Shown piece by piece: positions 1 through 64,000 of a stretch of 64,000 bases of DNA; position 1 is the stretch's first letter, and each line of letters opens with the position of its first letter. The stretch spans positions 1,760,001 through 1,824,000 of the forward strand of contig OZ253496.1 of assembly GCA_965262115.1 (NCBI GenBank), given 5' to 3'. The notes beneath the pieces are model-generated. The model was not told the origin of the DNA. It searched no databases and was given only the letters and a program-made list of their open reading frames with translations. Made by a program: the position numbers and the translations under genes. This DNA is from Nitrospinales bacterium (GTDB lineage: Bacteria; Nitrospinota; Nitrospinia; Nitrospinales; VA-1).

Positions 1-248
1 AATTTATCAATTAAAAAGGAATCGAGATAAATAGTGTGAATAGGCTCTTCGTCCTCAAACCACTTTCTTTTGCAGGGGTCACTATGTTTGATGCATTCCG
101 ATAATGCCTTATCCGTTTTGAAACCAATTTTATAATTTCCCGCAGGAATGCGGATCATGGCCTCTTCGCTCCAACTTTTCTGGGGAAAGCTGAAAAGTGC
201 AAAGACGATAAAGACAATTGATGTGCAATGCATGGGTGGCCTGTTTCG

Positions 249-1643
249 CTAAATCAGTTTTGATCGGAACACTAACAGCTTCTCTTCTGTCATTTCCATC
301 ATGGCGGGAAGAATTCCTCCAACGCCTAACCCGGAAGTTTTGCGGCCATAGAACGGCATCCAATCGACCCGGAACGCGGTGTGGTCGTTGATCATGACAG
401 CGGCGGCGTTGATCCTTTTGGCGGTGTCCAGAGCGGTGTCGATATTTTGGGTGAACACCGCGGCTTGAAAAGAAAAGGGTGTTTGATTGGCTCTTTTGAT
501 CGCTTTCAAACGGTCTTTAAAGGAATAAATAATGACGACCGGCCCGAATATTTCCTGGGAAGAGACCTTGTCCTTGTCGGAAGGATTGAGGATGACTGTG
601 GGGGCGTAACAGGTGGTGCCGATTTTTTTTCCTCCGGTCAGGATTTTTGCACCATTCTTTTTCGCTTCTTTCACCCATTGATCAACACGGTCCACTTCTT
701 TTTCCTGAATCAACGGACCGACTTCCGTTTTTTCATCAGTGGGGTCGCCAACCACAAGTTTTTTAGCCAGCTTGACCAGCCCTTTTGAAAATTTGTCGAC
801 AAGCTTTTCATGCACAAATACTTTTTGCACGGAAACGCAAACCTGCCCGGCATGGTAAAAACCTCCTTTGGCAAGCAAGGGCAGGGCATCCTTCAGGTCC
901 GCGTCATGATCGACGATCACCGGGGCTGCACCGCCATGCTCCAGGGCGCAGCGAGTGCCCGGGGCCAGCTTGGACCGGAGTTTCCATCCGACCTCTCCCG
1001 AACCGATGAACGAGAAAAACGCCACGCGAGGATCGGTTACGAGTTTTTCTGCCAGAGAACTTTCGCAAACGAGTGCCTGACACCATTCCTCGGGTAGTCC
1101 CGCCTCATACAAACATTCAACGAGGTTGAGACAGGAAAGAGGGGTTGCGCGCGCAGGTTTTACGATGACCGGACAGCCCACCGCCACTGCCGGAATCATC
1201 TGGTGGACAATTAAATTGAAAGGGTGGTTGAACGCGCTGATGGCGGCGACCACACCAATCGGTTCCCTAGTGGTCAGGGCCATCCTGTTCATGGATGAAG
1301 CGGTCAGGTTCATGGGGATTTCATGCCCAGTCAACTGGCTGATAGACTGTGCTGCTTCACGGATGCCCTGAACCGCACGATCAAGCTCGATGCGGGAATC
1401 GATCAATGGCTTGCCGCCTTCTTCCGACGACTGGCGGGCAAACTTCTCGGCTTTGGACTGAACAATATCTGCGGTTTTTTCCAGTATCTCGATGCGCCTG
1501 GGAGCGGGAAGGATTTTGTCCGAGTCCTGTGCCAATTGATAAGCGGTTTTCAGAGTCTTCTCGACTCGGGTTGCGTTATCCAGATTAATTTCAGCAATCA
1601 AATGGCCGTCGTAAGGCGAGTTTACCTTCAAGCGTTTCGTCAT
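249..1643 (-). CDS. Aldehyde dehydrogenase family protein
   Basis: 464 aa; FNHPF, FIGSGEVG, LEHGG (catalytic Glu), AGQVCVS (catalytic Cys) and EIFGP motifs. Confidence 0.93.
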   Translation of the reverse strand: MTKRLKVNSPYDGHLIAEINLDNATRVEKTLKTAYQLAQDSDKILPAPRRIEILEKTADIVQSKAEKFARQSSEEGGKPLIDSRIELDRAVQGIREAAQSISQLTGHEIPMNLTASSMNRMALTTREPIGVVAAISAFNHPFNLIVHQMIPAVAVGCPVIVKPARATPLSCLNLVECLYEAGLPEEWCQALVCESSLAEKLVTDPRVAFFSFIGSGEVGWKLRSKLAPGTRCALEHGGAAPVIVDHDADLKDALPLLAKGGFYHAGQVCVSVQKVFVHEKLVDKFSKGLVKLAKKLVVGDPTDEKTEVGPLIQEKEVDRVDQWVKEAKKNGAKILTGGKKIGTTCYAPTVILNPSDKDKVSSQEIFGPVVIIYSFKDRLKAIKRANQTPFSFQAAVFTQNIDTALDTAKRINAAAVMINDHTAFRVDWMPFYGRKTSGLGVGGILPAMMEMTEEKLLVFRSKLI

Positions 1644-1735
1644 GAAGCGGTCCTCATTAAAATTAACCAGCGTGATGCTGGCCAGACCACGCCCGGAGGG
1701 AGTGGGTGCTCAATTGCCCCGGTGGTTACACCGGT

Positions 1736-3376
1736 TTATAAAATACAGGTTCTTGCGTTCAGTTCGTCGATCAATACTTTTTCATTTTCCGAATAATCTA
1801 CCGGCACTTCGATCAGTTGCACTCCCTTGGCATTGAGGCATTCATTGAGAAGCCCGGGCAGTTGGTCGCTGGCTTTCAGGCGATGCCCCGTAGCTCCATA
1901 GGATTCGGCGTACTTAACAAAATCAGGGTTGCCGTAATCCAGACCAAAATCGGGGAAACCCATTCCGGCCTGTTTCCATTTGATCATTCCATAAGCGTCG
2001 TCGCGGAGGATCATCACGACAAGATTTAACCCCAGCCTCACTGCGGTTTCCATTTCCTGAGAATTCATCATGAAGCCGCCATCACCGCAAATCGCCATCA
2101 CTTTTCTATCAGGATGAACAATTTTTGCCCCTATCGCCGATGGCAGGCCGGCTCCCATAGTGGCCAGGGCATTATCCAACAAGACGGTATTAGGCCGATA
2201 GGCTTTATAATTGCGGGCGAACCAGATTTTGTAGACACCGTTATCGAGAGCAATAATGCCATCATCTGGCATGGCCTGCCGAACTTGCGCGACAAGATGC
2301 TGGGGGATCACCGGGAAACGGGCATCTTCACTTCGCTCTTTTAAATGTAACTCAACTTCGGTTTTGACCCGTTCGAAATAGCTGAAGTCCCAGTCCGCAC
2401 ATTTTTCCAGTTTGTCGGCCAGCCTGTCAATGCTTCCGGCGATGTCGCCGATGACATCCAGTTGTGGAAAATATACTTCATCGACATTAGCAGAAAAATA
2501 ATTGATGTGAATCACCTTGGCTCCATTGGAGGACATGAAAAAGGGCGGTTTTTCTATGACATCGTGCCCCACATTGATGATCAGGTCGGCGCGATCGATG
2601 GCACAGTGCAGATAGTCCTTGCTGGAGAGCGCGGCGGTGCCGAGAAAGTGGGGGTGGCTTTCATCCACTACGCCTTTACCCATCTGGGTGTTGAAGCAGT
2701 ATATGCCGGTCTTCTTGATGAATTTAGTCAAGGCACCGCAGGTGCGGTTGCGGTTAGCCCCGGCACCAATGAGCAAAAGTGGATGTTTTGCTGCGTCAAT
2801 CATTTCTACCGCTTTATCAAGCGCCTTTTCATCAGACTGGGGTCTTCGGGTAGTAACGGTTTCGAAAGGAACGGTGGAACACTCTTCGGCGGCGATATCT
2901 TCCGGCAACTCCAAATGCACCGCCCCCGGCCTTTCTTCCCGGGCTATGCGCATGGCTTCATGAATCAGCACGGGGATATTGTTTCCATGCACGATCTGTT
3001 TGGTGAACTTGGTGAGAGGCCGCATCATTTCCACAACGTCGATGATCTGGAAGCGCCCCTGCTTACTTTTTTTAATGGGCTTCTGACCGGATATCATGAG
3101 AATGGGCATGGCCCCCAATTGTGCGTAAGCACCCGACGTTACAAAATTGGTCACTCCGGGTCCTAATGTAGAAAGGCAGACTCCAACTTTTCCGGTCAGC
3201 CTTCCATAAGTTGCGGCCATGAACCCGGCCCCCTGCTCGTGGCGGGTGAGAATCAGTTTGATTTTGGAGGTCCTTAAGGATTCGAGAAAATCAAGATTCT
3301 CTTCTCCGGGAATGCCAAAAATATATTCCACACCCTCATGTTCGAGAGAACGGATAAAAAGGTCAGATGCTTTCAT
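1736..3376 (-). CDS. ilvB: Acetolactate synthase large subunit (ThDP-dependent)
   Basis: FGIPGEE, RHEQGA, TLGPG and GDGGFMMN motifs; start reassigned to MKASDLF (3376). Confidence 0.88.
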   Translation of the reverse strand: MKASDLFIRSLEHEGVEYIFGIPGEENLDFLESLRTSKIKLILTRHEQGAGFMAATYGRLTGKVGVCLSTLGPGVTNFVTSGAYAQLGAMPILMISGQKPIKKSKQGRFQIIDVVEMMRPLTKFTKQIVHGNNIPVLIHEAMRIAREERPGAVHLELPEDIAAEECSTVPFETVTTRRPQSDEKALDKAVEMIDAAKHPLLLIGAGANRNRTCGALTKFIKKTGIYCFNTQMGKGVVDESHPHFLGTAALSSKDYLHCAIDRADLIINVGHDVIEKPPFFMSSNGAKVIHINYFSANVDEVYFPQLDVIGDIAGSIDRLADKLEKCADWDFSYFERVKTEVELHLKERSEDARFPVIPQHLVAQVRQAMPDDGIIALDNGVYKIWFARNYKAYRPNTVLLDNALATMGAGLPSAIGAKIVHPDRKVMAICGDGGFMMNSQEMETAVRLGLNLVVMILRDDAYGMIKWKQAGMGFPDFGLDYGNPDFVKYAESYGATGHRLKASDQLPGLLNECLNAKGVQLIEVPVDYSENEKVLIDELNARTCIL

Positions 3377-3529
3377 GAACGAACCTCTAGTTTCAGAATC
3401 AGGGTTTATGAGAATCGTAGGGTAGAATTTACTGCATAACGCACTCATGTACAATGTCTATCGATTAGTGGTTTCCTTACAAAGGAAATTTGTGAAGGCA
3501 TTGGAGTTATAAATACTGCATGATGAGGG

Positions 3530-3576
3530 AAAACCGGAAGGGCGGAAGCACGATGCTTCCGCCCCGGTTTTTTTTC
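3530..3576. terminator. Intrinsic, possibly bidirectional terminator
   Basis: aaaaccgg..ggcggaagc-acgat-gcttccgccccggtttttttt hairpin directly after the nirK remnant stop. Confidence 0.7.
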
Positions 3577-3851
3577 AGGAAGGTAACGCTTGCTTATTTT
3601 CTCTGCGGAGTCGTGCCATGGGACCCGGAACGGTTCCGCCAAAACTCCAGAAACTATATTTCACGCCATCAGCCAGATCACCCACATATTCTTTGGCTTC
3701 TAAATGGATCACAACGGTATCGGCTCCACGCTTTGTGGTGGGCGGAACATTGGGGGCGTGGGTCAATTGCCGTGACTCCGGCGAAAGCCGCAGAGGCGCC
3801 GAACCCGGCCACCAGGGCAAACACGACTGAAGCACATGTTAGTTTTTTCAT
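3575..3851 (-). pseudogene. nirK: Copper nitrite reductase remnant (5' part, frameshifted and truncated)
   Basis: GGAGGA RBS and signal peptide MKKLTCASVVFALVAGFGASAAFA; after a frameshift near 3770 it reads LTHAPNVPP..VVIHLEAKEYVGDLADGVKYSFWSFGGTVPGPM, the AniA/NirK-type N-terminus; stops about 10 codons later. Confidence 0.8.
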
Positions 3852-4000
3852 TAGCAATCCTCCTGAAGTATTGAAAAAGCAGTTAATGAAAATGAAATAT
3901 GGGTGTGGATTAAAAAATCTCTTCATATCCCGAAATTTTCTGTGGCCGGCCCAAGACTCGAAAAAGAACCAGATCCAGACAAAAAGCCATATATGAGATA

Positions 4001-4070
4001 AAAAGATATATTTATCTTTTATTTAAAACCAAGATATGATATATTAAGTAGATGTCAAGATAAATTTATC
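4001..4070. promoter_or_regulatory. Two GATA-N4-TATC inverted repeats, candidate Rrf2 operators
   Basis: AAAAGATA-TATT-TATCTTTT (4001-4020) and GATAAATTTATC (4059-4070) between the divergent nirK remnant and the Rrf2 gene. Confidence 0.55.
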
Positions 4071-4085
4071 CATTAAAGAGGTGCT

Positions 4086-4532
4086 ATGATTTCCCAGACT
4101 TCAGAATATGCTTTGCGGGCCGTGGTTTGTCTGGCCCAGAATCCGGATAAGCCTCACACCACAGCGGAAATTGCCAAGTGGACCAAGGTTCCCGAGCATT
4201 ATCTGTCCAAGGTTTTGCTGGCTCTAGCCAAGCACGAGGTGGTTTTTTCCAAGAAAGGTCTGCATGGGGGTTATGTGCTGGCGCACGACCCTGAAGACCT
4301 GCCATTGCTGAATGTCATCAACGCGGTGGACCCCATCAAACATATAAAGAGTTGTCCCTTGAAACTGAAAACCCATGGCACCCATCTTTGTCGACTGCAT
4401 AAACGGGTCAATGATTCGATTGACATGATAGAAGAACTATTTCGCACCTCGACCGTTGCCTTGATTCTGAACGAACCCACTCAAAGTATCCCGCTTTGCG
4501 AATCTGTCACCACTCAGCGTGGGGCTAACTAG
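4086..4532 (+). CDS. Rrf2 family transcriptional regulator
   Basis: MISQTSEYALRA, YLSKVL, GLHGGYVL, C-terminal Cys cluster CPL..HLCRLH..PLC. Confidence 0.93.
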   Translation: MISQTSEYALRAVVCLAQNPDKPHTTAEIAKWTKVPEHYLSKVLLALAKHEVVFSKKGLHGGYVLAHDPEDLPLLNVINAVDPIKHIKSCPLKLKTHGTHLCRLHKRVNDSIDMIEELFRTSTVALILNEPTQSIPLCESVTTQRGAN

Positions 4533-4817
4533 CAATAGCTATAGAAGGCTAACAAAAAATTGTCTCGGCCTAAGCAACCATGGTCCCGTTTCCCCGGACG
4601 GGATCCGACATGGGGCTAACTAGCCCACCGGGCTACCGGTCTCATTGCCGCTAGTTGTGCCGAGTGGAAGGGGTACTGTTTGTAAAATTTTTTTCACAAC
4701 CTTCCATTAGGATTTATGCTTTTTTCGATTATACTTTGCATAGATGATAATGCAGGGTTTGCCTGAACTTCCAGGTAGGCTGTAAAACGAAGGCACAATT
4801 TATACGGGGAGAAAAAA

Positions 4818-4976
4818 ATGTCTGAGACCACAGGAAAAGATGTCATGAGTGAGGAAGAGGCTGTTCAGGAAAGTATATTTCAAGTTTCAGCCATCATTGC
4901 TTTGCTGGAACAAAAGAGGATCGTAACGCGCCAGGAAATTTTGGATGAAGTAGAAGGACTAAAAAGCCGGGGATAG
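4818..4976 (+). CDS. Small hypothetical protein (52 aa)
   Basis: GGGGAG RBS; MSETTGKDVMSEEEAVQESIFQVSAIIALLEQKRIVTRQEILDEVEGLKSRG; below the ORF-track length cutoff. Confidence 0.55.
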   Translation: MSETTGKDVMSEEEAVQESIFQVSAIIALLEQKRIVTRQEILDEVEGLKSRG

Positions 4977-5054
4977 CCGAGAAGCCCGATGGCCAAGGAA
5001 AAAGCAAACCCACTGGTTTTACCTTCAGGCTCACTGAATTTGTGGGCGCAAAAT

Positions 5055-5258
5055 TTATTTTTCCAGGTTTGATTTTAAAAAATTCTGCACAACTATTTTG
5101 GTATCTATTACATCAATCACCGCGTTATGGGTGATGATGGTCCCCAGCAGGCTCAAAGCTTGATTGGCGCGTTTTTGGTTTATTTTTGCCTGAACAATAT
5201 CGAGGATACGTTCTACTCTCAGGCCAAAGCTTTTCCCCTCGTGAGTGTGCACCACCAC
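5055..5258 (-). pseudogene. C-terminal CheW-like domain remnant (CheA/CheW)
   Basis: VVVHTHEGKSFGLRVERILDIV...LLGTII...IDVID resembles CheW-like C-termini; no 5' part. Confidence 0.6.
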
Positions 5259-5774
5259 TTCTTTCCCTTCGGAGAGTACTTCCCCTTGTCCGAGGTGTTT
5301 CCCTTTTTACCGAAGTGGTTCAGGTTCAACCGCAGCTATACTCCCGGCAATAATTACCGGGTGATGAACCTGGGAGGCATGGGGTTGATTCCGTCTTTAT
5401 GCTATGAGTCTGTGTTTTCCAGTCACACCCGGCGATTCATCCGTAACGAGGGAAATTTGATTGTCAATATGACGAACGACGGCTGGTGGGGTAGAAGTGA
5501 TCTTCCCATGGTTCATATGGCGGTGTCGATTTTTCGCACCGTTGAGTACCGCGTACAGATGGTGCGCGTGACCAACTCTGGAGTGGGGGCGTTTGTGGAA
5601 GCGACAGGTGAGATTGTTGCAGGCTCGATGACGCCAATGTTTGAAGAAGCCGTGACTTCCTTCCCCTTGTTTATTCCTGAAGAACGGTCTCCTTATTTTT
5701 ATCTTGGCGACTGGTTTCTATGGAGCCTGCTGGTTCTTTTTACTGCCGATCTTATCCGCCATCGTTTTAAGTAA
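5252..5774 (+). pseudogene. lnt: Apolipoprotein N-acyltransferase C-terminal fragment
   Basis: PFGEYFP, LCYE, NMTNDGWWG, RTVEYR..VRVTNSG motifs and terminal TM helix; N-terminal membrane domain absent. Confidence 0.8.
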
Positions 5775-5798
5775 AGAAAGCATCTTAGGAAATGAACA

Positions 5799-7544
5799 TC
5801 AGTCTGAATCAAAAAATTTGTTTTGTTCCAGCTTGTCGAGGATGGAGGTCCAGGTCTCGGGTTGGTTGACCAGCTTGATCTTCCAGGTCTTGAGCGTGGT
5901 GCCGAGTGCCTGGTCGAAGTTGGTCAGGGCATTTTTGTAGTTGATGATTGAATCGGTTTCGCTGTTCTCGGCGGTGACCAGGTCGTTTTGAAAGGTGACG
6001 ATCTGAAAGTTGGTAGTGAGCCCCGCTTTGAGTTTTATCATTTCGACTTCCAGTTTTCTCTTGGAGAGCACCTTGGCCCGGTGGGCCAGGACGAGTTGCA
6101 GGATTTTTAATTCGATATCACGGATCCTGTCTTTAATATCGATTTCAATGCCTTCTTTTAATTCCCTCAGGGAAATCCTTGAGTTTTCCAAACCAATGCT
6201 TGAGCTGACATAGGACGAATGCCGACTCAGGTCGCCAAAAGGGATGGTGAGACTCAGCCCCACTGAATAGTCGGCTCGTCCTGCATCCGCCAACTTTCTT
6301 TCAGCGTTAGAGAATTTGGTGTCGGATCGACTAACGCTGGTGCTTGTGGTCAGTGAAAGATCCCAAAGGCGGTTGTTCTTGGCCACCATTAAACCCATCT
6401 TGGACACTTCATAATTGTTGAGCGCCTGCAGGTAATCCGTGCGGTTTGCCAGAGCGATCTGCAGGCTCTTTTCGTAGTCGGGCTTCATGAGCTTTAGGGT
6501 GGACTTATCTTCCTCCACAGGTACGATGTTCGATGCCTTGTTAACATCCAGAACCTGAATGAGGGAAAGCTGGCTGCTATCGAGATTGTTTCTTGATGTT
6601 AGAAAATCAAATTCTTTTTGGGCGATGTCGGCTTGACTCTGGATCAGTTCCACCCCTGCCAAGCGACCTGTTTCGACGAGAGCCTCGTTGATCGTGAGTT
6701 GTTTCTTTGCTCGTTCCAGTGAATCGGCGGCGATACTGCGTTTTTGGAAAGTCTGCAGGTAACTGCGGTAAGTGGTGATGACGGATGTGATGGTGCTGAT
6801 GAGAGTGGACTGAAGCGAGAGGAGATTATTTTCTTCACCGATCCGTGCTGTTCTTAGGGTCACGGTGTTGATGTCGATGCCCGCGCCTTTGGGCAGGGGT
6901 TGCGTAAAACCCAATGTCCAGGAGGTGGTCAATGAATATTCATCGACGGATTCCCCATCGGTGATGCTGTTGTCCCAGGCGAATGTGATCGTGCCGCCGG
7001 TCTTTATTTTTTGAGTAGCTGAAAAATTAGCTCCGTAAGTATGGATGTCTAAGCGGGTGTCATCAATAGCTGTTGGTCCGGTTGAACTCACTTTGTAACT
7101 GGGAGTGATGGTAAGATCGGGAACAAACTCGTCTTCGGAAACAGCAAGACTGTATTTCTGAGTCACTCGATCCAGATAGGCGCTTTTAATGGTGCGGTTA
7201 AAGCGCATGGCAAGGGCCACACTTTCTTCCAGAGTCAACGGGCCGGAGGGAAGTTTTGGGAATTTGACCCAAAGCCAGGAGTTAACCTACTTCCGCCAGG
7301 ATTTTTCTTTATCGTAGTTGGACGTTGTTCCCAGGTACAAGGAACCGTCAGGAAGTTTTGGGGACTTTATCCAATCCCAGATATCGTCGACCATCGAAGG
7401 GGACTGGGGTTTTTCCTGCGATATTGGTTCGGTTTTTTCTTCCTCGGCGTAGACCCCTGAGGCCGAAAAAAGAGCCATAATCAGGAGAATACCGAGGTAA
7501 CTCACTCTCAGAACCCGTATATATTTAGAAATGAAACCAGGCAC
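5799..7544 (-). pseudogene. TolC-family outer membrane efflux protein with one in-frame TAG
   Basis: ORF 7287-7544 (signal peptide) and ORF 5799-7238 (two OEP repeats) are in the same frame, separated only by TAG at 7287-7289 plus 16 sense codons. Confidence 0.8.
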
Positions 7545-7717
7545 ACTTTCTCCCTAAAGCTTTATTTTATAAAGATTTAGACTGTTTTTAGCCGAGGCAC
7601 ATCTATACCCCCTTTACTTATAAGTATTTACGGTTTTTTTTGAAGATGGGATTAGGAGAATAAACTGTTTAAAAACAAAATTTTAACAAGGACTTAACAT
7701 GCCAAAATCAAAGTTTC

Positions 7718-7897
7718 TTGACAATGCTCGTACAGAGGGGAGTTGATCTTTACAAGGTCAAGGAACTGGCGGGACATAAGGACATTTCTTCTACTCTCAG
7801 ATACGCACATTTGAGAAGAAAGGATCTGACAGATTGCATACGAGTGTTAGACAGTTCAGATTCTATCATAGGGGATAAAAATAAGGACTCACAGTAA
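7718..7897 (+). pseudogene. Tyrosine recombinase/integrase C-terminal remnant
   Basis: Translates LTMLVQRGVDLYKVKELAGHKDISSTLRYAHL: box II G-H and the catalytic Tyr; ends next to the tRNA-Pro 3' end. Confidence 0.8.
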
Positions 7898-7916
7898 TCT
7901 GCAAGTCCTTATTTTA
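7876..7916 (-). terminator. Hairpin downstream of tRNA-Pro
   Basis: aaaataaggact...agtccttatttt inverted repeat. Confidence 0.55.
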
Positions 7917-7917
7917 C

Positions 7918-7995
<78 letters not shown>

Positions 7996-8055
7996 AATTT
8001 TTTATAAACTTTTACTTTAATAAAATAAAATCTCTTGCTCATCGCCCCCACGGTT

Positions 8056-8094
8056 TAGCCCTCCGGGGCAAAAAGGCAAAGGTTAAATATCACT
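8056..8094 (-). repeat. ~40-bp micro-element copy
   Basis: TAGCCCTCCGGGGCAAAAAGGCAAAGGTTAAATATCACT; close to the reverse complement of the 47903 copy. Confidence 0.75.
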
Positions 8095-8776
8095 AGTGGG
8101 CGGAATGCATGCTATGTGTTTTTTTCCGTTGTTCTTCAGTCAGCAGGTTGAGCAAAGCGATTTTTGCTTCTGCCGTTGCCATGATCATTTGAGTTTTGGT
8201 CGCGGCAATTTTCCCAGCCGCTGATCGGATGGCTTGGGCATTTACCTTCTCAGCATGGACCAGTCTGTTGAACTCCATATGCGCAATTTTGTGCTCGGCC
8301 TTGTTGCGAATGCTTTTCTTCCGGTATTCAAATCGCAGTCTCTTGACTTCCGCCACCTGGGCTTCGGTCAGGCCCAGTTTGTCTTTGAAGCGTAACAAAT
8401 GGGTGAACGGGCATTTGCTGGTGTGGCTTCCATGTGAACTTTTTTTATAACCGTGACCGGATCGGGCATGGTGCGAACTTCCTTCGGACTTTTTGTAACT
8501 ATGTCCCTTTGATTTTCTATGATGGTAATAGGATTTTTTAGAGCCACTTCCTTCCGCTTTACGATGACTACTGTTTCCAGATATATGATGGCCCTTGCTT
8601 CCGGAAATATGGTGGGGCATTGTTTTGGTTTTACTGCCCTCAGCTTTTTTCTCTCCATGACTGTAACTGCCGGCACTGCCGGTGCCGATGGAGTCCATTC
8701 CGGTTGCAGCCAGAGCGCTTTGGCTGAAGAACAGGGTTGCAGTCAGAATGACCAGTCTTATTTTCAGATTAAACAT
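8093..8776 (-). CDS. Spy/CpxP/ZraP-like periplasmic protein with His/Ser/Lys-rich N-terminal region
   Basis: Signal peptide, LGLTEAQ and LLTEEQ (LTxxQ) motifs. Confidence 0.8.
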   Translation of the reverse strand: MFNLKIRLVILTATLFFSQSALAATGMDSIGTGSAGSYSHGEKKAEGSKTKTMPHHISGSKGHHISGNSSHRKAEGSGSKKSYYHHRKSKGHSYKKSEGSSHHARSGHGYKKSSHGSHTSKCPFTHLLRFKDKLGLTEAQVAEVKRLRFEYRKKSIRNKAEHKIAHMEFNRLVHAEKVNAQAIRSAAGKIAATKTQMIMATAEAKIALLNLLTEEQRKKTHSMHSAH

Positions 8777-8910
8777 AATCCTCTCCTTGCTTTTGGGTGA
8801 GACCGAGGCAAATCATTTTTTAGCCTGAACCTTTTCCGATAGCCCAACAGGGCAGTTGCCAGTTTAATGCAGGTAAAGCCGTGCTTCACAACTGGCCCTA
8901 CGCTTGGTAA

Positions 8911-8987
<77 letters not shown>

Positions 8988-9000
8988 ATGTTTAAATAGT

Positions 9001-9045
9001 TGGGGTGATCGACAGGATTTTAATCCGCCTCCACGGGAGCCACAA
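9001..9045 (-). pseudogene. Degenerate 3' half of tRNA-His(GUG)
   Basis: Reverse complement TTGTGGCTCCCGTGGAGGCGGATTAAAATCCTGTCGATCACCCCA: anticodon loop GTG, decayed T-arm, His-type CCCCA end; no 5' half. Confidence 0.7.
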
Positions 9046-9243
9046 CACAATGTATTTTAAGGCTATATGTTATGGAAAACGTGTGGATGTTTCCTTATGT
9101 ATTTTGCTAAAGAAAGACATTCTATATGGTATTGCAAAAGAAGGGAACAAGAAAATTTTAAATAATTTTTGGATCCGATGAGCTTCGGGATAGGATTCAG
9201 GGTGTTTCCAAAATTATTGTGTCAGAGGGAAATTGAGGAAAAA

Positions 9244-9915
9244 ATGGTCAAGGCATTGGGTGCGTTTATATTTATAGGAATTATGCTGGCCTTCCTGATC
9301 TTCAACACGCCTGTGACCCGGCTGGGCTCAGGGTTCCTCGTTGGTGATGGGAGGCATGTATTCACCTATCATGATCTGGTGAAAAAAGCGGGAGTCCTGA
9401 ATGTCAAATTCCCCAACGAAGATGATATTGAAGCGGAGGTGATGTTTCTCGATCCTGCCAGCAACCTGGCGATATTGAGATTGAATGAAATGCCGAAAGT
9501 AAAGTGCCTGCCTCTAGTACTGAGTGAAAAAGGATTGGGTCCGCGAAGTGAGTCGGTATTCACATTGGGATACCCGTGGACCAACACTCTGGAAGACCAG
9601 CATGTTTTAATCGAAGGATCCGCCGACACCTCGTCGATGCTGATCGGATTAAAGATGGCCCTTGACCCGGTGCATAGTGGAAGTCCATTGTTCAACTCTC
9701 GGCAGGAGGTGGTGGGAATGGTGTTGTTGGAGGCACATGCCAAAGCCGCGTTTCCAGTGGAGGCTTCGCATCATTTTGCTATCCCGGCATTGTTGTTGGA
9801 AAAAGCCATGAAGGCGGGTAGAATTGATAAAGTCGCTCATCCGGTTGAGAACCTTTCGAGAAATGCGTTCATTTCAAGATCGAGAAATAATATTGTTCTG
9901 ATTGAGGCAAGATAA
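9244..9915 (+). CDS. Membrane-anchored trypsin-like (S1C) peptidase-fold protein
   Basis: GSGFLV, xLAILRL, LGYP, SGSPLFN..VVG; N-terminal TM helix. Confidence 0.8.
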   Translation: MVKALGAFIFIGIMLAFLIFNTPVTRLGSGFLVGDGRHVFTYHDLVKKAGVLNVKFPNEDDIEAEVMFLDPASNLAILRLNEMPKVKCLPLVLSEKGLGPRSESVFTLGYPWTNTLEDQHVLIEGSADTSSMLIGLKMALDPVHSGSPLFNSRQEVVGMVLLEAHAKAAFPVEASHHFAIPALLLEKAMKAGRIDKVAHPVENLSRNAFISRSRNNIVLIEAR

Positions 9916-10463
9916 ATGCAACTCACTGATGAAAATTATATGCTGTATGGATTATTATTTGTCTGCTTTCTGTTGGGCTTGTTGTTTAATGTTGCCAAGC
10001 GTCTCGGCTCCTCCAAAAATTTCCCGCCCCCCAAAGATGAGAAGGATAAGTGAATCACCGAGGATTTTTAATTTTTCCTTACCCTGTTAAATGCCATACG
10101 TAGCAAGATAATTCCAAAGAAAATAATCCTTTGCCAACGAATTCATGGTCTGCATCCGTCCTCCCCCCCCCCTTTTTTTTTACGATCCTCTTCAGGTTTT
10201 TCATACTTGAGATCCCCCCATATCACAGAAAAAAGGCCGGAAAGCTGGACAAACTTTATTGCCATTATTTATCAATCAATAGGGGTTTCAATTCGTGTGG
10301 TCTAAGCTGGCAAGAACAGGGCCTTAGTTCAAATAGTTGAGTGAAGGAAAGCTATATTCCTTTTATTATCAATCATCTTCTATTGGGAACGGTCATGAAC
10401 AGGTCAAAAAAAATTACGCTGGGGATTTTGATTTTAGCTCTCTGGTTTCTCCCGGTTTTAGCG

Positions 10464-10631
10464 GAGAACTTTGCATAACCCAAGATTCTTCGTTGCAATA
10501 GCTCCTCAGAATGACAAAATAGCCTTTTATTGTCATGCTGAGCTAGTGATATTTGACCTTTGAATTCTTGCCCCGCAGGGGTATCTCGAAGCATCTCGCT
10601 TTTCTGCTTTATAGACTTACGCAAAGGTCTC
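10464..10631 (+). mobile_element. MITE with 15-bp TIRs and 9-bp TSD
   Basis: GAGAACTTTGCATAA...TTACGCAAAGGTCTC flanked by GTTTTAGCG at 10455-10463 and 10632-10640. Confidence 0.9.
10545..10583 (+). repeat. ~40-bp micro-element inserted inside the MITE
   Basis: AGTGATATTTGACCTTTGAATTCTTGCCCCGCAGGGGTA splits the 26-nt unit GTCATGCTGAGCT|TCTCGAAGCATCT. Confidence 0.8.
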
Positions 10632-11117
10632 GTTTTAGCGGGGGCTGGTCAGAAAAGTTTGACAGATGAGATCAAGTTTTTGGATGGCATCAAAAATGTG
10701 GATTGGTACAGAGTGGATGGCCAAAACATCATCATCGGTTGGAGACGGATGCCAGACACTTTTTATGCATGGAACCACAGGGCAGATGTAAATGCCAGCA
10801 GGTCATCAATCTATAAAGTCTATGTTTGGTCGGTTCGATCCCGCCAGAAAGATTGGTCGCCGGGAGAGGGAGGCCAAGTCTGCATCACTACGGCCAAAAT
10901 GGGCCGTTTTGGAAAAAGCAACTGCAAGAGATAACAGGAGTTGCTGTTTGAAGAAGTAAATAATGATTAAGGTTTGAATCGTTCTGGTTTTTATTTTGGA
11001 ACGGGAAGCAATGGGGACTCACCTGGCAGACCTTGTTCTTTTCAAATTCCGCTAACGCATCCTGCGTTTGTTTGAGCCTGTGGATTTCTTTCAAAAAATG
11101 GGTTGAGCGACAGACTT

Positions 11118-11158
11118 CGTGATATTACCAACATTAAACTTCGTGCCCCGGAGTGGTA
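11118..11158 (+). repeat. ~40-bp micro-element copy
   Basis: CGTGATATTACCAACATTAAACTTCGTGCCCCGGAGTGGTA. Confidence 0.75.
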
Positions 11159-11357
11159 GACCCAGTAAGAGTCCAGCTACTTATTCTTTTGCAGTTATAA
11201 TTCCCCCGATTTTGTTCTAAAATCCTCCCTGTTTGACAATATTCTCCTGCTGAAATAGCATTGGTATTCCCAATACAACGAGGTGGCTAGTGGAGAAACT
11301 TCTCTTTCTATTCCTGCTTGTCCTACTGCGGCCTTTTTATTTCTGTGGATTATAAAT

Positions 11358-12251
11358 ATGGAAGTATCGAATCAAAAACCCTGGCAGGGTATCGGTGCGG
11401 ATGTTGACAAAAACGATTCCGCTGCTGAAATATTATACAAGGCAAAGCTCGATTGGGAGGTTAAAAGAGTTCCTTCTCAGCGGCCAATATCCTACGGCAA
11501 TCAGGAAACGATTAGGTTCTTCAAAGCCTTTTTTGAGGTCGCCGAGGCCGAAATAGAAACTGTAGGCGGCCTTGATAATGCAAGAATACTTTGGAGCCTT
11601 GCCTGTTTGAATGAAGATTTCACTTTGCGGGGAGGAGACAAGGTAAGGGGTTACGTCTTGCTGGCCTCGCGGGATGATGGTAGGGAAAGAATTGAAATTC
11701 AGTTTCTTACCGTGCGGGAAAGTTGTCATAATATGTTAAAGATTGTTTCCAATGCCAAATCCCACATGAAAAATATTTTCAGAAGTACGTTTAAACCTAC
11801 CTTTCCATTTAAGAACGAGAAGCGCCAAAAATTTGATGATAAGATGAAGCAAAAAGTAAATGACATCATCGTTCCAGGGCGCGAGGCGATCACTGCTTTT
11901 GCAAATGTTGCTCGGGACCTGTCAGATAAAAATTGGGATGAACCAATAGCTTGGAGGTATCTGTTTGAAGTTTTTCAGCCGGATACCCTTGAAGGTGTTT
12001 CTGTAATCGGTGAGAAAGAATTGGATGAACTTGCGGAGAAAAACACAAAGTTAGCTATTGAGGCTTTCTCTCAGGCACCGGGACAGGATCTTGAATCTGC
12101 TAAAATGACCGCTTGGGGGTTATTGAATGCGGTTATCTACATTATCGATCACCAACTCGGATCTACTAAAGACTATCGCCTGCGGCAGGCTTGGTTTGGT
12201 CCGAATGCCAAAATTAAGCAACGAGCTCTTGACCTTGCATTGGAAATATGA
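11358..12251 (+). CDS. DUF932/DUF945-like (phage/plasmid-associated) protein
   Basis: KPWQGIG, LDWEV, ETVGGLD..ILWSLA, TAWGLLNAV..DH, WFG..AKIKQRAL motifs. Confidence 0.75.
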   Translation: MEVSNQKPWQGIGADVDKNDSAAEILYKAKLDWEVKRVPSQRPISYGNQETIRFFKAFFEVAEAEIETVGGLDNARILWSLACLNEDFTLRGGDKVRGYVLLASRDDGRERIEIQFLTVRESCHNMLKIVSNAKSHMKNIFRSTFKPTFPFKNEKRQKFDDKMKQKVNDIIVPGREAITAFANVARDLSDKNWDEPIAWRYLFEVFQPDTLEGVSVIGEKELDELAEKNTKLAIEAFSQAPGQDLESAKMTAWGLLNAVIYIIDHQLGSTKDYRLRQAWFGPNAKIKQRALDLALEI

Positions 12252-12294
12252 GGTTTTTGAATCTGTTTCCAATTTTAGGTACTTTCTTCAACCA

Positions 12295-13782
12295 TTAGGT
12301 TCCGCAGAACGTCTGGTAGGGTCTGTCCGTGGTCGGCGCCGGCGCGGCGTAAGCTTTGTTCCCCGCGACCTCGTCGAAGGGATGGCTTAAAACGGCCAGC
12401 AGTTTCGAGAAGGGCATCATGTCATCCTGATTGGCGGCGGCAAGGGCTTCTTCGACCTTATGGTTCCGCGGGATATAGATCGGGTTGACCCGGTCCATCG
12501 CCTCAGCACTAGTCTCCGCTGCAATTCCATCCTGCTCCAGGCGCTTCCGCCAACGCTGCGCCCAGACGTCGAAGGCACCAGGCTCTTCGAACAAGTGTCG
12601 TACCGCGTCGCTATCACCGCGCAAGGTTTGGGCGAGACGGCGGAAGACGAGGGTGAAATCTGCATGTCCATTTTCCATCACCGATAGCAGATCGTTGATC
12701 AGTTCAAGGTCGAGAGGATCTTCCGTCGACAAACCGATCTTGGACCGCATTCCGGCCAGCCAGTAAGTCTCATAGAGAGGCTGAATACACTCAATCGTTT
12801 CGGTCAGCAATTCGATGGCCCGGTCCTTGTCGGGGTCGACAAACCGGACCAGCGTTTCCGCCAATCGGGTCAGGTTCCAGGCCAGGATCACCGGCTGGTT
12901 AGCATAGGCATAGCGGCCATGGTGGTCGATCGAGCTGAACACCGTGCCCGGCGCATAGCTGTCCATAAAAGCGCAGGGCCCGTAATCGATGGTCTCTCCG
13001 GAGATCGTCATGTTGTCGGTGTTCATCACCCCGTGGATGAAACCGATATTCATCCAGCGCGCCACCAGGGCGGCCTGGGCATCGGCGACGGCCGCGAAGA
13101 ATGCCAGATATGGGTTTTCTGCATCGGCTGTGTCGGGGTAGTGCCGCGCAATGGCATAATCGGCAAGTGCACGGACTTTGTCGACGTCACCGCGCACGGC
13201 TCCAAACTCGAAGGTCCCGACGCGGATGTGGCTAGCCGCAACCCGGGTGAGAATAGCACCGGGCAGAGGGATTTCCCGATAGACGGGATCCCCGGTGGCA
13301 ACGGCCGCCAGGGCGCGTGTCGTCGGGATGCCGAGCGCATGCATGGCTTCCCCGATCAGGTATTCGCGCAACACCGGGCCAACAGCCGCCTTGCCATCTC
13401 CGCCGCGAGAGAACGGGGTGCGGCCCGATCCTTTTAGCTGGATATCGCGGCGTCGTTGTCGGGTGTCGATCACCTCACCGAGGAGAAGCGCGCGTCCATC
13501 CCCCAGCTGGGGGTTGAACCCGCCAAACTGGTGCCCGGCATAAGCCTGGGCTAGCGGTTCCGAGCCCTCGGGGGTTAGATTGCCGGAGAAAATCGCTAAA
13601 CCTGCTTCCGAATCGAGCGCGACCGGATTAAGGCCGATCTCCTCGGCCAGTGCATGGTTGAACTGCAGCATTTTCGGGGCGACCGCAGGTTCTGCCTGGC
13701 AGAACTTGAAAAAGCCTTCAAGGCTGCGGGCGAAGCTGTTATCGAAGTTGAAGTGCAGGCGGGTAGGGTCGTGCGCGTCCAT
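12295..13782 (-). CDS. selO: Protein adenylyltransferase SelO/YdiU
   Basis: YAGHQFG, LGDGRA, KGSGRTPFSR, HGVMNTDN, DYGP, NP.YIPRNH, C-terminal TFCGT. Confidence 0.95.
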   Translation of the reverse strand: MDAHDPTRLHFNFDNSFARSLEGFFKFCQAEPAVAPKMLQFNHALAEEIGLNPVALDSEAGLAIFSGNLTPEGSEPLAQAYAGHQFGGFNPQLGDGRALLLGEVIDTRQRRRDIQLKGSGRTPFSRGGDGKAAVGPVLREYLIGEAMHALGIPTTRALAAVATGDPVYREIPLPGAILTRVAASHIRVGTFEFGAVRGDVDKVRALADYAIARHYPDTADAENPYLAFFAAVADAQAALVARWMNIGFIHGVMNTDNMTISGETIDYGPCAFMDSYAPGTVFSSIDHHGRYAYANQPVILAWNLTRLAETLVRFVDPDKDRAIELLTETIECIQPLYETYWLAGMRSKIGLSTEDPLDLELINDLLSVMENGHADFTLVFRRLAQTLRGDSDAVRHLFEEPGAFDVWAQRWRKRLEQDGIAAETSAEAMDRVNPIYIPRNHKVEEALAAANQDDMMPFSKLLAVLSHPFDEVAGNKAYAAPAPTTDRPYQTFCGT

Positions 13783-14225
13783 CGTTGTCTTTACCACCTG
13801 TATTCTCTTGCCGTAAAATTTAATACTAAATTTAAAATGACCATGACTATACCCTACAGGCGGTATATCCTTGGGATTCGGACACATTCCGCAAACAATT
13901 TTTCCAGCCTGTGTTTGATAATTTCTCCAATTCCATCCTATAAAACATCCCTGCCTCTTTAATCATCTTGCCCAGTATCACATCCTCTTAATCATCGATA
14001 ACAGGAATTGACACCCGGGATCATTCAGGGTTGAGCCGTTAGAGCATATAAAAATGAATAAACAGAAAGCGGGAGTTGAGTAGCATATTGTGGCAAGAAC
14101 TTCATAAAAAAATTCGCTGCTACCCAAAAAACAGAGAGCGTAATCATGAATTTAATGAATATATCCATTACCAATAATATGTAGTGGCTAAGATTTGATC
14201 TTCCCCTGTTTTAGTGGACAGTTAG

Positions 14226-15089
14226 TTAAGAGGCATAGGCCTGTTTCTCGAATTCGGCAGGGCTGAGATAGCCGAGATATGAGTGACGGCGTTGCCGATT
14301 ATAAAACACTTCGATATATTCAAAAATATCCTTCTTTGCTTGCTGACGGGTTTTGTAGTTCCGGTTATGAATGAGTTCCACTTTGAGAGTATGGAAAAAA
14401 CTCTCCGCCACGGCGTTATCCCAGCAATCGCCCTTCCGGCTCATACTGCACTCTATCCCATGAACATTGAGCAAGGCTTGAAAATCGTTGCAGGCATATT
14501 GAACCCCCCGGTCAGAATGGTGAATCAATCCCGGTTTCATGCCGCCGTTCTTCATTGCCATATTTAAAGCTCTCATTACCAACCAACGGGTTATCCAACG
14601 ATCCATGGCCCAACCAATAACTTTACGGTGGAATAAATCCAGCGTCACCGCAAGGTATAACCAGCCCTCTTGAGTCGGGATATAGGTGATATCCGAAACC
14701 CAGCATTGACCGGGCTCAGCAACATTAAACCGCCGTTGCAGTTTGTTTTTTGCCACCGGGTGATTATGTTTGGAATCGGTTGTCACCCTGAACTTTCTTT
14801 TGTGCTTGGCAACGATTCCATGCTCGCGCATAAGACGGGCAATACGATGCCTGCCAATGGCATATCCCTTGTCTTTCAAGTCCTCATGAATTCTGGGACT
14901 GCCATAAGTCTGGCGACTCTTCTTATAAACGGTTTTGATCTCATCAACCCATCGCTGCTTCTCACGGCTCCTCAGGCTCTCGGGGCGGCTCAGCCAGGCA
15001 TAGAACCCACTTCGTCCCACTTCCAGAACCCGGCACATCGGGCTTACCGGAAATGCTTCTCGATGATCCCGTATAAACCGATATCTCAT
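14226..15089 (-). CDS. IS3 OrfB DDE transposase
   Basis: MRYRFI.., [31 protein letters not shown]. Confidence 0.93.
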
Positions 15090-15125
15090 TGGGAACCCTT
15101 CGAGTACCCCTTGTATGTTGTTCAT

Positions 15126-15342
15126 AAGGGGAATTTGTAGTAGTTGTACCTGTGAGCCCTGTGGGAAGCCGGTTTTGTGTTTTCCACAAGGCTCACAGGG
15201 TTTGATTCAGGGCACAATAGATCGTTTACCCCTTGGGCTTTTAAGCCCGTCCCGAAGCGCAGATCGTTGTGTCCTATTTTGATTAACCCGAACAGTTGCC
15301 TGGGCCACTGAGCCCGCATCGGCAAGGCTGGGAGACCAAATT
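15126..15342 (+). ncRNA. Predicted bridge RNA (5' hairpin, target-binding loop, donor-binding loop)
   Basis: 5' stem 15149-15199; target loop closed by GGGCACAAT/GTTGTGTCC with LTG TTACCCCT (15226-15233) and RTG CCCGAAG (15251-15257); LDG ACAGTTGC (15292-15299), RDG GCAAG (15322-15326); transcript ends approximate. Confidence 0.85.
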
Positions 15343-16293
15343 ATGAATCAGAAACCCCATTTTATTGGCATCGATATTTCTAAACTCCATCTGGATGTTG
15401 CTGACAGCATGACTCAAGAAACCTGGCAAACCGCTAACAATGAAGAAGGGATTGCTGGTTTGGTCGAGAGTTTATCCGCCTTAAATCCTCCATTGATCGT
15501 TTTGGAAGCCACAGGCGGCTTAGAGATCCCGTTGGCTTCGGCCCTGGTTGCGGGTCGACTGCCAGTAGCCGTGGTCAACCCACGGCAAGTTCGTGATTTT
15601 GCCAAAGCCACCGGGAAACTGGCAAAAACCGATGTCATTGATTCTCTTGTGCTGGCCCATTTTGCCAGGGCCGTACGTCCTGAGGTCAGGAAAATCAAAG
15701 ACGAAGAATCTCTGGAACTCTCAGCTCTAGTGACACGCCGTCGCCAGTTGATCGAGATGCTGACCAAAGAAAAAACCCGTCTAAAACAAGCTCCAAAATG
15801 GATATGTAAAGACATTAAGGAGCATATCGAATCTCTTAAAAAACGCTTGCGAAAAATCGATGGCGACCTTTCCAGAACCATCAAAAACAGTTCTGCCTGG
15901 CGTGAGCACGACCAGATCATACAAAGTGTTCCCGGTGCCGGTCCCGTTCTGGCTGTCAACCTCTTGGCCGGGGTTCCGGAACTTGGAGTTCTTAATCAGA
16001 AGCAAATCGCCGCCCTCATCGGTCTCGCTCCCCTCAATCGGGACAGCGGAAAGTTCCGGGGCCGCCGGTGTATCTGGGGCGGCCGCGCCAATGTGCGTGC
16101 CGCTTTATACATGGCCGCCGTCACTGCCATGCAGCATAATCCCGTGATTCGTACCTTTTACACACGCCTCATCGAAAAGGGCAAACCCTTTAAAGTTGCC
16201 ATTACCGCATGCATGAGAAAGTTATTAACGATCATCAATACCATGATCAAAACAAAAACACTCTGGAATGAAAATCTCATTGCCAGCACTTGA
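15343..16293 (+). CDS. IS110 DEDD recombinase/transposase
   Basis: GIDISK, VLEATG, KTDVID (DEDD); VPGAG, GLAP..RDSGK (catalytic Ser region), GG..VRAALY. Confidence 0.96.
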   Translation: MNQKPHFIGIDISKLHLDVADSMTQETWQTANNEEGIAGLVESLSALNPPLIVLEATGGLEIPLASALVAGRLPVAVVNPRQVRDFAKATGKLAKTDVIDSLVLAHFARAVRPEVRKIKDEESLELSALVTRRRQLIEMLTKEKTRLKQAPKWICKDIKEHIESLKKRLRKIDGDLSRTIKNSSAWREHDQIIQSVPGAGPVLAVNLLAGVPELGVLNQKQIAALIGLAPLNRDSGKFRGRRCIWGGRANVRAALYMAAVTAMQHNPVIRTFYTRLIEKGKPFKVAITACMRKLLTIINTMIKTKTLWNENLIAST

Positions 16294-16344
16294 CATTTAA
16301 CACAGTTGCTTCGGGGCATGAAAGCCAATGAAGAGGACATCACA

Positions 16345-16619
16345 AAGATAACTGTCGCCTTTTTTAATATGTCCCGCTCCATACGAAGGCGAGCGTTTTC
16401 TCGCCGCAACTGCTGCAACTCATCTCCCGGCTTAAGCTGTCCTTTGCCGGGAAACGCATTCCCCTGATCCTCCTCATACTCCTGTTTCCAGCGACCCAGA
16501 AGGGCAGAACGGATTCCCAGATCCCGGGACACCCGGGCAATGCTATCGCCTACTTCAATAACCAATCGAACCGCTTCTAACTTGAATTCTTTACTGAAAC
16601 TCCTGCGTTTGGTTCCCAT
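16345..16619 (-). pseudogene. IS3 OrfA (HTH), 3' end split by the insertion
   Basis: FSKEFKLEAV..LRRENARLRMERDILKKA; A6G frameshift motif at 16359-16365. Confidence 0.9.
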
Positions 16620-16684
16620 AAAAACACCTCCAAAAGTGTATTATCCACACTTTTCGATGTGTCCACCAATTCAGGGGAAGATCA

Positions 16685-16773
16685 GTTGGATTATGGATCG
16701 TCAAAGACAATCCACACCACCCCCCTCATGAGAGGGGAGGATCAATGAGAATCTCGACTTATGCAAAGGTCTC
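16685..16773. mobile_element. Half MITE (single TIR) abutting IS3
   Basis: TTATGCAAAGGTCTC at 16759-16773 matches the MITE TIR; other end absent. Confidence 0.6.
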
Positions 16774-16799
16774 CTCGGCAATAGGGAGCTCCATTGACA

Positions 16800-17216
16800 G
16801 GTCTATGGTGTCCTGAATGGTTTCCAGGGTCTCTTCGGGAAACCCCGGAATAGAAAAAGCGGCGATGTCGAAGCCATGCTTTTTATCAATTTCACATCCC
16901 GGTGAATCTTGTGGACCCTGGTTCCCTTCTTCCATTTTTTTAAAATCTCACCACCCGTGTTCCCCGATTCCACTGCGATGCTCCCCGGATAAAGCCCTGC
17001 CTCTTTTAACAACTCCAGCAATTCGTCGTCAAGATAATCCGTTCGGATGCCATTGGACATTGCCAAGCCAATATCCAGATTGAGACTGATAATCCCCCTG
17101 ACAATAGTTTTTGCGTGGGATATAGAAATGGTAAATCACCCCAGCCCTCTTTGAGAATGACTTCGTGGCGGGCTCGAATCCCCTCCGCCAAGTACGTAAG
17201 CCCCAGGGAGGGCATG
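16800..17216 (-). pseudogene. B12-binding radical SAM remnant
   Basis: Fragments PSLGLTYLA, NGIRTDYLDDELLELLKEAG..AVESGN and PGFPEETLETIQDTI in different frames. Confidence 0.7.
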
Positions 17217-17387
17217 ATCGCTTAAAATATTTAAAAGATCAACCGGGACGCTTTTATTGACTCAGTTAAGCTTTCTTTACTTTATGGAACGCATGGTATA
17301 AAACCGTTCAGTGACAGGGGTTTTCAAGGATTTTCCAGTCCCTGATCAGAGTTTTCGTCGTATGGGTTTTCTCCTCTGAAATTTAAT

Positions 17388-17663
17388 ATGCTGCAAAACC
17401 TAAAAAATCTTTTCAAGCTTTGCCAAATTTTAAAAACACGGGGGAACTGGCCCCTTATTCGAAAATCAAAAAAACAGTTGTGGAATTTTTTTATTTGTAG
17501 AAATGGCTTGATACGAAAACCATTTTTTTCTGCCATGATTTACTGGTTTCAAATGCTTAAGGGACTGGACATTCTGGTTTGGCGGCTCGAAACCTTCGGG
17601 TTTTTATTCAGCCAAGGATTGAACGATGATGACAGGAAACATTTGAATCAATGCTTAAAATGA
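17388..17663 (+). CDS. Hypothetical protein
   Basis: 91-aa ORF filling the gap before the ArnT gene. Confidence 0.45.
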   Translation: MLQNLKNLFKLCQILKTRGNWPLIRKSKKQLWNFFICRNGLIRKPFFSAMIYWFQMLKGLDILVWRLETFGFLFSQGLNDDDRKHLNQCLK

Positions 17664-17741
17664 CCACATCCAAGCCTCACATCTTTTTGGTTTTCAGCAC
17701 CGGCTTTTACTTCCACCCTTCAATCACCCAGACCCTCTAAT

Positions 17742-19220
17742 TTGAATTCCGCACTGAACAACAAGAAACTTCAGATATCATTCCTGATTTTTGCTTCACT
17801 TTTAATATTTCTGGGTCGGCAATTGGATACCGGCATCACGAATTATGACGATGCCTATTATGCCCAGAAGGCAAAAGAAATCCTGGAATCCGGATCCCTC
17901 TGGCTCATCACCTTTGCTGGAACGCCTGCTTTTGACAACCCTCCCCTTCCCTTCTGGTTAACCGCTATAGCCTTTAGTATTTTTGGGATTTCCAGTTACT
18001 CAGCGGTTTTTTCTTCCGCCCTGTTCGCAACCGGAATCGTTCTCATGACTTACCGGTTGAGCCTGTTACTCTATAAAGATTGCTGGATCGCTTTCGCCTC
18101 AGCCTTTGTTTTGCTTTTTCCCGGAATGTTTGTTGACTCATCTCGTCGGGGCATGGTCGATATTCCCCTGGCATTTTTTGTCACTCTGGCATTTTATGCT
18201 TTCTTTAAAGCCCATGATTTTAAACCCTGGTATCTGGTTTTTGGTTTCTCAACCGCTGGTGCCATATTGTCTAAAAGTGTTCTTGGGCTTTTCCCTCTCA
18301 CCATCGCTGGCGCTTTTTTAATTTTCAGCCGACAATGGAGGGAGCTCATCAACCCCTGGTTTTTGTCGGGATGCCTGATCGCCCTTCTTTTAGGATTTAG
18401 CTGGCATCTTGTTAACTGGCAACACTACGGACAAGGGTTCATAGACGCTCATTTTGGTTCGCTGATTTTAAACCGGAGTTTTGGTGGAACCAAAGAACCT
18501 TTTTATTTTCTGGGATACGCAAAAGACTTTTTAAAGAATTACTGGCCCTGGCTGCCTTTTGCGCTGGTGGGCCTGATCCAATTTGGCAAACGCGGGTTTA
18601 TAGAAAAGGATATGACCTCCTTATTACTTTTCCTGTGGCCCGCGCTCACCTTTTTGGTGATGAGCACGAGCAAAAACCAAACGCTCCGTTATTTATTCAT
18701 GATGTTCCCGGCCCTCGCTATTATTACTGCGAAAACCATTTCTGAATGGCTGGGGCCTGATAAAAAAAATACAGCATTGATCACCATGACCGGTGTTATT
18801 GCAGCAACCATCCTGTTCGTGAATGCCACGCCCTTTCAGGTTAAAGTTACTCTGGCACAAAGCAGTAAAGAAGTGCGGGAACTGGCCGCTGTTATAAATC
18901 TCAACACCCCGGAAAATCAGACAATAGGCAATTACCGTCTCACCTCGTCGAACCCTAAATTGGCGGTGCGGTTTTATTCCAACCGTGTCATGGAATCAAA
19001 TGTTACTCGCGATCCCGATAAATTAGCGACGACCCTGTCTTCCAGTCCAACAAAAACATGGTTGTCCTCCATTTGGGAATTCAGAAAATTGACAGCCCAG
19101 TATCCAAATAAGTTTTATTTAGTACAAGCCAATAACAAGTATGCTTTTTTCACTTCAATGAATAATCGAGAAAACATCAGATATGATTTCTCAGCAATGC
19201 GCCTACCCATCGTCAAATAA
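17742..19220 (+). CDS. ArnT/GT39-like membrane glycosyltransferase
   Basis: DDAYYA, FDNPPL.FW, multiple TM helices, RY motif. Confidence 0.88.
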   Translation: MNSALNNKKLQISFLIFASLLIFLGRQLDTGITNYDDAYYAQKAKEILESGSLWLITFAGTPAFDNPPLPFWLTAIAFSIFGISSYSAVFSSALFATGIVLMTYRLSLLLYKDCWIAFASAFVLLFPGMFVDSSRRGMVDIPLAFFVTLAFYAFFKAHDFKPWYLVFGFSTAGAILSKSVLGLFPLTIAGAFLIFSRQWRELINPWFLSGCLIALLLGFSWHLVNWQHYGQGFIDAHFGSLILNRSFGGTKEPFYFLGYAKDFLKNYWPWLPFALVGLIQFGKRGFIEKDMTSLLLFLWPALTFLVMSTSKNQTLRYLFMMFPALAIITAKTISEWLGPDKKNTALITMTGVIAATILFVNATPFQVKVTLAQSSKEVRELAAVINLNTPENQTIGNYRLTSSNPKLAVRFYSNRVMESNVTRDPDKLATTLSSSPTKTWLSSIWEFRKLTAQYPNKFYLVQANNKYAFFTSMNNRENIRYDFSAMRLPIVK

Positions 19221-19224
19221 CCAT

Positions 19225-20982
19225 CTATCTATTCGATAAAAGATAGATCTTTTCCGTGAGGCTTGAAACACCCGCAGACTCTGCTTTTCCCCAAAGCTCT
19301 TTCAACCTCTCCCCGTCAATACGTCTTTTCAACCAGATGGTATCTTCCGCCACCACCTTTAAAGAGGCATCAGAAAAATTGCCCCAAAAATCTTTTTCCC
19401 GCATGACAATCAAAACCTTTTCATTCGCATTCATGAACTGCCGAATTTGTCCGGGCTGCGACAGGTTGAATGATTTTTGCCCTGTCAACACACCCAATCT
19501 CGCTCTTTGATTACCCAACCGGTATACCCCTATAGGATCGGAAATCTTTTCCGATAATATTTTTTCAGAAAATAGCTTCATCGGATAACGATTGACATGG
19601 GGAAGGACTTCCCCACTCAAAAAGGAAAATGCAAGAACAAGAGAAAAAGAAATGACAAAAACTTGTTTTCCATATTGCCGTTTCCTATCAAACCTGAACA
19701 CGCTAACACCTGCTACCAAAAACACAGCCGGCAAAAAGAAAAAGTGCGCAGGAGTGTTATGTATCAAATCAAGACCATACAGCGCCACGCCTGAAAATAT
19801 CGCAGTCACTAGAAGAACAACACCCGTTAAAATTGCTGGCACTTGATAAACCGACCCTCTCAATTCATTTTTTTCCATATCCACGAAAAACTTTGCGACC
19901 AATATTGCAATTGCAGAGGAGGCAGGCAGCATATAGCGGCTATGCTCTGTCCGGACAAGGGTGAATAGAACCAGGCATACCAGAACCCAGATATAACAAA
20001 ACAGAACCGGCTCATTCCCCCTGGCAAACAACGACTGGAAACGGGTCTTTATGTTATTGGGAGCCTGCCTGAAGTATTCCGACAATCCTAAGGCCGGGGA
20101 ATAACCGTAAATGCCAGATTGATGGAGAACCGCCGCGAGAAAAAATAATACCCAGGGCACGTAATAACGAAACAACACCCCGAAGTAATAAAAGCTGAAC
20201 GGGGTATCATGAACCAGCCTGTTTTTGATCTCGGCCCCGATAACATGGTTCTTAAATTCGTCGCCATGCAGAAGAAACATCGTCGTAAACCAAGGGACAA
20301 TCAACAGCGATAAAATCAAGAGGCCTGGTCCAATGTGCATTTTAGACAACCCTCGCCACCCTCTAGTTCCAAAAAGAAAAATCAGCACAACCACACCAGG
20401 GATGATGATTGCTGGAGGCCCCTTGGTCATGAACCCCAAAGCCATTGCCAGGTAAAACAAATAGGCATCCATTTTTTTCTTAAAGTCACTCTGGTATAAA
20501 CGTACAAAATAATAGAGCGCCAAGAGAACGAAAAAACTCATAACGATGTCTGTAGTGGCCCATCGAGAAATCTGAAAATGCAGATAAGTGGCTGGCAAAA
20601 TCAAAGCGCTGTACAAAGCAATTCTTCCTTCGAACAACCGGCTGACAAAAAGATAAAGCAGTCCAATTGTGAGGCTTCCGAAAAATACGGAAGTCAACCG
20701 GGCCGAAACCAGGCTCACGCCAAATACCTTATAAGAAGCGGACATCAACCAGTAATACAGGATGGGTTTGGCAAATCGTTTTCTATCATGGTAAATGGGA
20801 GTCAGATAATCCCCCGACTCAACCATGTTACGGGTGGACTCGACATAATAATTTTCATCACTATGATAAGGAGGGACTCCACCGAGCTTGTAAGTCAATG
20901 CAAAAAAACAAAAAATCAACCAGAAGAATACAAGTTGTTTTTCAGTTAGCTTGTTGAAGAGATCTTGAAGGAAGGTCAACAT
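19225..20982 (-). CDS. ArnT/GT39-like membrane glycosyltransferase
   Basis: DENYY..RNM, FAKPILYYW, MTKGP, RYMLP. Confidence 0.9.
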   Translation of the reverse strand: MLTFLQDLFNKLTEKQLVFFWLIFCFFALTYKLGGVPPYHSDENYYVESTRNMVESGDYLTPIYHDRKRFAKPILYYWLMSASYKVFGVSLVSARLTSVFFGSLTIGLLYLFVSRLFEGRIALYSALILPATYLHFQISRWATTDIVMSFFVLLALYYFVRLYQSDFKKKMDAYLFYLAMALGFMTKGPPAIIIPGVVVLIFLFGTRGWRGLSKMHIGPGLLILSLLIVPWFTTMFLLHGDEFKNHVIGAEIKNRLVHDTPFSFYYFGVLFRYYVPWVLFFLAAVLHQSGIYGYSPALGLSEYFRQAPNNIKTRFQSLFARGNEPVLFCYIWVLVCLVLFTLVRTEHSRYMLPASSAIAILVAKFFVDMEKNELRGSVYQVPAILTGVVLLVTAIFSGVALYGLDLIHNTPAHFFFLPAVFLVAGVSVFRFDRKRQYGKQVFVISFSLVLAFSFLSGEVLPHVNRYPMKLFSEKILSEKISDPIGVYRLGNQRARLGVLTGQKSFNLSQPGQIRQFMNANEKVLIVMREKDFWGNFSDASLKVVAEDTIWLKRRIDGERLKELWGKAESAGVSSLTEKIYLLSNR

Positions 20983-21270
20983 AAGTCAAAGCGGAGTGAA
21001 TGAAACAGGGTTTCTGGAAAAGATATTAAAAAACAAGGCTCGTCTTCACACATCATATTACTGGCAATTTCTCAATTTGAGTTTTAAGCTATTTTAAAAA
21101 TTTATTCAGAAAAAGCCTATTGTGCCAAGCCAAATCAGGAAAAATTATCTTTCCAAAGCATAACCATAATTAAATAGAAGAAATAAAGCAACCATGATAA
21201 TCTTCAAGGACAATTTTATTATTTTTTCCGCTCATAAAAAATTAACCTACTTGTGGAGTTCTGATTTACC

Positions 21271-22326
21271 TTGCTAAGTTTTCCCCGGGAAAAATTACCC
21301 AAAAACCCAAAATTCCTTATTATTAAACTACGCTCCATTGGAGACATGGTTTACAATACGGCGGTTTACACCCCTTTAAAAAAAAGTTTTCCTGATTGCC
21401 GTTTAACGGTACTGGTGGAGCCTTTTTCACTGGATGTGGTTCGCCATCATCCTGATGTGGATCAGGTTTTATGTTTTGAAAAAAAGTCCTGGGTGCACCA
21501 GCTTAAGTTTTATTATCGGCTTTTCGCAGACCGATATGATGTCGTGATTGATATGCATGAGGGAACGAGGGGGGCGGTCATGAGCTTTGTCACCCAAGCT
21601 CCCTACCGCGTTGGACACAAGCTTGCCAAACGATCTTTCTTGTACAACGTCAAGCTTGAATTTGGAGATCTGAGCCCTAAACATCCTATTGATTATCAAG
21701 TCGCCTTGATAAAGAAAATGGGTGTGGAGTTCGGAAAAATTTCTCCCTCCATTCATATTTCAGAATCAGCACAAATGAAGGCCGACCAATTATTGCAAGC
21801 AGCAGGGATTGACATTCACGAGCCATTTTGCATTTTGCACCCCGGAGCAAAGATTTATGACCGCTGGGAAGCCGAGAAATTCGCCCAACTCGCCGACACG
21901 ATTTATTCCCAGCACCGCATGAAAACTTTATGGACCTGCGGGCCGGGACAAAAACATATGGTCGATGAGATCACGCCCAAAATAAAAATTGCCCCCCATG
22001 CGTTCATCAGCACGGACCTCCAGGTACTTGGGGATATAACCCAAAAAGCGCGGTTTGTGGTGTGCCATGATGGAGGTTATATGCATTTTGCGGCCGCTCT
22101 TGGAACCCCGATGGTAGGTATGTTTGGATGGACGGACCCAAAGATTTGGCGCCCCTCCGGAAACAACGCAACCGTCGTTTCAAAAGAAATAGAGTGTCGA
22201 CCTTGCAACCGGCAAACAAGGAAGGAAATATGCTGGAATGGCAAACCCGAGTGTAAAAGCCGCATCACCGTGGAAGACATCCTTATAGCCATCTCCAAAG
22301 TCTACCCTGCGAATACTACGAGCTAG
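21271..22326 (+). CDS. GT9 heptosyltransferase-like protein
   Basis: KLRSIGDM, LHPGA, DGGYMHFAAALGTP. Confidence 0.9.
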   Translation: MLSFPREKLPKNPKFLIIKLRSIGDMVYNTAVYTPLKKSFPDCRLTVLVEPFSLDVVRHHPDVDQVLCFEKKSWVHQLKFYYRLFADRYDVVIDMHEGTRGAVMSFVTQAPYRVGHKLAKRSFLYNVKLEFGDLSPKHPIDYQVALIKKMGVEFGKISPSIHISESAQMKADQLLQAAGIDIHEPFCILHPGAKIYDRWEAEKFAQLADTIYSQHRMKTLWTCGPGQKHMVDEITPKIKIAPHAFISTDLQVLGDITQKARFVVCHDGGYMHFAAALGTPMVGMFGWTDPKIWRPSGNNATVVSKEIECRPCNRQTRKEICWNGKPECKSRITVEDILIAISKVYPANTTS

Positions 22327-23323
22327 ATTTTTCTGCCAGCACTTTTTCTACCTGCTCCCAAACCATGTCCACGGTTATACTTCGGAGATGGGACTCTTCC
22401 AGACAGGATTCTTCAACATTATTCTTTCCTTTTGAATCAATTTCCATGACCTGGCATAAATAATCGGGGATTTCATATGGACCGGAAACAGTGGGGGAAG
22501 TGGTTCCGAAAAGCGCCACAACTGGAGTTTTCGTGGCAAACCCGATATGCATCGGGCCCGTGTCGGCAGTTACAATAAGCCCGGCCTTAGAGATAACGCT
22601 GGCACTTACCTTAAGAGGATGGCTACAGTCTTCCGCTATCCGCCGACTATTGAGTTGGCTCAAAATAGTGACGGCTCGTTTTTTATCATCCGGCCCTCCA
22701 CCACCCAAAATTATATTCCAGGATGTGGTGCTGAGGATTCGACTTGCAAGTTCACTGAAGCGCTCTACCATCCATCGCTTTCTTTCAACCGAGGCACCCA
22801 AATTAAGATAAACATATTTTCCGGGACTGAAACCATGAGTCCGCAAAATTTTCTGCAACTCATCCAGAGTATCCTGATCAAAAAATATTTCCATCTGCCC
22901 GCCATCCGGTTTTACGCCAAACTGTTCCAGCATGATCAGCCTTCTCTGAATTTCATGAATAGTGTCATCAGTTTTCACGTGATGTGATTCGGGCACCCAA
23001 TCAAAATTTTGGAGACACCAAATCGGCAATGAACGAAACCAAGGCAGCATCCGTCTAAAATTGCGGTTGGAATGAAAAATAAAAATAGCGTCATAATGCC
23101 TTCCAAGCAATTTCACTCCTAAAAAAGGTTGGAGGTACCATTGGTTTTGGTATTCAAAAATTTGGTTTAGATGCGGATTAAACTCGAATAAAGGCTTCCA
23201 AGGCCGATTCACAACCAAATCAATTGCCATTTTTGGAAATGTCTTCTTCAAGGCCCGGATACCCGGAGTTCCCCAAAGACAGTCCCCCATTCCGGTAGAG
23301 CTAACTATAAGTACTCTTTTCAT
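22316..23323 (-). CDS. GT9 heptosyltransferase-like protein
   Basis: GMGD, LNLGAS..KRW, DTGPMH..TPVVALFG. Confidence 0.9.
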   Translation of the reverse strand: MKRVLIVSSTGMGDCLWGTPGIRALKKTFPKMAIDLVVNRPWKPLFEFNPHLNQIFEYQNQWYLQPFLGVKLLGRHYDAIFIFHSNRNFRRMLPWFRSLPIWCLQNFDWVPESHHVKTDDTIHEIQRRLIMLEQFGVKPDGGQMEIFFDQDTLDELQKILRTHGFSPGKYVYLNLGASVERKRWMVERFSELASRILSTTSWNIILGGGGPDDKKRAVTILSQLNSRRIAEDCSHPLKVSASVISKAGLIVTADTGPMHIGFATKTPVVALFGTTSPTVSGPYEIPDYLCQVMEIDSKGKNNVEESCLEESHLRSITVDMVWEQVEKVLAEKSSS

Positions 23324-23494
23324 AACTTTATAAAATCAAAAACTAAATTGGGCTTTGGATTCCTGAAACGAAAAAACATCTAAATCTCTAGAGGATGCAG
23401 AAAAACGCACGCCATCGACATGCATAGCCCGTTATGCTAAATTATAGTATAGCCCTATATCAGCAAATAACTATTCTACCTTTGAGTTCCTTTA

Positions 23495-24617
23495 TTGAAA
23501 ACCCTCCACATCTTACATTCCGAAGCGGCTCCCGGTTGGGGTGGGCAGGAAATCAGGATATTTCAAGAATGCCGGTTATTGTTAGAACGTGGGCACCGTG
23601 TTTCCATTGTTTGCCAGCCTGATAGTCCGCTTGGGGACAGGTGTAGCCGGTTCAGTCATCCTAGCCTGAACTATTTTCCCTTGCCCATGAAACGGGCCTT
23701 CAGTTTATCGGCTCTGTTTTCCCTGATACGCATTATCAAAAGTTCCCGGCCGGACATTCTTCACTCCCATAGCTCCATCGACAGTTGGTTGATCGCTATG
23801 GCGGGAACATTTTTGGGCATTCCCATTATTAGAAGCCGACATGTCATGATTCCAATACGAAATCATATTTTTAGCCGGTGGCTTTATGCAAAAGCCCCTA
23901 GCCGAGTCATTGCCAGCGGTAGGGGCATTGTAAAAATGGTCGCTGAACATACAGGGGTCTCCACTGATAAAATAATTTCTATCCCCGCAGGCGTTGATTT
24001 TCGAAGGTTTGACTTTCAAATTAGTGGAGGAAAAATAAGACAGGAACTTGGGGTAGCTCCCCATCAACCCTTGATCGGAAAAGTTGCTGTGATTCGCAAC
24101 TGGAAGGGTTATGAATATTTCGTGGACTCCGTCCCTTTGGTTTTGGAAAAATTCCTCGATGCTCGATTTGCCATCATCAGTGACGGGCCCGGATACGAAT
24201 CCATCCGTGCAAAAGTCAAAAACCAAGGCCTTGAAAAAACCATTTTCATGCTTGGTCACCGCGAAGACATTCCTGAAATCATGGCAGCACTGGATATCCA
24301 TTGCGTGGCTTCCTTCGCTGTAGAAGGAACGACTCAGGTCCATCCCCCAGGCCTTTGCCATGAAGACCCCCGTTGTCTCAACTCGCATGGACTCCATTCC
24401 GCCTATCCTTGGAAATGGCGAATGGGGCATTTTGGTCGAACCGAAAAACCCAAAGGACATGGCCAATGGAATCATAAAACTTTTAAATGAGCCTGAATTA
24501 GCCCGGGCTATGGCTGAAACAGCTTACACTTTCTGCAAAAATGAATTGAGCATTGACAAAATGATGGACCAAACTATAGCCGTTTATCGTGAAGTCCTGA
24601 ACGATTTACATCCTTAA
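23495..24617 (+). pseudogene. GT4 glycosyltransferase with +1 frameshift
   Basis: GWGGQEIR, HSHSS; an extra C near 24341 breaks EGTTQV-IPQAFAMKTPVV; the remainder continues in ORF 24360-24617. Confidence 0.85.
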
Positions 24618-24638
24618 TTTTTACAGTTTGCCTACACA

Positions 24639-25778
24639 ATGAAAATAGCCATCATCCGGCAAAAATTTGTTCTTTATGGAGGTGCCGAGCAGTTTGTGCA
24701 AGGCTATATTCAGAAGCTCGCCGAAGACGGACATGACATTCATATTTTTGCCAACCAATGGTCCCCTTCCAATCATCCCCATATACATTTTCATCATGTT
24801 CCGTCCTTTAAACTCAATTCTTTTTCAAGAACCCTGTCATTTGCCTGGTTTTCAGCCAGAGCTGTCGGAAAAGAACCCTTTGACATTATTCAGAGTCATG
24901 AAAAAACCTGGAAGCAGGATGTATACCGGGTTGGCGATGGATGCCACAGGGAATGGCTGGAGAAAAGAAAACAATTCCTCCCAAACCTGAAAGGATTTTT
25001 TCTTTCTTTTAATCCTTTTCACCAGTTGATTCTCAAGCTGGAAAAAAATCTGTTCAAGTCTGGGCGGTGTAGAAAATTCATCGCTATTTCCCAAATGGTC
25101 AAAAACGACATCCTCAAACATTATCACTGCCCGGAGGAAAATATTTCAGTGGTCTATAACGGTGTTGATCTGACACGTTTTCACCCTGAGAATAAAAACA
25201 GGCACAGGCAAAACATCAGAAAGGAGCTGGGAATTCCAGAAAGTTCCGTTCTTATTTTATTCGTGGGATCTGGATTTGAAAGAAAAGGACTAAAATCACT
25301 TCTTCAGGCAACTCAATATTTTCGCTCTGGAGATTGGAGGCTGGTAATAATGGGAAAAGGTAAATGGAACAAATATCTTCCGTTTGCCCCCGAAAACCTT
25401 AGGAGTCAAATTGTTTATAAGGAACCGGTTCCGGAAATTGAAAAATATTATTCTGCGGCAGACGTATTCGCCCTACCTTCCATTTATGAACCATTTGGAA
25501 ACGCCAATCTGGAAGCTTTAGCATCAGGGCTTCCTGTCATCACCACCCGCCATTGCGGCGTGGCCGATATCATCCAACATAAACTAAATGGCTTGATTGT
25601 GGAAAACCCCGAATCCGCTGAAGAAATTGCCGATAATATCAACATCCTCTTTGATCCGACCTTACGCCATTCCATAAGCCAAAATGGTCGAGTCTTGGCC
25701 GAACAGTTTTCCGTGGAGAAAAATACCCGCGAAATGTTGAAAGTTTATCAGGAGATCATTGCCACTCCAGGCAAATAA
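24639..25778 (+). CDS. GT4 glycosyltransferase (WaaG/RfaG-like)
   Basis: YGGAE, GSGFERKG, YEPFGNANLEALASG. Confidence 0.92.
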   Translation: MKIAIIRQKFVLYGGAEQFVQGYIQKLAEDGHDIHIFANQWSPSNHPHIHFHHVPSFKLNSFSRTLSFAWFSARAVGKEPFDIIQSHEKTWKQDVYRVGDGCHREWLEKRKQFLPNLKGFFLSFNPFHQLILKLEKNLFKSGRCRKFIAISQMVKNDILKHYHCPEENISVVYNGVDLTRFHPENKNRHRQNIRKELGIPESSVLILFVGSGFERKGLKSLLQATQYFRSGDWRLVIMGKGKWNKYLPFAPENLRSQIVYKEPVPEIEKYYSAADVFALPSIYEPFGNANLEALASGLPVITTRHCGVADIIQHKLNGLIVENPESAEEIADNINILFDPTLRHSISQNGRVLAEQFSVEKNTREMLKVYQEIIATPGK

Positions 25779-25826
25779 ACCTCTTATTGTATAAAAACTT
25801 TCTAAGCCACCGGATTGTAATTATCC
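25733..25826 (+). repeat. ~95-bp diverged direct repeat, left copy
   Basis: aatgttgaaagtttatcaggagatcatt..ggcaaataaacct..ctttctaagcc..ttgtaattat; partner at 30254-30345. Confidence 0.85.
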
Positions 25827-25862
25827 TGATGAGGTGCATGCTACGGTGGAGTTGGTTTGATA

Positions 25863-26798
25863 TCAATTTCCATTTATTATTTTATTGATAGTCCGCAAAG
25901 ATTGCGTGTGCCCATACTTCGTGTAGTGATGGTATCGGGGTTCAACGTAAATTTGATTAATATCAATTGGCACGTCGGAGAAAAAGTCCGAATAGGTAGC
26001 ATCAATAAAAAAAGCATTCACACCAGTATGCGAATTACAACATACGAGCTTGTATCCAAAATCATTAAATAAATTACTGAAGCTAGCCAATGAAGCCCCA
26101 TAATAATCATCACTTTTCCAAGTATGGTTCGGGTCATAATCAATTTGGAACTTTATGGGAGGTGGGAACTTGGCATTATATTCAACAATAAAAAGCTTGG
26201 GCTTAAATCCATTCGCCAGCAACTTTTCTACAAAATAAATATCGTTTCCATCAAGATCAAGTGAAATAACATCTAATTTCTCTGAATCAATTTCTGCGCA
26301 ACCTTTTTCCGTTAAATCTGAAATGTTTTCCAACGTAATCCATTCTCTTAAGTACGCAAACTTTTTGTGATTATCGCCGTTAATATCAAGCTTCAATTTT
26401 TCACCCCCCACCCAAAAACCTTTCCATCCCAGCGCTGCAAGTATCAATGTGTTATTTTCTGTCCCGTCACCAACACCAAATTCAGCATAAACACCGTCGT
26501 CAATCTGTTCAATTCTCCTCAATATTTCTAATGTAATTCCATCTTCATCGGCTTGAAAAAAACATTTCTTGCCAAATCTATTTAGAGGATTAGGATGGTT
26601 AGACTGAAGTGTTTTGGTTTGGTCAAAGAGAACCAAATTTTTAAGCTCTGCGAGCTGATTTCTAACCGGTTTATTTGTAAGGTTATGAAAAAAACATCTT
26701 ACATTTTTTACTACTGAATGTAATAACGGAACACACTTGTAAAGTTGCCTTATTGAGGACAAGGAACGGAAGGAGGAAGGAGTAAATTTGCGAGACAT
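25863..26798 (-). CDS. Putative SAM-dependent (FkbM-like) glycan-modifying protein
   Basis: EDGI..EFGVGDG, SLDLDGND, VEYN, NAFF motifs; AT-rich. Confidence 0.6.
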   Translation of the reverse strand: MSRKFTPSSFRSLSSIRQLYKCVPLLHSVVKNVRCFFHNLTNKPVRNQLAELKNLVLFDQTKTLQSNHPNPLNRFGKKCFFQADEDGITLEILRRIEQIDDGVYAEFGVGDGTENNTLILAALGWKGFWVGGEKLKLDINGDNHKKFAYLREWITLENISDLTEKGCAEIDSEKLDVISLDLDGNDIYFVEKLLANGFKPKLFIVEYNAKFPPPIKFQIDYDPNHTWKSDDYYGASLASFSNLFNDFGYKLVCCNSHTGVNAFFIDATYSDFFSDVPIDINQIYVEPRYHHYTKYGHTQSLRTINKIINGN

Positions 26799-27037
26799 CG
26801 TTGTTCTCTTTTACGCTTGTGAATAATTTGTGCAGTTCTATTTTACGCAGCAACCTATGAAAAGGGGTTAGAAGTAGGGAATACGTACCATCTGACAAAT
26901 CCGCAACAAGAGTTTGTTTTTGCCAAGGCCCGTTGACCTTATAGTCCTTCAACAACCATTTTTCAAGTTCAAAAACTTAAACTAATCAAACCGAAACACT
27001 CTATGCAAACATCTAACTTTCTTAGCAATCCTCTAAT

Positions 27038-28141
27038 TTAACTACATTTTGAGGCTGCCAGAATTTTATTGAACAAGTTGGCATAAGTTTTCGCTACTTT
27101 TTCCCAAGTGAAGCCTTTAAGAACACGATTTCTTCCGTTTTTACCATATTCAGTTCTTTTATTTTTGTTTTGCAATAAATCTATTATAGCTAGGGCTATT
27201 TCGTCTAAATCGTTCGGGTTGACCAGAATTCCCATCTTATCACGTTCAACCGCATCAGGGATACCACCACTGTCTCCACCCACGACAGCCTTTCCGGCAT
27301 AGCCTGCCTCAAGAAAAGCAATGCCAAATCCCTCCACGCTATTTTCGTATTGACGGCTTATCATCGCAAAAACATCACATTCATGATAACAAGCCGCAAC
27401 ATTTTCATTAGAAATCGCCCCGGCAAATGTGACCTTTTCCCTAAGGTTCAATTGGTGAAAAGCCAGGTTTTCCAGGTATTCCTTATCTGGACCGTCGCCG
27501 ACCATGAGGTAGTGAGCGTTTGGAATCGCCTTCAGTATCTTGGGCAATGATTTTAACAAGTGATCCTGCCCTTTATGCTTAGTCAATCTGGCCACTGTTA
27601 AGATGATAAGCTTCCCATCAAGATTATATTTTGCGCGGACATCGACATTGTTTTTTATTATTGGCGTTGTCCCGTGATTGATGACGGTGAGTAATGATGG
27701 GTTAACACCTAACCCCTTAAAGTGGTTTGCCGCGTATGTACTTCCCGGGACAAGCGCGGAAGCATGGTTCATCTTTTTAACAATGCTTTTTCTTTTCCTG
27801 GATTGAACCTCATGGCCATGTAATGCGACAACATAGGGCCTGCATAGAATTTTATTAATGTGATATGCAATGGTTAAATAGTTACCCCTTTGCACGATAA
27901 AAATAAGGTCTGCCCTGAGCATTTCGAATAGACATTTTTGATAAAGGTCAATTTTCGAAGAATACCTTAAGATATTATAGGGCCTTTCTATATCAAAACT
28001 TTTATGAGCAGGGGACGCAGGGGCAAGCACTGTAATGTTAAAATTCAATTTCGCCAGAGGCAGGGCAAGTTGGGATGAGTATGTGGCTAAACCACCTAAC
28101 TGAGGGGGGTACGAATTAGCACAAATTAATATTCTAGGCAT
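27038..28141 (-). CDS. GT4 glycosyltransferase (PimB-like)
   Basis: YPPQLGG, VARL..HKG, EGFGIAFLEAG. Confidence 0.9.
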   Translation of the reverse strand: MPRILICANSYPPQLGGLATYSSQLALPLAKLNFNITVLAPASPAHKSFDIERPYNILRYSSKIDLYQKCLFEMLRADLIFIVQRGNYLTIAYHINKILCRPYVVALHGHEVQSRKRKSIVKKMNHASALVPGSTYAANHFKGLGVNPSLLTVINHGTTPIIKNNVDVRAKYNLDGKLIILTVARLTKHKGQDHLLKSLPKILKAIPNAHYLMVGDGPDKEYLENLAFHQLNLREKVTFAGAISNENVAACYHECDVFAMISRQYENSVEGFGIAFLEAGYAGKAVVGGDSGGIPDAVERDKMGILVNPNDLDEIALAIIDLLQNKNKRTEYGKNGRNRVLKGFTWEKVAKTYANLFNKILAASKCS

Positions 28142-28317
28142 CGTGGTGGACCAATCTTTTTTTAATTTAACAACTTTTTGCGCCACTCTAACGATATTCT
28201 TTTAAGGATTCAAGTTCTCCGCAGATATTGTCTTGATCTCCCCTAGAAAACTGAACATAGTGATCCATATTTTATGTTAGAATTTGGGTCAAAAACTTGA
28301 TGTTCATGGAGGATAAA

Positions 28318-29389
<1,072 letters not shown>

Positions 29390-29391
29390 AT

Positions 29392-30255
29392 ATGCGAATT
29401 TTGGTTACGGGGCTCAATGGATTTACCGGATGTCACCTCCAACCCGAATTGGCAGCTCAAGGGCACGTCGTCAAGGGATTAAACGCCGATTTGACTAATC
29501 CGGTAGCTGTCTCAACCGAGATTTCGCAATTCAAACCAGAAGCCGTAGTTCATCTTGCTGCTATCTCTTATATTGACCACGGTAATGCCCGTGCATTTTA
29601 TGAGGTCAACCTGATAGGTGCACGAAACCTGCTGGAAGGTTTAGACCAACACGCGCCCGATGTGCGCAGTATTTTATTGGTGAGCAGTGCCAACATATAT
29701 GGTAATCATACAGAGGATATTTTAAGCGAAGAAACCACACCAGATCCAGCCAATGATTATGCCGTGAGCAAATTGGCCATGGAGCAAATGGCCCAGTTGT
29801 GGGTTGAGCGACTACCACTGTTCATTGTTCGGCCCTTCAACTATACCGGTATCGGGCAGAAAAAACAGTTTTTGATCCCCAAGATTGTTGCTCACTTTCG
29901 GGAAAACAGACCGCTTATCGAGCTCGGCAATCTCGATGTTTGGAGGGAGTTTGGGGATGTACGTTCCGTGGTTAATATTTACAGAAAACTATTAGAGCAT
30001 TGCCCTGCAGGTGACACCCTGAATGTATGCACTGGCCAAACCTACTCATTGCATGAGATAATTGCATTGTGTGAAAAAATTACCGGGCATAGCATCGAAA
30101 TCCAGGTAAACCCTGAATTTGTCCGCGCTAATGAAGTGCGTGAATTAAGAGGTTCCAGCAGTCGCCTCAACAGGCTAATCGGAGAAAGAAAGTCATTCCA
30201 TATTGAGGAGACGCTGACATGGATGCTGAATGACGAAAAATTCAACTCGGCTTAA
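29392..30255 (+). CDS. rmd: GDP-4-keto-6-deoxymannose reductase-like SDR
   Basis: TG..GFTG, SSANIYG, YAVSK, RPFNYTG; directly after gmd. Confidence 0.75.
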   Translation: MRILVTGLNGFTGCHLQPELAAQGHVVKGLNADLTNPVAVSTEISQFKPEAVVHLAAISYIDHGNARAFYEVNLIGARNLLEGLDQHAPDVRSILLVSSANIYGNHTEDILSEETTPDPANDYAVSKLAMEQMAQLWVERLPLFIVRPFNYTGIGQKKQFLIPKIVAHFRENRPLIELGNLDVWREFGDVRSVVNIYRKLLEHCPAGDTLNVCTGQTYSLHEIIALCEKITGHSIEIQVNPEFVRANEVRELRGSSSRLNRLIGERKSFHIEETLTWMLNDEKFNSA

Positions 30256-30345
30256 TGTTGAAAACTTACCAGGAGATCATTTACCACTCAAGGCAAATAA
30301 ACCTGCATAAAAAGCTTTCTAAGCCGCCGAATTGTAGTTATTCCG
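30254..30345 (+). repeat. ~95-bp diverged direct repeat, right copy
   Basis: aatgttgaaaacttaccaggagatcatt..ggcaaataaacct..ctttctaagcc..ttgtagttat. Confidence 0.85.
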
Positions 30346-30534
30346 GGGAACAACATATTCCATATCCAGCTTCTTCTTCACCCAAGTTGGAACCTGCTGG
30401 CGACTGCTTGGGTTCAGGGTTTTGTTCTCTTCAGCAGTTTGAAACATATTCCAATGCGTTCTGCTGAGTTCTTCAGCCGAAATAATCCTTTTAATTTTTC
30501 CTTGAGCATTGAAAATCTTCACCTCGTAAAACAT
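30319..30534 (-). CDS. Small hypothetical protein
   Basis: 71 aa with GGGAG RBS. Confidence 0.65.
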   Translation of the reverse strand: MFYEVKIFNAQGKIKRIISAEELSRTHWNMFQTAEENKTLNPSSRQQVPTWVKKKLDMEYVVPRNNYNSAA

Positions 30535-30826
30535 AGCTTTTCTCCCAAAAGGTCAATATTCGCATCTACCTTCTAACTGCAAGGCCTCTGCCAAAATCTT
30601 CCGGCCCGGGAAAAAAGAGTTTAACTGACTAAATAACAATGATTTTAATAAGTCGCCCTAAAAGGGGGAGACGTTGCAAATGCCAAATTAAGTTGGCACC
30701 CAAAACATACTCGTAAAAATACCAATACAATACTTGTAGTTAGCAGACTGGCAAAATTAATCAGGGTATTGTGGGTAACCATAAAACAGAAACTTAAGAA
30801 GGTCCCTCGCCTACTAGGCGTGGTGC

Positions 30827-30956
30827 TGTGATATCCCCTTAATAATTTTCATGCCCCGGAAGGGGGACAATGAGAACGTGATATTCTTCATTTGCTGTGA
30901 TGACCTCTTCATTACTATTCATGCCCGGCACGGATACTTGGTGCCCCGGAGGGGTA
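30827..30956 (+). repeat. Three ~40-bp micro-elements, one nested in another
   Basis: Copy 30827-30868; copy 30877-30895 plus 30937-30956, split by copy 30896-30936. Confidence 0.85.
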
Positions 30957-31031
30957 ATAAATCGTCAAACCAAGAACGCGTTTGCTCGCCAACAAAAAAT
31001 ATGCAAGACACTTGCGGAGGCTCTCCGCTCA

Positions 31032-31265
31032 CTACTTGGTTTTGGAATGCGTGCCGTCACAGAAAGGAGAATTCCCTGTGCGCCCACAGTCACAAACCAC
31101 ATATCGCCGGGCTTCCTCTATGGTAAATTCTTTGGGGGACTTACCGGTATTTTTAGAGCTATGTGAACCATCACAATAAGGTTTCGTGGCAGGTTCCCCG
31201 CAGGTGCAGAAAAACTTTTTGCCTTGGGTCTCATCTGTAAAAATAGGACTGTTTTCGTAAGCCAT
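31032..31265 (-). CDS. CDGSH iron-sulfur domain protein (two motifs)
   Basis: CTCG..PYCDGSH and CDCG..PFCDGTH. Confidence 0.93.
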   Translation of the reverse strand: MAYENSPIFTDETQGKKFFCTCGEPATKPYCDGSHSSKNTGKSPKEFTIEEARRYVVCDCGRTGNSPFCDGTHSKTK

Positions 31266-31371
31266 GAATAATCCTTTTATTTAAGTTTTTAAAAAGGGAA
31301 CGGTTGTAAAATTTTTTAAAGTTGTCAATGGGTTTTCATTTTACAAGCTCTTTAAACAGCAAAGGGGTCCT

Positions 31372-32757
31372 ATGAAAATATTGGTAACAGGAGCCACGGG
31401 CCTGGTTGGAAGAAACTTGCTTCCTCTGCTTAAAGACAATGGGCATGAGGTCGTTGCCTTGACCCGAAATCCGGACACCGCCGGGGTACGATTGCCCGTT
31501 GCCGGCCAGATAATCCGCTGGGACCCCCTTTCCCATATTGGCCTTCCAGATTTGCCTGAAAATATTGATGCAGTGATCCATTTATGCGGGGAAGGAATCG
31601 CGGATGGACGTTGGACCCGAAAACGCAAACAGGCTATCTATGATTCCAGGATTCTGTCTACCCGCAATTTACTCAACCTGTTCAGCAAATCTAAAATCCC
31701 TCCCAAGGTATGGATTTCGGCATCCGCCATTGGCTACTACAAAAACTCCAGCCATCCCGCCCGGGAGGAAAACTCTCCACCGGACAATGGCTTTCTGGCG
31801 GAACTCTGCAAGGATTGGGAAAGAGAATCTTTTAAAGCCGAAGCGCTGGGAATTCGAACCCTGGCTTTACGCTTTGGAATTGTTCTGGGTCATGACTGGG
31901 GTGTCAGCGCTAAAATGTTGCCACCGTTTCGGATGGGGCTTGGAGGTCCTCTGGGAAAAGGAGATTCGTGGATGAGCTGGATTCATGTCCGCGACATAGC
32001 CGGGCTCATTCTTACAGCCCTGGAAAATCCCGCTTACCGAGGACCAATAAACGCAGTCAGCCCGTATCCGGTCACAAACAGGGAGTTCACCACCATTCTC
32101 GCGAGAATATTAAAACGTCCGGCTTTTTTTACCGTCCCGGCTTTTGCGCTGAAGCTTCTTTTCGGAGAAATGTCACAAGTGTTATTGGCCAGCCAGAATG
32201 TTTCAGCCCAAAAGGCTATAGGTCTCGGCTACAAGTTCGTCTATCCAAAACTAAAAAATGCACTGAAAGTCATTTGCGATCAGGTCGGCCACAAACTTGT
32301 CACCGAGCAATGGGTACCGCAACCTATTGATCGGGTTTTCGAGCGTTATTCCGATCCTAAAAATTTAGAAATCCTCACTCCAGGTTTTCTTCATTTCAAA
32401 ATCGTGAAAGTTTCTCACCCCAAAGTTCAGGAAGGAACCATCATGGACTACCGGTTGAAACTGCACGGCGTTCCCTTTCGCTGGCAGTCTCAAATCACCG
32501 ACTGGGTTCCCGGCAAACGGTTTTCAGACCTGCAAACCCGAGGGCCCTATGCTTTCTGGCATCACACTCATGAATTTTACGAAGACAGGGGCGGCACGGT
32601 TATTCGCGACAATGTGGCTTATAAACTCCCCGGATGGGTTCCGGGGGATGTTCTTGCTCATGCCTATGTTAAAAAAGACTTGGAGAAAATTTTCATGTTT
32701 AGGAGACAACAAACCGAAAAAATATTTGCTCAAGATCTTAAATCCAACCCCGAATAA
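31372..32757 (+). CDS. TIGR01777-family NAD-binding protein fused to an SRPBCC domain
   Basis: TGATGLVG, SASAIGYY, WIHVRD; C-terminal GP..FWHHTHEF SRPBCC domain. Confidence 0.88.
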   Translation: MKILVTGATGLVGRNLLPLLKDNGHEVVALTRNPDTAGVRLPVAGQIIRWDPLSHIGLPDLPENIDAVIHLCGEGIADGRWTRKRKQAIYDSRILSTRNLLNLFSKSKIPPKVWISASAIGYYKNSSHPAREENSPPDNGFLAELCKDWERESFKAEALGIRTLALRFGIVLGHDWGVSAKMLPPFRMGLGGPLGKGDSWMSWIHVRDIAGLILTALENPAYRGPINAVSPYPVTNREFTTILARILKRPAFFTVPAFALKLLFGEMSQVLLASQNVSAQKAIGLGYKFVYPKLKNALKVICDQVGHKLVTEQWVPQPIDRVFERYSDPKNLEILTPGFLHFKIVKVSHPKVQEGTIMDYRLKLHGVPFRWQSQITDWVPGKRFSDLQTRGPYAFWHHTHEFYEDRGGTVIRDNVAYKLPGWVPGDVLAHAYVKKDLEKIFMFRRQQTEKIFAQDLKSNPE

Positions 32758-33775
32758 GTTTCCAGTATGCACTGAGCAGAGGACTCAATATATAGTCCAT
32801 CAACGGGTTCTTCATGCCACTCACTGCCAGAGTCCCCAAATATAACCGAGATATCTCTTTATCACTCACTTTCCGAAAAGATTGTACTTGCCGACGTTTT
32901 CGGGCTATCTGCAAAAATTGCCCAAGAATCTCAAAATAGCTTTTTACCTTGAGTCCCAACCATCCGTGCATCATGGCATGAACAAACTGGGCCAGTTCTA
33001 CAACAACCAAGGCCGGGGAAATTAATATCAGGGTTTTGCACTCCATATTCTTTAAAAGGATATAGAGCCTGTTCTTTTCAGACCGATAAAACTTTTGCAC
33101 ACCTTTATTAAAATTATAGTGGTGATAACAAACCGACTTGGGTGTCACCATCAACTTCCATCCTGCCAGTCTGATTCTCCAGGACAGATCGTGGTCCTCA
33201 TGATAAAGAAACAAGTCCTCATCGAACCCGCCTACCTGCTCATACACTTCACGGCGAAACATGAAAATTCCGCCACACGCGGTTTCGGTCAAAGACAAAT
33301 CATCCCTATCCTGCTGATCTACCAGATTCGGATATGCTATTCCCGTATAATTCACTAAAATCCCAAACGAGTTGATCATCGCTGAATTGTTCAGGGACGA
33401 TTTTTGGGCATCCTGGTGATAAAGAATTTTTGGAACTGCCGCTCCAATTTTGAGGTCAGAGTCCAGCAAATCCACAAGTTGTCCAACGCAATCGGGTTCC
33501 ATTGCCAGATCATTATTTAAAAAAAGAAAATAATCCCCTTGCGCTTTTTCCAGTGCCCGGTTTACGGCTGAACCAAATCCCAGATTCCTGCCATTTTCCA
33601 ATAAACGCACGGACGGATAAAATTCTTTCAACATTGCTTGCGAGCCATCCTCCGAGCCATTATCACTGACCCAGATTTCCAGGGCCTCATAGTTTTGTTT
33701 CAATAGGGATTGAAGGCATTCGGACAGGACGTCCTTGCCATTCCAGTTCACAACAATTGCGGAAACTTTTTTCAT
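32738..33775 (-). CDS. GT2 glycosyltransferase
   Basis: VVNWNG, DNGSED, NLGFG, LNND, FLYHED. Confidence 0.92.
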   Translation of the reverse strand: MKKVSAIVVNWNGKDVLSECLQSLLKQNYEALEIWVSDNGSEDGSQAMLKEFYPSVRLLENGRNLGFGSAVNRALEKAQGDYFLFLNNDLAMEPDCVGQLVDLLDSDLKIGAAVPKILYHQDAQKSSLNNSAMINSFGILVNYTGIAYPNLVDQQDRDDLSLTETACGGIFMFRREVYEQVGGFDEDLFLYHEDHDLSWRIRLAGWKLMVTPKSVCYHHYNFNKGVQKFYRSEKNRLYILLKNMECKTLILISPALVVVELAQFVHAMMHGWLGLKVKSYFEILGQFLQIARKRRQVQSFRKVSDKEISRLYLGTLAVSGMKNPLMDYILSPLLSAYWKLIRGWI

Positions 33776-33966
33776 CAGAACAGTTGGGGGCTTCGCGAGA
33801 CAAAGGAAGAATATTTAACTTCACCGAGGGACAGATGGTTTTGTCAATCCTTGAATCGACCAACCCCAGTACACCTATTATTCCTCTACAAAACCAGACG
33901 ACTCGAAAGAGTGAAGCTATGATATCCTTTTATTTTTACGATACTTTTTTCAGGAATTTGCGGTCC

Positions 33967-35064
33967 ATGCGTTTTGCCATTATATTTCTGGCCTTATTTT
34001 TCCTCCTGCCATCGGCCAGCGCTGAAACCCCTACTCCATTTAAACAGGCGCTTCCCGGATACTCCTACCAGTTCCCACGCGATGATTTCTCGCACGACGA
34101 GTTCCAAATCGAATGGTGGTACTACACTGGCAACCTGCAAGATGAAAAAGGCCATCCGTTTGGCTACCAGCTCACTTTCTTCCGCATCGGACTCGACAAG
34201 TCTACCGATAATCCCTCTGCCTGGAAAATCGACCATCTCTATTTCGCGCATATGACGGTTTCCGATATTCATGATAAGAAATTTCATTTCTTCGAACGCA
34301 TCAACCGGAAAGGACTGAATAACGCCGGTGCCGCGTCCGGCCAACTACATGTGTGGAATGAAGACTGGAGCCTGACCGCAAAAGATGAGCCCCATCACCT
34401 TAAAGCTATCGAAAAAGGAACAGGGCTCAACCTGAAACTGACCCCGATAAAAAATCGGGTCTTGCACGGCAAAGATGGGATCAGCAAAAAAGGCAGTGGA
34501 TCCGGGAATGCCTCGCATTATTTTTCTTTCCCGAGTATGGAAACCATCGGACAGGTTTTCCTGAACGGAGAAGCGATCCCAGTAAAAGGAACCAGTTGGA
34601 TGGACCATGAGTTTTCCAGCAACCAATTGAACGACAACCTTGTCGGCTGGGACTGGTTTTCCATAAAACTCAGCAATCAGACCGAACTCATGCTTTACCA
34701 GTTGCGCGACAAAAACGGCAGCAAAGATTCCCATTCCAGCGGAACTCTGATATCGCCCGATGGGCAGTCACGCCACATCCTCCATCACGAGTTTTCCATC
34801 ACTGCCAAAAAGTTCTGGACCAGTCCCCACACCCAAGCCACCTACCCCGCTAGCTGGACGCTCACCCTGCCCGAAGGGGAGCTCCACGTCACGCCCGATT
34901 TTTCAGATCAGGAACTTTATGACCTGCGCTCCATATCCGGTTCCTATTGGGAGGGAAGTGTCTCTATAAAAGGCAAACTGCAAGGAAAACCGGTATCGGG
35001 AAAAGGCTATGTCGAACTGGTCGGCTACGAAAAAGCTCTTAAACAAGATTTACCCGACCCTTAG
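33967..35064 (+). CDS. Secreted lipocalin-like AttH/CrtC-family protein
   Basis: EWWYYTG, GYQLTFFR, WMDHE, GWDW, YWEG, GYVEL.GY. Confidence 0.88.
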   Translation: MRFAIIFLALFFLLPSASAETPTPFKQALPGYSYQFPRDDFSHDEFQIEWWYYTGNLQDEKGHPFGYQLTFFRIGLDKSTDNPSAWKIDHLYFAHMTVSDIHDKKFHFFERINRKGLNNAGAASGQLHVWNEDWSLTAKDEPHHLKAIEKGTGLNLKLTPIKNRVLHGKDGISKKGSGSGNASHYFSFPSMETIGQVFLNGEAIPVKGTSWMDHEFSSNQLNDNLVGWDWFSIKLSNQTELMLYQLRDKNGSKDSHSSGTLISPDGQSRHILHHEFSITAKKFWTSPHTQATYPASWTLTLPEGELHVTPDFSDQELYDLRSISGSYWEGSVSIKGKLQGKPVSGKGYVELVGYEKALKQDLPDP

Positions 35065-35102
35065 CCCGACTAGCCGCCATAGGTATGTGATATTCTTCTT
35101 CA

Positions 35103-35978
35103 ATGACTTTTGATATTGAAAAAATGAACAAGCTTCCCCCCGAGGCGCGGTTTTTCGATGTGAACGAAATCTGGTATTTCATGAACCGTTGGGTTATTCG
35201 CCTGTTATATCCCACATCGGTGACGCCAAACCAGATCACCTTTCTCTCCCTGGCTTTCGGTCTGGCCTCAGCCGGATTTTATGTTTCAGGAATTCCTGAT
35301 GCTCTGGTGTGGGGAGCAATTTTTCTCTATGGAAAAGTGCTGCTCGATAATGTGGATGGGAACCTTGCCCGAGTGCGGGGCACGACATCGCGGTTCGGCA
35401 GGTTTCTCGACTCGCTCACCGATTTCCTCGTCACGGTTCTGGTTTATATTGCGGTGACCGTGTATCTGGTTCGGACCACGGCAATGCCGGAGTACTGGGT
35501 TCTTGGATTGCTTGGACTGGTGGCTTGCTTTCTGCAAAGCACTTTTTTTGTCTTCTATCTTGTCAATTACACTTCTCGCGTGGGTTCCTACGAAAAAAAC
35601 AGGGTGGATGAAAGCATAACGGAAGAAGACAGGGCCAAGGTAGAAGAAGGCCAGACAGACCCCTGGGACCTTAGACTGCAAACTCTGTTTGTCTGGGTTT
35701 ACGGCTGGCAGGATAAAGCGGTGGAAAAATTAGACACCTTGTTCCGAAGCTTCGCGCGGATTTCTAATAATGATGAAGCCTGGTATTCCGATCGGAAATT
35801 TCTGGCCTGGATCAGCCCTTTGTGTCTATGCACCAACAACGTGATGCTGGTGATTTTTTCCCTGCTGGATCAACTGGAGCTATTCCTGATCCTACTTGTT
35901 TCTTTCATGAACATGTACGCATTGGGACTACTGGCATGGAAAGTCCTTTGCAGGACAGGCAACGAAGCAAAGACTTAA
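35103..35978 (+). CDS. CDP-alcohol phosphatidyltransferase
   Basis: TPNQIT; D..DG..AR...S.FG.FLD...D. Confidence 0.9.
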   Translation: MTFDIEKMNKLPPEARFFDVNEIWYFMNRWVIRLLYPTSVTPNQITFLSLAFGLASAGFYVSGIPDALVWGAIFLYGKVLLDNVDGNLARVRGTTSRFGRFLDSLTDFLVTVLVYIAVTVYLVRTTAMPEYWVLGLLGLVACFLQSTFFVFYLVNYTSRVGSYEKNRVDESITEEDRAKVEEGQTDPWDLRLQTLFVWVYGWQDKAVEKLDTLFRSFARISNNDEAWYSDRKFLAWISPLCLCTNNVMLVIFSLLDQLELFLILLVSFMNMYALGLLAWKVLCRTGNEAKT

Positions 35979-36025
35979 TCGTGCCGCGCTAATCTTTTGC
36001 CAGCCTATTTACGCTATTGCAGTCG

Positions 36026-36064
36026 TACCCCTTTCAGGGCATGAATATTTTGGAGGGGAGTACA
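36026..36064 (-). repeat. ~40-bp micro-element copy (variant end)
   Basis: TACCCCTTTCAGGGCATGAATATTTTGGAGGGGAGTACA. Confidence 0.65.
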
Positions 36065-36084
36065 GCCTCCACGTCCAGTGGTGG

Positions 36085-37794
36085 TTAGCAGAGGCCGCAG
36101 ATGTGGCAGGTCGCGGTGTCGCAGACAGGAGTATGCGCCGCGTTCAATCCCCGCTGATAGTCCTCCCACAGGAAGTTTTCGCGGTAACCGTGATCAATAA
36201 TATCCCAGGGAAGGTAATCGTCCTTTTTATATTGCCGGTAGACATACTGATCGACGGGGTGCTCCTTCAACGCGCTCTTGGCATCGTGACCGTTATTCAG
36301 GTAAGTTTTGAAAAAAGCCTGTGTATTCCGATCTCCCCGCGACAAATAGGTTTGCAGGTAGGCTTCGTTGGGAGAACCAAAACTCATTTTAAGATGCGGC
36401 AATTTGCCCAGAGCCTTTCTCACCCGGGCAAACTTTTTCTTCAAGCTCTTCACAGTCTCCATCGGGTGCCATTGAAAAGGGGTTCCCGGTTTGGGCACTA
36501 ACGGACTCAGGCTGATCGTCACCCGACCAATGCGCCCAAGCTTACGACATTCTTCGACATAACCCTCCTGCACCCGCTCGACCAGTCGAATAAACTGGTC
36601 AATGTCTTCCTCAGTTTCATGAGGCAACCCTATAATGGAATAGATTTTTAAATGCAGGATGCCTTTTCGGGTCAGGAACCGGCATTTCTCGACGATGAAG
36701 TCATCGGTCGCGGCTTTATTGATAACATCGCGCATTCTTTCGGATGGACCATCCACGGCGACTGTCAGAGTTTTCTGTCCGCTTTGCAGGATCAGGTCCA
36801 CCAACTCATCGGTGAGCGTTTCCATCCGCAAGGAAGAAAACGAAAGCTTCTTGCCCTGTTCGGTAATTTTCCGCGCTAACGCCGGAAGGTCCGGATGGTC
36901 GGTCACCGATGGACCGACCAGACCAATCGTCTTCGCCGATTTTCCAAGGCCATTGAGCACAGACTCCATCGAACTATAAGTTTTCTCTAGATTTGGGAGA
37001 CGCGGAGGACGGTATATGAAACCCGCCGTACAGAACCGGCAGGCCCAAATGCATCCCCTTGTGACCTCCATCAACGCCATATCTTTAAAAGTGGAATCTC
37101 CATCGTGCAGAACCGAGTGCGTACAAAGCGACTCTTCCTGTTCCACCCAATGTCGAATAATACGGGAAGGGGCTCCCTCCAACGCCGAAACTCCGACTTG
37201 CAGGCCTGCCTCCATTTTGGGGTGGTAATGTTGCGGCAAATAAATTCCAGGGATGGAAACGGCGCGCTCAAAAAACTGATCCCGGTCCTCATTATCACAG
37301 AGCAATCCGAAAAACTGCTCGGCCATACCCTCTCCCTCACCGATGAACAAGACATCCATGCACTCTGCCAACGGTTCAGGGTTGATGAACACCGCCGATC
37401 CCCCTGCGGTGATCATCGGAAACGATGCGTCCCGCTCATCCCGGTCCAGCGGAATGCCGAAGTATTTCAAGGCCAACACCGCGTTCAGGTAGTCGGGCTC
37501 AAACGAAATCGAAAAGGCGATGACATCGAACTCAAGCGGGTGCATTTTCAAATCCATCGAACGCAACGCCTCGCGCTCCAGGGATTGTGCTTCCGGCTTC
37601 CATCCAAGCGGCATGGCAAAACGGTCGCACGCCACTCCCTCAATCTGGTTCAATAGAGAATAAACCTGCTGGAAACCCAAATTGGCCATCGCCACATCGC
37701 GCGTGTTGGGGTAGACCAAAAGCACTCGCAAGTCGTTGCGGGACAGAGTTGAGTCGAGAGTCGATTCAGATGAACAAGAAACCTGCATAAACAC
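36085..37794 (-). CDS. Radical SAM protein (B12-binding-like N-terminus)
   Basis: RGCIWACRFC; VPKPGTPFQW; C-terminal C..C..CGLC. Confidence 0.9.
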   Translation of the reverse strand: MFMQVSCSSESTLDSTLSRNDLRVLLVYPNTRDVAMANLGFQQVYSLLNQIEGVACDRFAMPLGWKPEAQSLEREALRSMDLKMHPLEFDVIAFSISFEPDYLNAVLALKYFGIPLDRDERDASFPMITAGGSAVFINPEPLAECMDVLFIGEGEGMAEQFFGLLCDNEDRDQFFERAVSIPGIYLPQHYHPKMEAGLQVGVSALEGAPSRIIRHWVEQEESLCTHSVLHDGDSTFKDMALMEVTRGCIWACRFCTAGFIYRPPRLPNLEKTYSSMESVLNGLGKSAKTIGLVGPSVTDHPDLPALARKITEQGKKLSFSSLRMETLTDELVDLILQSGQKTLTVAVDGPSERMRDVINKAATDDFIVEKCRFLTRKGILHLKIYSIIGLPHETEEDIDQFIRLVERVQEGYVEECRKLGRIGRVTISLSPLVPKPGTPFQWHPMETVKSLKKKFARVRKALGKLPHLKMSFGSPNEAYLQTYLSRGDRNTQAFFKTYLNNGHDAKSALKEHPVDQYVYRQYKKDDYLPWDIIDHGYRENFLWEDYQRGLNAAHTPVCDTATCHICGLC

Positions 37795-37923
37795 CAGAAA
37801 AAATTGCCCGGGCCACGCCCAGGGTAAACAAGCAAGGGCTAAAAAAATGCCGGTTGTTAGAGTTCTCTTAAGAGGTTATTATCATACCCTAATTGACGGA
37901 CCTTAGAAAGGAAACCGTAAAAA

Positions 37924-38994
37924 ATGCCAGAACCCGAAACAAGAATGAAGGACTACCTGAAAAAAATTGCCGCCGGTCCCCGTTTGAGCAAAGACCTGAC
38001 GGAAGAGGAAGCCGAAGACGCTCTGGCGCTCATTCTCGACGACAAAGTTTCAAATGTCCGTGCCGGGGTCTTTCTCATTGCCGCACGCATGAAGCTGGAA
38101 ACCGTGCCCGAAAATGTCGGTTATTGGCGAGCCCTGCAAAACCGCGTTTCCCCGGTCACGATAGACCTCGACCGGCTGCTACAAATTGCCGATCCTTTTG
38201 ATGGATTCGAACGCACACCCTATTTCGGGTTTTACGCTATTCCGGCCATAGCCCAACTTGGCCTGCCGGTTTATGGTCATTCGTCCCTGCCGTTACCCCC
38301 AAAATTCGGCATCACCTTTGAGCAGATTTTACAGAACCATTATGGCGCAGACGGGGGAAAACAACGTATAATGCTACTGGAAAAATATCAATTCGGTTAT
38401 CTCAGCACCGCCGATACTTTGCCGCAATTGGAAAGTTTAAGGGCTTTACGGACTGAAATTGTCAAACGCCCGATGCTGGCCACTTTGGAAAAAATTCTGA
38501 TGCCGGTCAAGGCCCGGCAGAATATTCTCGCCACCACCTATTTCCACAAAGGCTATGAAATAGCGCTCACCGAAATCGCAAAGCTCAGCCAGTTCGATAA
38601 AGTGATCATCGGAAATGGAATGGAAGGCACCACCCTGTTTGGCGTTCACAAAGAAGCAAAAATGTTCATTCAGGAAAAGTCCACGCAACAAAAAAACCTG
38701 TCCCTCAAAACCCTGTACACTGAAGAAACGGCACAACGCATCGCCGGGGCCCATGAAGAATTAAAGTCGATCGAATCCAATCTTGAAACCCTGGTGAAGA
38801 TGGGAGAAGAAGCATTGAAAACAGGAAAGGGACCGGCAAGCCTGCAAATCGCCAGTCAGGCGGGAACACTGACTCACCTTTCAGGATTGTTTGCCACCGC
38901 GCAGGAAGGTTTTGACCAGGCCCTGACCGTCCTGGAATCCGGCTCTTGCTATGAATCGCTCATGCAATGGACCACTAGCCGTGGGGGCAGATAG
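37924..38994 (+). CDS. Anthranilate phosphoribosyltransferase-like (YbiB/TrpD2) protein
   Basis: KDLT.EEA..AL, GVFLIA.RMK.ET, GMEG. Confidence 0.7.
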   Translation: MPEPETRMKDYLKKIAAGPRLSKDLTEEEAEDALALILDDKVSNVRAGVFLIAARMKLETVPENVGYWRALQNRVSPVTIDLDRLLQIADPFDGFERTPYFGFYAIPAIAQLGLPVYGHSSLPLPPKFGITFEQILQNHYGADGGKQRIMLLEKYQFGYLSTADTLPQLESLRALRTEIVKRPMLATLEKILMPVKARQNILATTYFHKGYEIALTEIAKLSQFDKVIIGNGMEGTTLFGVHKEAKMFIQEKSTQQKNLSLKTLYTEETAQRIAGAHEELKSIESNLETLVKMGEEALKTGKGPASLQIASQAGTLTHLSGLFATAQEGFDQALTVLESGSCYESLMQWTTSRGGR

Positions 38995-39151
38995 CTATGG
39001 GCCCGTCAAGCCGAGACAACTCTTTGCCCACAAGTCAAAGATGTCGCTCATTGTCCGCAGCGGCTCGCCGCCCACTAGCGTGGGAGGCAAAGAGCTATCA
39101 CTTCTAAGCCGCCAACACAATTGCAACGCCCTATCAAGCCATTGCTCATTG

Positions 39152-39230
39152 TACCCCTGCGGGGCACGTGTGATATTTCTTCATTTGTCTTCATACCCTG
39201 AAAGGGTAAAAGCTAAGGAAAGTTACCACC
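39152..39230. repeat. Two ~40-bp micro-elements, one inverted inside the other
   Basis: TACCCCTGCGGGGCACG|TGTGAT...GGGTA (39169-39208)|AAAGCTAAGGAAAGTTACCACC. Confidence 0.85.
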
Positions 39231-39887
39231 CCCGCGGCGGCTCGCCGCAAGCATGGGTTGCAGTTTTTGCCAAACGAGGTCTGTGACAAGGCGATAACCG
39301 GAACCCGTAGGATGTACCCCATCGGGGCGAGTATGCTCGCGCACCCCCGCGACCCCTTCCAGTAAAAATGGCAAAAAAATCAACCCGTGTTTTTTAGCCA
39401 GTTCGGAGAAGACTGTTTCAAATCTCCGCATATAATCTTCACCATAGTTAGGAAGGGCCTTCATCCCGGCAAGTAGTATCCGGGCGTTATGTTCCCGGCA
39501 GATTCCGATCATGGTTTCCAGATTGCGCCGCATTTCATCGACAGAGAGTCCGCGCAAACCATCATTGGCGCCAAGCGCCAGGATCACAATTTCCGGCTCA
39601 TGCTTCATCAACCAGCGGATGCGCCGCACCCCGCCTGCGGTCGTGTCTCCATTCACCCCGGCATTGACCACTTTATGCGGGAACCCGGCAGAGGCAATCT
39701 TCACTTGCAATCTGGAGGGGTAGCTTTCTTCTTCTTTCACGCCATGCCCTGCCGTCAAACTGTCTCCAAACGCTAAAACCACAGCCTTCTCCTTCGACAA
39801 AACCGGTGCCGGAAACAGCACACAAAGCGCTCCGAGCAACAAAAATAACCGGGTAAAATGTTTAAAATTTAACAAAAGCATGAACAC
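39213..39887 (-). CDS. tesA: Arylesterase / acyl-CoA thioesterase I (SGNH hydrolase)
   Basis: FGDSL, NAGVNGDTT, GANDG, DGVHP. Confidence 0.9.
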   Translation of the reverse strand: MFMLLLNFKHFTRLFLLLGALCVLFPAPVLSKEKAVVLAFGDSLTAGHGVKEEESYPSRLQVKIASAGFPHKVVNAGVNGDTTAGGVRRIRWLMKHEPEIVILALGANDGLRGLSVDEMRRNLETMIGICREHNARILLAGMKALPNYGEDYMRRFETVFSELAKKHGLIFLPFLLEGVAGVREHTRPDGVHPTGSGYRLVTDLVWQKLQPMLAASRRGGGNFP

Positions 39888-40025
39888 CTTTTTATATTAC
39901 AATATACATAAACTTAAGAGACTTCTAATCATGCGACATCAAACGACCTTTATTCCGCATAACGCTGGGCTCAATGAGCACTATCTTTATCTGGTGGGCA
40001 AACGCTCTCTCGGCTTTACGGGCCA

Positions 40026-40727
40026 ATGCTATCTGCCCCCACGGCTAGTGGTATGATTGAAATTACCGGTTTGGTAAAAACCCTGCATGGCGGCGGACAT
40101 GATGTCGAAATTCTAAAATCCATTGATCTCACCATTCCCACTGGTCAGTTTTTAGCCGTCACCGGCGAGTCGGGAAGTGGGAAAACCACCCTGCTCAGCC
40201 TGATCGCCGGACTGGACACCTCCACCAACGGTCAAATTTTGATCGACGGGCAGGATATCACGAAACTCGATGAGGATGAACTCGCGCTCCTGCGCGGAAA
40301 AAGGTTTGGTTTCATCTTCCAGAACTTCCACCTCATCCCTACTTTGACAGCACTGGAAAACGTTGTGCTCTCGGCCGAACTGAACAACACCCCCGGTGCG
40401 ACAAAAAAAGCCAATGACCTTTTGGGCACCGTGGGCCTGAGCGACCGGCTGCATCATTATCCTGCCCAGCTCTCCGGCGGGGAACAGCAACGTCTTTCTT
40501 TGGCCCGGGCTTTTGTCAACGAACCGGATATCATTCTCGCCGATGAACCTACAGGCAATCTCGACTCCAAAAACAGCGACCACATCATCGAACTCATTCT
40601 CGAACTGCATCGAGTGAAACAGGCCACCATCATTCTGGTGACGCACGAACTCCATGTCGCTGAACGCTCTGAACGCATCCTGATCCTGGCGGATGGACAG
40701 ATCATCTCGGATCAAATGAACCCATGA
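40026..40727 (+). CDS. ybbA: ABC transporter ATP-binding protein (YbbA-like)
   Basis: GESGSGKT, LSGGEQQR, ADEPTGNLD; divergent from tesA. Confidence 0.88.
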   Translation: MLSAPTASGMIEITGLVKTLHGGGHDVEILKSIDLTIPTGQFLAVTGESGSGKTTLLSLIAGLDTSTNGQILIDGQDITKLDEDELALLRGKRFGFIFQNFHLIPTLTALENVVLSAELNNTPGATKKANDLLGTVGLSDRLHHYPAQLSGGEQQRLSLARAFVNEPDIILADEPTGNLDSKNSDHIIELILELHRVKQATIILVTHELHVAERSERILILADGQIISDQMNP

Positions 40728-43294
40728 AAACTTCGCAATTAAATCTTCGGCAGCTTTTCCTATTGGTGCTCGCCGAATTGCGCGGCGCATGGCGCAGGAT
40801 GCTGTTTTTTATTCTCTGTATCGCCATCGGTGTCGGCGCAGTGATGACGGTGAAAAGTTTTTCCAACCTGGTGGGCGAAACCATACAGAGCCAGGCCAAG
40901 GGGCTCCTATCTGCCGACCTCGCCATTAAGGGAAGCTGGGAACAGAGTCAGGAAGACCTTAACCACCAGAAAAAAGTTTTACCGCCAGAAACCGAATTCC
41001 TTTTCATCAAAGAGCTGCATGGCATGGCTCAGTTTAAAAACCCAAAGGCAGGAGAAAAATCTGCTTCCCTGATTACTGAACTCAAGGCCATCCCTCTCAC
41101 CGGCCCGCAATATCCTTTCTATGGAGAATTCAAAAGCAATCCGGATAACCCGTTGCAGGAATTATTGGCTAGGAGAGGCGCAGTGGTGGAGCCTTCTTTC
41201 CTGTTAAAGACCGGATTAAAACAAGGCGAGCATTTTTCTCTGGGAAAAATCGAAGTGCGTATCAACGGCGTGGCACTCTCGGAACCGGATCGCATTTCAA
41301 GAGCCTTCAGCATCGGCCCACGGGTATTTATCTCCCGCACTTCTCTGGATGATTCTGAACTGGTTCAGCCGGGCAGCCGGATCAAGCACAGGACTCTTAT
41401 ACGACTGCCCCACAGTTTTGATTTGATAAAAGCCCAGGTACTTCTGGAAAGAGGCCTGACAGACAAGTCGATTTCTATCCGCACTTATAAGGATATGCAG
41501 TCCTCCTTATCCAGTGCCATCGAACGCATGGGCCACTATCTCGGTGCGCTCGGGGTCATCGCCCTTCTCATGGGAGGAATCGGCGTCGCCATGATCGTCC
41601 GCACCTTCATGACGCAGAAACTCGACACCCTGGCGATCTTGAATTGCCTGGGAGCCTCGTCTAAAACCTTGTTCAAAGTTTATCTCCTTCAATCCATGCT
41701 GATGGGTCTTGTTGGCAGTTTGTTAGGTGTGGGTCTCGGTTTTGCGCTGACGTTTTTGCTGCCGTCAAAAATGGAAGGACTGATCAACTTAAAGCTGGAA
41801 CCGGTCTTCTATTGGGTTCCGGCTTTGCAATCGCTTCTTCTCGGTTGCGCCACCACGCTTTTGTTTTGCCTGTGGCCTTTGATCCGCGCCGTGAAAACCC
41901 GGCCTCTGCGCCTGTTCCGCAGAAATTTTGAGGAGGAAGAATCTGCAGGAGGATGGCAAGGCTGGCTGACCTCTTTGACACTGGGGCTGGGCCTTGCGGC
42001 GATGATTTGCTGGCAGGCGGGGTCCATCAAACGCGGTTTGATTTTTCTATCTGCGCTGGTGATTTCAGCAGGGGTGCTGGCGCTGGCGTCCATTTTTATT
42101 TTAAAACTTTTAAAAGCGTTGCCGCAGCCGAGCTCCATGACCCGCCGTTATGGCATGTCCAATCTCCGGCGGCCCAACAACCAGGCCACCGCCATCATCA
42201 CCTGTCTCGGTATGGGCATCATGCTGATACTCACTGTCCGTCTGGTGCAGATGGATATGCTGGCGATGCTGAACAAGAACACCGAGGTGCGCCCGCCAAA
42301 TTATTTTTTCATCGATATCCAGCACGATCAAAAGCAGATCTTCACCGAAGTGCTTGACCGGGTCGCACCCAAAGCAGAGCGTACCCTCACACCACTGGTG
42401 CGTTCGCGTCTGGTCAGCATCGATGAAAAATTGATCGCGCAATGGGAATATAAAGATAAGAGGCGGGAAGAATGGTTCATCAACCGCGAGTTCGTTTTAA
42501 CCTATATGGCCGGGCCGCCGCCGAAGGACAATACAGTCATCGAAGGGAAGTGGTGGGACGAAGGCAAAAACGCCGAGGTCTCTCTGGAAGAGGACGCGGC
42601 AAAAAGATTGGGCGCCAAAATCGGATCGCAACTCACCATCGATATTCAGGGCATTCCCATCACCGCTACGGTGACCAGCATCCGCAAAGTGAACTGGCGT
42701 AATATGCGTACGAATTTTTATATGATCTATTCGCCTGGAGCGTTGCAAGGTGTGCCGCTCACCTATGTGGCCACAGTCAATGTGCCCGACTCTAAAGAAC
42801 TGGAACTGCAACACGCCGTCGTCGCAGCCTTGCCCAACATCACCGCCTTGAGCACCCGCGATATTGTCAGCGCCATCAAGGCTACCGTATCCAGACTGAC
42901 CACCCTTGTCGATTTCATGTCGGGGTTCGCCATCGCCGCAGGACTTTTCATCCTGTCCGGTTCCATCGCGTCTACCAAGTACCGACGCCTGAGGGAATCT
43001 GCGGTACTGAAAATATTGGGAGCCCGGCGCAAAGTCGTCGCCTCCATTCTGGGAATCGAATACGCCACACTTGGAGTCATTTCGGCGCTGGTCGGTATCG
43101 GGTTGGCGCAGGGACTTTCCTGGGCCGTGATGAAATATATGATCAAATCTGACTGGCACATCCAGCCTGTCACGATGGTCTGGGCATTTTGGTTCGCGGT
43201 TTTGATCACGGTGGCCACCGGAATTTTGAGCAGTCTGGATGTGATTCGCGACAAACCGCTAAAAACCCTCCGTGCCGTCAGGGATTTAAACTAG
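40724..43294 (+). CDS. ybbP: FtsX-like ABC permease (YbbP-like)
   Basis: 856 aa, two FtsX domains, YPFYG, PNYFFIDIQ. Confidence 0.88.
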   Translation: MKTSQLNLRQLFLLVLAELRGAWRRMLFFILCIAIGVGAVMTVKSFSNLVGETIQSQAKGLLSADLAIKGSWEQSQEDLNHQKKVLPPETEFLFIKELHGMAQFKNPKAGEKSASLITELKAIPLTGPQYPFYGEFKSNPDNPLQELLARRGAVVEPSFLLKTGLKQGEHFSLGKIEVRINGVALSEPDRISRAFSIGPRVFISRTSLDDSELVQPGSRIKHRTLIRLPHSFDLIKAQVLLERGLTDKSISIRTYKDMQSSLSSAIERMGHYLGALGVIALLMGGIGVAMIVRTFMTQKLDTLAILNCLGASSKTLFKVYLLQSMLMGLVGSLLGVGLGFALTFLLPSKMEGLINLKLEPVFYWVPALQSLLLGCATTLLFCLWPLIRAVKTRPLRLFRRNFEEEESAGGWQGWLTSLTLGLGLAAMICWQAGSIKRGLIFLSALVISAGVLALASIFILKLLKALPQPSSMTRRYGMSNLRRPNNQATAIITCLGMGIMLILTVRLVQMDMLAMLNKNTEVRPPNYFFIDIQHDQKQIFTEVLDRVAPKAERTLTPLVRSRLVSIDEKLIAQWEYKDKRREEWFINREFVLTYMAGPPPKDNTVIEGKWWDEGKNAEVSLEEDAAKRLGAKIGSQLTIDIQGIPITATVTSIRKVNWRNMRTNFYMIYSPGALQGVPLTYVATVNVPDSKELELQHAVVAALPNITALSTRDIVSAIKATVSRLTTLVDFMSGFAIAAGLFILSGSIASTKYRRLRESAVLKILGARRKVVASILGIEYATLGVISALVGIGLAQGLSWAVMKYMIKSDWHIQPVTMVWAFWFAVLITVATGILSSLDVIRDKPLKTLRAVRDLN

Positions 43295-43301
43295 TGGGCG
43301 G

Positions 43302-44459
43302 CTAGAACTTAAACATTAGATCCAATTCTAAGGTTTCCTTTTCGTCTTTGCGACCTCTTTCTTCCTGAGTATTGAAGTAAGTAAGAGCCAGTTTGATTCC
43401 TTTTCGTAATCCCAGCCCTGCTCCCACTTCGAAGCCGCGAGAATTGTTCAATCCACTGTGAAAATCGGAATCCGCCAAAACATCCAGCACCGCTTCGGTT
43501 TGGACCAGACGGTAAATCAATCGCAAATCCCAATCGGCAAATTTTTGCCCTGACTTCCCATAGGCGAACCCAGCCTGCCAGGCCGTGTCTAAATCAGGTT
43601 GACCGGGTGCCAGAGACCCCGTATTTTTCGCGTATTCGCCAAAAACCCTGAGTGGCTTGCCATATACAGACCCAGACCACTGGCCTATGAGATTGACCAC
43701 CTTGACTTCCGAAAGCGTGTGGTTGTTAGACACCGTGCTGCCGGTTGGAGCAGAACCCGGGTCTTCATGATCTGCGTAGTCGTAGTAAGCCAGGGCAACA
43801 TCAAATTTACCAAAACCTGTTTGTTGCTGGAGAACTCCCTGATAGGCAAACAGTTTGATATCGTCACCGGGATTGATCTCGTCAACGATGAACTGACCCG
43901 CTATAAGTTTCAAGTGAGTGCTGCCGATTTTATGGGAAAACTGCTCGCTGACCCCTTCTACATTGACATCATCATCCCAGATCAACTCCGATTTCATAAA
44001 AGGCGGTGGAAACTTGCCACCCTCTAAAGTAAACGGTTTTGGGTTCCATTTGAAAAAAGCACGGTCAATACTCAGAGATTTATTTCCGAACCCCCCATCC
44101 AATGTTGCGTTGGCAGAAGTCTGACTACCAACACCCCCAGTCGCCATGCGAAATCCTATATCCAGATCCTCGTACAGGTGAATTGTGGAACCCAGACGAA
44201 AACGAATGCGCCAACGACTACGGTCCAGTGTTTTTCCTGCAGTTTCATCCCTCTTGTCAACTTGATATCGAAAACGGAAATCGCCTTTCCAGGAAAACCT
44301 TTTGAGAATATCCAAAACTGCGAGCCTGGATTCATATTTCTCTTCCAGAGCCCGCGGTCTTTGTTCATAATCTGCGCCATAAGCAAGTGACCCGGACGCG
44401 ATCCAAAAAACGAACAGAGCAATAAAAATTTGGCCGGTAATAGTTTTAGACATTTTCAT
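43302..44459 (-). CDS. Putative outer-membrane porin
   Basis: Signal peptide, GDFRFRY, amphipathic beta strands, terminal Phe. Confidence 0.75.
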   Translation of the reverse strand: MKMSKTITGQIFIALFVFWIASGSLAYGADYEQRPRALEEKYESRLAVLDILKRFSWKGDFRFRYQVDKRDETAGKTLDRSRWRIRFRLGSTIHLYEDLDIGFRMATGGVGSQTSANATLDGGFGNKSLSIDRAFFKWNPKPFTLEGGKFPPPFMKSELIWDDDVNVEGVSEQFSHKIGSTHLKLIAGQFIVDEINPGDDIKLFAYQGVLQQQTGFGKFDVALAYYDYADHEDPGSAPTGSTVSNNHTLSEVKVVNLIGQWSGSVYGKPLRVFGEYAKNTGSLAPGQPDLDTAWQAGFAYGKSGQKFADWDLRLIYRLVQTEAVLDVLADSDFHSGLNNSRGFEVGAGLGLRKGIKLALTYFNTQEERGRKDEKETLELDLMFKF

Positions 44460-44479
44460 TTTTAGTTTTATTTCGCTCT

Positions 44480-45577
44480 CTAAAAATTGTCGCTTTCATG
44501 AACCATTTTGATGGCTTTGATGTGGGCAAAGACCGGTTGCCCCGGTTTGAGGTTTAAATTGGCAAGAGATTTTCTCGTGATCGTCGCTAAAATCGGCCGG
44601 CCCGCATCCAGCTCAATGTCGACCGAATATCCTTTGGAATCAAGAATTCCAACTTTTTCGACCTTGGCTTTTAAAATATTCAGCACACTGGTGGCTCCCG
44701 CTGGTGGTGCGGTCGAAAGGCTCACGTCTTTGGAATGGATGTGCACCCTTAAGCTTTGCCCCACGGGAATATTTTGTCTGGGAACATTGAGAGCCTGCCC
44801 CATAAAATCCAACCGGGTGAGCCCGAATTCCTCATCGTGTTCCGCGACCGATGTTTCAAGCACCGCTCCCAACTGCTCATCCCCCACCGCTTCCCGCAAC
44901 CGGACATCCGAGAAAACCTTCTCCACCGGCCCGAAGTTCACCACTTTTCCTGATTTTAAAATCACCATGGTGTCCACAAGTTGGAGAACCTCATTCATTG
45001 AATGCGTGACATAGATGATAGGCGTCTTAAACTCATCTTCTATTCTTTTAATAAAGGGGATGATCTCTGCTTTGAGTTGCATATCCAGCGAAGCTAAAGG
45101 TTCATCCATTAGCAATAGTTTCGGGCTGGTGAGCAGAGCGCGACCAATCGATACCCTTTGCCGTTCCCCTCCCGACAATTTTTCCGGAGCGCGTTTTAAC
45201 AAAGCATCAAGATCCAGCACTTGCACCACTTCATCCAGATGGAGATTGCGCTCCGCAGGCAGGGTGCGTTGATAACCATATAGCAGGTTTTCCTGAATAT
45301 TCAAATGGGGAAACAACCTCGACTCCTGAAACACCAGGCCAACCTTTCTCTCATGGATGGGAAGAAAAATGCCTTCATCCTGCCAAACCTGTCCGGCCAA
45401 CTTCAGATATCCTGAAGGAGCCCTTTCCAGTCCAGACAGGCAACGCAACAAGGTGGTTTTGCCCGACCCGGAAGGACCGAAAACCACGGTCACACCTTTG
45501 GCAGGGAGGTTCAACTCGACATCAAGATTGAACCCCGGATAATCGATTTTAAATTTTGCCTGTAGCATATCCGTCAT
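44480..45577 (-). CDS. modC: Molybdate ABC transporter ATPase
   Basis: GPSGSGKT, LSGGERQR, TOBE C-terminus. Confidence 0.94.
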   Translation of the reverse strand: MTDMLQAKFKIDYPGFNLDVELNLPAKGVTVVFGPSGSGKTTLLRCLSGLERAPSGYLKLAGQVWQDEGIFLPIHERKVGLVFQESRLFPHLNIQENLLYGYQRTLPAERNLHLDEVVQVLDLDALLKRAPEKLSGGERQRVSIGRALLTSPKLLLMDEPLASLDMQLKAEIIPFIKRIEDEFKTPIIYVTHSMNEVLQLVDTMVILKSGKVVNFGPVEKVFSDVRLREAVGDEQLGAVLETSVAEHDEEFGLTRLDFMGQALNVPRQNIPVGQSLRVHIHSKDVSLSTAPPAGATSVLNILKAKVEKVGILDSKGYSVDIELDAGRPILATITRKSLANLNLKPGQPVFAHIKAIKMVHESDNF

Positions 45578-46257
45578 GTCACCTGCACCGGAAGTCTCCG
45601 GTTGATGGCATAAACTATCACCAGAACGAGAAACGAGAATATGAGCAGTCCGGCTGAAAGAATATGCGCCTGAGCGTATTCAAGAACTTCAACCCGGTCA
45701 TAAATTTCTATGGAAATCACTTGGGTCTTGCCGGGAATATTTCCGCCCACCATCAACACCACGCCAAATTCTCCAAGGGTGTGGGCGAATCCCAATACCA
45801 CTGCTGTCAGGTAACCCCGCCGGGCCAGAGGAGTGATGACCGAAAAAAAAGCGTCCAGTCGAGAAGCACCCAAAGACTGTGCGGTTTCCATAGGAACTTT
45901 TCCAATGGATTCGAAAGCACTGTGAAGCGGTTGCACCACAAACGGCAGGGAATAAAGAGTAGAAGCGAAAACCAGCCCGGCAAACGAAAAAGACAGCGCC
46001 GAACCCGTTAAAGCCTGAACCGGTCCGCCCACCCAGCCATGCGGTCCTAATAAGATCAACAGATAAAAACCCAACACCGTAGGCGGCAGAACCAGGGGCA
46101 AAGCCACCACTGCCTCCACCACCACCCGGGAACGGGATCGGGTCTGCGCCAGCCACCACGCGATTGGCGTGCCCAAAGCTAAAAGAATCACCACCGTCAC
46201 TCCCGCTAATTGCAGAGTGAGCAAAATGGGTTCTGCATCAATCAGGGAAAAATCCAT
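45574..46257 (-). CDS. modB: Molybdate ABC transporter permease
   Basis: LPLVLPPTVLG, GEFG..LMVGGNIPG. Confidence 0.95.
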   Translation of the reverse strand: MDFSLIDAEPILLTLQLAGVTVVILLALGTPIAWWLAQTRSRSRVVVEAVVALPLVLPPTVLGFYLLILLGPHGWVGGPVQALTGSALSFSFAGLVFASTLYSLPFVVQPLHSAFESIGKVPMETAQSLGASRLDAFFSVITPLARRGYLTAVVLGFAHTLGEFGVVLMVGGNIPGKTQVISIEIYDRVEVLEYAQAHILSAGLLIFSFLVLVIVYAINRRLPVQVT

Positions 46258-46261
46258 TTCT

Positions 46262-47038
46262 TCATTCCTCTAAAAAACGATAACCGTATGACTGAATAAT
46301 TTTCTTTGATACATGCCCCTTTAAATATTTTAAAAATTGTTTCGCCGAAGAATTGGAAGACCCCGGCTTTAACAAAATGGCCTGCTGTAAAATCGGCTCA
46401 TGCTGATCGACCGGTATCTCCCACCGGCTTCCTTTTAATTTGAAGCGTGGGTCTTCGACCTGTGATTTAGCGATAAACCCAAGCGCAGCATTTCCGGTGG
46501 CAACAAACTGGAGGGTCTGGGAAATATTTTCCCCCCGAACCAAAAACGGTCGCAGTTTTTGCCAGAGGCCCAACCGTTCAAGAGTCTGCTTGGCCGCCCT
46601 GCCATAGGGAGCGGTTTTCGGGTTGGCAATCGCCAGTTTGCCCTTGTTCATTTGAGTTAAAGATTCCTCTCCCCGCACTATATCCGGATCCAAACTCCAT
46701 AACACCAAGGCCCCGACCGCATAAGTGAAGCGGGTACCGGAAACACCCACCCCCTCCCGCTCCAACAGAGCCGGTCTATTTTCATCCGCCGCCAGCAGAA
46801 CATCAAAGGGAGCGCCATGCCGGGCCTGGGCGTACAACTTGCCGGTCGACCCGGAAATCAGGATCAGCGTGTTTCCCGTATCCTGTTTGAAGTGTTGGGC
46901 AATTTCTTTGAGCGGATTCAAAAAATTAGACGCGACCGCAACATGCACCTCTTCAGCCCAACCCGTTTGAGGCAGACCCAGAAACCATAGCGCCATCCAT
47001 ATGCCCAACCCTTTCTTTATTGCCATCACCCGCCTCAC
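46262..47038 (-). CDS. modA: Molybdate-binding periplasmic protein
   Basis: AVASNF, GSTGKL..Q, ANP.TAPYG. Confidence 0.94.
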   Translation of the reverse strand: MRRVMAIKKGLGIWMALWFLGLPQTGWAEEVHVAVASNFLNPLKEIAQHFKQDTGNTLILISGSTGKLYAQARHGAPFDVLLAADENRPALLEREGVGVSGTRFTYAVGALVLWSLDPDIVRGEESLTQMNKGKLAIANPKTAPYGRAAKQTLERLGLWQKLRPFLVRGENISQTLQFVATGNAALGFIAKSQVEDPRFKLKGSRWEIPVDQHEPILQQAILLKPGSSNSSAKQFLKYLKGHVSKKIIQSYGYRFLEE

Positions 47039-47098
47039 TATATTCCTAAATATATAACGTATATATCGTTATATATCATTAAGCATAACGTATGTCAA
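47036..47098 (-). promoter_or_regulatory. Tandem ModE-type boxes overlapping a TTGACA promoter
   Basis: CACTAT-N12-ATAACG (47036-47059) and CGTTAT-N12-ATAACG (47067-47090); TTGACA on the minus strand at 47093-47098. Confidence 0.75.
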
Positions 47099-47119
47099 CC
47101 CACAGGGCTGAATGAAGAA

Positions 47120-47256
47120 GCGAACTTTGCGCAATTTGATTCGCATTGAAAAAGGCGAGACCCTTCTTCGCCAAAGGCTCATCAGAATGACAAGTTAGAG
47201 ACTTTAAAATGTCATTCTGAACGAAGTGAAGAATCTAGAGGTTATGCAAAGCTCTC
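47120..47256 (-). mobile_element. MITE, same family as 10464-10631
   Basis: GCGAACTTTGCGCAA...TTATGCAAAGCTCTC with internal CAGAATGAC/GTCATTCTG palindromic units; no TSD. Confidence 0.8.
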
Positions 47257-47691
47257 TATGCCAACGGCGCTCCGACGTTTGAGTTCCAAACTGGACCCGA
47301 TGGACGGCAATATGCGGTGGGAGGAGAAGTTTCCATTGACGCATCACCGGTCACCGGAGACCCCGAAGCGACAGTTCGCAAGGCTCAGACTATAAAGCGG
47401 ACCGCCCTGGCCCCAAGTGACCCCTCCGCACAAGACCGGCAGGCAGCCGCCCAGGCGGCCCAGTTGGAGAACCAGGCAAGACAGGAAGTCCAGGCTGAAA
47501 AAGCTGAAGAAAATGAAGAGGCTACAGAATCCGAAAACACTCCCTCATCGGTGGAAGAAATCCAAGAATCCCAAAGCAAATCTGAAAGCGGCAACGATTC
47601 GGATGAGTCGAATCCTTTCGCCAGACGGGTGGCAAACCGGTTCAATCCATCCAACATCACCACCGGCAATCTACTGAACATCATTTCCTGA
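47257..47691 (+). pseudogene. SprA-related family protein, 5'-truncated at the MITE
   Basis: [28 protein letters not shown]...[13 protein letters not shown]-terminus absent. Confidence 0.8.
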
Positions 47692-47694
47692 TAG

Positions 47695-47720
47695 AAAAAA
47701 AAGGCCAGAGAATCTGGCCC
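47695..47720 (-). terminator. tRNA operon terminator
   Basis: GGCCAGA-ttc-TCTGGCC followed by a T run on the minus strand. Confidence 0.75.
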
Positions 47721-47730
47721 TGAAGAAAAA

Positions 47731-47807
<77 letters not shown>

Positions 47808-47823
47808 GCGGTCGTTTTGCGAA

Positions 47824-47899
47824 TGGTAGGCGGAACAGGGCTCGAACCTGTGACCCCCGGCTTGTAAGGCCGGTGCTCTCCCAGCTGAGCTACCCGCCC
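47824..47899 (-). tRNA. tRNA-Val(UAC)
   Basis: GGGCGGGTAGCTCAGCTGGGAGA..CCGGC-CT-TAC-AA-GCCGG..CCA. Confidence 0.97.
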
Positions 47900-47902
47900 A
47901 CT

Positions 47903-48036
47903 TGTGATATTTAACCTTTGCCTTCATGCCCCAAGGGGTACGGCAAGGGTCCAACGGGCATAGACTCGTTGAGCCGAAGTAACTTTTGCCAGCCAGACGT
48001 GATATTCCTCCTTAGATCTCGTGCCTCGGAGGGGTA
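47903..48036 (+). repeat. Two ~40-bp micro-element copies in the tRNA leader
   Basis: 47903-47940 TGTGATATTTAACCTTTGCCTTCATGCCCCAAGGGGTA; 47998-48036 CGTGATATTCCTCCTTAGATCTCGTGCCTCGGAGGGGTA. Confidence 0.85.
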
Positions 48037-48318
48037 AAAAACATAGCTCATCACCTGCAGAGGTTCTCTGCCCTCACTACAATATCCAGAACGATTTCTT
48101 CTCTTCATAAGAGGAGGGGAGTATATAAACGAGCATCATCCCTGTCAAGCGATTTCATGTGTCGGCAAATCTCCCGTAAAATATTGAACAGATTGATTTT
48201 AAAATGATTGACAGCCATCTCCCCTCACTATAAGATGATTTTTAAAGCCCGAAAACAGGGTTTTCGGGCTCTTCTCAAACGTTTCCAGTTCACCTGAATC
48301 ACCCCCGATTGCTGCACC

Positions 48319-48920
48319 ATGATAGAAAAAATCATGGCTTCTCTCGAGAGCCTTCCGACTGAAGACCTTCTTAAGATTAGAGAAAACCTGGATGAGTTGA
48401 TCCGGTCAAAATATGACGCTGATCTTGGAAAAAGAAAGGGCAAACGAGCAAGGGTCAAAATTGCCGGGCAGCTGGAAATCGGACGGGAGAAAGAGTTTTT
48501 TTACAAGCTTCACAAAATCACTATTCAGGAAATGTCGATCAACGGTTTGGTTTTTTCTGTGAAGGGAACCGTCATCGATGGAGATATTTTACGAGTCTCT
48601 TTTAGAGTGCCCTCGGCCGGAGAAAAAAAATCATCGACTGCCAGGCCGTGCGGGTCAATGAGATTAAACCCGGCACCATTCCTGAATCGGAAACCTGTTT
48701 TTTAATCTTGCTTATGGATCGCAGCCAAAAAGATGCGGGGCTCTTGAGATCAAAACTGAAACGCCTGCTTGAATACAATCCGCTCTATGTCAACGGAGAT
48801 TCCATGAAGGCCCAGACTCTATGGTGACTTTCTGCCTATCCCGAAGAAGGAAAAGAACTGTTCAACCTCATCAACCTTTCGCGCAACCGGCTAACCCGGA
48901 AAACGAAGGCGATGGCATGA
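48319..48920 (+). pseudogene. PilZ-like domain protein, frameshifted
   Basis: KRKGKR..EMSING motif; frameshift in the A-tract near 48623-48630 (KK-IIDC) and a later stop. Confidence 0.6.
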
Positions 48921-49951
48921 TAACAAAACTATTCAATAGCATTTTCAGCTTGTTCTCCACCAATCTGGCTATGGATCTGGGCACGGCAAACACCCTGGTT
49001 TACATTACCGAAAAAGGAATCGTGCTGAACGAACCCTCCGTAGTCGCAGTGAACGTGGATGACAACTCGGTGGAAGCGGTTGGAATAGAAGCAAAAAAAA
49101 TGTATGGCCGCACCCATTCCAGGGTCAACACCATCCGGCCTATGAAAGACGGTGTCATCGCCGACTTTGATGTGACCAACCGGATGATTCAGTATTTTAT
49201 TAAAAAAGTTCTGAGCCAACATCGGTTCTTTAAACCCCGTATGGTTGTCGGCGTACCGACCTGCATCACCCAGGTGGAAAAGAAAGCGGTGATTGATGCC
49301 TCCCTCATGGCGGGAATCCGGGAAGTCCATCTCGTGGAAGAACCCATGGCCGCCGCAATCGGCGTTGGCATTCCCGTACACCGGCCTGAAGGAAACATGG
49401 TTATCGATATCGGCGGCGGCACCACTGATGTCGCAGTCATATCCCTGTCCGCCATCACCCATGGTGAATCTGCACGCGTCGCCGGAGACGGAATCGACGA
49501 GTCTATCGTCCGCTATATGCGGCTTCAGCACCATCTTAATATCGGCGTGTTCGAAGGCGAACGCACCAAAAAGGAAATCGGCAGTGCGTTTCCGCAAGCG
49601 GGAACCATGACAACCGAAGTCAGAGGATTGAATGTTAAAACCGGCGTTCCCATGTCCATCACCATCGGCGATGATGAAATTCGCGAAGCGCTCAAAGAAC
49701 CGCTGACCACCATCGTCACGGTCATCATGCGCGCCCTGGAAAAAATTCCTCCGGAACTTTCCGCCGACATTCACTCTAATGGCATATACCTTACCGGAGG
49801 CGGTGCCCTCATCCGTGGACTGGATAAGATGATCGAAGAAAAAACCACCTTGAGGGTCTTTATTCCCGAAGACCCCCTCCTCAGCATTGTCAAGGGAGCC
49901 GGAGCGATTCTCGATGATTTTCCAAATATGAAAAAAGTCTGTATCAACTAA
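48917..49951 (+). CDS. mreB: MreB-family actin homolog
   Basis: DLGTAN, EPMAAAIG, DIGGGT, LTGGGAL. Confidence 0.92.
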   Translation: MITKLFNSIFSLFSTNLAMDLGTANTLVYITEKGIVLNEPSVVAVNVDDNSVEAVGIEAKKMYGRTHSRVNTIRPMKDGVIADFDVTNRMIQYFIKKVLSQHRFFKPRMVVGVPTCITQVEKKAVIDASLMAGIREVHLVEEPMAAAIGVGIPVHRPEGNMVIDIGGGTTDVAVISLSAITHGESARVAGDGIDESIVRYMRLQHHLNIGVFEGERTKKEIGSAFPQAGTMTTEVRGLNVKTGVPMSITIGDDEIREALKEPLTTIVTVIMRALEKIPPELSADIHSNGIYLTGGGALIRGLDKMIEEKTTLRVFIPEDPLLSIVKGAGAILDDFPNMKKVCIN

Positions 49952-49994
49952 TCGGGTTGAGGTAAAATCCGCTCAACACTCTTTTTGGATTGTT

Positions 49995-50318
49995 ATGAAC
50001 CCGGTTTGCCAGGAATGTAAAATCCCAGTGAGCGCAGTGCCCACTGTGATTGAATATAAAGGGGAAGAAATTTATCTGTTCGATCCTGTGATTTGCCAGT
50101 CCTGCCTGCACAAGTTGTGCGAACGCTATTCCACACAATGCGCCAATTGCGGCGGTTGCATCCCTCCGTTTTCCCAAGTCGGAGTATTAAAAGCGGACAA
50201 CGGACAAAAACAGTTTGTCCACATGACCACCTCCTGCACCACAGTCGGAAGTGCCTTTTACGGCTACTGGGGCAAAGGCCAATTACACAGTTTCGTTCAA
50301 ATCGAAGCCTGCCATTAG
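49995..50318 (+). CDS. Cys-rich small protein (putative Zn finger)
   Basis: Three CxxC pairs plus H..C. Confidence 0.7.
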   Translation: MNPVCQECKIPVSAVPTVIEYKGEEIYLFDPVICQSCLHKLCERYSTQCANCGGCIPPFSQVGVLKADNGQKQFVHMTTSCTTVGSAFYGYWGKGQLHSFVQIEACH

Positions 50319-50364
50319 CTACTAGCCGTAGGGGCAACTTGCAATATATTTATCTGCTAGCAAC

Positions 50365-51273
50365 TGATCTTCCCCTGTTTTAGTGGACAGTTAGTTAAGA
50401 GGCATAGGCCTGTTTCTCGAATTCGGCAGGGCTGAGATAGCCGAGATATGAGTGACGGCGTTGCCGATTATAAAACACTTCGATATATTCAAAAATATCC
50501 TTCTTTGCTTGCTGACGGGTTTTGTAGTTCCGGTTATGAATGAGTTCCACTTTGAGAGTATGGAAAAAACTCTCCGCCACGGCGTTATCCCAGCAATCGC
50601 CCTTCCGGCTCATACTGCACTCTATCCCATGAACATTGAGCAAGGCTTGAAAATCGTTGCAGGCATATTGAACCCCCCGGTCAGAATGGTGAATCAATCC
50701 CGGTTTCATGCCGCCGTTCTTCATTGCCATATTTAAAGCTCTCATTACCAACCAACGGGTTATCCAACGATCCATGGCCCAACCAATAACTTTACGGTGG
50801 AATAAATCCAGCGTCACCGCAAGGTATAACCAGCCCTCTTGAGTCGGGATATAGGTGATATCCGAAACCCAGCATTGACCGGGCTCAGCAACATTAAACC
50901 GCCGTTGCAGTTTGTTTTTTGCCACCGGGTGATTATGTTTGGAATCGGTTGTCACCCTGAACTTTCTTTTGTGCTTGGCAACGATTCCATGCTCGCGCAT
51001 AAGACAGGCAATACGATGCCTGCCAATGGCATATCCCTTGTCTTTCAAGTCCTCATGAATTCTGGGACTGCCATAAGTCTGGCGACTCTTCTTATAAACG
51101 GTTTTGATCTCATCAACCCATCGCTGCTTCTCACGGCTCCTCAGGCTCTCGGGGCGGCTCAGCCAGGCATAGAACCCACTTCGTCCCACTTCCAGAACCC
51201 GGCACATCGGGCTTACCGGAAATGCTTCTCGATGATCCCGTATAAACCGATATCTCATTGGGAACCCTTCGAG
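50365..51273 (-). mobile_element. IS3 right half (IRR plus orfB), copy 2
   Basis: Near-identical to 14196-15104; orfA and IRL absent. Confidence 0.9.
50395..51258 (-). CDS. IS3 OrfB DDE transposase, copy 2
   Basis: As copy 1 with one R-to-C change. Confidence 0.9.
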
Positions 51274-51294
51274 TACCCCTTGTATGTTGTTCAT

Positions 51295-51511
51295 AAGGGG
51301 AATTTGTAGTAGTTGTACCTGTGAGCCCTGTGGGAAGCCGGTTTTGTGTTTTCCACAAGGCTCACAGGGTTTGATTCAGGGCACAATAGATCGTTTACCC
51401 CTTGGGCTTTTAAGCCCGTCCCGAAGCGCAGATCGTTGTGTCCTATTTTGATTAACCCGAACAGTTGCCTGGGCCACTGAGCCCGCATCGGCAAGGCTGG
51501 GAGACCAAATT
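51295..51511 (+). ncRNA. Predicted bridge RNA, copy 2
   Basis: Same guides as copy 1 (LTG 51395-51402, RTG 51420-51426, LDG 51461-51468, RDG 51491-51495). Confidence 0.85.
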
Positions 51512-52462
51512 ATGAATCAGAAACCCCATTTTATTGGCATCGATATTTCTAAACTCCATCTGGATGTTGCTGACAGCATGACTCAAGAAACCTGGCAAAC
51601 CGCTAACAATGAAGAAGGGATTGCTGGTTTGGTCGAGAGTTTATCCGCCTTAAATCCTCCATTGATCGTTTTGGAAGCCACAGGCGGCTTAGAGATCCCG
51701 TTGGCTTCGGCCCTGGTTGCGGGTCGACTGCCAGTAGCCGTGGTCAACCCACGGCAAGTTCGTGATTTTGCCAAAGCCACCGGGAAACTGGCAAAAACCG
51801 ATGTCATTGATTCTCTTGTGCTGGCTCATTTTGCCAAGGCCATACGTCCTGAGGTCAGGAAAATCAAAGACGAAGAATCTCTTGAACTCTCAGCTCTAGT
51901 GACACGCCGTCGCCAGTTGATCGAGATGCTGACCAAAGAAAAAACCCGTCTAAAACAAGCTCCAAAATGGATATGTAAAGACATTAAGGAGCATATCGAA
52001 TCTCTTAAAAAACGCTTGCGAAAAATCGATGGCGACCTTTCCAGAACCATCAAAAACAGTTCTGCCTGGCGTGAGCACGACCAGATCATACAAAGTGTTC
52101 CCGGTGCCGGTCCCGTTCTGGCTGTCAACCTCTTGGCCGGGGTTCCGGAACTTGGAGTTCTTAATCAGAAGCAAATCGCCGCCCTCATCGGTCTCGCTCC
52201 CCTCAATCGGGACAGCGGAAAGTTCCGGGGCCGCCGGTGTATCTGGGGCGGTCGCGCCAATGTGCGTGCCGCTTTATACATGGCCGCCGTCACTGCCATG
52301 CAGCATAATCCCGTGATTCGTACCTTTTACACACGCCTCATCGAAAAGGGCAAACCCTTTAAAGTTGCCATTACCGCATGCATGAGAAAGTTATTAACGA
52401 TCATCAATACCATGATCAAAACAAAAACACTCTGGAATGAAAATCTCATTGCCAGCACTTGA
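51512..52462 (+). CDS. IS110 DEDD recombinase, copy 2
   Basis: 316 aa; HFAKAIRP versus HFARAVRP in copy 1. Confidence 0.96.
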   Translation: MNQKPHFIGIDISKLHLDVADSMTQETWQTANNEEGIAGLVESLSALNPPLIVLEATGGLEIPLASALVAGRLPVAVVNPRQVRDFAKATGKLAKTDVIDSLVLAHFAKAIRPEVRKIKDEESLELSALVTRRRQLIEMLTKEKTRLKQAPKWICKDIKEHIESLKKRLRKIDGDLSRTIKNSSAWREHDQIIQSVPGAGPVLAVNLLAGVPELGVLNQKQIAALIGLAPLNRDSGKFRGRRCIWGGRANVRAALYMAAVTAMQHNPVIRTFYTRLIEKGKPFKVAITACMRKLLTIINTMIKTKTLWNENLIAST

Positions 52463-52479
52463 CATTTAACACAGTTGCT

Positions 52480-52576
52480 TCGGGGCATGAAAGCCAATGA
52501 AGTGATATCACATGCGGCAATCGGTTTCCTCGGCTTGTCTATCCCTCCTAACCCTTTTCATGCCCCGCAAGGGGTG
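52480..52576. repeat. Micro-element half (52480-52512) plus an inverted intact copy (52536-52576)
   Basis: TCGGGGCATGAAAGCCAATGAAGTGATATCACA; TGTCTATCCCTCCTAACCCTTTTCATGCCCCGCAAGGGGTG. Confidence 0.8.
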
Positions 52577-52613
52577 CAACGAGCCATTACTATCGGCCTC
52601 CCTCGCCAGAGGG

Positions 52614-52696
52614 TGGTGCGGATGGAGGGAGTCGAACCCCCACGGTTGCCCACTGGATCCTAAATCCAGCGCGTCTGCCAGTTCCGCCACATCCGC
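52614..52696 (-). tRNA. tRNA-Leu(UAG)
   Basis: GCGGATGTGGCGGAACTGGCAGAC..CTGGA-TT-TAG-GA-TCCAG, long variable arm, CCA. Confidence 0.97.
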
Positions 52697-52791
52697 ATAT
52701 TTTTAAAGGGTTTATTCTGGTTTTTACCCCGGATTTTTCAGCTATTTTGTGGGTGTGTGTCCGCAGAAAACTTCCAAATCCAATATATCAT

Positions 52792-53346
52792 TTAATAAGA
52801 GCGGATTCTGCAAATATCTTGGGTTTCTCGGGAATTTTCATCCTTTTTTCATTTCTGCGTGGAGGCGTGAGATTGCCTGCTGGAGTTTTTCAAAATTGAC
52901 TTCTTCTTTCGCGCAATAATTCCTGAGATAGGAGTACATGATGAAGACACCGGCCCATTCGTCAAAAACTTCTCCGCTCTTTTTTGAGCGTTGTTCAAAA
53001 GCGGAAAAACTGTTTTCAATCTGTTCCAGCAGTTTGCAGAAATTGACGACCTCGTTGTTTTCATCCAGGTCTTCATGAACTGTAAGGGTGCCGAATTCTT
53101 CGTTAGCGGGTGATTCTTTGAGCGCCTGATATTGTTCTTCTATCTGTTCTAAACGGACCCCGGAATTTTCGCAATACAGGCGCAGATTGCTGAAGCCGAT
53201 GAACAGGCACTCATACCCACCGATTTCCGCTGCCTCTTAATTATCATCAGAAACCAACTGGGAAATATCATCTTCGACCGCGTCGAACATATCAAAAAAA
53301 ACTCCAAATTGGTTTTTTGAGCACGGATATTTTTTGAATTACTCAT
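52792..53346 (-). pseudogene. Acidic hypothetical protein, frameshift plus stop
   Basis: MSNSKNIRAQKTNLEFF, then a homopolymer shift to DMFDAVEDDISQ..N*EAAEIGGYECLF... Confidence 0.6.
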
Positions 53347-53501
53347 ACAAAATCAACTCTTATTTTGTGGAGGGCTACCTTAATCTAAAGATTAACATTT
53401 TAAAGTTCTGAAAATAATTTGCCGTTAAAAGTAAAGATAATATGATACAATATGCCTCGGAACTAGCTTTAATCCTCTAACAAAGTTTCCTACCTAAAAC
53501 A

Positions 53502-54309
53502 ATGGCCCCTAATTCCCTTCCTGATTTTGAAAAACCCCCGGTTATCGAGGTTGTTTGCGGGGTTCAGTTTGAAGAGATTCAGGATTTTACCTCGCCTCAC
53601 TTCGGATTACTGTGGGAAAGTTATAAAACCGAGTATCCTTCGTTTAAAGAAGTTGCTCCTATTGCACCTAAAATTGAAAAGTTCAAAGCTAGCCCCGATA
53701 TAACTTTAAAACTGTCTGACAAGCCCCCATTGCCTCGGATTTTGTTTGTGCATGAGAAAAATAATGGAATAATCCAAATTCAGCAATACCGTTTTTTGCA
53801 TAATTGGAGGAAAAATCTGCCAGAGGATGACTATCCAAGATATCCAAAAGTTATTGAAATGTTTAAAAGGCATTTTTGCTCTTTTGTTAAATATATAGAC
53901 GAAAATCAATTAGGGGCTGTGAAACCAAATCAATTCGAGATTACATATGTAAATCATATTTTTATGGGGCAAGGATGGTCGACTCTGGATGATATTGGGG
54001 GAATTTTTGCGGATCATACTTGGGATTCTGGTTCAAAAGAATTTCTTCCTAGCATCTCTAATGTTAACTGGAGAACCACCTTTGATCTTCCTAATGAAGA
54101 AGGGCGGCTTCATGTTCAAACCACATCTGGTGTATTAGAGAATGATAGACCTGTTCTGAGGCTTGATTTGACGGTTCAAGGCATGGGGGGGGGCTTCAGA
54201 TGAAGCAATGTGGAAATGGTTTGATCAGGCTAGAGAGTGGATTGTAAGAGGTTTTGCTGATATAACGAATAAAAGTATCCAAAAAGAAATCTGGAGGAGA
54301 AAAAAGTGA
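53502..54309 (+). pseudogene. TIGR04255-family protein, frameshift in a G9 tract
   Basis: LPDFEKPPVIEVVCGVQF, IQIQ..RF.HNWR, YPRY, ITYVN; G8 would restore ..ASDEAMWKWFDQAREWIVRGF..KK* overlapping the next GTG. Confidence 0.8.
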
Positions 54310-54731
54310 ATCCGATGCAAAGTGGATATGATTGGGAGCCAAATGCAAGCTGGAATGAGTGGCAAGATGTTTCAAATAGTTCCTTAGAAACTAAGGCTAA
54401 TTGGCAGGGACGTATAATAATCTTTAATAGTCCATGGCCCACTCCAAATAAGCTACCTAAGAATTTATCTCGCTTTGTCCGTACCTCAGGCCTGCAAGAT
54501 TCTTGGTCAACGGTTTCATATGAGTTGGATGATGAGCAAATTGAATTGGTTGAAAAGTCACTGACATCAGTTTCTTCTTGGTCTACGCTCGCAAACAGAG
54601 GAGTTTTTTCTCCGAATTATGACCGCAAAGTTCATTCGAAGAAAGAATTAAGCATAGATAGTACTGAAATCCCACGTTGGAAACCTCACATATTTATTGA
54701 TATCAGACGATTGGAGCTAGATGATGAGTGA
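54306..54731 (+). CDS. Hypothetical protein
   Basis: Translationally coupled to both neighbours. Confidence 0.6.
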   Translation: MNPMQSGYDWEPNASWNEWQDVSNSSLETKANWQGRIIIFNSPWPTPNKLPKNLSRFVRTSGLQDSWSTVSYELDDEQIELVEKSLTSVSSWSTLANRGVFSPNYDRKVHSKKELSIDSTEIPRWKPHIFIDIRRLELDDE

Positions 54732-55303
54732 GGTTTGGTATGAGGAGGTTGAGCCCAAAACTCCGATTACCCAAGGGGATTTAATAAATGATTGCCCGGT
54801 TTTTGGCTGGTAGCAAGATGAGTTAACAGTGGCAAAAAATAAGGGAAAAGATGAAAGAGAAACCCTAGAGGCAACGCGATTACTTGCTTATGCAAATGTT
54901 GTGGTGATGACTCAAGCTTGCGACCTTGAAAATAATAAAGTCCGATCTCAAGGAATTTTATGGTTCTTGGTCCAAAGAGATGGAGGCAAAGTTACAAAAT
55001 CCTTCTAATAAAGCATGGAAAAGGCAGTGCGGTGATATAAGAGATGGGTTTGTTTGGAATTTAGCCATGCTCAATAAATATGAGAATGGCCAGAGAAATG
55101 CTGAAGCTTTAATAGTTGATTTTCAGGAAATTTTTACCCTTCCAATTTCATTTCTTCATTCTCTGCTAGTTCAAAGAAATAAGCAAAGAATTAGACTTCT
55201 TCCTCCCTACCGAGAACACTTGTCACAATCTTTTGCTAGGTATTTCATGCGAATTGGATTGCCAATGCCTATTGACGAAACTTGGCAATTAGCTTCTGAA
55301 TAA
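54724..55303 (+). pseudogene. QGD...TQACDL-motif protein, stop plus deletion
   Basis: MSEVWYEEV..ITQGD..CPV..W* ..VVVMTQACDLENNK, then a frame change to ..VDFQEIF..RLLPPYREHLSQSFARYFMRIG. Confidence 0.75.
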
Positions 55304-55340
55304 TACTAAATAGACCTCCAAATAGATTGTAATCAGTTCA

Positions 55341-56132
55341 TTATTTCTGGATGGACTTGGGTTTGCGTTCTTTCGGGACGAGCAGAGTTCCGCCAGGGTA
55401 GTAGCCTTTGGGGACGGTCAGGTTGGGGTAGACCCAGACATCTTTTCCGATCAGTGCGCCGGGGCAGACGATGACGTTGCAACCGAGTTCAACATTGTCA
55501 CCAATCATCGCACCCAGTTTTTCTATTTCGGTACTCAGGATTTCAGAGTCGAGAGGGATCTGGATAGGTTTGATATAGTCTTTTAATTTTTCATCGATGC
55601 TTCTAAATTGCAGGTTGGCCAGTTTCGATCCTGCTCCCAGGTTGACATGGCTCCCTATGATGCTGTCACCGATATAATTGAAATGGCCTGCTTCGGTATG
55701 ATCCATGAGAATGCTGTTTTTCACCTCGGTGGCATGGCCGATCACACTGTGATCTCCAATCAGGGCGTTGCCGCGGATATAGGCCCCTTGCCGGATGTCG
55801 CAGGACTCCCCAATCATGGCGGGGCCTTTGATAATGGCCGAAGGTTCCAACTGCGTTCCCTTGCCGATGAAGATATTCAGCTCTTTCAAATAAACCGATT
55901 CGACCAGATCGATCCAGTTCTCGACGTAAAGTCCTTTCTCGCCACGGTGATTACCGGATGAATCGAGAGTGGTCTTTATGCCCTGTAAATGGGTGGCATA
56001 AGACCCGGCTTTTTTGTGGATCAGTTTTTCCAGCCGTGGACCTAATGTTTTTAAAGGATCCCACACCTGTTCGCATCCGGCAAAAATCTCCGGTTCGCTC
56101 AGGTTTGCAAAAAACAGGTTTAAATCCTTCAT
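55341..56132 (-). CDS. Hexapeptide-repeat acetyltransferase (GlmU C-terminal-like)
   Basis: IKGPAMIG, GAYIRG, EVKNS, HFNYIGDS, GAGSKLAN. Confidence 0.85.
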   Translation of the reverse strand: MKDLNLFFANLSEPEIFAGCEQVWDPLKTLGPRLEKLIHKKAGSYATHLQGIKTTLDSSGNHRGEKGLYVENWIDLVESVYLKELNIFIGKGTQLEPSAIIKGPAMIGESCDIRQGAYIRGNALIGDHSVIGHATEVKNSILMDHTEAGHFNYIGDSIIGSHVNLGAGSKLANLQFRSIDEKLKDYIKPIQIPLDSEILSTEIEKLGAMIGDNVELGCNVIVCPGALIGKDVWVYPNLTVPKGYYPGGTLLVPKERKPKSIQK

Positions 56133-56204
56133 AACTTTTGTGGCTCCTAAAGCCGAGATAACTTTCTACTAGCTCATAAAAGCTAGTGCTAGTTGGCCCC
56201 ATGC

Positions 56205-58265
56205 CTAATGGATTATATACCACTTGCCGAGAGGGGTCAGGCGGTTTCCCTCGGGGCTTGATTGAATCAGGTCTTGCTTTCTCATTTCATCAACCAGTCG
56301 CGACTTGTATTGGTTTTTTATTTCCAGCTTGTCATCGGTCACCGGTTGGGACGCGATTTGGCTGAGGGCGTACAATTCCATTTTATAAAAAGTGTTGTCA
56401 CGGTCTTTGAGCAGGGAGAACAAAAGCCGTAGAATTTCCAGCCCGATTTTTTTTAGCTTGCCAGCATCCGATTTTCTGCCACGCAGGTTCACGCTGATTT
56501 TATTTTCAGTGCCGGAGTTTCTCACAAAGATACCGGCTTTTCCCTCTGCAAGGGAAATATATAACATATCCGGATCGTCAGCGAAATTTCGGGTTTTGCC
56601 GGAGCATCCGTTTTGTTTTGCGGTCCGCAATAAAAGCCGTTTTACTTTTTTCCACACTTGTGAGTCTCTACAGAATAGGTCCTGCCGGATATAGTAAGTG
56701 TAAAGAGTGGATTTGAAACCTGGCGAAAAAGGTTGACGGATAGACTGGATATACTTTTGCGGCGATAAGGTTGTTGCCAACTGTTCGGTGGCGGCAAAGG
56801 TGTTGAGAGCGCTTTTTAATCCATTGCCGGAATACACCGACACCTTTTTTTTGCTGGGTAGCGTTAAGGTAGCAGTGGTGATGTTATGTCCTGTTTCCTC
56901 ACTGCCTACCGCCAGAACTTCTGAATTACTTTTTGTTACGTCAGGATTTTCAGGGATGGATGTGTCGAGATTCAGCAGGGTGTTTACACTCGTTACTCCT
57001 TTTTTTTGCAATGATTTAATTTTATTTTTAAGTTCTCTTTGCTTTTTTGGCGCAAGTTTTGCCGTGAGAAGTTTTTGTTCTAATAGCGCGAGGCGGATTT
57101 TAAGCAGAATCCATTTATCGCCAACAGCGGTGAGGAGCGGACTCAACCCCATCGACTCGGCGGAGGCAGAAGCATTGAGGTCGCTTTCCACCGTATTGAT
57201 ATAGAGTGACCCGTTGTACTTGTCGTGGGAAACCAGATGCCGTGCCTGCAGGATGGCGGTCTCGTCTCCGCTCAAGACCCATAGTGTGTCCTGAAACGGA
57301 TCGTACTCGAGGCGGAAGAAGCGGTCTCCATCCGCATCGAAGATGGCAGCGGCAATTCTTTTTTTTCCGGACTTTGCCGATTTCTGGTTGGCCCGGCCGA
57401 TTTCAAATAGTTTGACGATGGCTTTGTGGCGATGGAAATGTCCGCCGGGTTTTAAGATCATGTCTGCGGTGATGCGTGGGCATCCTTCCAGATCAGCGAC
57501 TCCGGAGCGGTGATTGACCGCGCCATTTTTGTTGACTTCATAGACTTTGCCGATTCCGGCAAGCCGGAAAATTTTCGCGGCGACTCCTGTCAACGCCCCG
57601 CAAGCGGGATCAACCACCAGAGTGAGGGCTTGTAAAGTATTGCGAGACTTGATCCAGGAGTTTTCAGGGTGCAGGGAAAAACGCTGGAACAGTTCCAGAG
57701 CTTTCTGCCGACAGTCAGTTCTTATTCCCTTTAAAGGAGTTTTTTTAATGAGGCCGAAGTTTTGTTTGAGCAGGTGTCGGGTCAGGTTGGCATCATCAGC
57801 GGGCAACGGCTTTACGCCATGAAAAGGCAGAAAAAGTTTGATGCCATTCTGGTCTTTGGGGTTGTGGGAAGCAGTGACCATAATGCCTCCATCAGCCCCT
57901 TCATGGAGCATGAACAAGGGTATTAATGGAGTTGGCACGACACCCAGAACCAGGGCTCTGCCCCCCGCTTTGCGGATACCCCGAACCACGGCTTCGGTAA
58001 AAATACCGGAAGGGTCTCTGGGGTCCCAGCCGATGACGATCTTTTTAGAGGAAGCTGGTTTTTTCCTGGGCTGGTTTTTGACGTAGCAATAGGCGTAAAG
58101 CTCCATGAACTCTTCTGTGATCCAGCCTTTTTCCAGAAACACCTGTTGCGGAGTCCACCCTCTGCATTCGGAATCCTTTGCCGATTTGATTTCCCGGCGC
58201 ACTCCATCGGTACCCTGCAGGCGAGCGGGTACGGGGTTTTGCTTTAAAATTGTTTTTGTTTTCAT
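56205..58265 (-). CDS. Phosphohexomutase (GlmM/PMM-like)
   Basis: GTDGVR, GWDPR, TASHNP, FDADGDR, VGDK, RNSGTE; start reassigned to MKTKT. Confidence 0.85.
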   Translation of the reverse strand: MKTKTILKQNPVPARLQGTDGVRREIKSAKDSECRGWTPQQVFLEKGWITEEFMELYAYCYVKNQPRKKPASSKKIVIGWDPRDPSGIFTEAVVRGIRKAGGRALVLGVVPTPLIPLFMLHEGADGGIMVTASHNPKDQNGIKLFLPFHGVKPLPADDANLTRHLLKQNFGLIKKTPLKGIRTDCRQKALELFQRFSLHPENSWIKSRNTLQALTLVVDPACGALTGVAAKIFRLAGIGKVYEVNKNGAVNHRSGVADLEGCPRITADMILKPGGHFHRHKAIVKLFEIGRANQKSAKSGKKRIAAAIFDADGDRFFRLEYDPFQDTLWVLSGDETAILQARHLVSHDKYNGSLYINTVESDLNASASAESMGLSPLLTAVGDKWILLKIRLALLEQKLLTAKLAPKKQRELKNKIKSLQKKGVTSVNTLLNLDTSIPENPDVTKSNSEVLAVGSEETGHNITTATLTLPSKKKVSVYSGNGLKSALNTFAATEQLATTLSPQKYIQSIRQPFSPGFKSTLYTYYIRQDLFCRDSQVWKKVKRLLLRTAKQNGCSGKTRNFADDPDMLYISLAEGKAGIFVRNSGTENKISVNLRGRKSDAGKLKKIGLEILRLLFSLLKDRDNTFYKMELYALSQIASQPVTDDKLEIKNQYKSRLVDEMRKQDLIQSSPEGNRLTPLGKWYIIH

Positions 58266-58529
58266 GCGAAATTGTGGGCCAGAAAGGATAAGAATTTTTT
58301 GAAATACGGAGGTTTCTTGTGGCCCGGCGATTGTAACATAGGGGTCAGTTACCTTAAAGAAAGAAGGGCGTTCAAGTTGGCCGAAATAGCATCGGGCAGA
58401 TGTTTTGTTTAAGTCGGAGTTTTTGGCTGTCAACAAGCAGAACATCATCCTCAGTTGCATTTCTTCATGGGCCGAGGTGGCCTCGGCTTCTAGAAACTTG
58501 TTTTTCAACTTTTCCAGGTCCAGGGTTTT

Positions 58530-58880
58530 GGCTTCGTCCGCCGTTCGCAGCCTGGAAGAAGGTATGGAAGAAACATTAACCCTGCACCGTTTTGGGGTGC
58601 TCCCCAAACCCGGTATCCGTTTCAAGACCCGCAACTGTATCGGGAATATCATGCGTCAGGGGGGAATTTACACGGATCGAGTGAGTTACTGGAAGAACCG
58701 TGATTAGCGGCAACAACAGGTCGGAGGCTCTACAGGAAATCGAGCCGGAGTCAAGAATCGTACGTGGATACCGCCATCTCAAGGAACCCGAAGAGGCTAT
58801 GAAAAACTTGAATTTTAAAGAAAATACCATAAAGTGGCGTGACGCATTTGTTCCATTTCAACTGACAATCGGACTTTGCC
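58530..58880 (+). mobile_element. IS256-family transposase C-terminal remnant
   Basis: SAVRSLEEGMEETLTLHR..KTRNCI..YTDRVSYWKN.D*RQ..ALQEIEP..RIVRGYRHL, with stops and frameshifts. Confidence 0.7.
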
Positions 58881-58956
58881 CATTTTTTTGGGTTGGTCAT
58901 CTTACACTACAGATGTCCGAACCTTGGGCAATAATTTCATTTTGTAGCTACTGCTT

Positions 58957-59175
58957 ATGAAAAAACCACTTACATTCTTACTCTCTCTAACTTTTTTGTT
59001 TCTGTTTTGCGCAACTGTTTCAAGTGCAAAAGAAATGGGTAATGCACACATTGAGAAGTTGGAAATATCAGCAGAACAGGGAGATGCTTCAGCGCAACTC
59101 AACCTGGGTGTGGTGTGTGACAGGGGAAAAGGTTGTATAAAAATTCATCAAATTGAGTACTGGCAGGGTGCTTAA
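58957..59175 (+). pseudogene. Truncated Sel1-repeat secreted protein
   Basis: Signal peptide, AEQGDASAQLNLG..GKG, then a premature end. Confidence 0.65.
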
Positions 59176-59189
59176 AAACTATTTTTGGG

Positions 59190-59270
59190 TGTCATTCTGA
59201 ACGCAGTGAAGAATCCCCGGGTTTGTGCAAGGCGAGATCCTTTGTCGCCTTCGGCTCCTCGAGGATGACA
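59190..59270. repeat. Pair of GTCATTCTGA-type palindromic units
   Basis: TGTCATTCTGAACGCAGTGAAGAATCC...GATCC..GGATGACA; same unit as inside the MITEs. Confidence 0.7.
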
Positions 59271-59388
59271 AATCGGCTTTGCCCGGAGGTTGCGTCTGGG
59301 ATACTATTTGCGGCTTAAGGAGTTCTTGCTCATTGCCTCCACGGCGAGTGGGCGGAAAACTCCGCAGGTAGATTGTAACAAGGCTACG

Positions 59389-60246
59389 CTAACTCCCTCC
59401 CACAGGCGTGGATGTGTACCCAAAACTTTTGTGATATTCCGCATCGATAACACTCAACCTGCCGTGTTGAGGGTATTCCAAATATTCTTTATGGATTTTG
59501 TCGAAATTGTTGCCGGTATCCGGAACACTTTTTAATTCCAGAAACCGGGTTTCGACCGGGTCGCGCCGGAGAAGTTTTAAAGTGGACGCGTCGAGCGGGG
59601 TGTCCAGTTTTTCCAAGGCGGTCAGAGGCTCCACACCTTCCGACATGATGTCCTTGATTTCTTCTTCTATAGAATCTTTTCTTTCCTGATGCCGGGCGTG
59701 AGGGTAATCGGCCTGGGAAAAAATCATGAAATCCAGATCAAGCCAGTAGTTGTTGATGAAGTCATCGAAGTTAACTTCCACTGCGTTGCTCAAATGAATG
59801 TCGCGGGAATTACCAGGGTCGTTCCGAATCAGGTCGTTGTAAACCTGAACGATATTGTGGACGGAATCATAGAGCACGGCCCAGTGATAGGTGTTGACCG
59901 ATTCGTGAGTGCGAAACGAATCCATCGCCTTGACGAGAACAACCAAAGCGAAATGCATGTCCTCCATTTTTAGAAAGGCCGATGACCAGGGAAACCGGCT
60001 TTTGTACCATTGATCGACATCGGCGGGGTATTCCTGCCTCGAAGAGTCTGCTGGCGGTCGACAATCGTTATCGACAAAATTCATAATATCGTCGAGTTCC
60101 TTGTAGGCCAGGTCCAGCCCCGCCCGCACTATCGTGTAGGGAAACAGTTTGCGCTGGTATTCCATATACTGTTTCAATTCAGGCAGCTTGTCTTCCAGTG
60201 CGTGCCGGTGGTCGCGTTGACTGATATCTTTTGCGAAGATCAACAT
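59389..60246 (-). CDS. Hypothetical protein
   Basis: 285-aa ORF with protein-like composition. Confidence 0.75.
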   Translation of the reverse strand: MLIFAKDISQRDHRHALEDKLPELKQYMEYQRKLFPYTIVRAGLDLAYKELDDIMNFVDNDCRPPADSSRQEYPADVDQWYKSRFPWSSAFLKMEDMHFALVVLVKAMDSFRTHESVNTYHWAVLYDSVHNIVQVYNDLIRNDPGNSRDIHLSNAVEVNFDDFINNYWLDLDFMIFSQADYPHARHQERKDSIEEEIKDIMSEGVEPLTALEKLDTPLDASTLKLLRRDPVETRFLELKSVPDTGNNFDKIHKEYLEYPQHGRLSVIDAEYHKSFGYTSTPVGGS

Positions 60247-60266
60247 AGTTTGATTATTTCCTTTGG

Positions 60267-60713
60267 TTATTTTTTCCCGGGATCAAAGCGCTGGGCGAAC
60301 ATTTTCAGCATATTCATTTTTTCCTCATCGCTCATGCCCTCAATCATTTTGTGGGCTTCGGCTAATTTTTCCGGTGTCATTTCTCCCATCGCGTTCTTGG
60401 CGGCTTCCTGAAACCCTTTCAGGTTGGCGGCACCCTTGATCCATGAAAACTCGTCGGAGGCCGGAGCATTATCGTCTGGGACCTTGAAATCAATTTTCTC
60501 CCGCGAGCGGAACTCAAGATAGTTGCCCGTGATTTTGCCGAAAATCTGTTCATCCTGAAGTTTGTCCAAAACATCCGACAACGAGGTCCCGTGTTTTTTA
60601 CAGGCGTCATAAACCGGCTTGAAAGGCAGGCGGACAATCTTCTCCGGAAACCCGTTCTTGCGAATGGAGTGCTTGATGCTTTCTTCAGCAGGATTAGATT
60701 CAGTTTCGCTCAT
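60267..60713 (-). CDS. Hypothetical protein
   Basis: 148-aa ORF upstream of and co-oriented with the previous gene. Confidence 0.7.
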   Translation of the reverse strand: MSETESNPAEESIKHSIRKNGFPEKIVRLPFKPVYDACKKHGTSLSDVLDKLQDEQIFGKITGNYLEFRSREKIDFKVPDDNAPASDEFSWIKGAANLKGFQEAAKNAMGEMTPEKLAEAHKMIEGMSDEEKMNMLKMFAQRFDPGKK

Positions 60714-60802
60714 GTTCGTTCTTAGGATACCTCAGGATTGGATTGGGTTTTTTCAAGGGTATAGTATAATCTATAGATACCCAAAACACCCATTCATATA
60801 TT

Positions 60803-62548
60803 ATGGCTAAAGCCACAAAAAAAACTGCCAAGCCAAAGAAGACGGTTCCCGATCAGGGAATCTCCCTTCGCCTTGCGTTGGCCCAGGTTAACGGACTGGT
60901 CGGGGGATTCGAGGCCAATGCCAAGAAGGTGGAATCGGCTTGCGCCACAGCCCTGAAAATGGGCGCCGATGTGGTGCTGTTCCCGGAACTGATGGTCACC
61001 GGTTACCCCCCGGAAGATTTACTGCTGAAAAAAAGTTTTATCAAAGATTGCCAACAAACTTTAAAAAAAATCGCTCCCTGCACACGTGGTCTGACAGCCG
61101 TGATCGGATTCGCCGAACGACAAGGCAAACACCTTTATAACTCCGCCGCCCTGATACACGATGGCAAGCATGTGGCAACGGCGCGCAAAATGCTCCTGCC
61201 CAATTATGGCGTGTTCGATGAGAAACGCTACTTCACCGAAGGCGACGAACCCCTGCGCTTTTCTTTGAAAGGAGTGCAAATTGGACTGACCATCTGCGAA
61301 GACATCTGGGAAGAATCGGGACCGGGTAAAACTTTAAGCAAACATATCGACCTTCTGCTCAATATCTCTTCCTCGCCTTACCACAAAGGCAAGGGCAAAG
61401 CCCGACGGCAAATGATCATCAAACGCGCCAAAAGTTATAAATGCCCGATCGCCTATGTCAACTTGGTCGGCGGACAGGACGAACTGGTGTTCGACGGCGA
61501 GAGCCTGGTGGTGGACGCTAAAGGAAAAATCATCACACAGGGAAACTCCTTTGAAGAAGAAATCATTTTTGCCGACGTGACCTTGTCGCCGAAATCAAAT
61601 AAGACCAAGGCTTCGGGAATTAACAGCGTCAAGGCCCCTGCATCGTTATCGAAAGAAAAAGCAAAAAAAGTTCCAGCACTTCCCGCGCATACCTATCAGG
61701 ATAGGTCGGAAGAGGAAGAAGTTTATTCAGCTCTGGTGCTGGGCACCCGCGACTATATTCACAAAAACGGATTCTCCAAAGTGGTTCTGGGTTTGAGCGG
61801 CGGCATTGACTCATCGCTCACTGCCGCCATAGCGGTAGGGGCATTGGGCGTCGAAAACGTAATTGGTGTGCTGATGCCGTCTCTGTATTCTTCCCAAGGC
61901 AGTATCGACGATTCCAAAGCGCTGGCGAAAAACCTGGGGATAAAAAAGTACATCTTTCCCATCGTCGGGGCCATGAAGGCTTACGAATACACCCTGAAAA
62001 AATTATTCAAAGATACAGAATCCGGTCTGGCAGAAGAGAACCTGCAAGCCCGCATTCGCGGCAATATATTGATGGCGCTGTCCAACAAATTCGGCTGGAT
62101 GGTGCTGACCACCGGCAACAAATCGGAAGTCAGTGTCGGTTACTGCACGCTCTATGGCGATATGGCGGGTGGATTCGCCGTGATCAAAGACGTGCCGAAA
62201 ATCCTCGTCTATAAACTTTCTCATTGGCTCAACGAAGAAACAGAAATCATTCCCAACAATGTTCTCACCAAAGAACCCTCGGCGGAACTTCGGCCCGATC
62301 AAAAAGACACCGATTCTCTACCGCCTTACGACCTGCTCGACCTGGTTTTGTTGCGTTATATCGAAGAAGATTTGTCGGTCGACGAAATAAAGGTGGACGG
62401 ACTTCCCAAATCTGAAATCCAGCGCATCGCACGACTGGTGGATCTTAATGAATACAAACGTCGGCAGGGTCCCCCGGGCGTAAAAATCACCCCCAAAGCC
62501 TTCGGCAAAGACAGACGTCTGCCGGTGACTAACCGTTACAAACTCTAA
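60803..62548 (+). CDS. nadE: Glutamine-dependent NAD+ synthetase
   Basis: Nitrilase domain (FPEL, YGVFDEKRYF, ICEDIW) plus GLSGGIDS, ENLQAR, TGNKSE. Confidence 0.95.
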   Translation: MAKATKKTAKPKKTVPDQGISLRLALAQVNGLVGGFEANAKKVESACATALKMGADVVLFPELMVTGYPPEDLLLKKSFIKDCQQTLKKIAPCTRGLTAVIGFAERQGKHLYNSAALIHDGKHVATARKMLLPNYGVFDEKRYFTEGDEPLRFSLKGVQIGLTICEDIWEESGPGKTLSKHIDLLLNISSSPYHKGKGKARRQMIIKRAKSYKCPIAYVNLVGGQDELVFDGESLVVDAKGKIITQGNSFEEEIIFADVTLSPKSNKTKASGINSVKAPASLSKEKAKKVPALPAHTYQDRSEEEEVYSALVLGTRDYIHKNGFSKVVLGLSGGIDSSLTAAIAVGALGVENVIGVLMPSLYSSQGSIDDSKALAKNLGIKKYIFPIVGAMKAYEYTLKKLFKDTESGLAEENLQARIRGNILMALSNKFGWMVLTTGNKSEVSVGYCTLYGDMAGGFAVIKDVPKILVYKLSHWLNEETEIIPNNVLTKEPSAELRPDQKDTDSLPPYDLLDLVLLRYIEEDLSVDEIKVDGLPKSEIQRIARLVDLNEYKRRQGPPGVKITPKAFGKDRRLPVTNRYKL

Positions 62549-62764
62549 ATTTTTAACTATGTTGGTGTGCTTTTAGTGCATGCAAGGCCCAAATGAGGAG
62601 CAGGGAGAACCGCATAGCTGTTTGAGATGCTCAGGTTTATTTGAAGAATAGATATATGGTATAACCTTTATAATTACCTTGGCCTGACGGCAAACACTTG
62701 ATCCAATTGGTATGAGGGCGTTCTATTTTAATAAAGAAATAATCTTGTATAGTTTTAGAATATT

Positions 62765-63967
62765 ATGCCAAAGATCAATTCAGATATACTTCGCTGGGCT
62801 CGCGAGACTGCTGGACTGACACACGAAGAAGCAGCTAAAAAGCTTAGTCTTGGGGAGGTAAAAGGCGTAACCGGCATTGAAAGGCTCAAAGCACTGGAAT
62901 CCGGAACCGAGCCGACGCGACCGATGTTAGTAAAGATGGCAAAACAATATCGGCGACCGCTCTTAACCTTTTACATGTCTGCCTCGCCTCGAAAAGGAGA
63001 TAGGGGTCAAGATTTTCGTACCCTTCCCCCAGATCATTCCGACACTGATGATGCGTTGCTAGACGCTCTAATTCGAAACGTACAAGCAAGGCAAAGCTTA
63101 ATTCGTGCTGCCCTAGAAGATGAAGAAAATGTTGGACCATTACCATTTGTTGGGTCAGTAAAAATAGAGGATGGTCTGCCCACAATTCTTCACTCTCTCC
63201 GGGAAGTTACTCAGATTGAATTAACCACCTTTCGAGAACGAATTAGTCCGGAAGATGCGTTTGCATTTCTCCGGTCAAGGGTAGAGGCTGCAGGCGTATT
63301 TGTCCTACTAATAGGTAACCTAGGAAGCCACCACACTTCGATTGGACTAGAGACCTTTAGAGGATTCGCTCTGGCAGATAATATTACTCCATTTATCGTC
63401 ATTAATGATCAAGATTCTAGGGCAGCATGGTCTTTTACCCTTCTGCACGAGCTAGCCCATATCTGTTTGGGCCAAACCGGGGTAAGTGGTTCATGTGTAG
63501 AGGAGGAAATCGAAAAATTTTGCAACGATGTAGCGGTCGAATTCCTTCTACCCGGTGAAGAATTAATTGAAATAAATATTTCGAAGAATCTTAAAGAAAC
63601 AGAAAGCACCATAAGTGAATTTGCAAGGGCTAGGAACCTAAGTAGTTCTATGGTTGCCTATAAACTTTTCCGTAATGGGTTGATTGATCAAGATACATGG
63701 TTTCGCCTAAGTGAAACTTTTAAGAAATGGTGGTTTGAAGGACAGTCGGCAAAACGGAGTGCAGCCAAAAAAAAGGAAGGTGGGCCAAATTACTATGTTG
63801 TGAAAAGTCACAGAATTGGAGCTTCTCTGATTTCACTTGTTAAACGCATGATGTCAGGAGGTGCGCTTACAACTACTAAGGCCGGACAAATATTAGGTGT
63901 TAAGGCTAAGAATGTACAGACACTCATTGATACTTTAGCGTCTAGTGGCGCAAGCCGAGTGGGCTAG
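62765..63967 (+). CDS. XRE-HTH plus ImmA/IrrE metallopeptidase
   Basis: LRWARE..GLT HTH, DFR, FRGFAL, FTLLHELAH, E.FCN. Confidence 0.9.
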   Translation: MPKINSDILRWARETAGLTHEEAAKKLSLGEVKGVTGIERLKALESGTEPTRPMLVKMAKQYRRPLLTFYMSASPRKGDRGQDFRTLPPDHSDTDDALLDALIRNVQARQSLIRAALEDEENVGPLPFVGSVKIEDGLPTILHSLREVTQIELTTFRERISPEDAFAFLRSRVEAAGVFVLLIGNLGSHHTSIGLETFRGFALADNITPFIVINDQDSRAAWSFTLLHELAHICLGQTGVSGSCVEEEIEKFCNDVAVEFLLPGEELIEINISKNLKETESTISEFARARNLSSSMVAYKLFRNGLIDQDTWFRLSETFKKWWFEGQSAKRSAAKKKEGGPNYYVVKSHRIGASLISLVKRMMSGGALTTTKAGQILGVKAKNVQTLIDTLASSGASRVG

Positions 63968-63971
63968 AGCA

Positions 63972-64000
63972 GTGCTATATTTTTTAGACGCAAATGTTCT
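63972..64000 (+). CDS. Start of a PIN-like (DUF4411-type) protein, runs off the window
   Basis: GTG-LYFLDANV, a typical PIN N-terminus, 4 nt after the ImmA/IrrE stop. Confidence 0.6.

Follow-up and report, generated by a model that had tools for sequence, protein, structure and literature searches.

A distant IS110-group element whose predicted bridge RNA matches a mobile hairpin repeat in a Nitrospinales genome

The RNA-guided mechanism of the IS110 family is proven for IS621 of Escherichia coli (PMC11208160, PMC11208158, PDB 8wt6), which the parts of these papers available to us describe as having a recombinase with DEDD RuvC residues and a Tnp serine, a CT core, a left-end bridge RNA with target and donor guides in the order LTG/RTG/LDG/RDG, a discontiguous RDG, handshake bases, a junction sigma-70 promoter and a palindromic-repeat target. 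That target is ATCAGGCCTAC, and the targeting of REP repeats by IS621 is the archetype of such behavior (PMC11208160); the same source gives predicted bridge RNAs for 85.7% of IS110-group elements and already reports longer RTGs in other orthologues, and in the available portion of a 2026 preprint guides are assigned to 32,190 bridge RNAs, their total guide length being 12-40. ISCro4/IS622 (10.1101/2025.05.14.653916; PDB 9t56) is described with an extended RTG and a 14-nt target. Two further IS110-family elements also land in repeats, ISPpu9 in REP sequences (PMC12288879) and ISPpu10 in a repeated intergenic sequence bearing a stem-loop, which there forms a 5' extension of the target (10.64898/2026.03.19.712850).

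Here we describe an IS110-group element of a Nitrospinales bacterium (assembly GCA_965262115.1), found in a window of 64,000 nucleotides, by which we mean the whole stretch of DNA analysed (contig OZ253496.1, positions 1,760,001 to 1,824,000); its features are collected in Table 1. We consider it very likely that a predicted bridge RNA in the left end guides the DEDD/serine recombinase, joining the ends ACAGTTG-CT-TGTAT to TACCC-CT-TCGGG, a site within the hairpin of a dispersed repeat of 39-41 nt. The element is a new, distant member of the known RNA-guided IS110 family, and the mechanism itself is not new. All of the IS621 features listed above recur in it, bridge RNA and junction promoter as predictions from sequence, as do the extended RTG and the architecture of ISCro4/IS622, its best solved relative (E 2.4e-33). 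IS621 differs in being a distant protein (E 1.5e-30), in its register of 7+CT+2 as against 5+CT+5 by covariation here, and in its target, which is another sequence and lies in the E. coli REP rather than in a mobile mini-element. ISCro4/IS622 differs in its longer target, two outer left positions being without covariation here, and ISPpu10 in the placement of the stem-loop, since here the core lies inside the hairpin.

The recombinase scores above cut-off for both PF01548 and PF02371 and reaches 226.8 bits for NF033542 (NCBIfam; cut-off 140); ISCro4 and IS621 are its only PDB relatives, and among named records the nearest, at 65-73% identity, come from Nitrospinaceae. An earlier note on this DNA had named a 316-aa recombinase with DEDD and Ser intact, which the NF033542 score and the alignment of the five residues with IS621 and ISCro4 bear out, and sequence inspection found the motifs, CT cores and ORF that it listed all in place. 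Its count of two copies holds for the window and fails for the genome, which has 23 at full length; the second copy in the window is flanked on the left by IS3 orfB and on the right, past the mini-element, by unrelated DNA. Every decidable feature of the IS110 group is present. The layout of IS1111, with its guide RNA in a long right end, is absent, the right end extending only 17 nt past the stop codon and the guides lying in the left end, whose 233 nt show the two-loop layout of a bridge RNA. IS1111 elements are also marked by sub-terminal inverted repeats of 7-17 bp, shorter than the 25-nt minimum of the repeat search made here.

TACCC precedes the CT at 15110-15111, and ACAGTTG precedes the CT at 16309-16310, with TCGGGG after it. 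Seven IS3 copies of the genome hold the same site unfilled, with a single CT, and contigs from 4/8 sequencing runs contain the empty-site joint 15109>16309; the boundaries of the element are thus fixed independently of the guide reading, and insertion is scarless at a short core common to target and donor. On the IS621 model, we read the two CTs as target core and donor core rather than as a target duplication.

Table 1. Features of the IS110-group element and its surroundings (window coordinates)
Feature	Position	Strand	Remarks
IS3-family element with terminal inverted repeats	14196..16684	-	orfA 16158-16619, orfB 14226-15125
Left target arm TACCC	15105..15109	+	also first five bases of the 41-nt mini-element
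IS110-group element, core to core	15110..16310	+	1201 nt; bounded by empty sites
Left CT core	15110..15111	+	left-target/right-donor junction
TATGTT, predicted -10 box	15113..15118	+	joined ends alone bring it behind the right-end -35 box (spacer 17 nt)
5' hairpin of predicted bridge RNA	about 15149..15200	+	from fold; kept in close relatives
Target-binding loop module	15209..15275	+	outer stem, LTG, inner hairpin, RTG, handshake bases
LTG TTTACCCCT	15225-15233	+	
Target-loop inner hairpin	15235-15248	+	
RTG CCCGAAG	15251-15257	+	
Target-loop handshake bases CG	15258-15259	+	
Donor-binding loop module	15287..15333	+	LDG, hairpin, RDG, handshake bases
LDG ACAGTTGC	15292-15299	+	
Donor-loop hairpin	15302-15315	+	
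RDG CAT-CG-GCAAG	15317-15326	+	discontiguous, one G-T wobble
Donor-loop handshake bases GC	15327-15328	+	
IS110 recombinase, 316 aa	15343..16293	+	D11, E55, D97, D100, S235 (aligned with IS621 D11, E60, D102, D105, S241)
TTGACA, predicted -35 box	16289..16294	+	overlaps stop codon
Left donor arm ACAGTTG plus right CT core	16302..16310	+	
Right target arm TCGGG and rest of mini-element	16311..16344	+	ends in ATCACA
Second IS110 copy in the window	51279..52479	+	99.6% identical, ORF intact

The region 15126-15342 folds at -82.8 kcal/mol (z -3.53; 0/200 shuffles as good) and 15110-15342 at z -3.12, and the former fold contains the 5' hairpin, target-loop stem and inner hairpin that the earlier note had proposed. 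The promoter pattern TTGACA-17-TATGTT arises solely across the joined ends and recurs in 106/107 homologs, among which only its last T is free of the anchors used in the analysis. An end-to-end joint occurs neither in the assembly nor in the contigs of 8 runs, although contigs drop rare forms; one run, guessed to be RNA, covers just part of the IS110 ORF and says nothing either way on expression. A promoter scan of the inserted form returned 1 site (minus strand, inside the ORF) against 1.0 expected, which we do not count in favor of an antisense RNA here.

The pairing of guides with targets was followed through homologs, namely the best 80 of 149 genome-contig loci and the best 80 of 388 metagenome loci. 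Guides were placed by a profile of the RNA scaffold with the flanks unused, this alignment replacing a regular-expression scaffold that had recovered just 55/160 loci; 114/160 loci were usable (ungapped guides, CT core guides), and the other 46, with guide gaps or non-CT core guides, were left out. Identity between LTG and left flank at positions -7 to -1 was 0.13, 0.33, 0.69, 0.82, 0.89, 0.91 and 0.96 over 52 distinct LTGs (shuffled controls 0.23, 0.33, 0.27, 0.28, 0.38, 0.31 and 0.86), and between RTG and right flank at +1 to +7 it was 0.90, 0.88, 0.90, 0.84, 0.91, 0.17 and 0.24 over 50 distinct RTGs (shuffled 0.13-0.32, and 0.27-0.32 at +1 to +5). At -5 to -1 and +1 to +5, 0/5000 permutations matched the observed value at each position except -1 (2/5000). 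When each protein cluster (at 90, 75 or 65% identity) was represented by a single locus, the agreement was 0.83-0.92 (0.30-0.34 shuffled), and the covariation spans 11 clusters at 65% identity; of the 76 loci for which both flanks were present, 53 had no more than one mismatch over the ten positions and 5 had at least five. Because the signal lies at -5 to -1 and +1 to +5, with no covariation at -7/-6 or +6/+7 among the homolog guides, the target register of the clade, as read from covariation, is 5+CT+5. We met no statement of this register in the parts of the bridge-RNA literature available to us; the Durrant, Perry and COMPASS supplements may already list the element, its clade or its register.

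These results answer the check on guide and target that the earlier note had called for, strongly and over 50-52 distinct guides, and covariation supports its reading of an RNA-guided recombinase with target and donor specificities of its own. Of the seven LTG bases that it placed outside the core, five covary and the remaining two do not. For these outer positions, -7 and -6, a guide role was rejected, there being no signal in register, with wobble, or at the filled sites of this genome, where the outer bases TT stand at 4/11 filled as against 5/25 other sites, without enrichment (p 0.41). Shifted by one base, the outer LTG gave 0.37 vs 0.26 (p 0.015; with wobble 0.005; among 18 tests), at most a weak hint of a bulge. 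The base after the LTG was likewise rejected as a guide position, since it tracks target +1 in the variant described below (T to G) but is equal in only 18/75 homolog pairs.

The donor side follows the same pattern. The LDG equals the donor arm in 113/114 loci, placed by an independent -35 box anchor and including four changed donor types; the RDG agrees with the right donor arm by inspection, that arm varying too little to be tested by covariation. In 70/70 distinct cases the first handshake base of the donor loop is able to pair with LTG/target -1, and it is U in all 6 cases with A at -1, an A:U switch that derives from only about two lineages and agrees with the prediction of the handshake model as given in the available part of PMC11208158; pairing with non-cognate DNA holds in 70/70 and 94/95 cases. 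Four RNA stems have changes on both sides across 117 rows (up to 48/110 rows) of an alignment built by a sequence profile seeded on scaffold matches. It might be supposed that the matches resembling guides are accidental or stem from captured flank DNA and that the protein alone selects the site, the matches being short (5+2+5) and the element known here from sequence alone; against this, ten positions covary over the distinct guides and the 11 protein clusters, donor and handshake positions covary as well, and the mechanism is proven for IS621, and we judge such an explanation extremely improbable.

Agreement between guide and site is looser at +1 in relatives, one locus (L103) having a guide for A, yet a T site, and copies in G032 with a G guide preceding C, G, T and T. 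At seven homolog loci (L028, L029, L090, L093, L098, L046, L075) the flanks disagree with the element's own guides; these were possibly moved in trans by the RNA of a sister element, or have an extended end. The left-end 5' hairpin matches DNA without an adjoining IS110 match in related genomes (L168 in G013, L187 in G007, L193 and L194), so its origin may lie in a repeat or terminator of the host. The guide of relative G021 was not recovered.

A side result concerns the Rfam family sX15 (RF02234), which matches the minus strand at 15196-15352 with 35.4 bits, below the gathering threshold of 55; the genome holds 19 such sub-threshold matches, each of them antisense to an IS110 left end. At the original plasmid locus of Xanthomonas (L216:1879-2037) the strand opposite sX15 matches the bridge-RNA profile (E 1.7e-7) and leads into an ORF start, MNGIGID, that resembles an IS110 N-terminus; tblastn of the plasmid locus gave no longer IS110 match. 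The coordinates of asX7 span the target-loop module. According to the available part of PMC3300014, sX15 and asX7 belong, as an antisense pair, to the RNAs confirmed by northern blotting, and ten homologs occur in Stenotrophomonas maltophilia. On the sequence of this one locus, sX15 would be the reverse complement of a bridge-like RNA and may be its antisense regulator, and a bridge-like RNA with its antisense was, to judge from the same locus, probably detected in 2011 and not recognised as such at the time. Literature searches and the text available from one 2026 preprint yielded no link of sX15 or asX7 to IS110.

Within the Nitrospinales genome, the 23 full-length copies (there are fragments besides) comprise 15 with an intact ORF, 6 with a common 10-bp frameshift deletion and 2 variants, 87% identical and also frameshifted; tblastn of the genome gave no second IS110 family. 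The left junctions number 26, of which 22 end in TACCC; three of the others are off by a single base, and the fourth is an internal duplication. On the right, 23 of the 26 junctions begin with TCGGGGC, 2 with GCGGGGC and 1 has a base missing, and all 26 run into the hairpin repeat. The copies thus lie in TACCC-CT-(T/G)CGGG, and the mismatched sites by which the earlier note would have abandoned its reading did not turn up. There are 139 empty 12-mer sites, with A at +1 in 42, C in 30, G in 39 and T in 28. Main-type copies, whose RTG has A at the corresponding position, are followed by T in 23/24 cases, as against 28/139 empty sites with T; the 24th junction, with its missing base, is ambiguous and was excluded from the allele count. 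When related right arms were collapsed to 11, 7, 5 or 4 groups, P(all T) ranged from 3e-6 to 0.0099 under a conservative prior. The 87%-identical variant has the RTG CCCGCAG, with C at that guide base, and is located before GCGGG; because its two copies have 227 nt of right flank in common and are frameshifted, they were counted as one event. Since TACCC is the mini-element's own end, reading by the guide and repeat-borne movement look alike at the left junctions of this genome, and the strongest LTG evidence comes from the homologs.

Copy number overstates the number of insertions. The SNP haplotypes of the copies are mosaic, and among 14 complete IS3 copies the 3-bp target duplication is kept in just 2, with flank triplets recurring at other copies, which indicates recombination between copies or assembly mis-joins at repeats; shuffling of copies after insertion by inter-copy recombination is likely. 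Most of the 23 copies could then have arisen passively, by recombination or gene conversion or by riding IS3 or the mini-element, with few bridge-catalysed insertions. Such an origin would fit the mosaic haplotypes and the scarce IS3 duplications, the deletion common to six copies, and identical right arms beside different left flanks, but the copies retain 18 distinct left 40-mers, 19 distinct right 60-mers, 11 right-arm groups at edit distance <=2 and the 15 intact ORFs, and relatives show the same targeting at their own sites. We regard it as a serious possibility, if the less probable one. Two observations stand beside this: the dead variant and its 227-nt flank are duplicated between two mini-element copies (C1:1834459-1835865 and 1931070-1932476), which suggests that mini-element repeats act as recombination points; and at C1:2144617-2145980 a partial left end of ~163 nt is followed by a full element starting from an internal CT, as would be expected if recombination had acted on a half match at the left junction, or after plain tandem duplication.

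The target repeat is itself a mobile entity. It measures 39-41 nt, has the form TACCC-N5-GGGCA...ATCAC, and occurs in 278 places, vs 3 in the reversed genome. Its hairpin stem covaries (position 6 with 10), and position 16 covaries with the last base (T:A, C:G, A:T), which resembles the guide/cleavage-site pairing of Y1 systems. IS3 relatives of other genomes lack the repeat at this position, and its presence here is therefore an exact, duplication-free insertion of 41 nt; it also nests within itself and in tandem. Hence the "host micro-repeat" of the earlier note is right in naming a repeat as the target and undersells this insertion in IS3, for which "mobile mini-element" is a better name than "host repeat". 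Cyanobacterial small dispersed repeats, as Elhai et al. reportedly set out in 2008, are likewise short, hairpin-bearing, high-copy, nesting and duplication-free. REP/REPIN sequences, as far as the available part of PMC3116915 describes them, share with the mini-element a very short, hairpin-bearing form, high copy number, nesting in one another and the lack of a target duplication; a difference is that the genome (94% complete) has no PF01797 match to a Y1/RAYT transposase. With the tblastn result above, no candidate mover of the mini-element emerged.

The mini-element and the IS110 copy lie at the orfA/orfB junction of the IS3 element, giving a nesting of three layers, IS110 in a 41-nt mini-element in IS3. 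The mini-element is present in every complete IS3 copy, where a -1 frameshift would now meet a stop; no pristine IS3 copy or close helper was found, though the copies are ~99% identical. In 3/7 empty IS3 copies (C1:411501, 603932, 1658404) and in 0 filled copies, the right target arm has T in place of G (TCGTGG). This may be an escape of IS3 targets from the IS110, a reading that we do not adopt, the numbers being too small and the copies probably of common descent.

The CT core spans the last stem base and the first loop base of the repeat hairpin. With all 26 right junctions entering the repeat, and with the precedent of ISPpu10 (10.64898/2026.03.19.712850, in the part available), the hairpin could be a second, protein-read requirement added to real guide pairing. 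However, 130/139 empty 12-mers lie in the repeat anyway, so that the pattern would follow from sequence alone and this genome gives no means of telling the two apart, and many homolog target 12-mers have, by eye, no palindrome; we think this addition to the guide reading rather unlikely.

Under the guide reading, the element would leave by excision or copying, as a circle closed across the CT core, and the joined ends would place TTGACA 17 nt before TATGTT and start the bridge RNA, a step whose pattern is present in the sequence and whose transcription is taken over from IS621. As covariation shows, the LTG reads five bases to the left of the core and the RTG five to the right; the LDG reads the seven-base left donor arm and the RDG, discontiguously, the right one. 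Composite RuvC/Ser active sites would exchange strands at CT, presumably assisted by handshake pairing of the target-loop C to the donor G at -1 and of the donor-loop G to the target C at -1, leaving the observed scarless insertion with one CT per end. Circle formation, RNA expression and strand exchange at CT are here modelled on IS621 as described in the available parts of PMC11208160, PMC13626964 and 10.64898/2026.08.31.748434. The repeat offers 139 empty 12-mers in four alleles, of which the main lineage uses the T allele.

The element leaves the known mechanism unchanged. It adds a distant, apparently recently active predicted bridge recombinase for which target, donor and handshake bases have been decoded, and it illustrates how a guide can come to recognise the constant portion of a high-copy repeat. 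The 5+CT+5 register over about 50 natural guides amounts to a design rule for the clade, a 12-nt address in which two outer left bases are probably free. In close relatives all four bases occur at the RTG position that reads the variable loop base, the other target-guide bases being nearly constant. It is conceivable, and we advance it only tentatively as an idea that may well prove wrong, that the clade represents a naturally occurring variant whose 5+CT+5 address is short and symmetric, and that in this bacterial lineage it parasitises a mobile 40-nt hairpin element, with one guide base deciding which of the four loop alleles falls to which sister IS lineage. If true, this would be niche partitioning at the level of the guide, on a target that itself moves.
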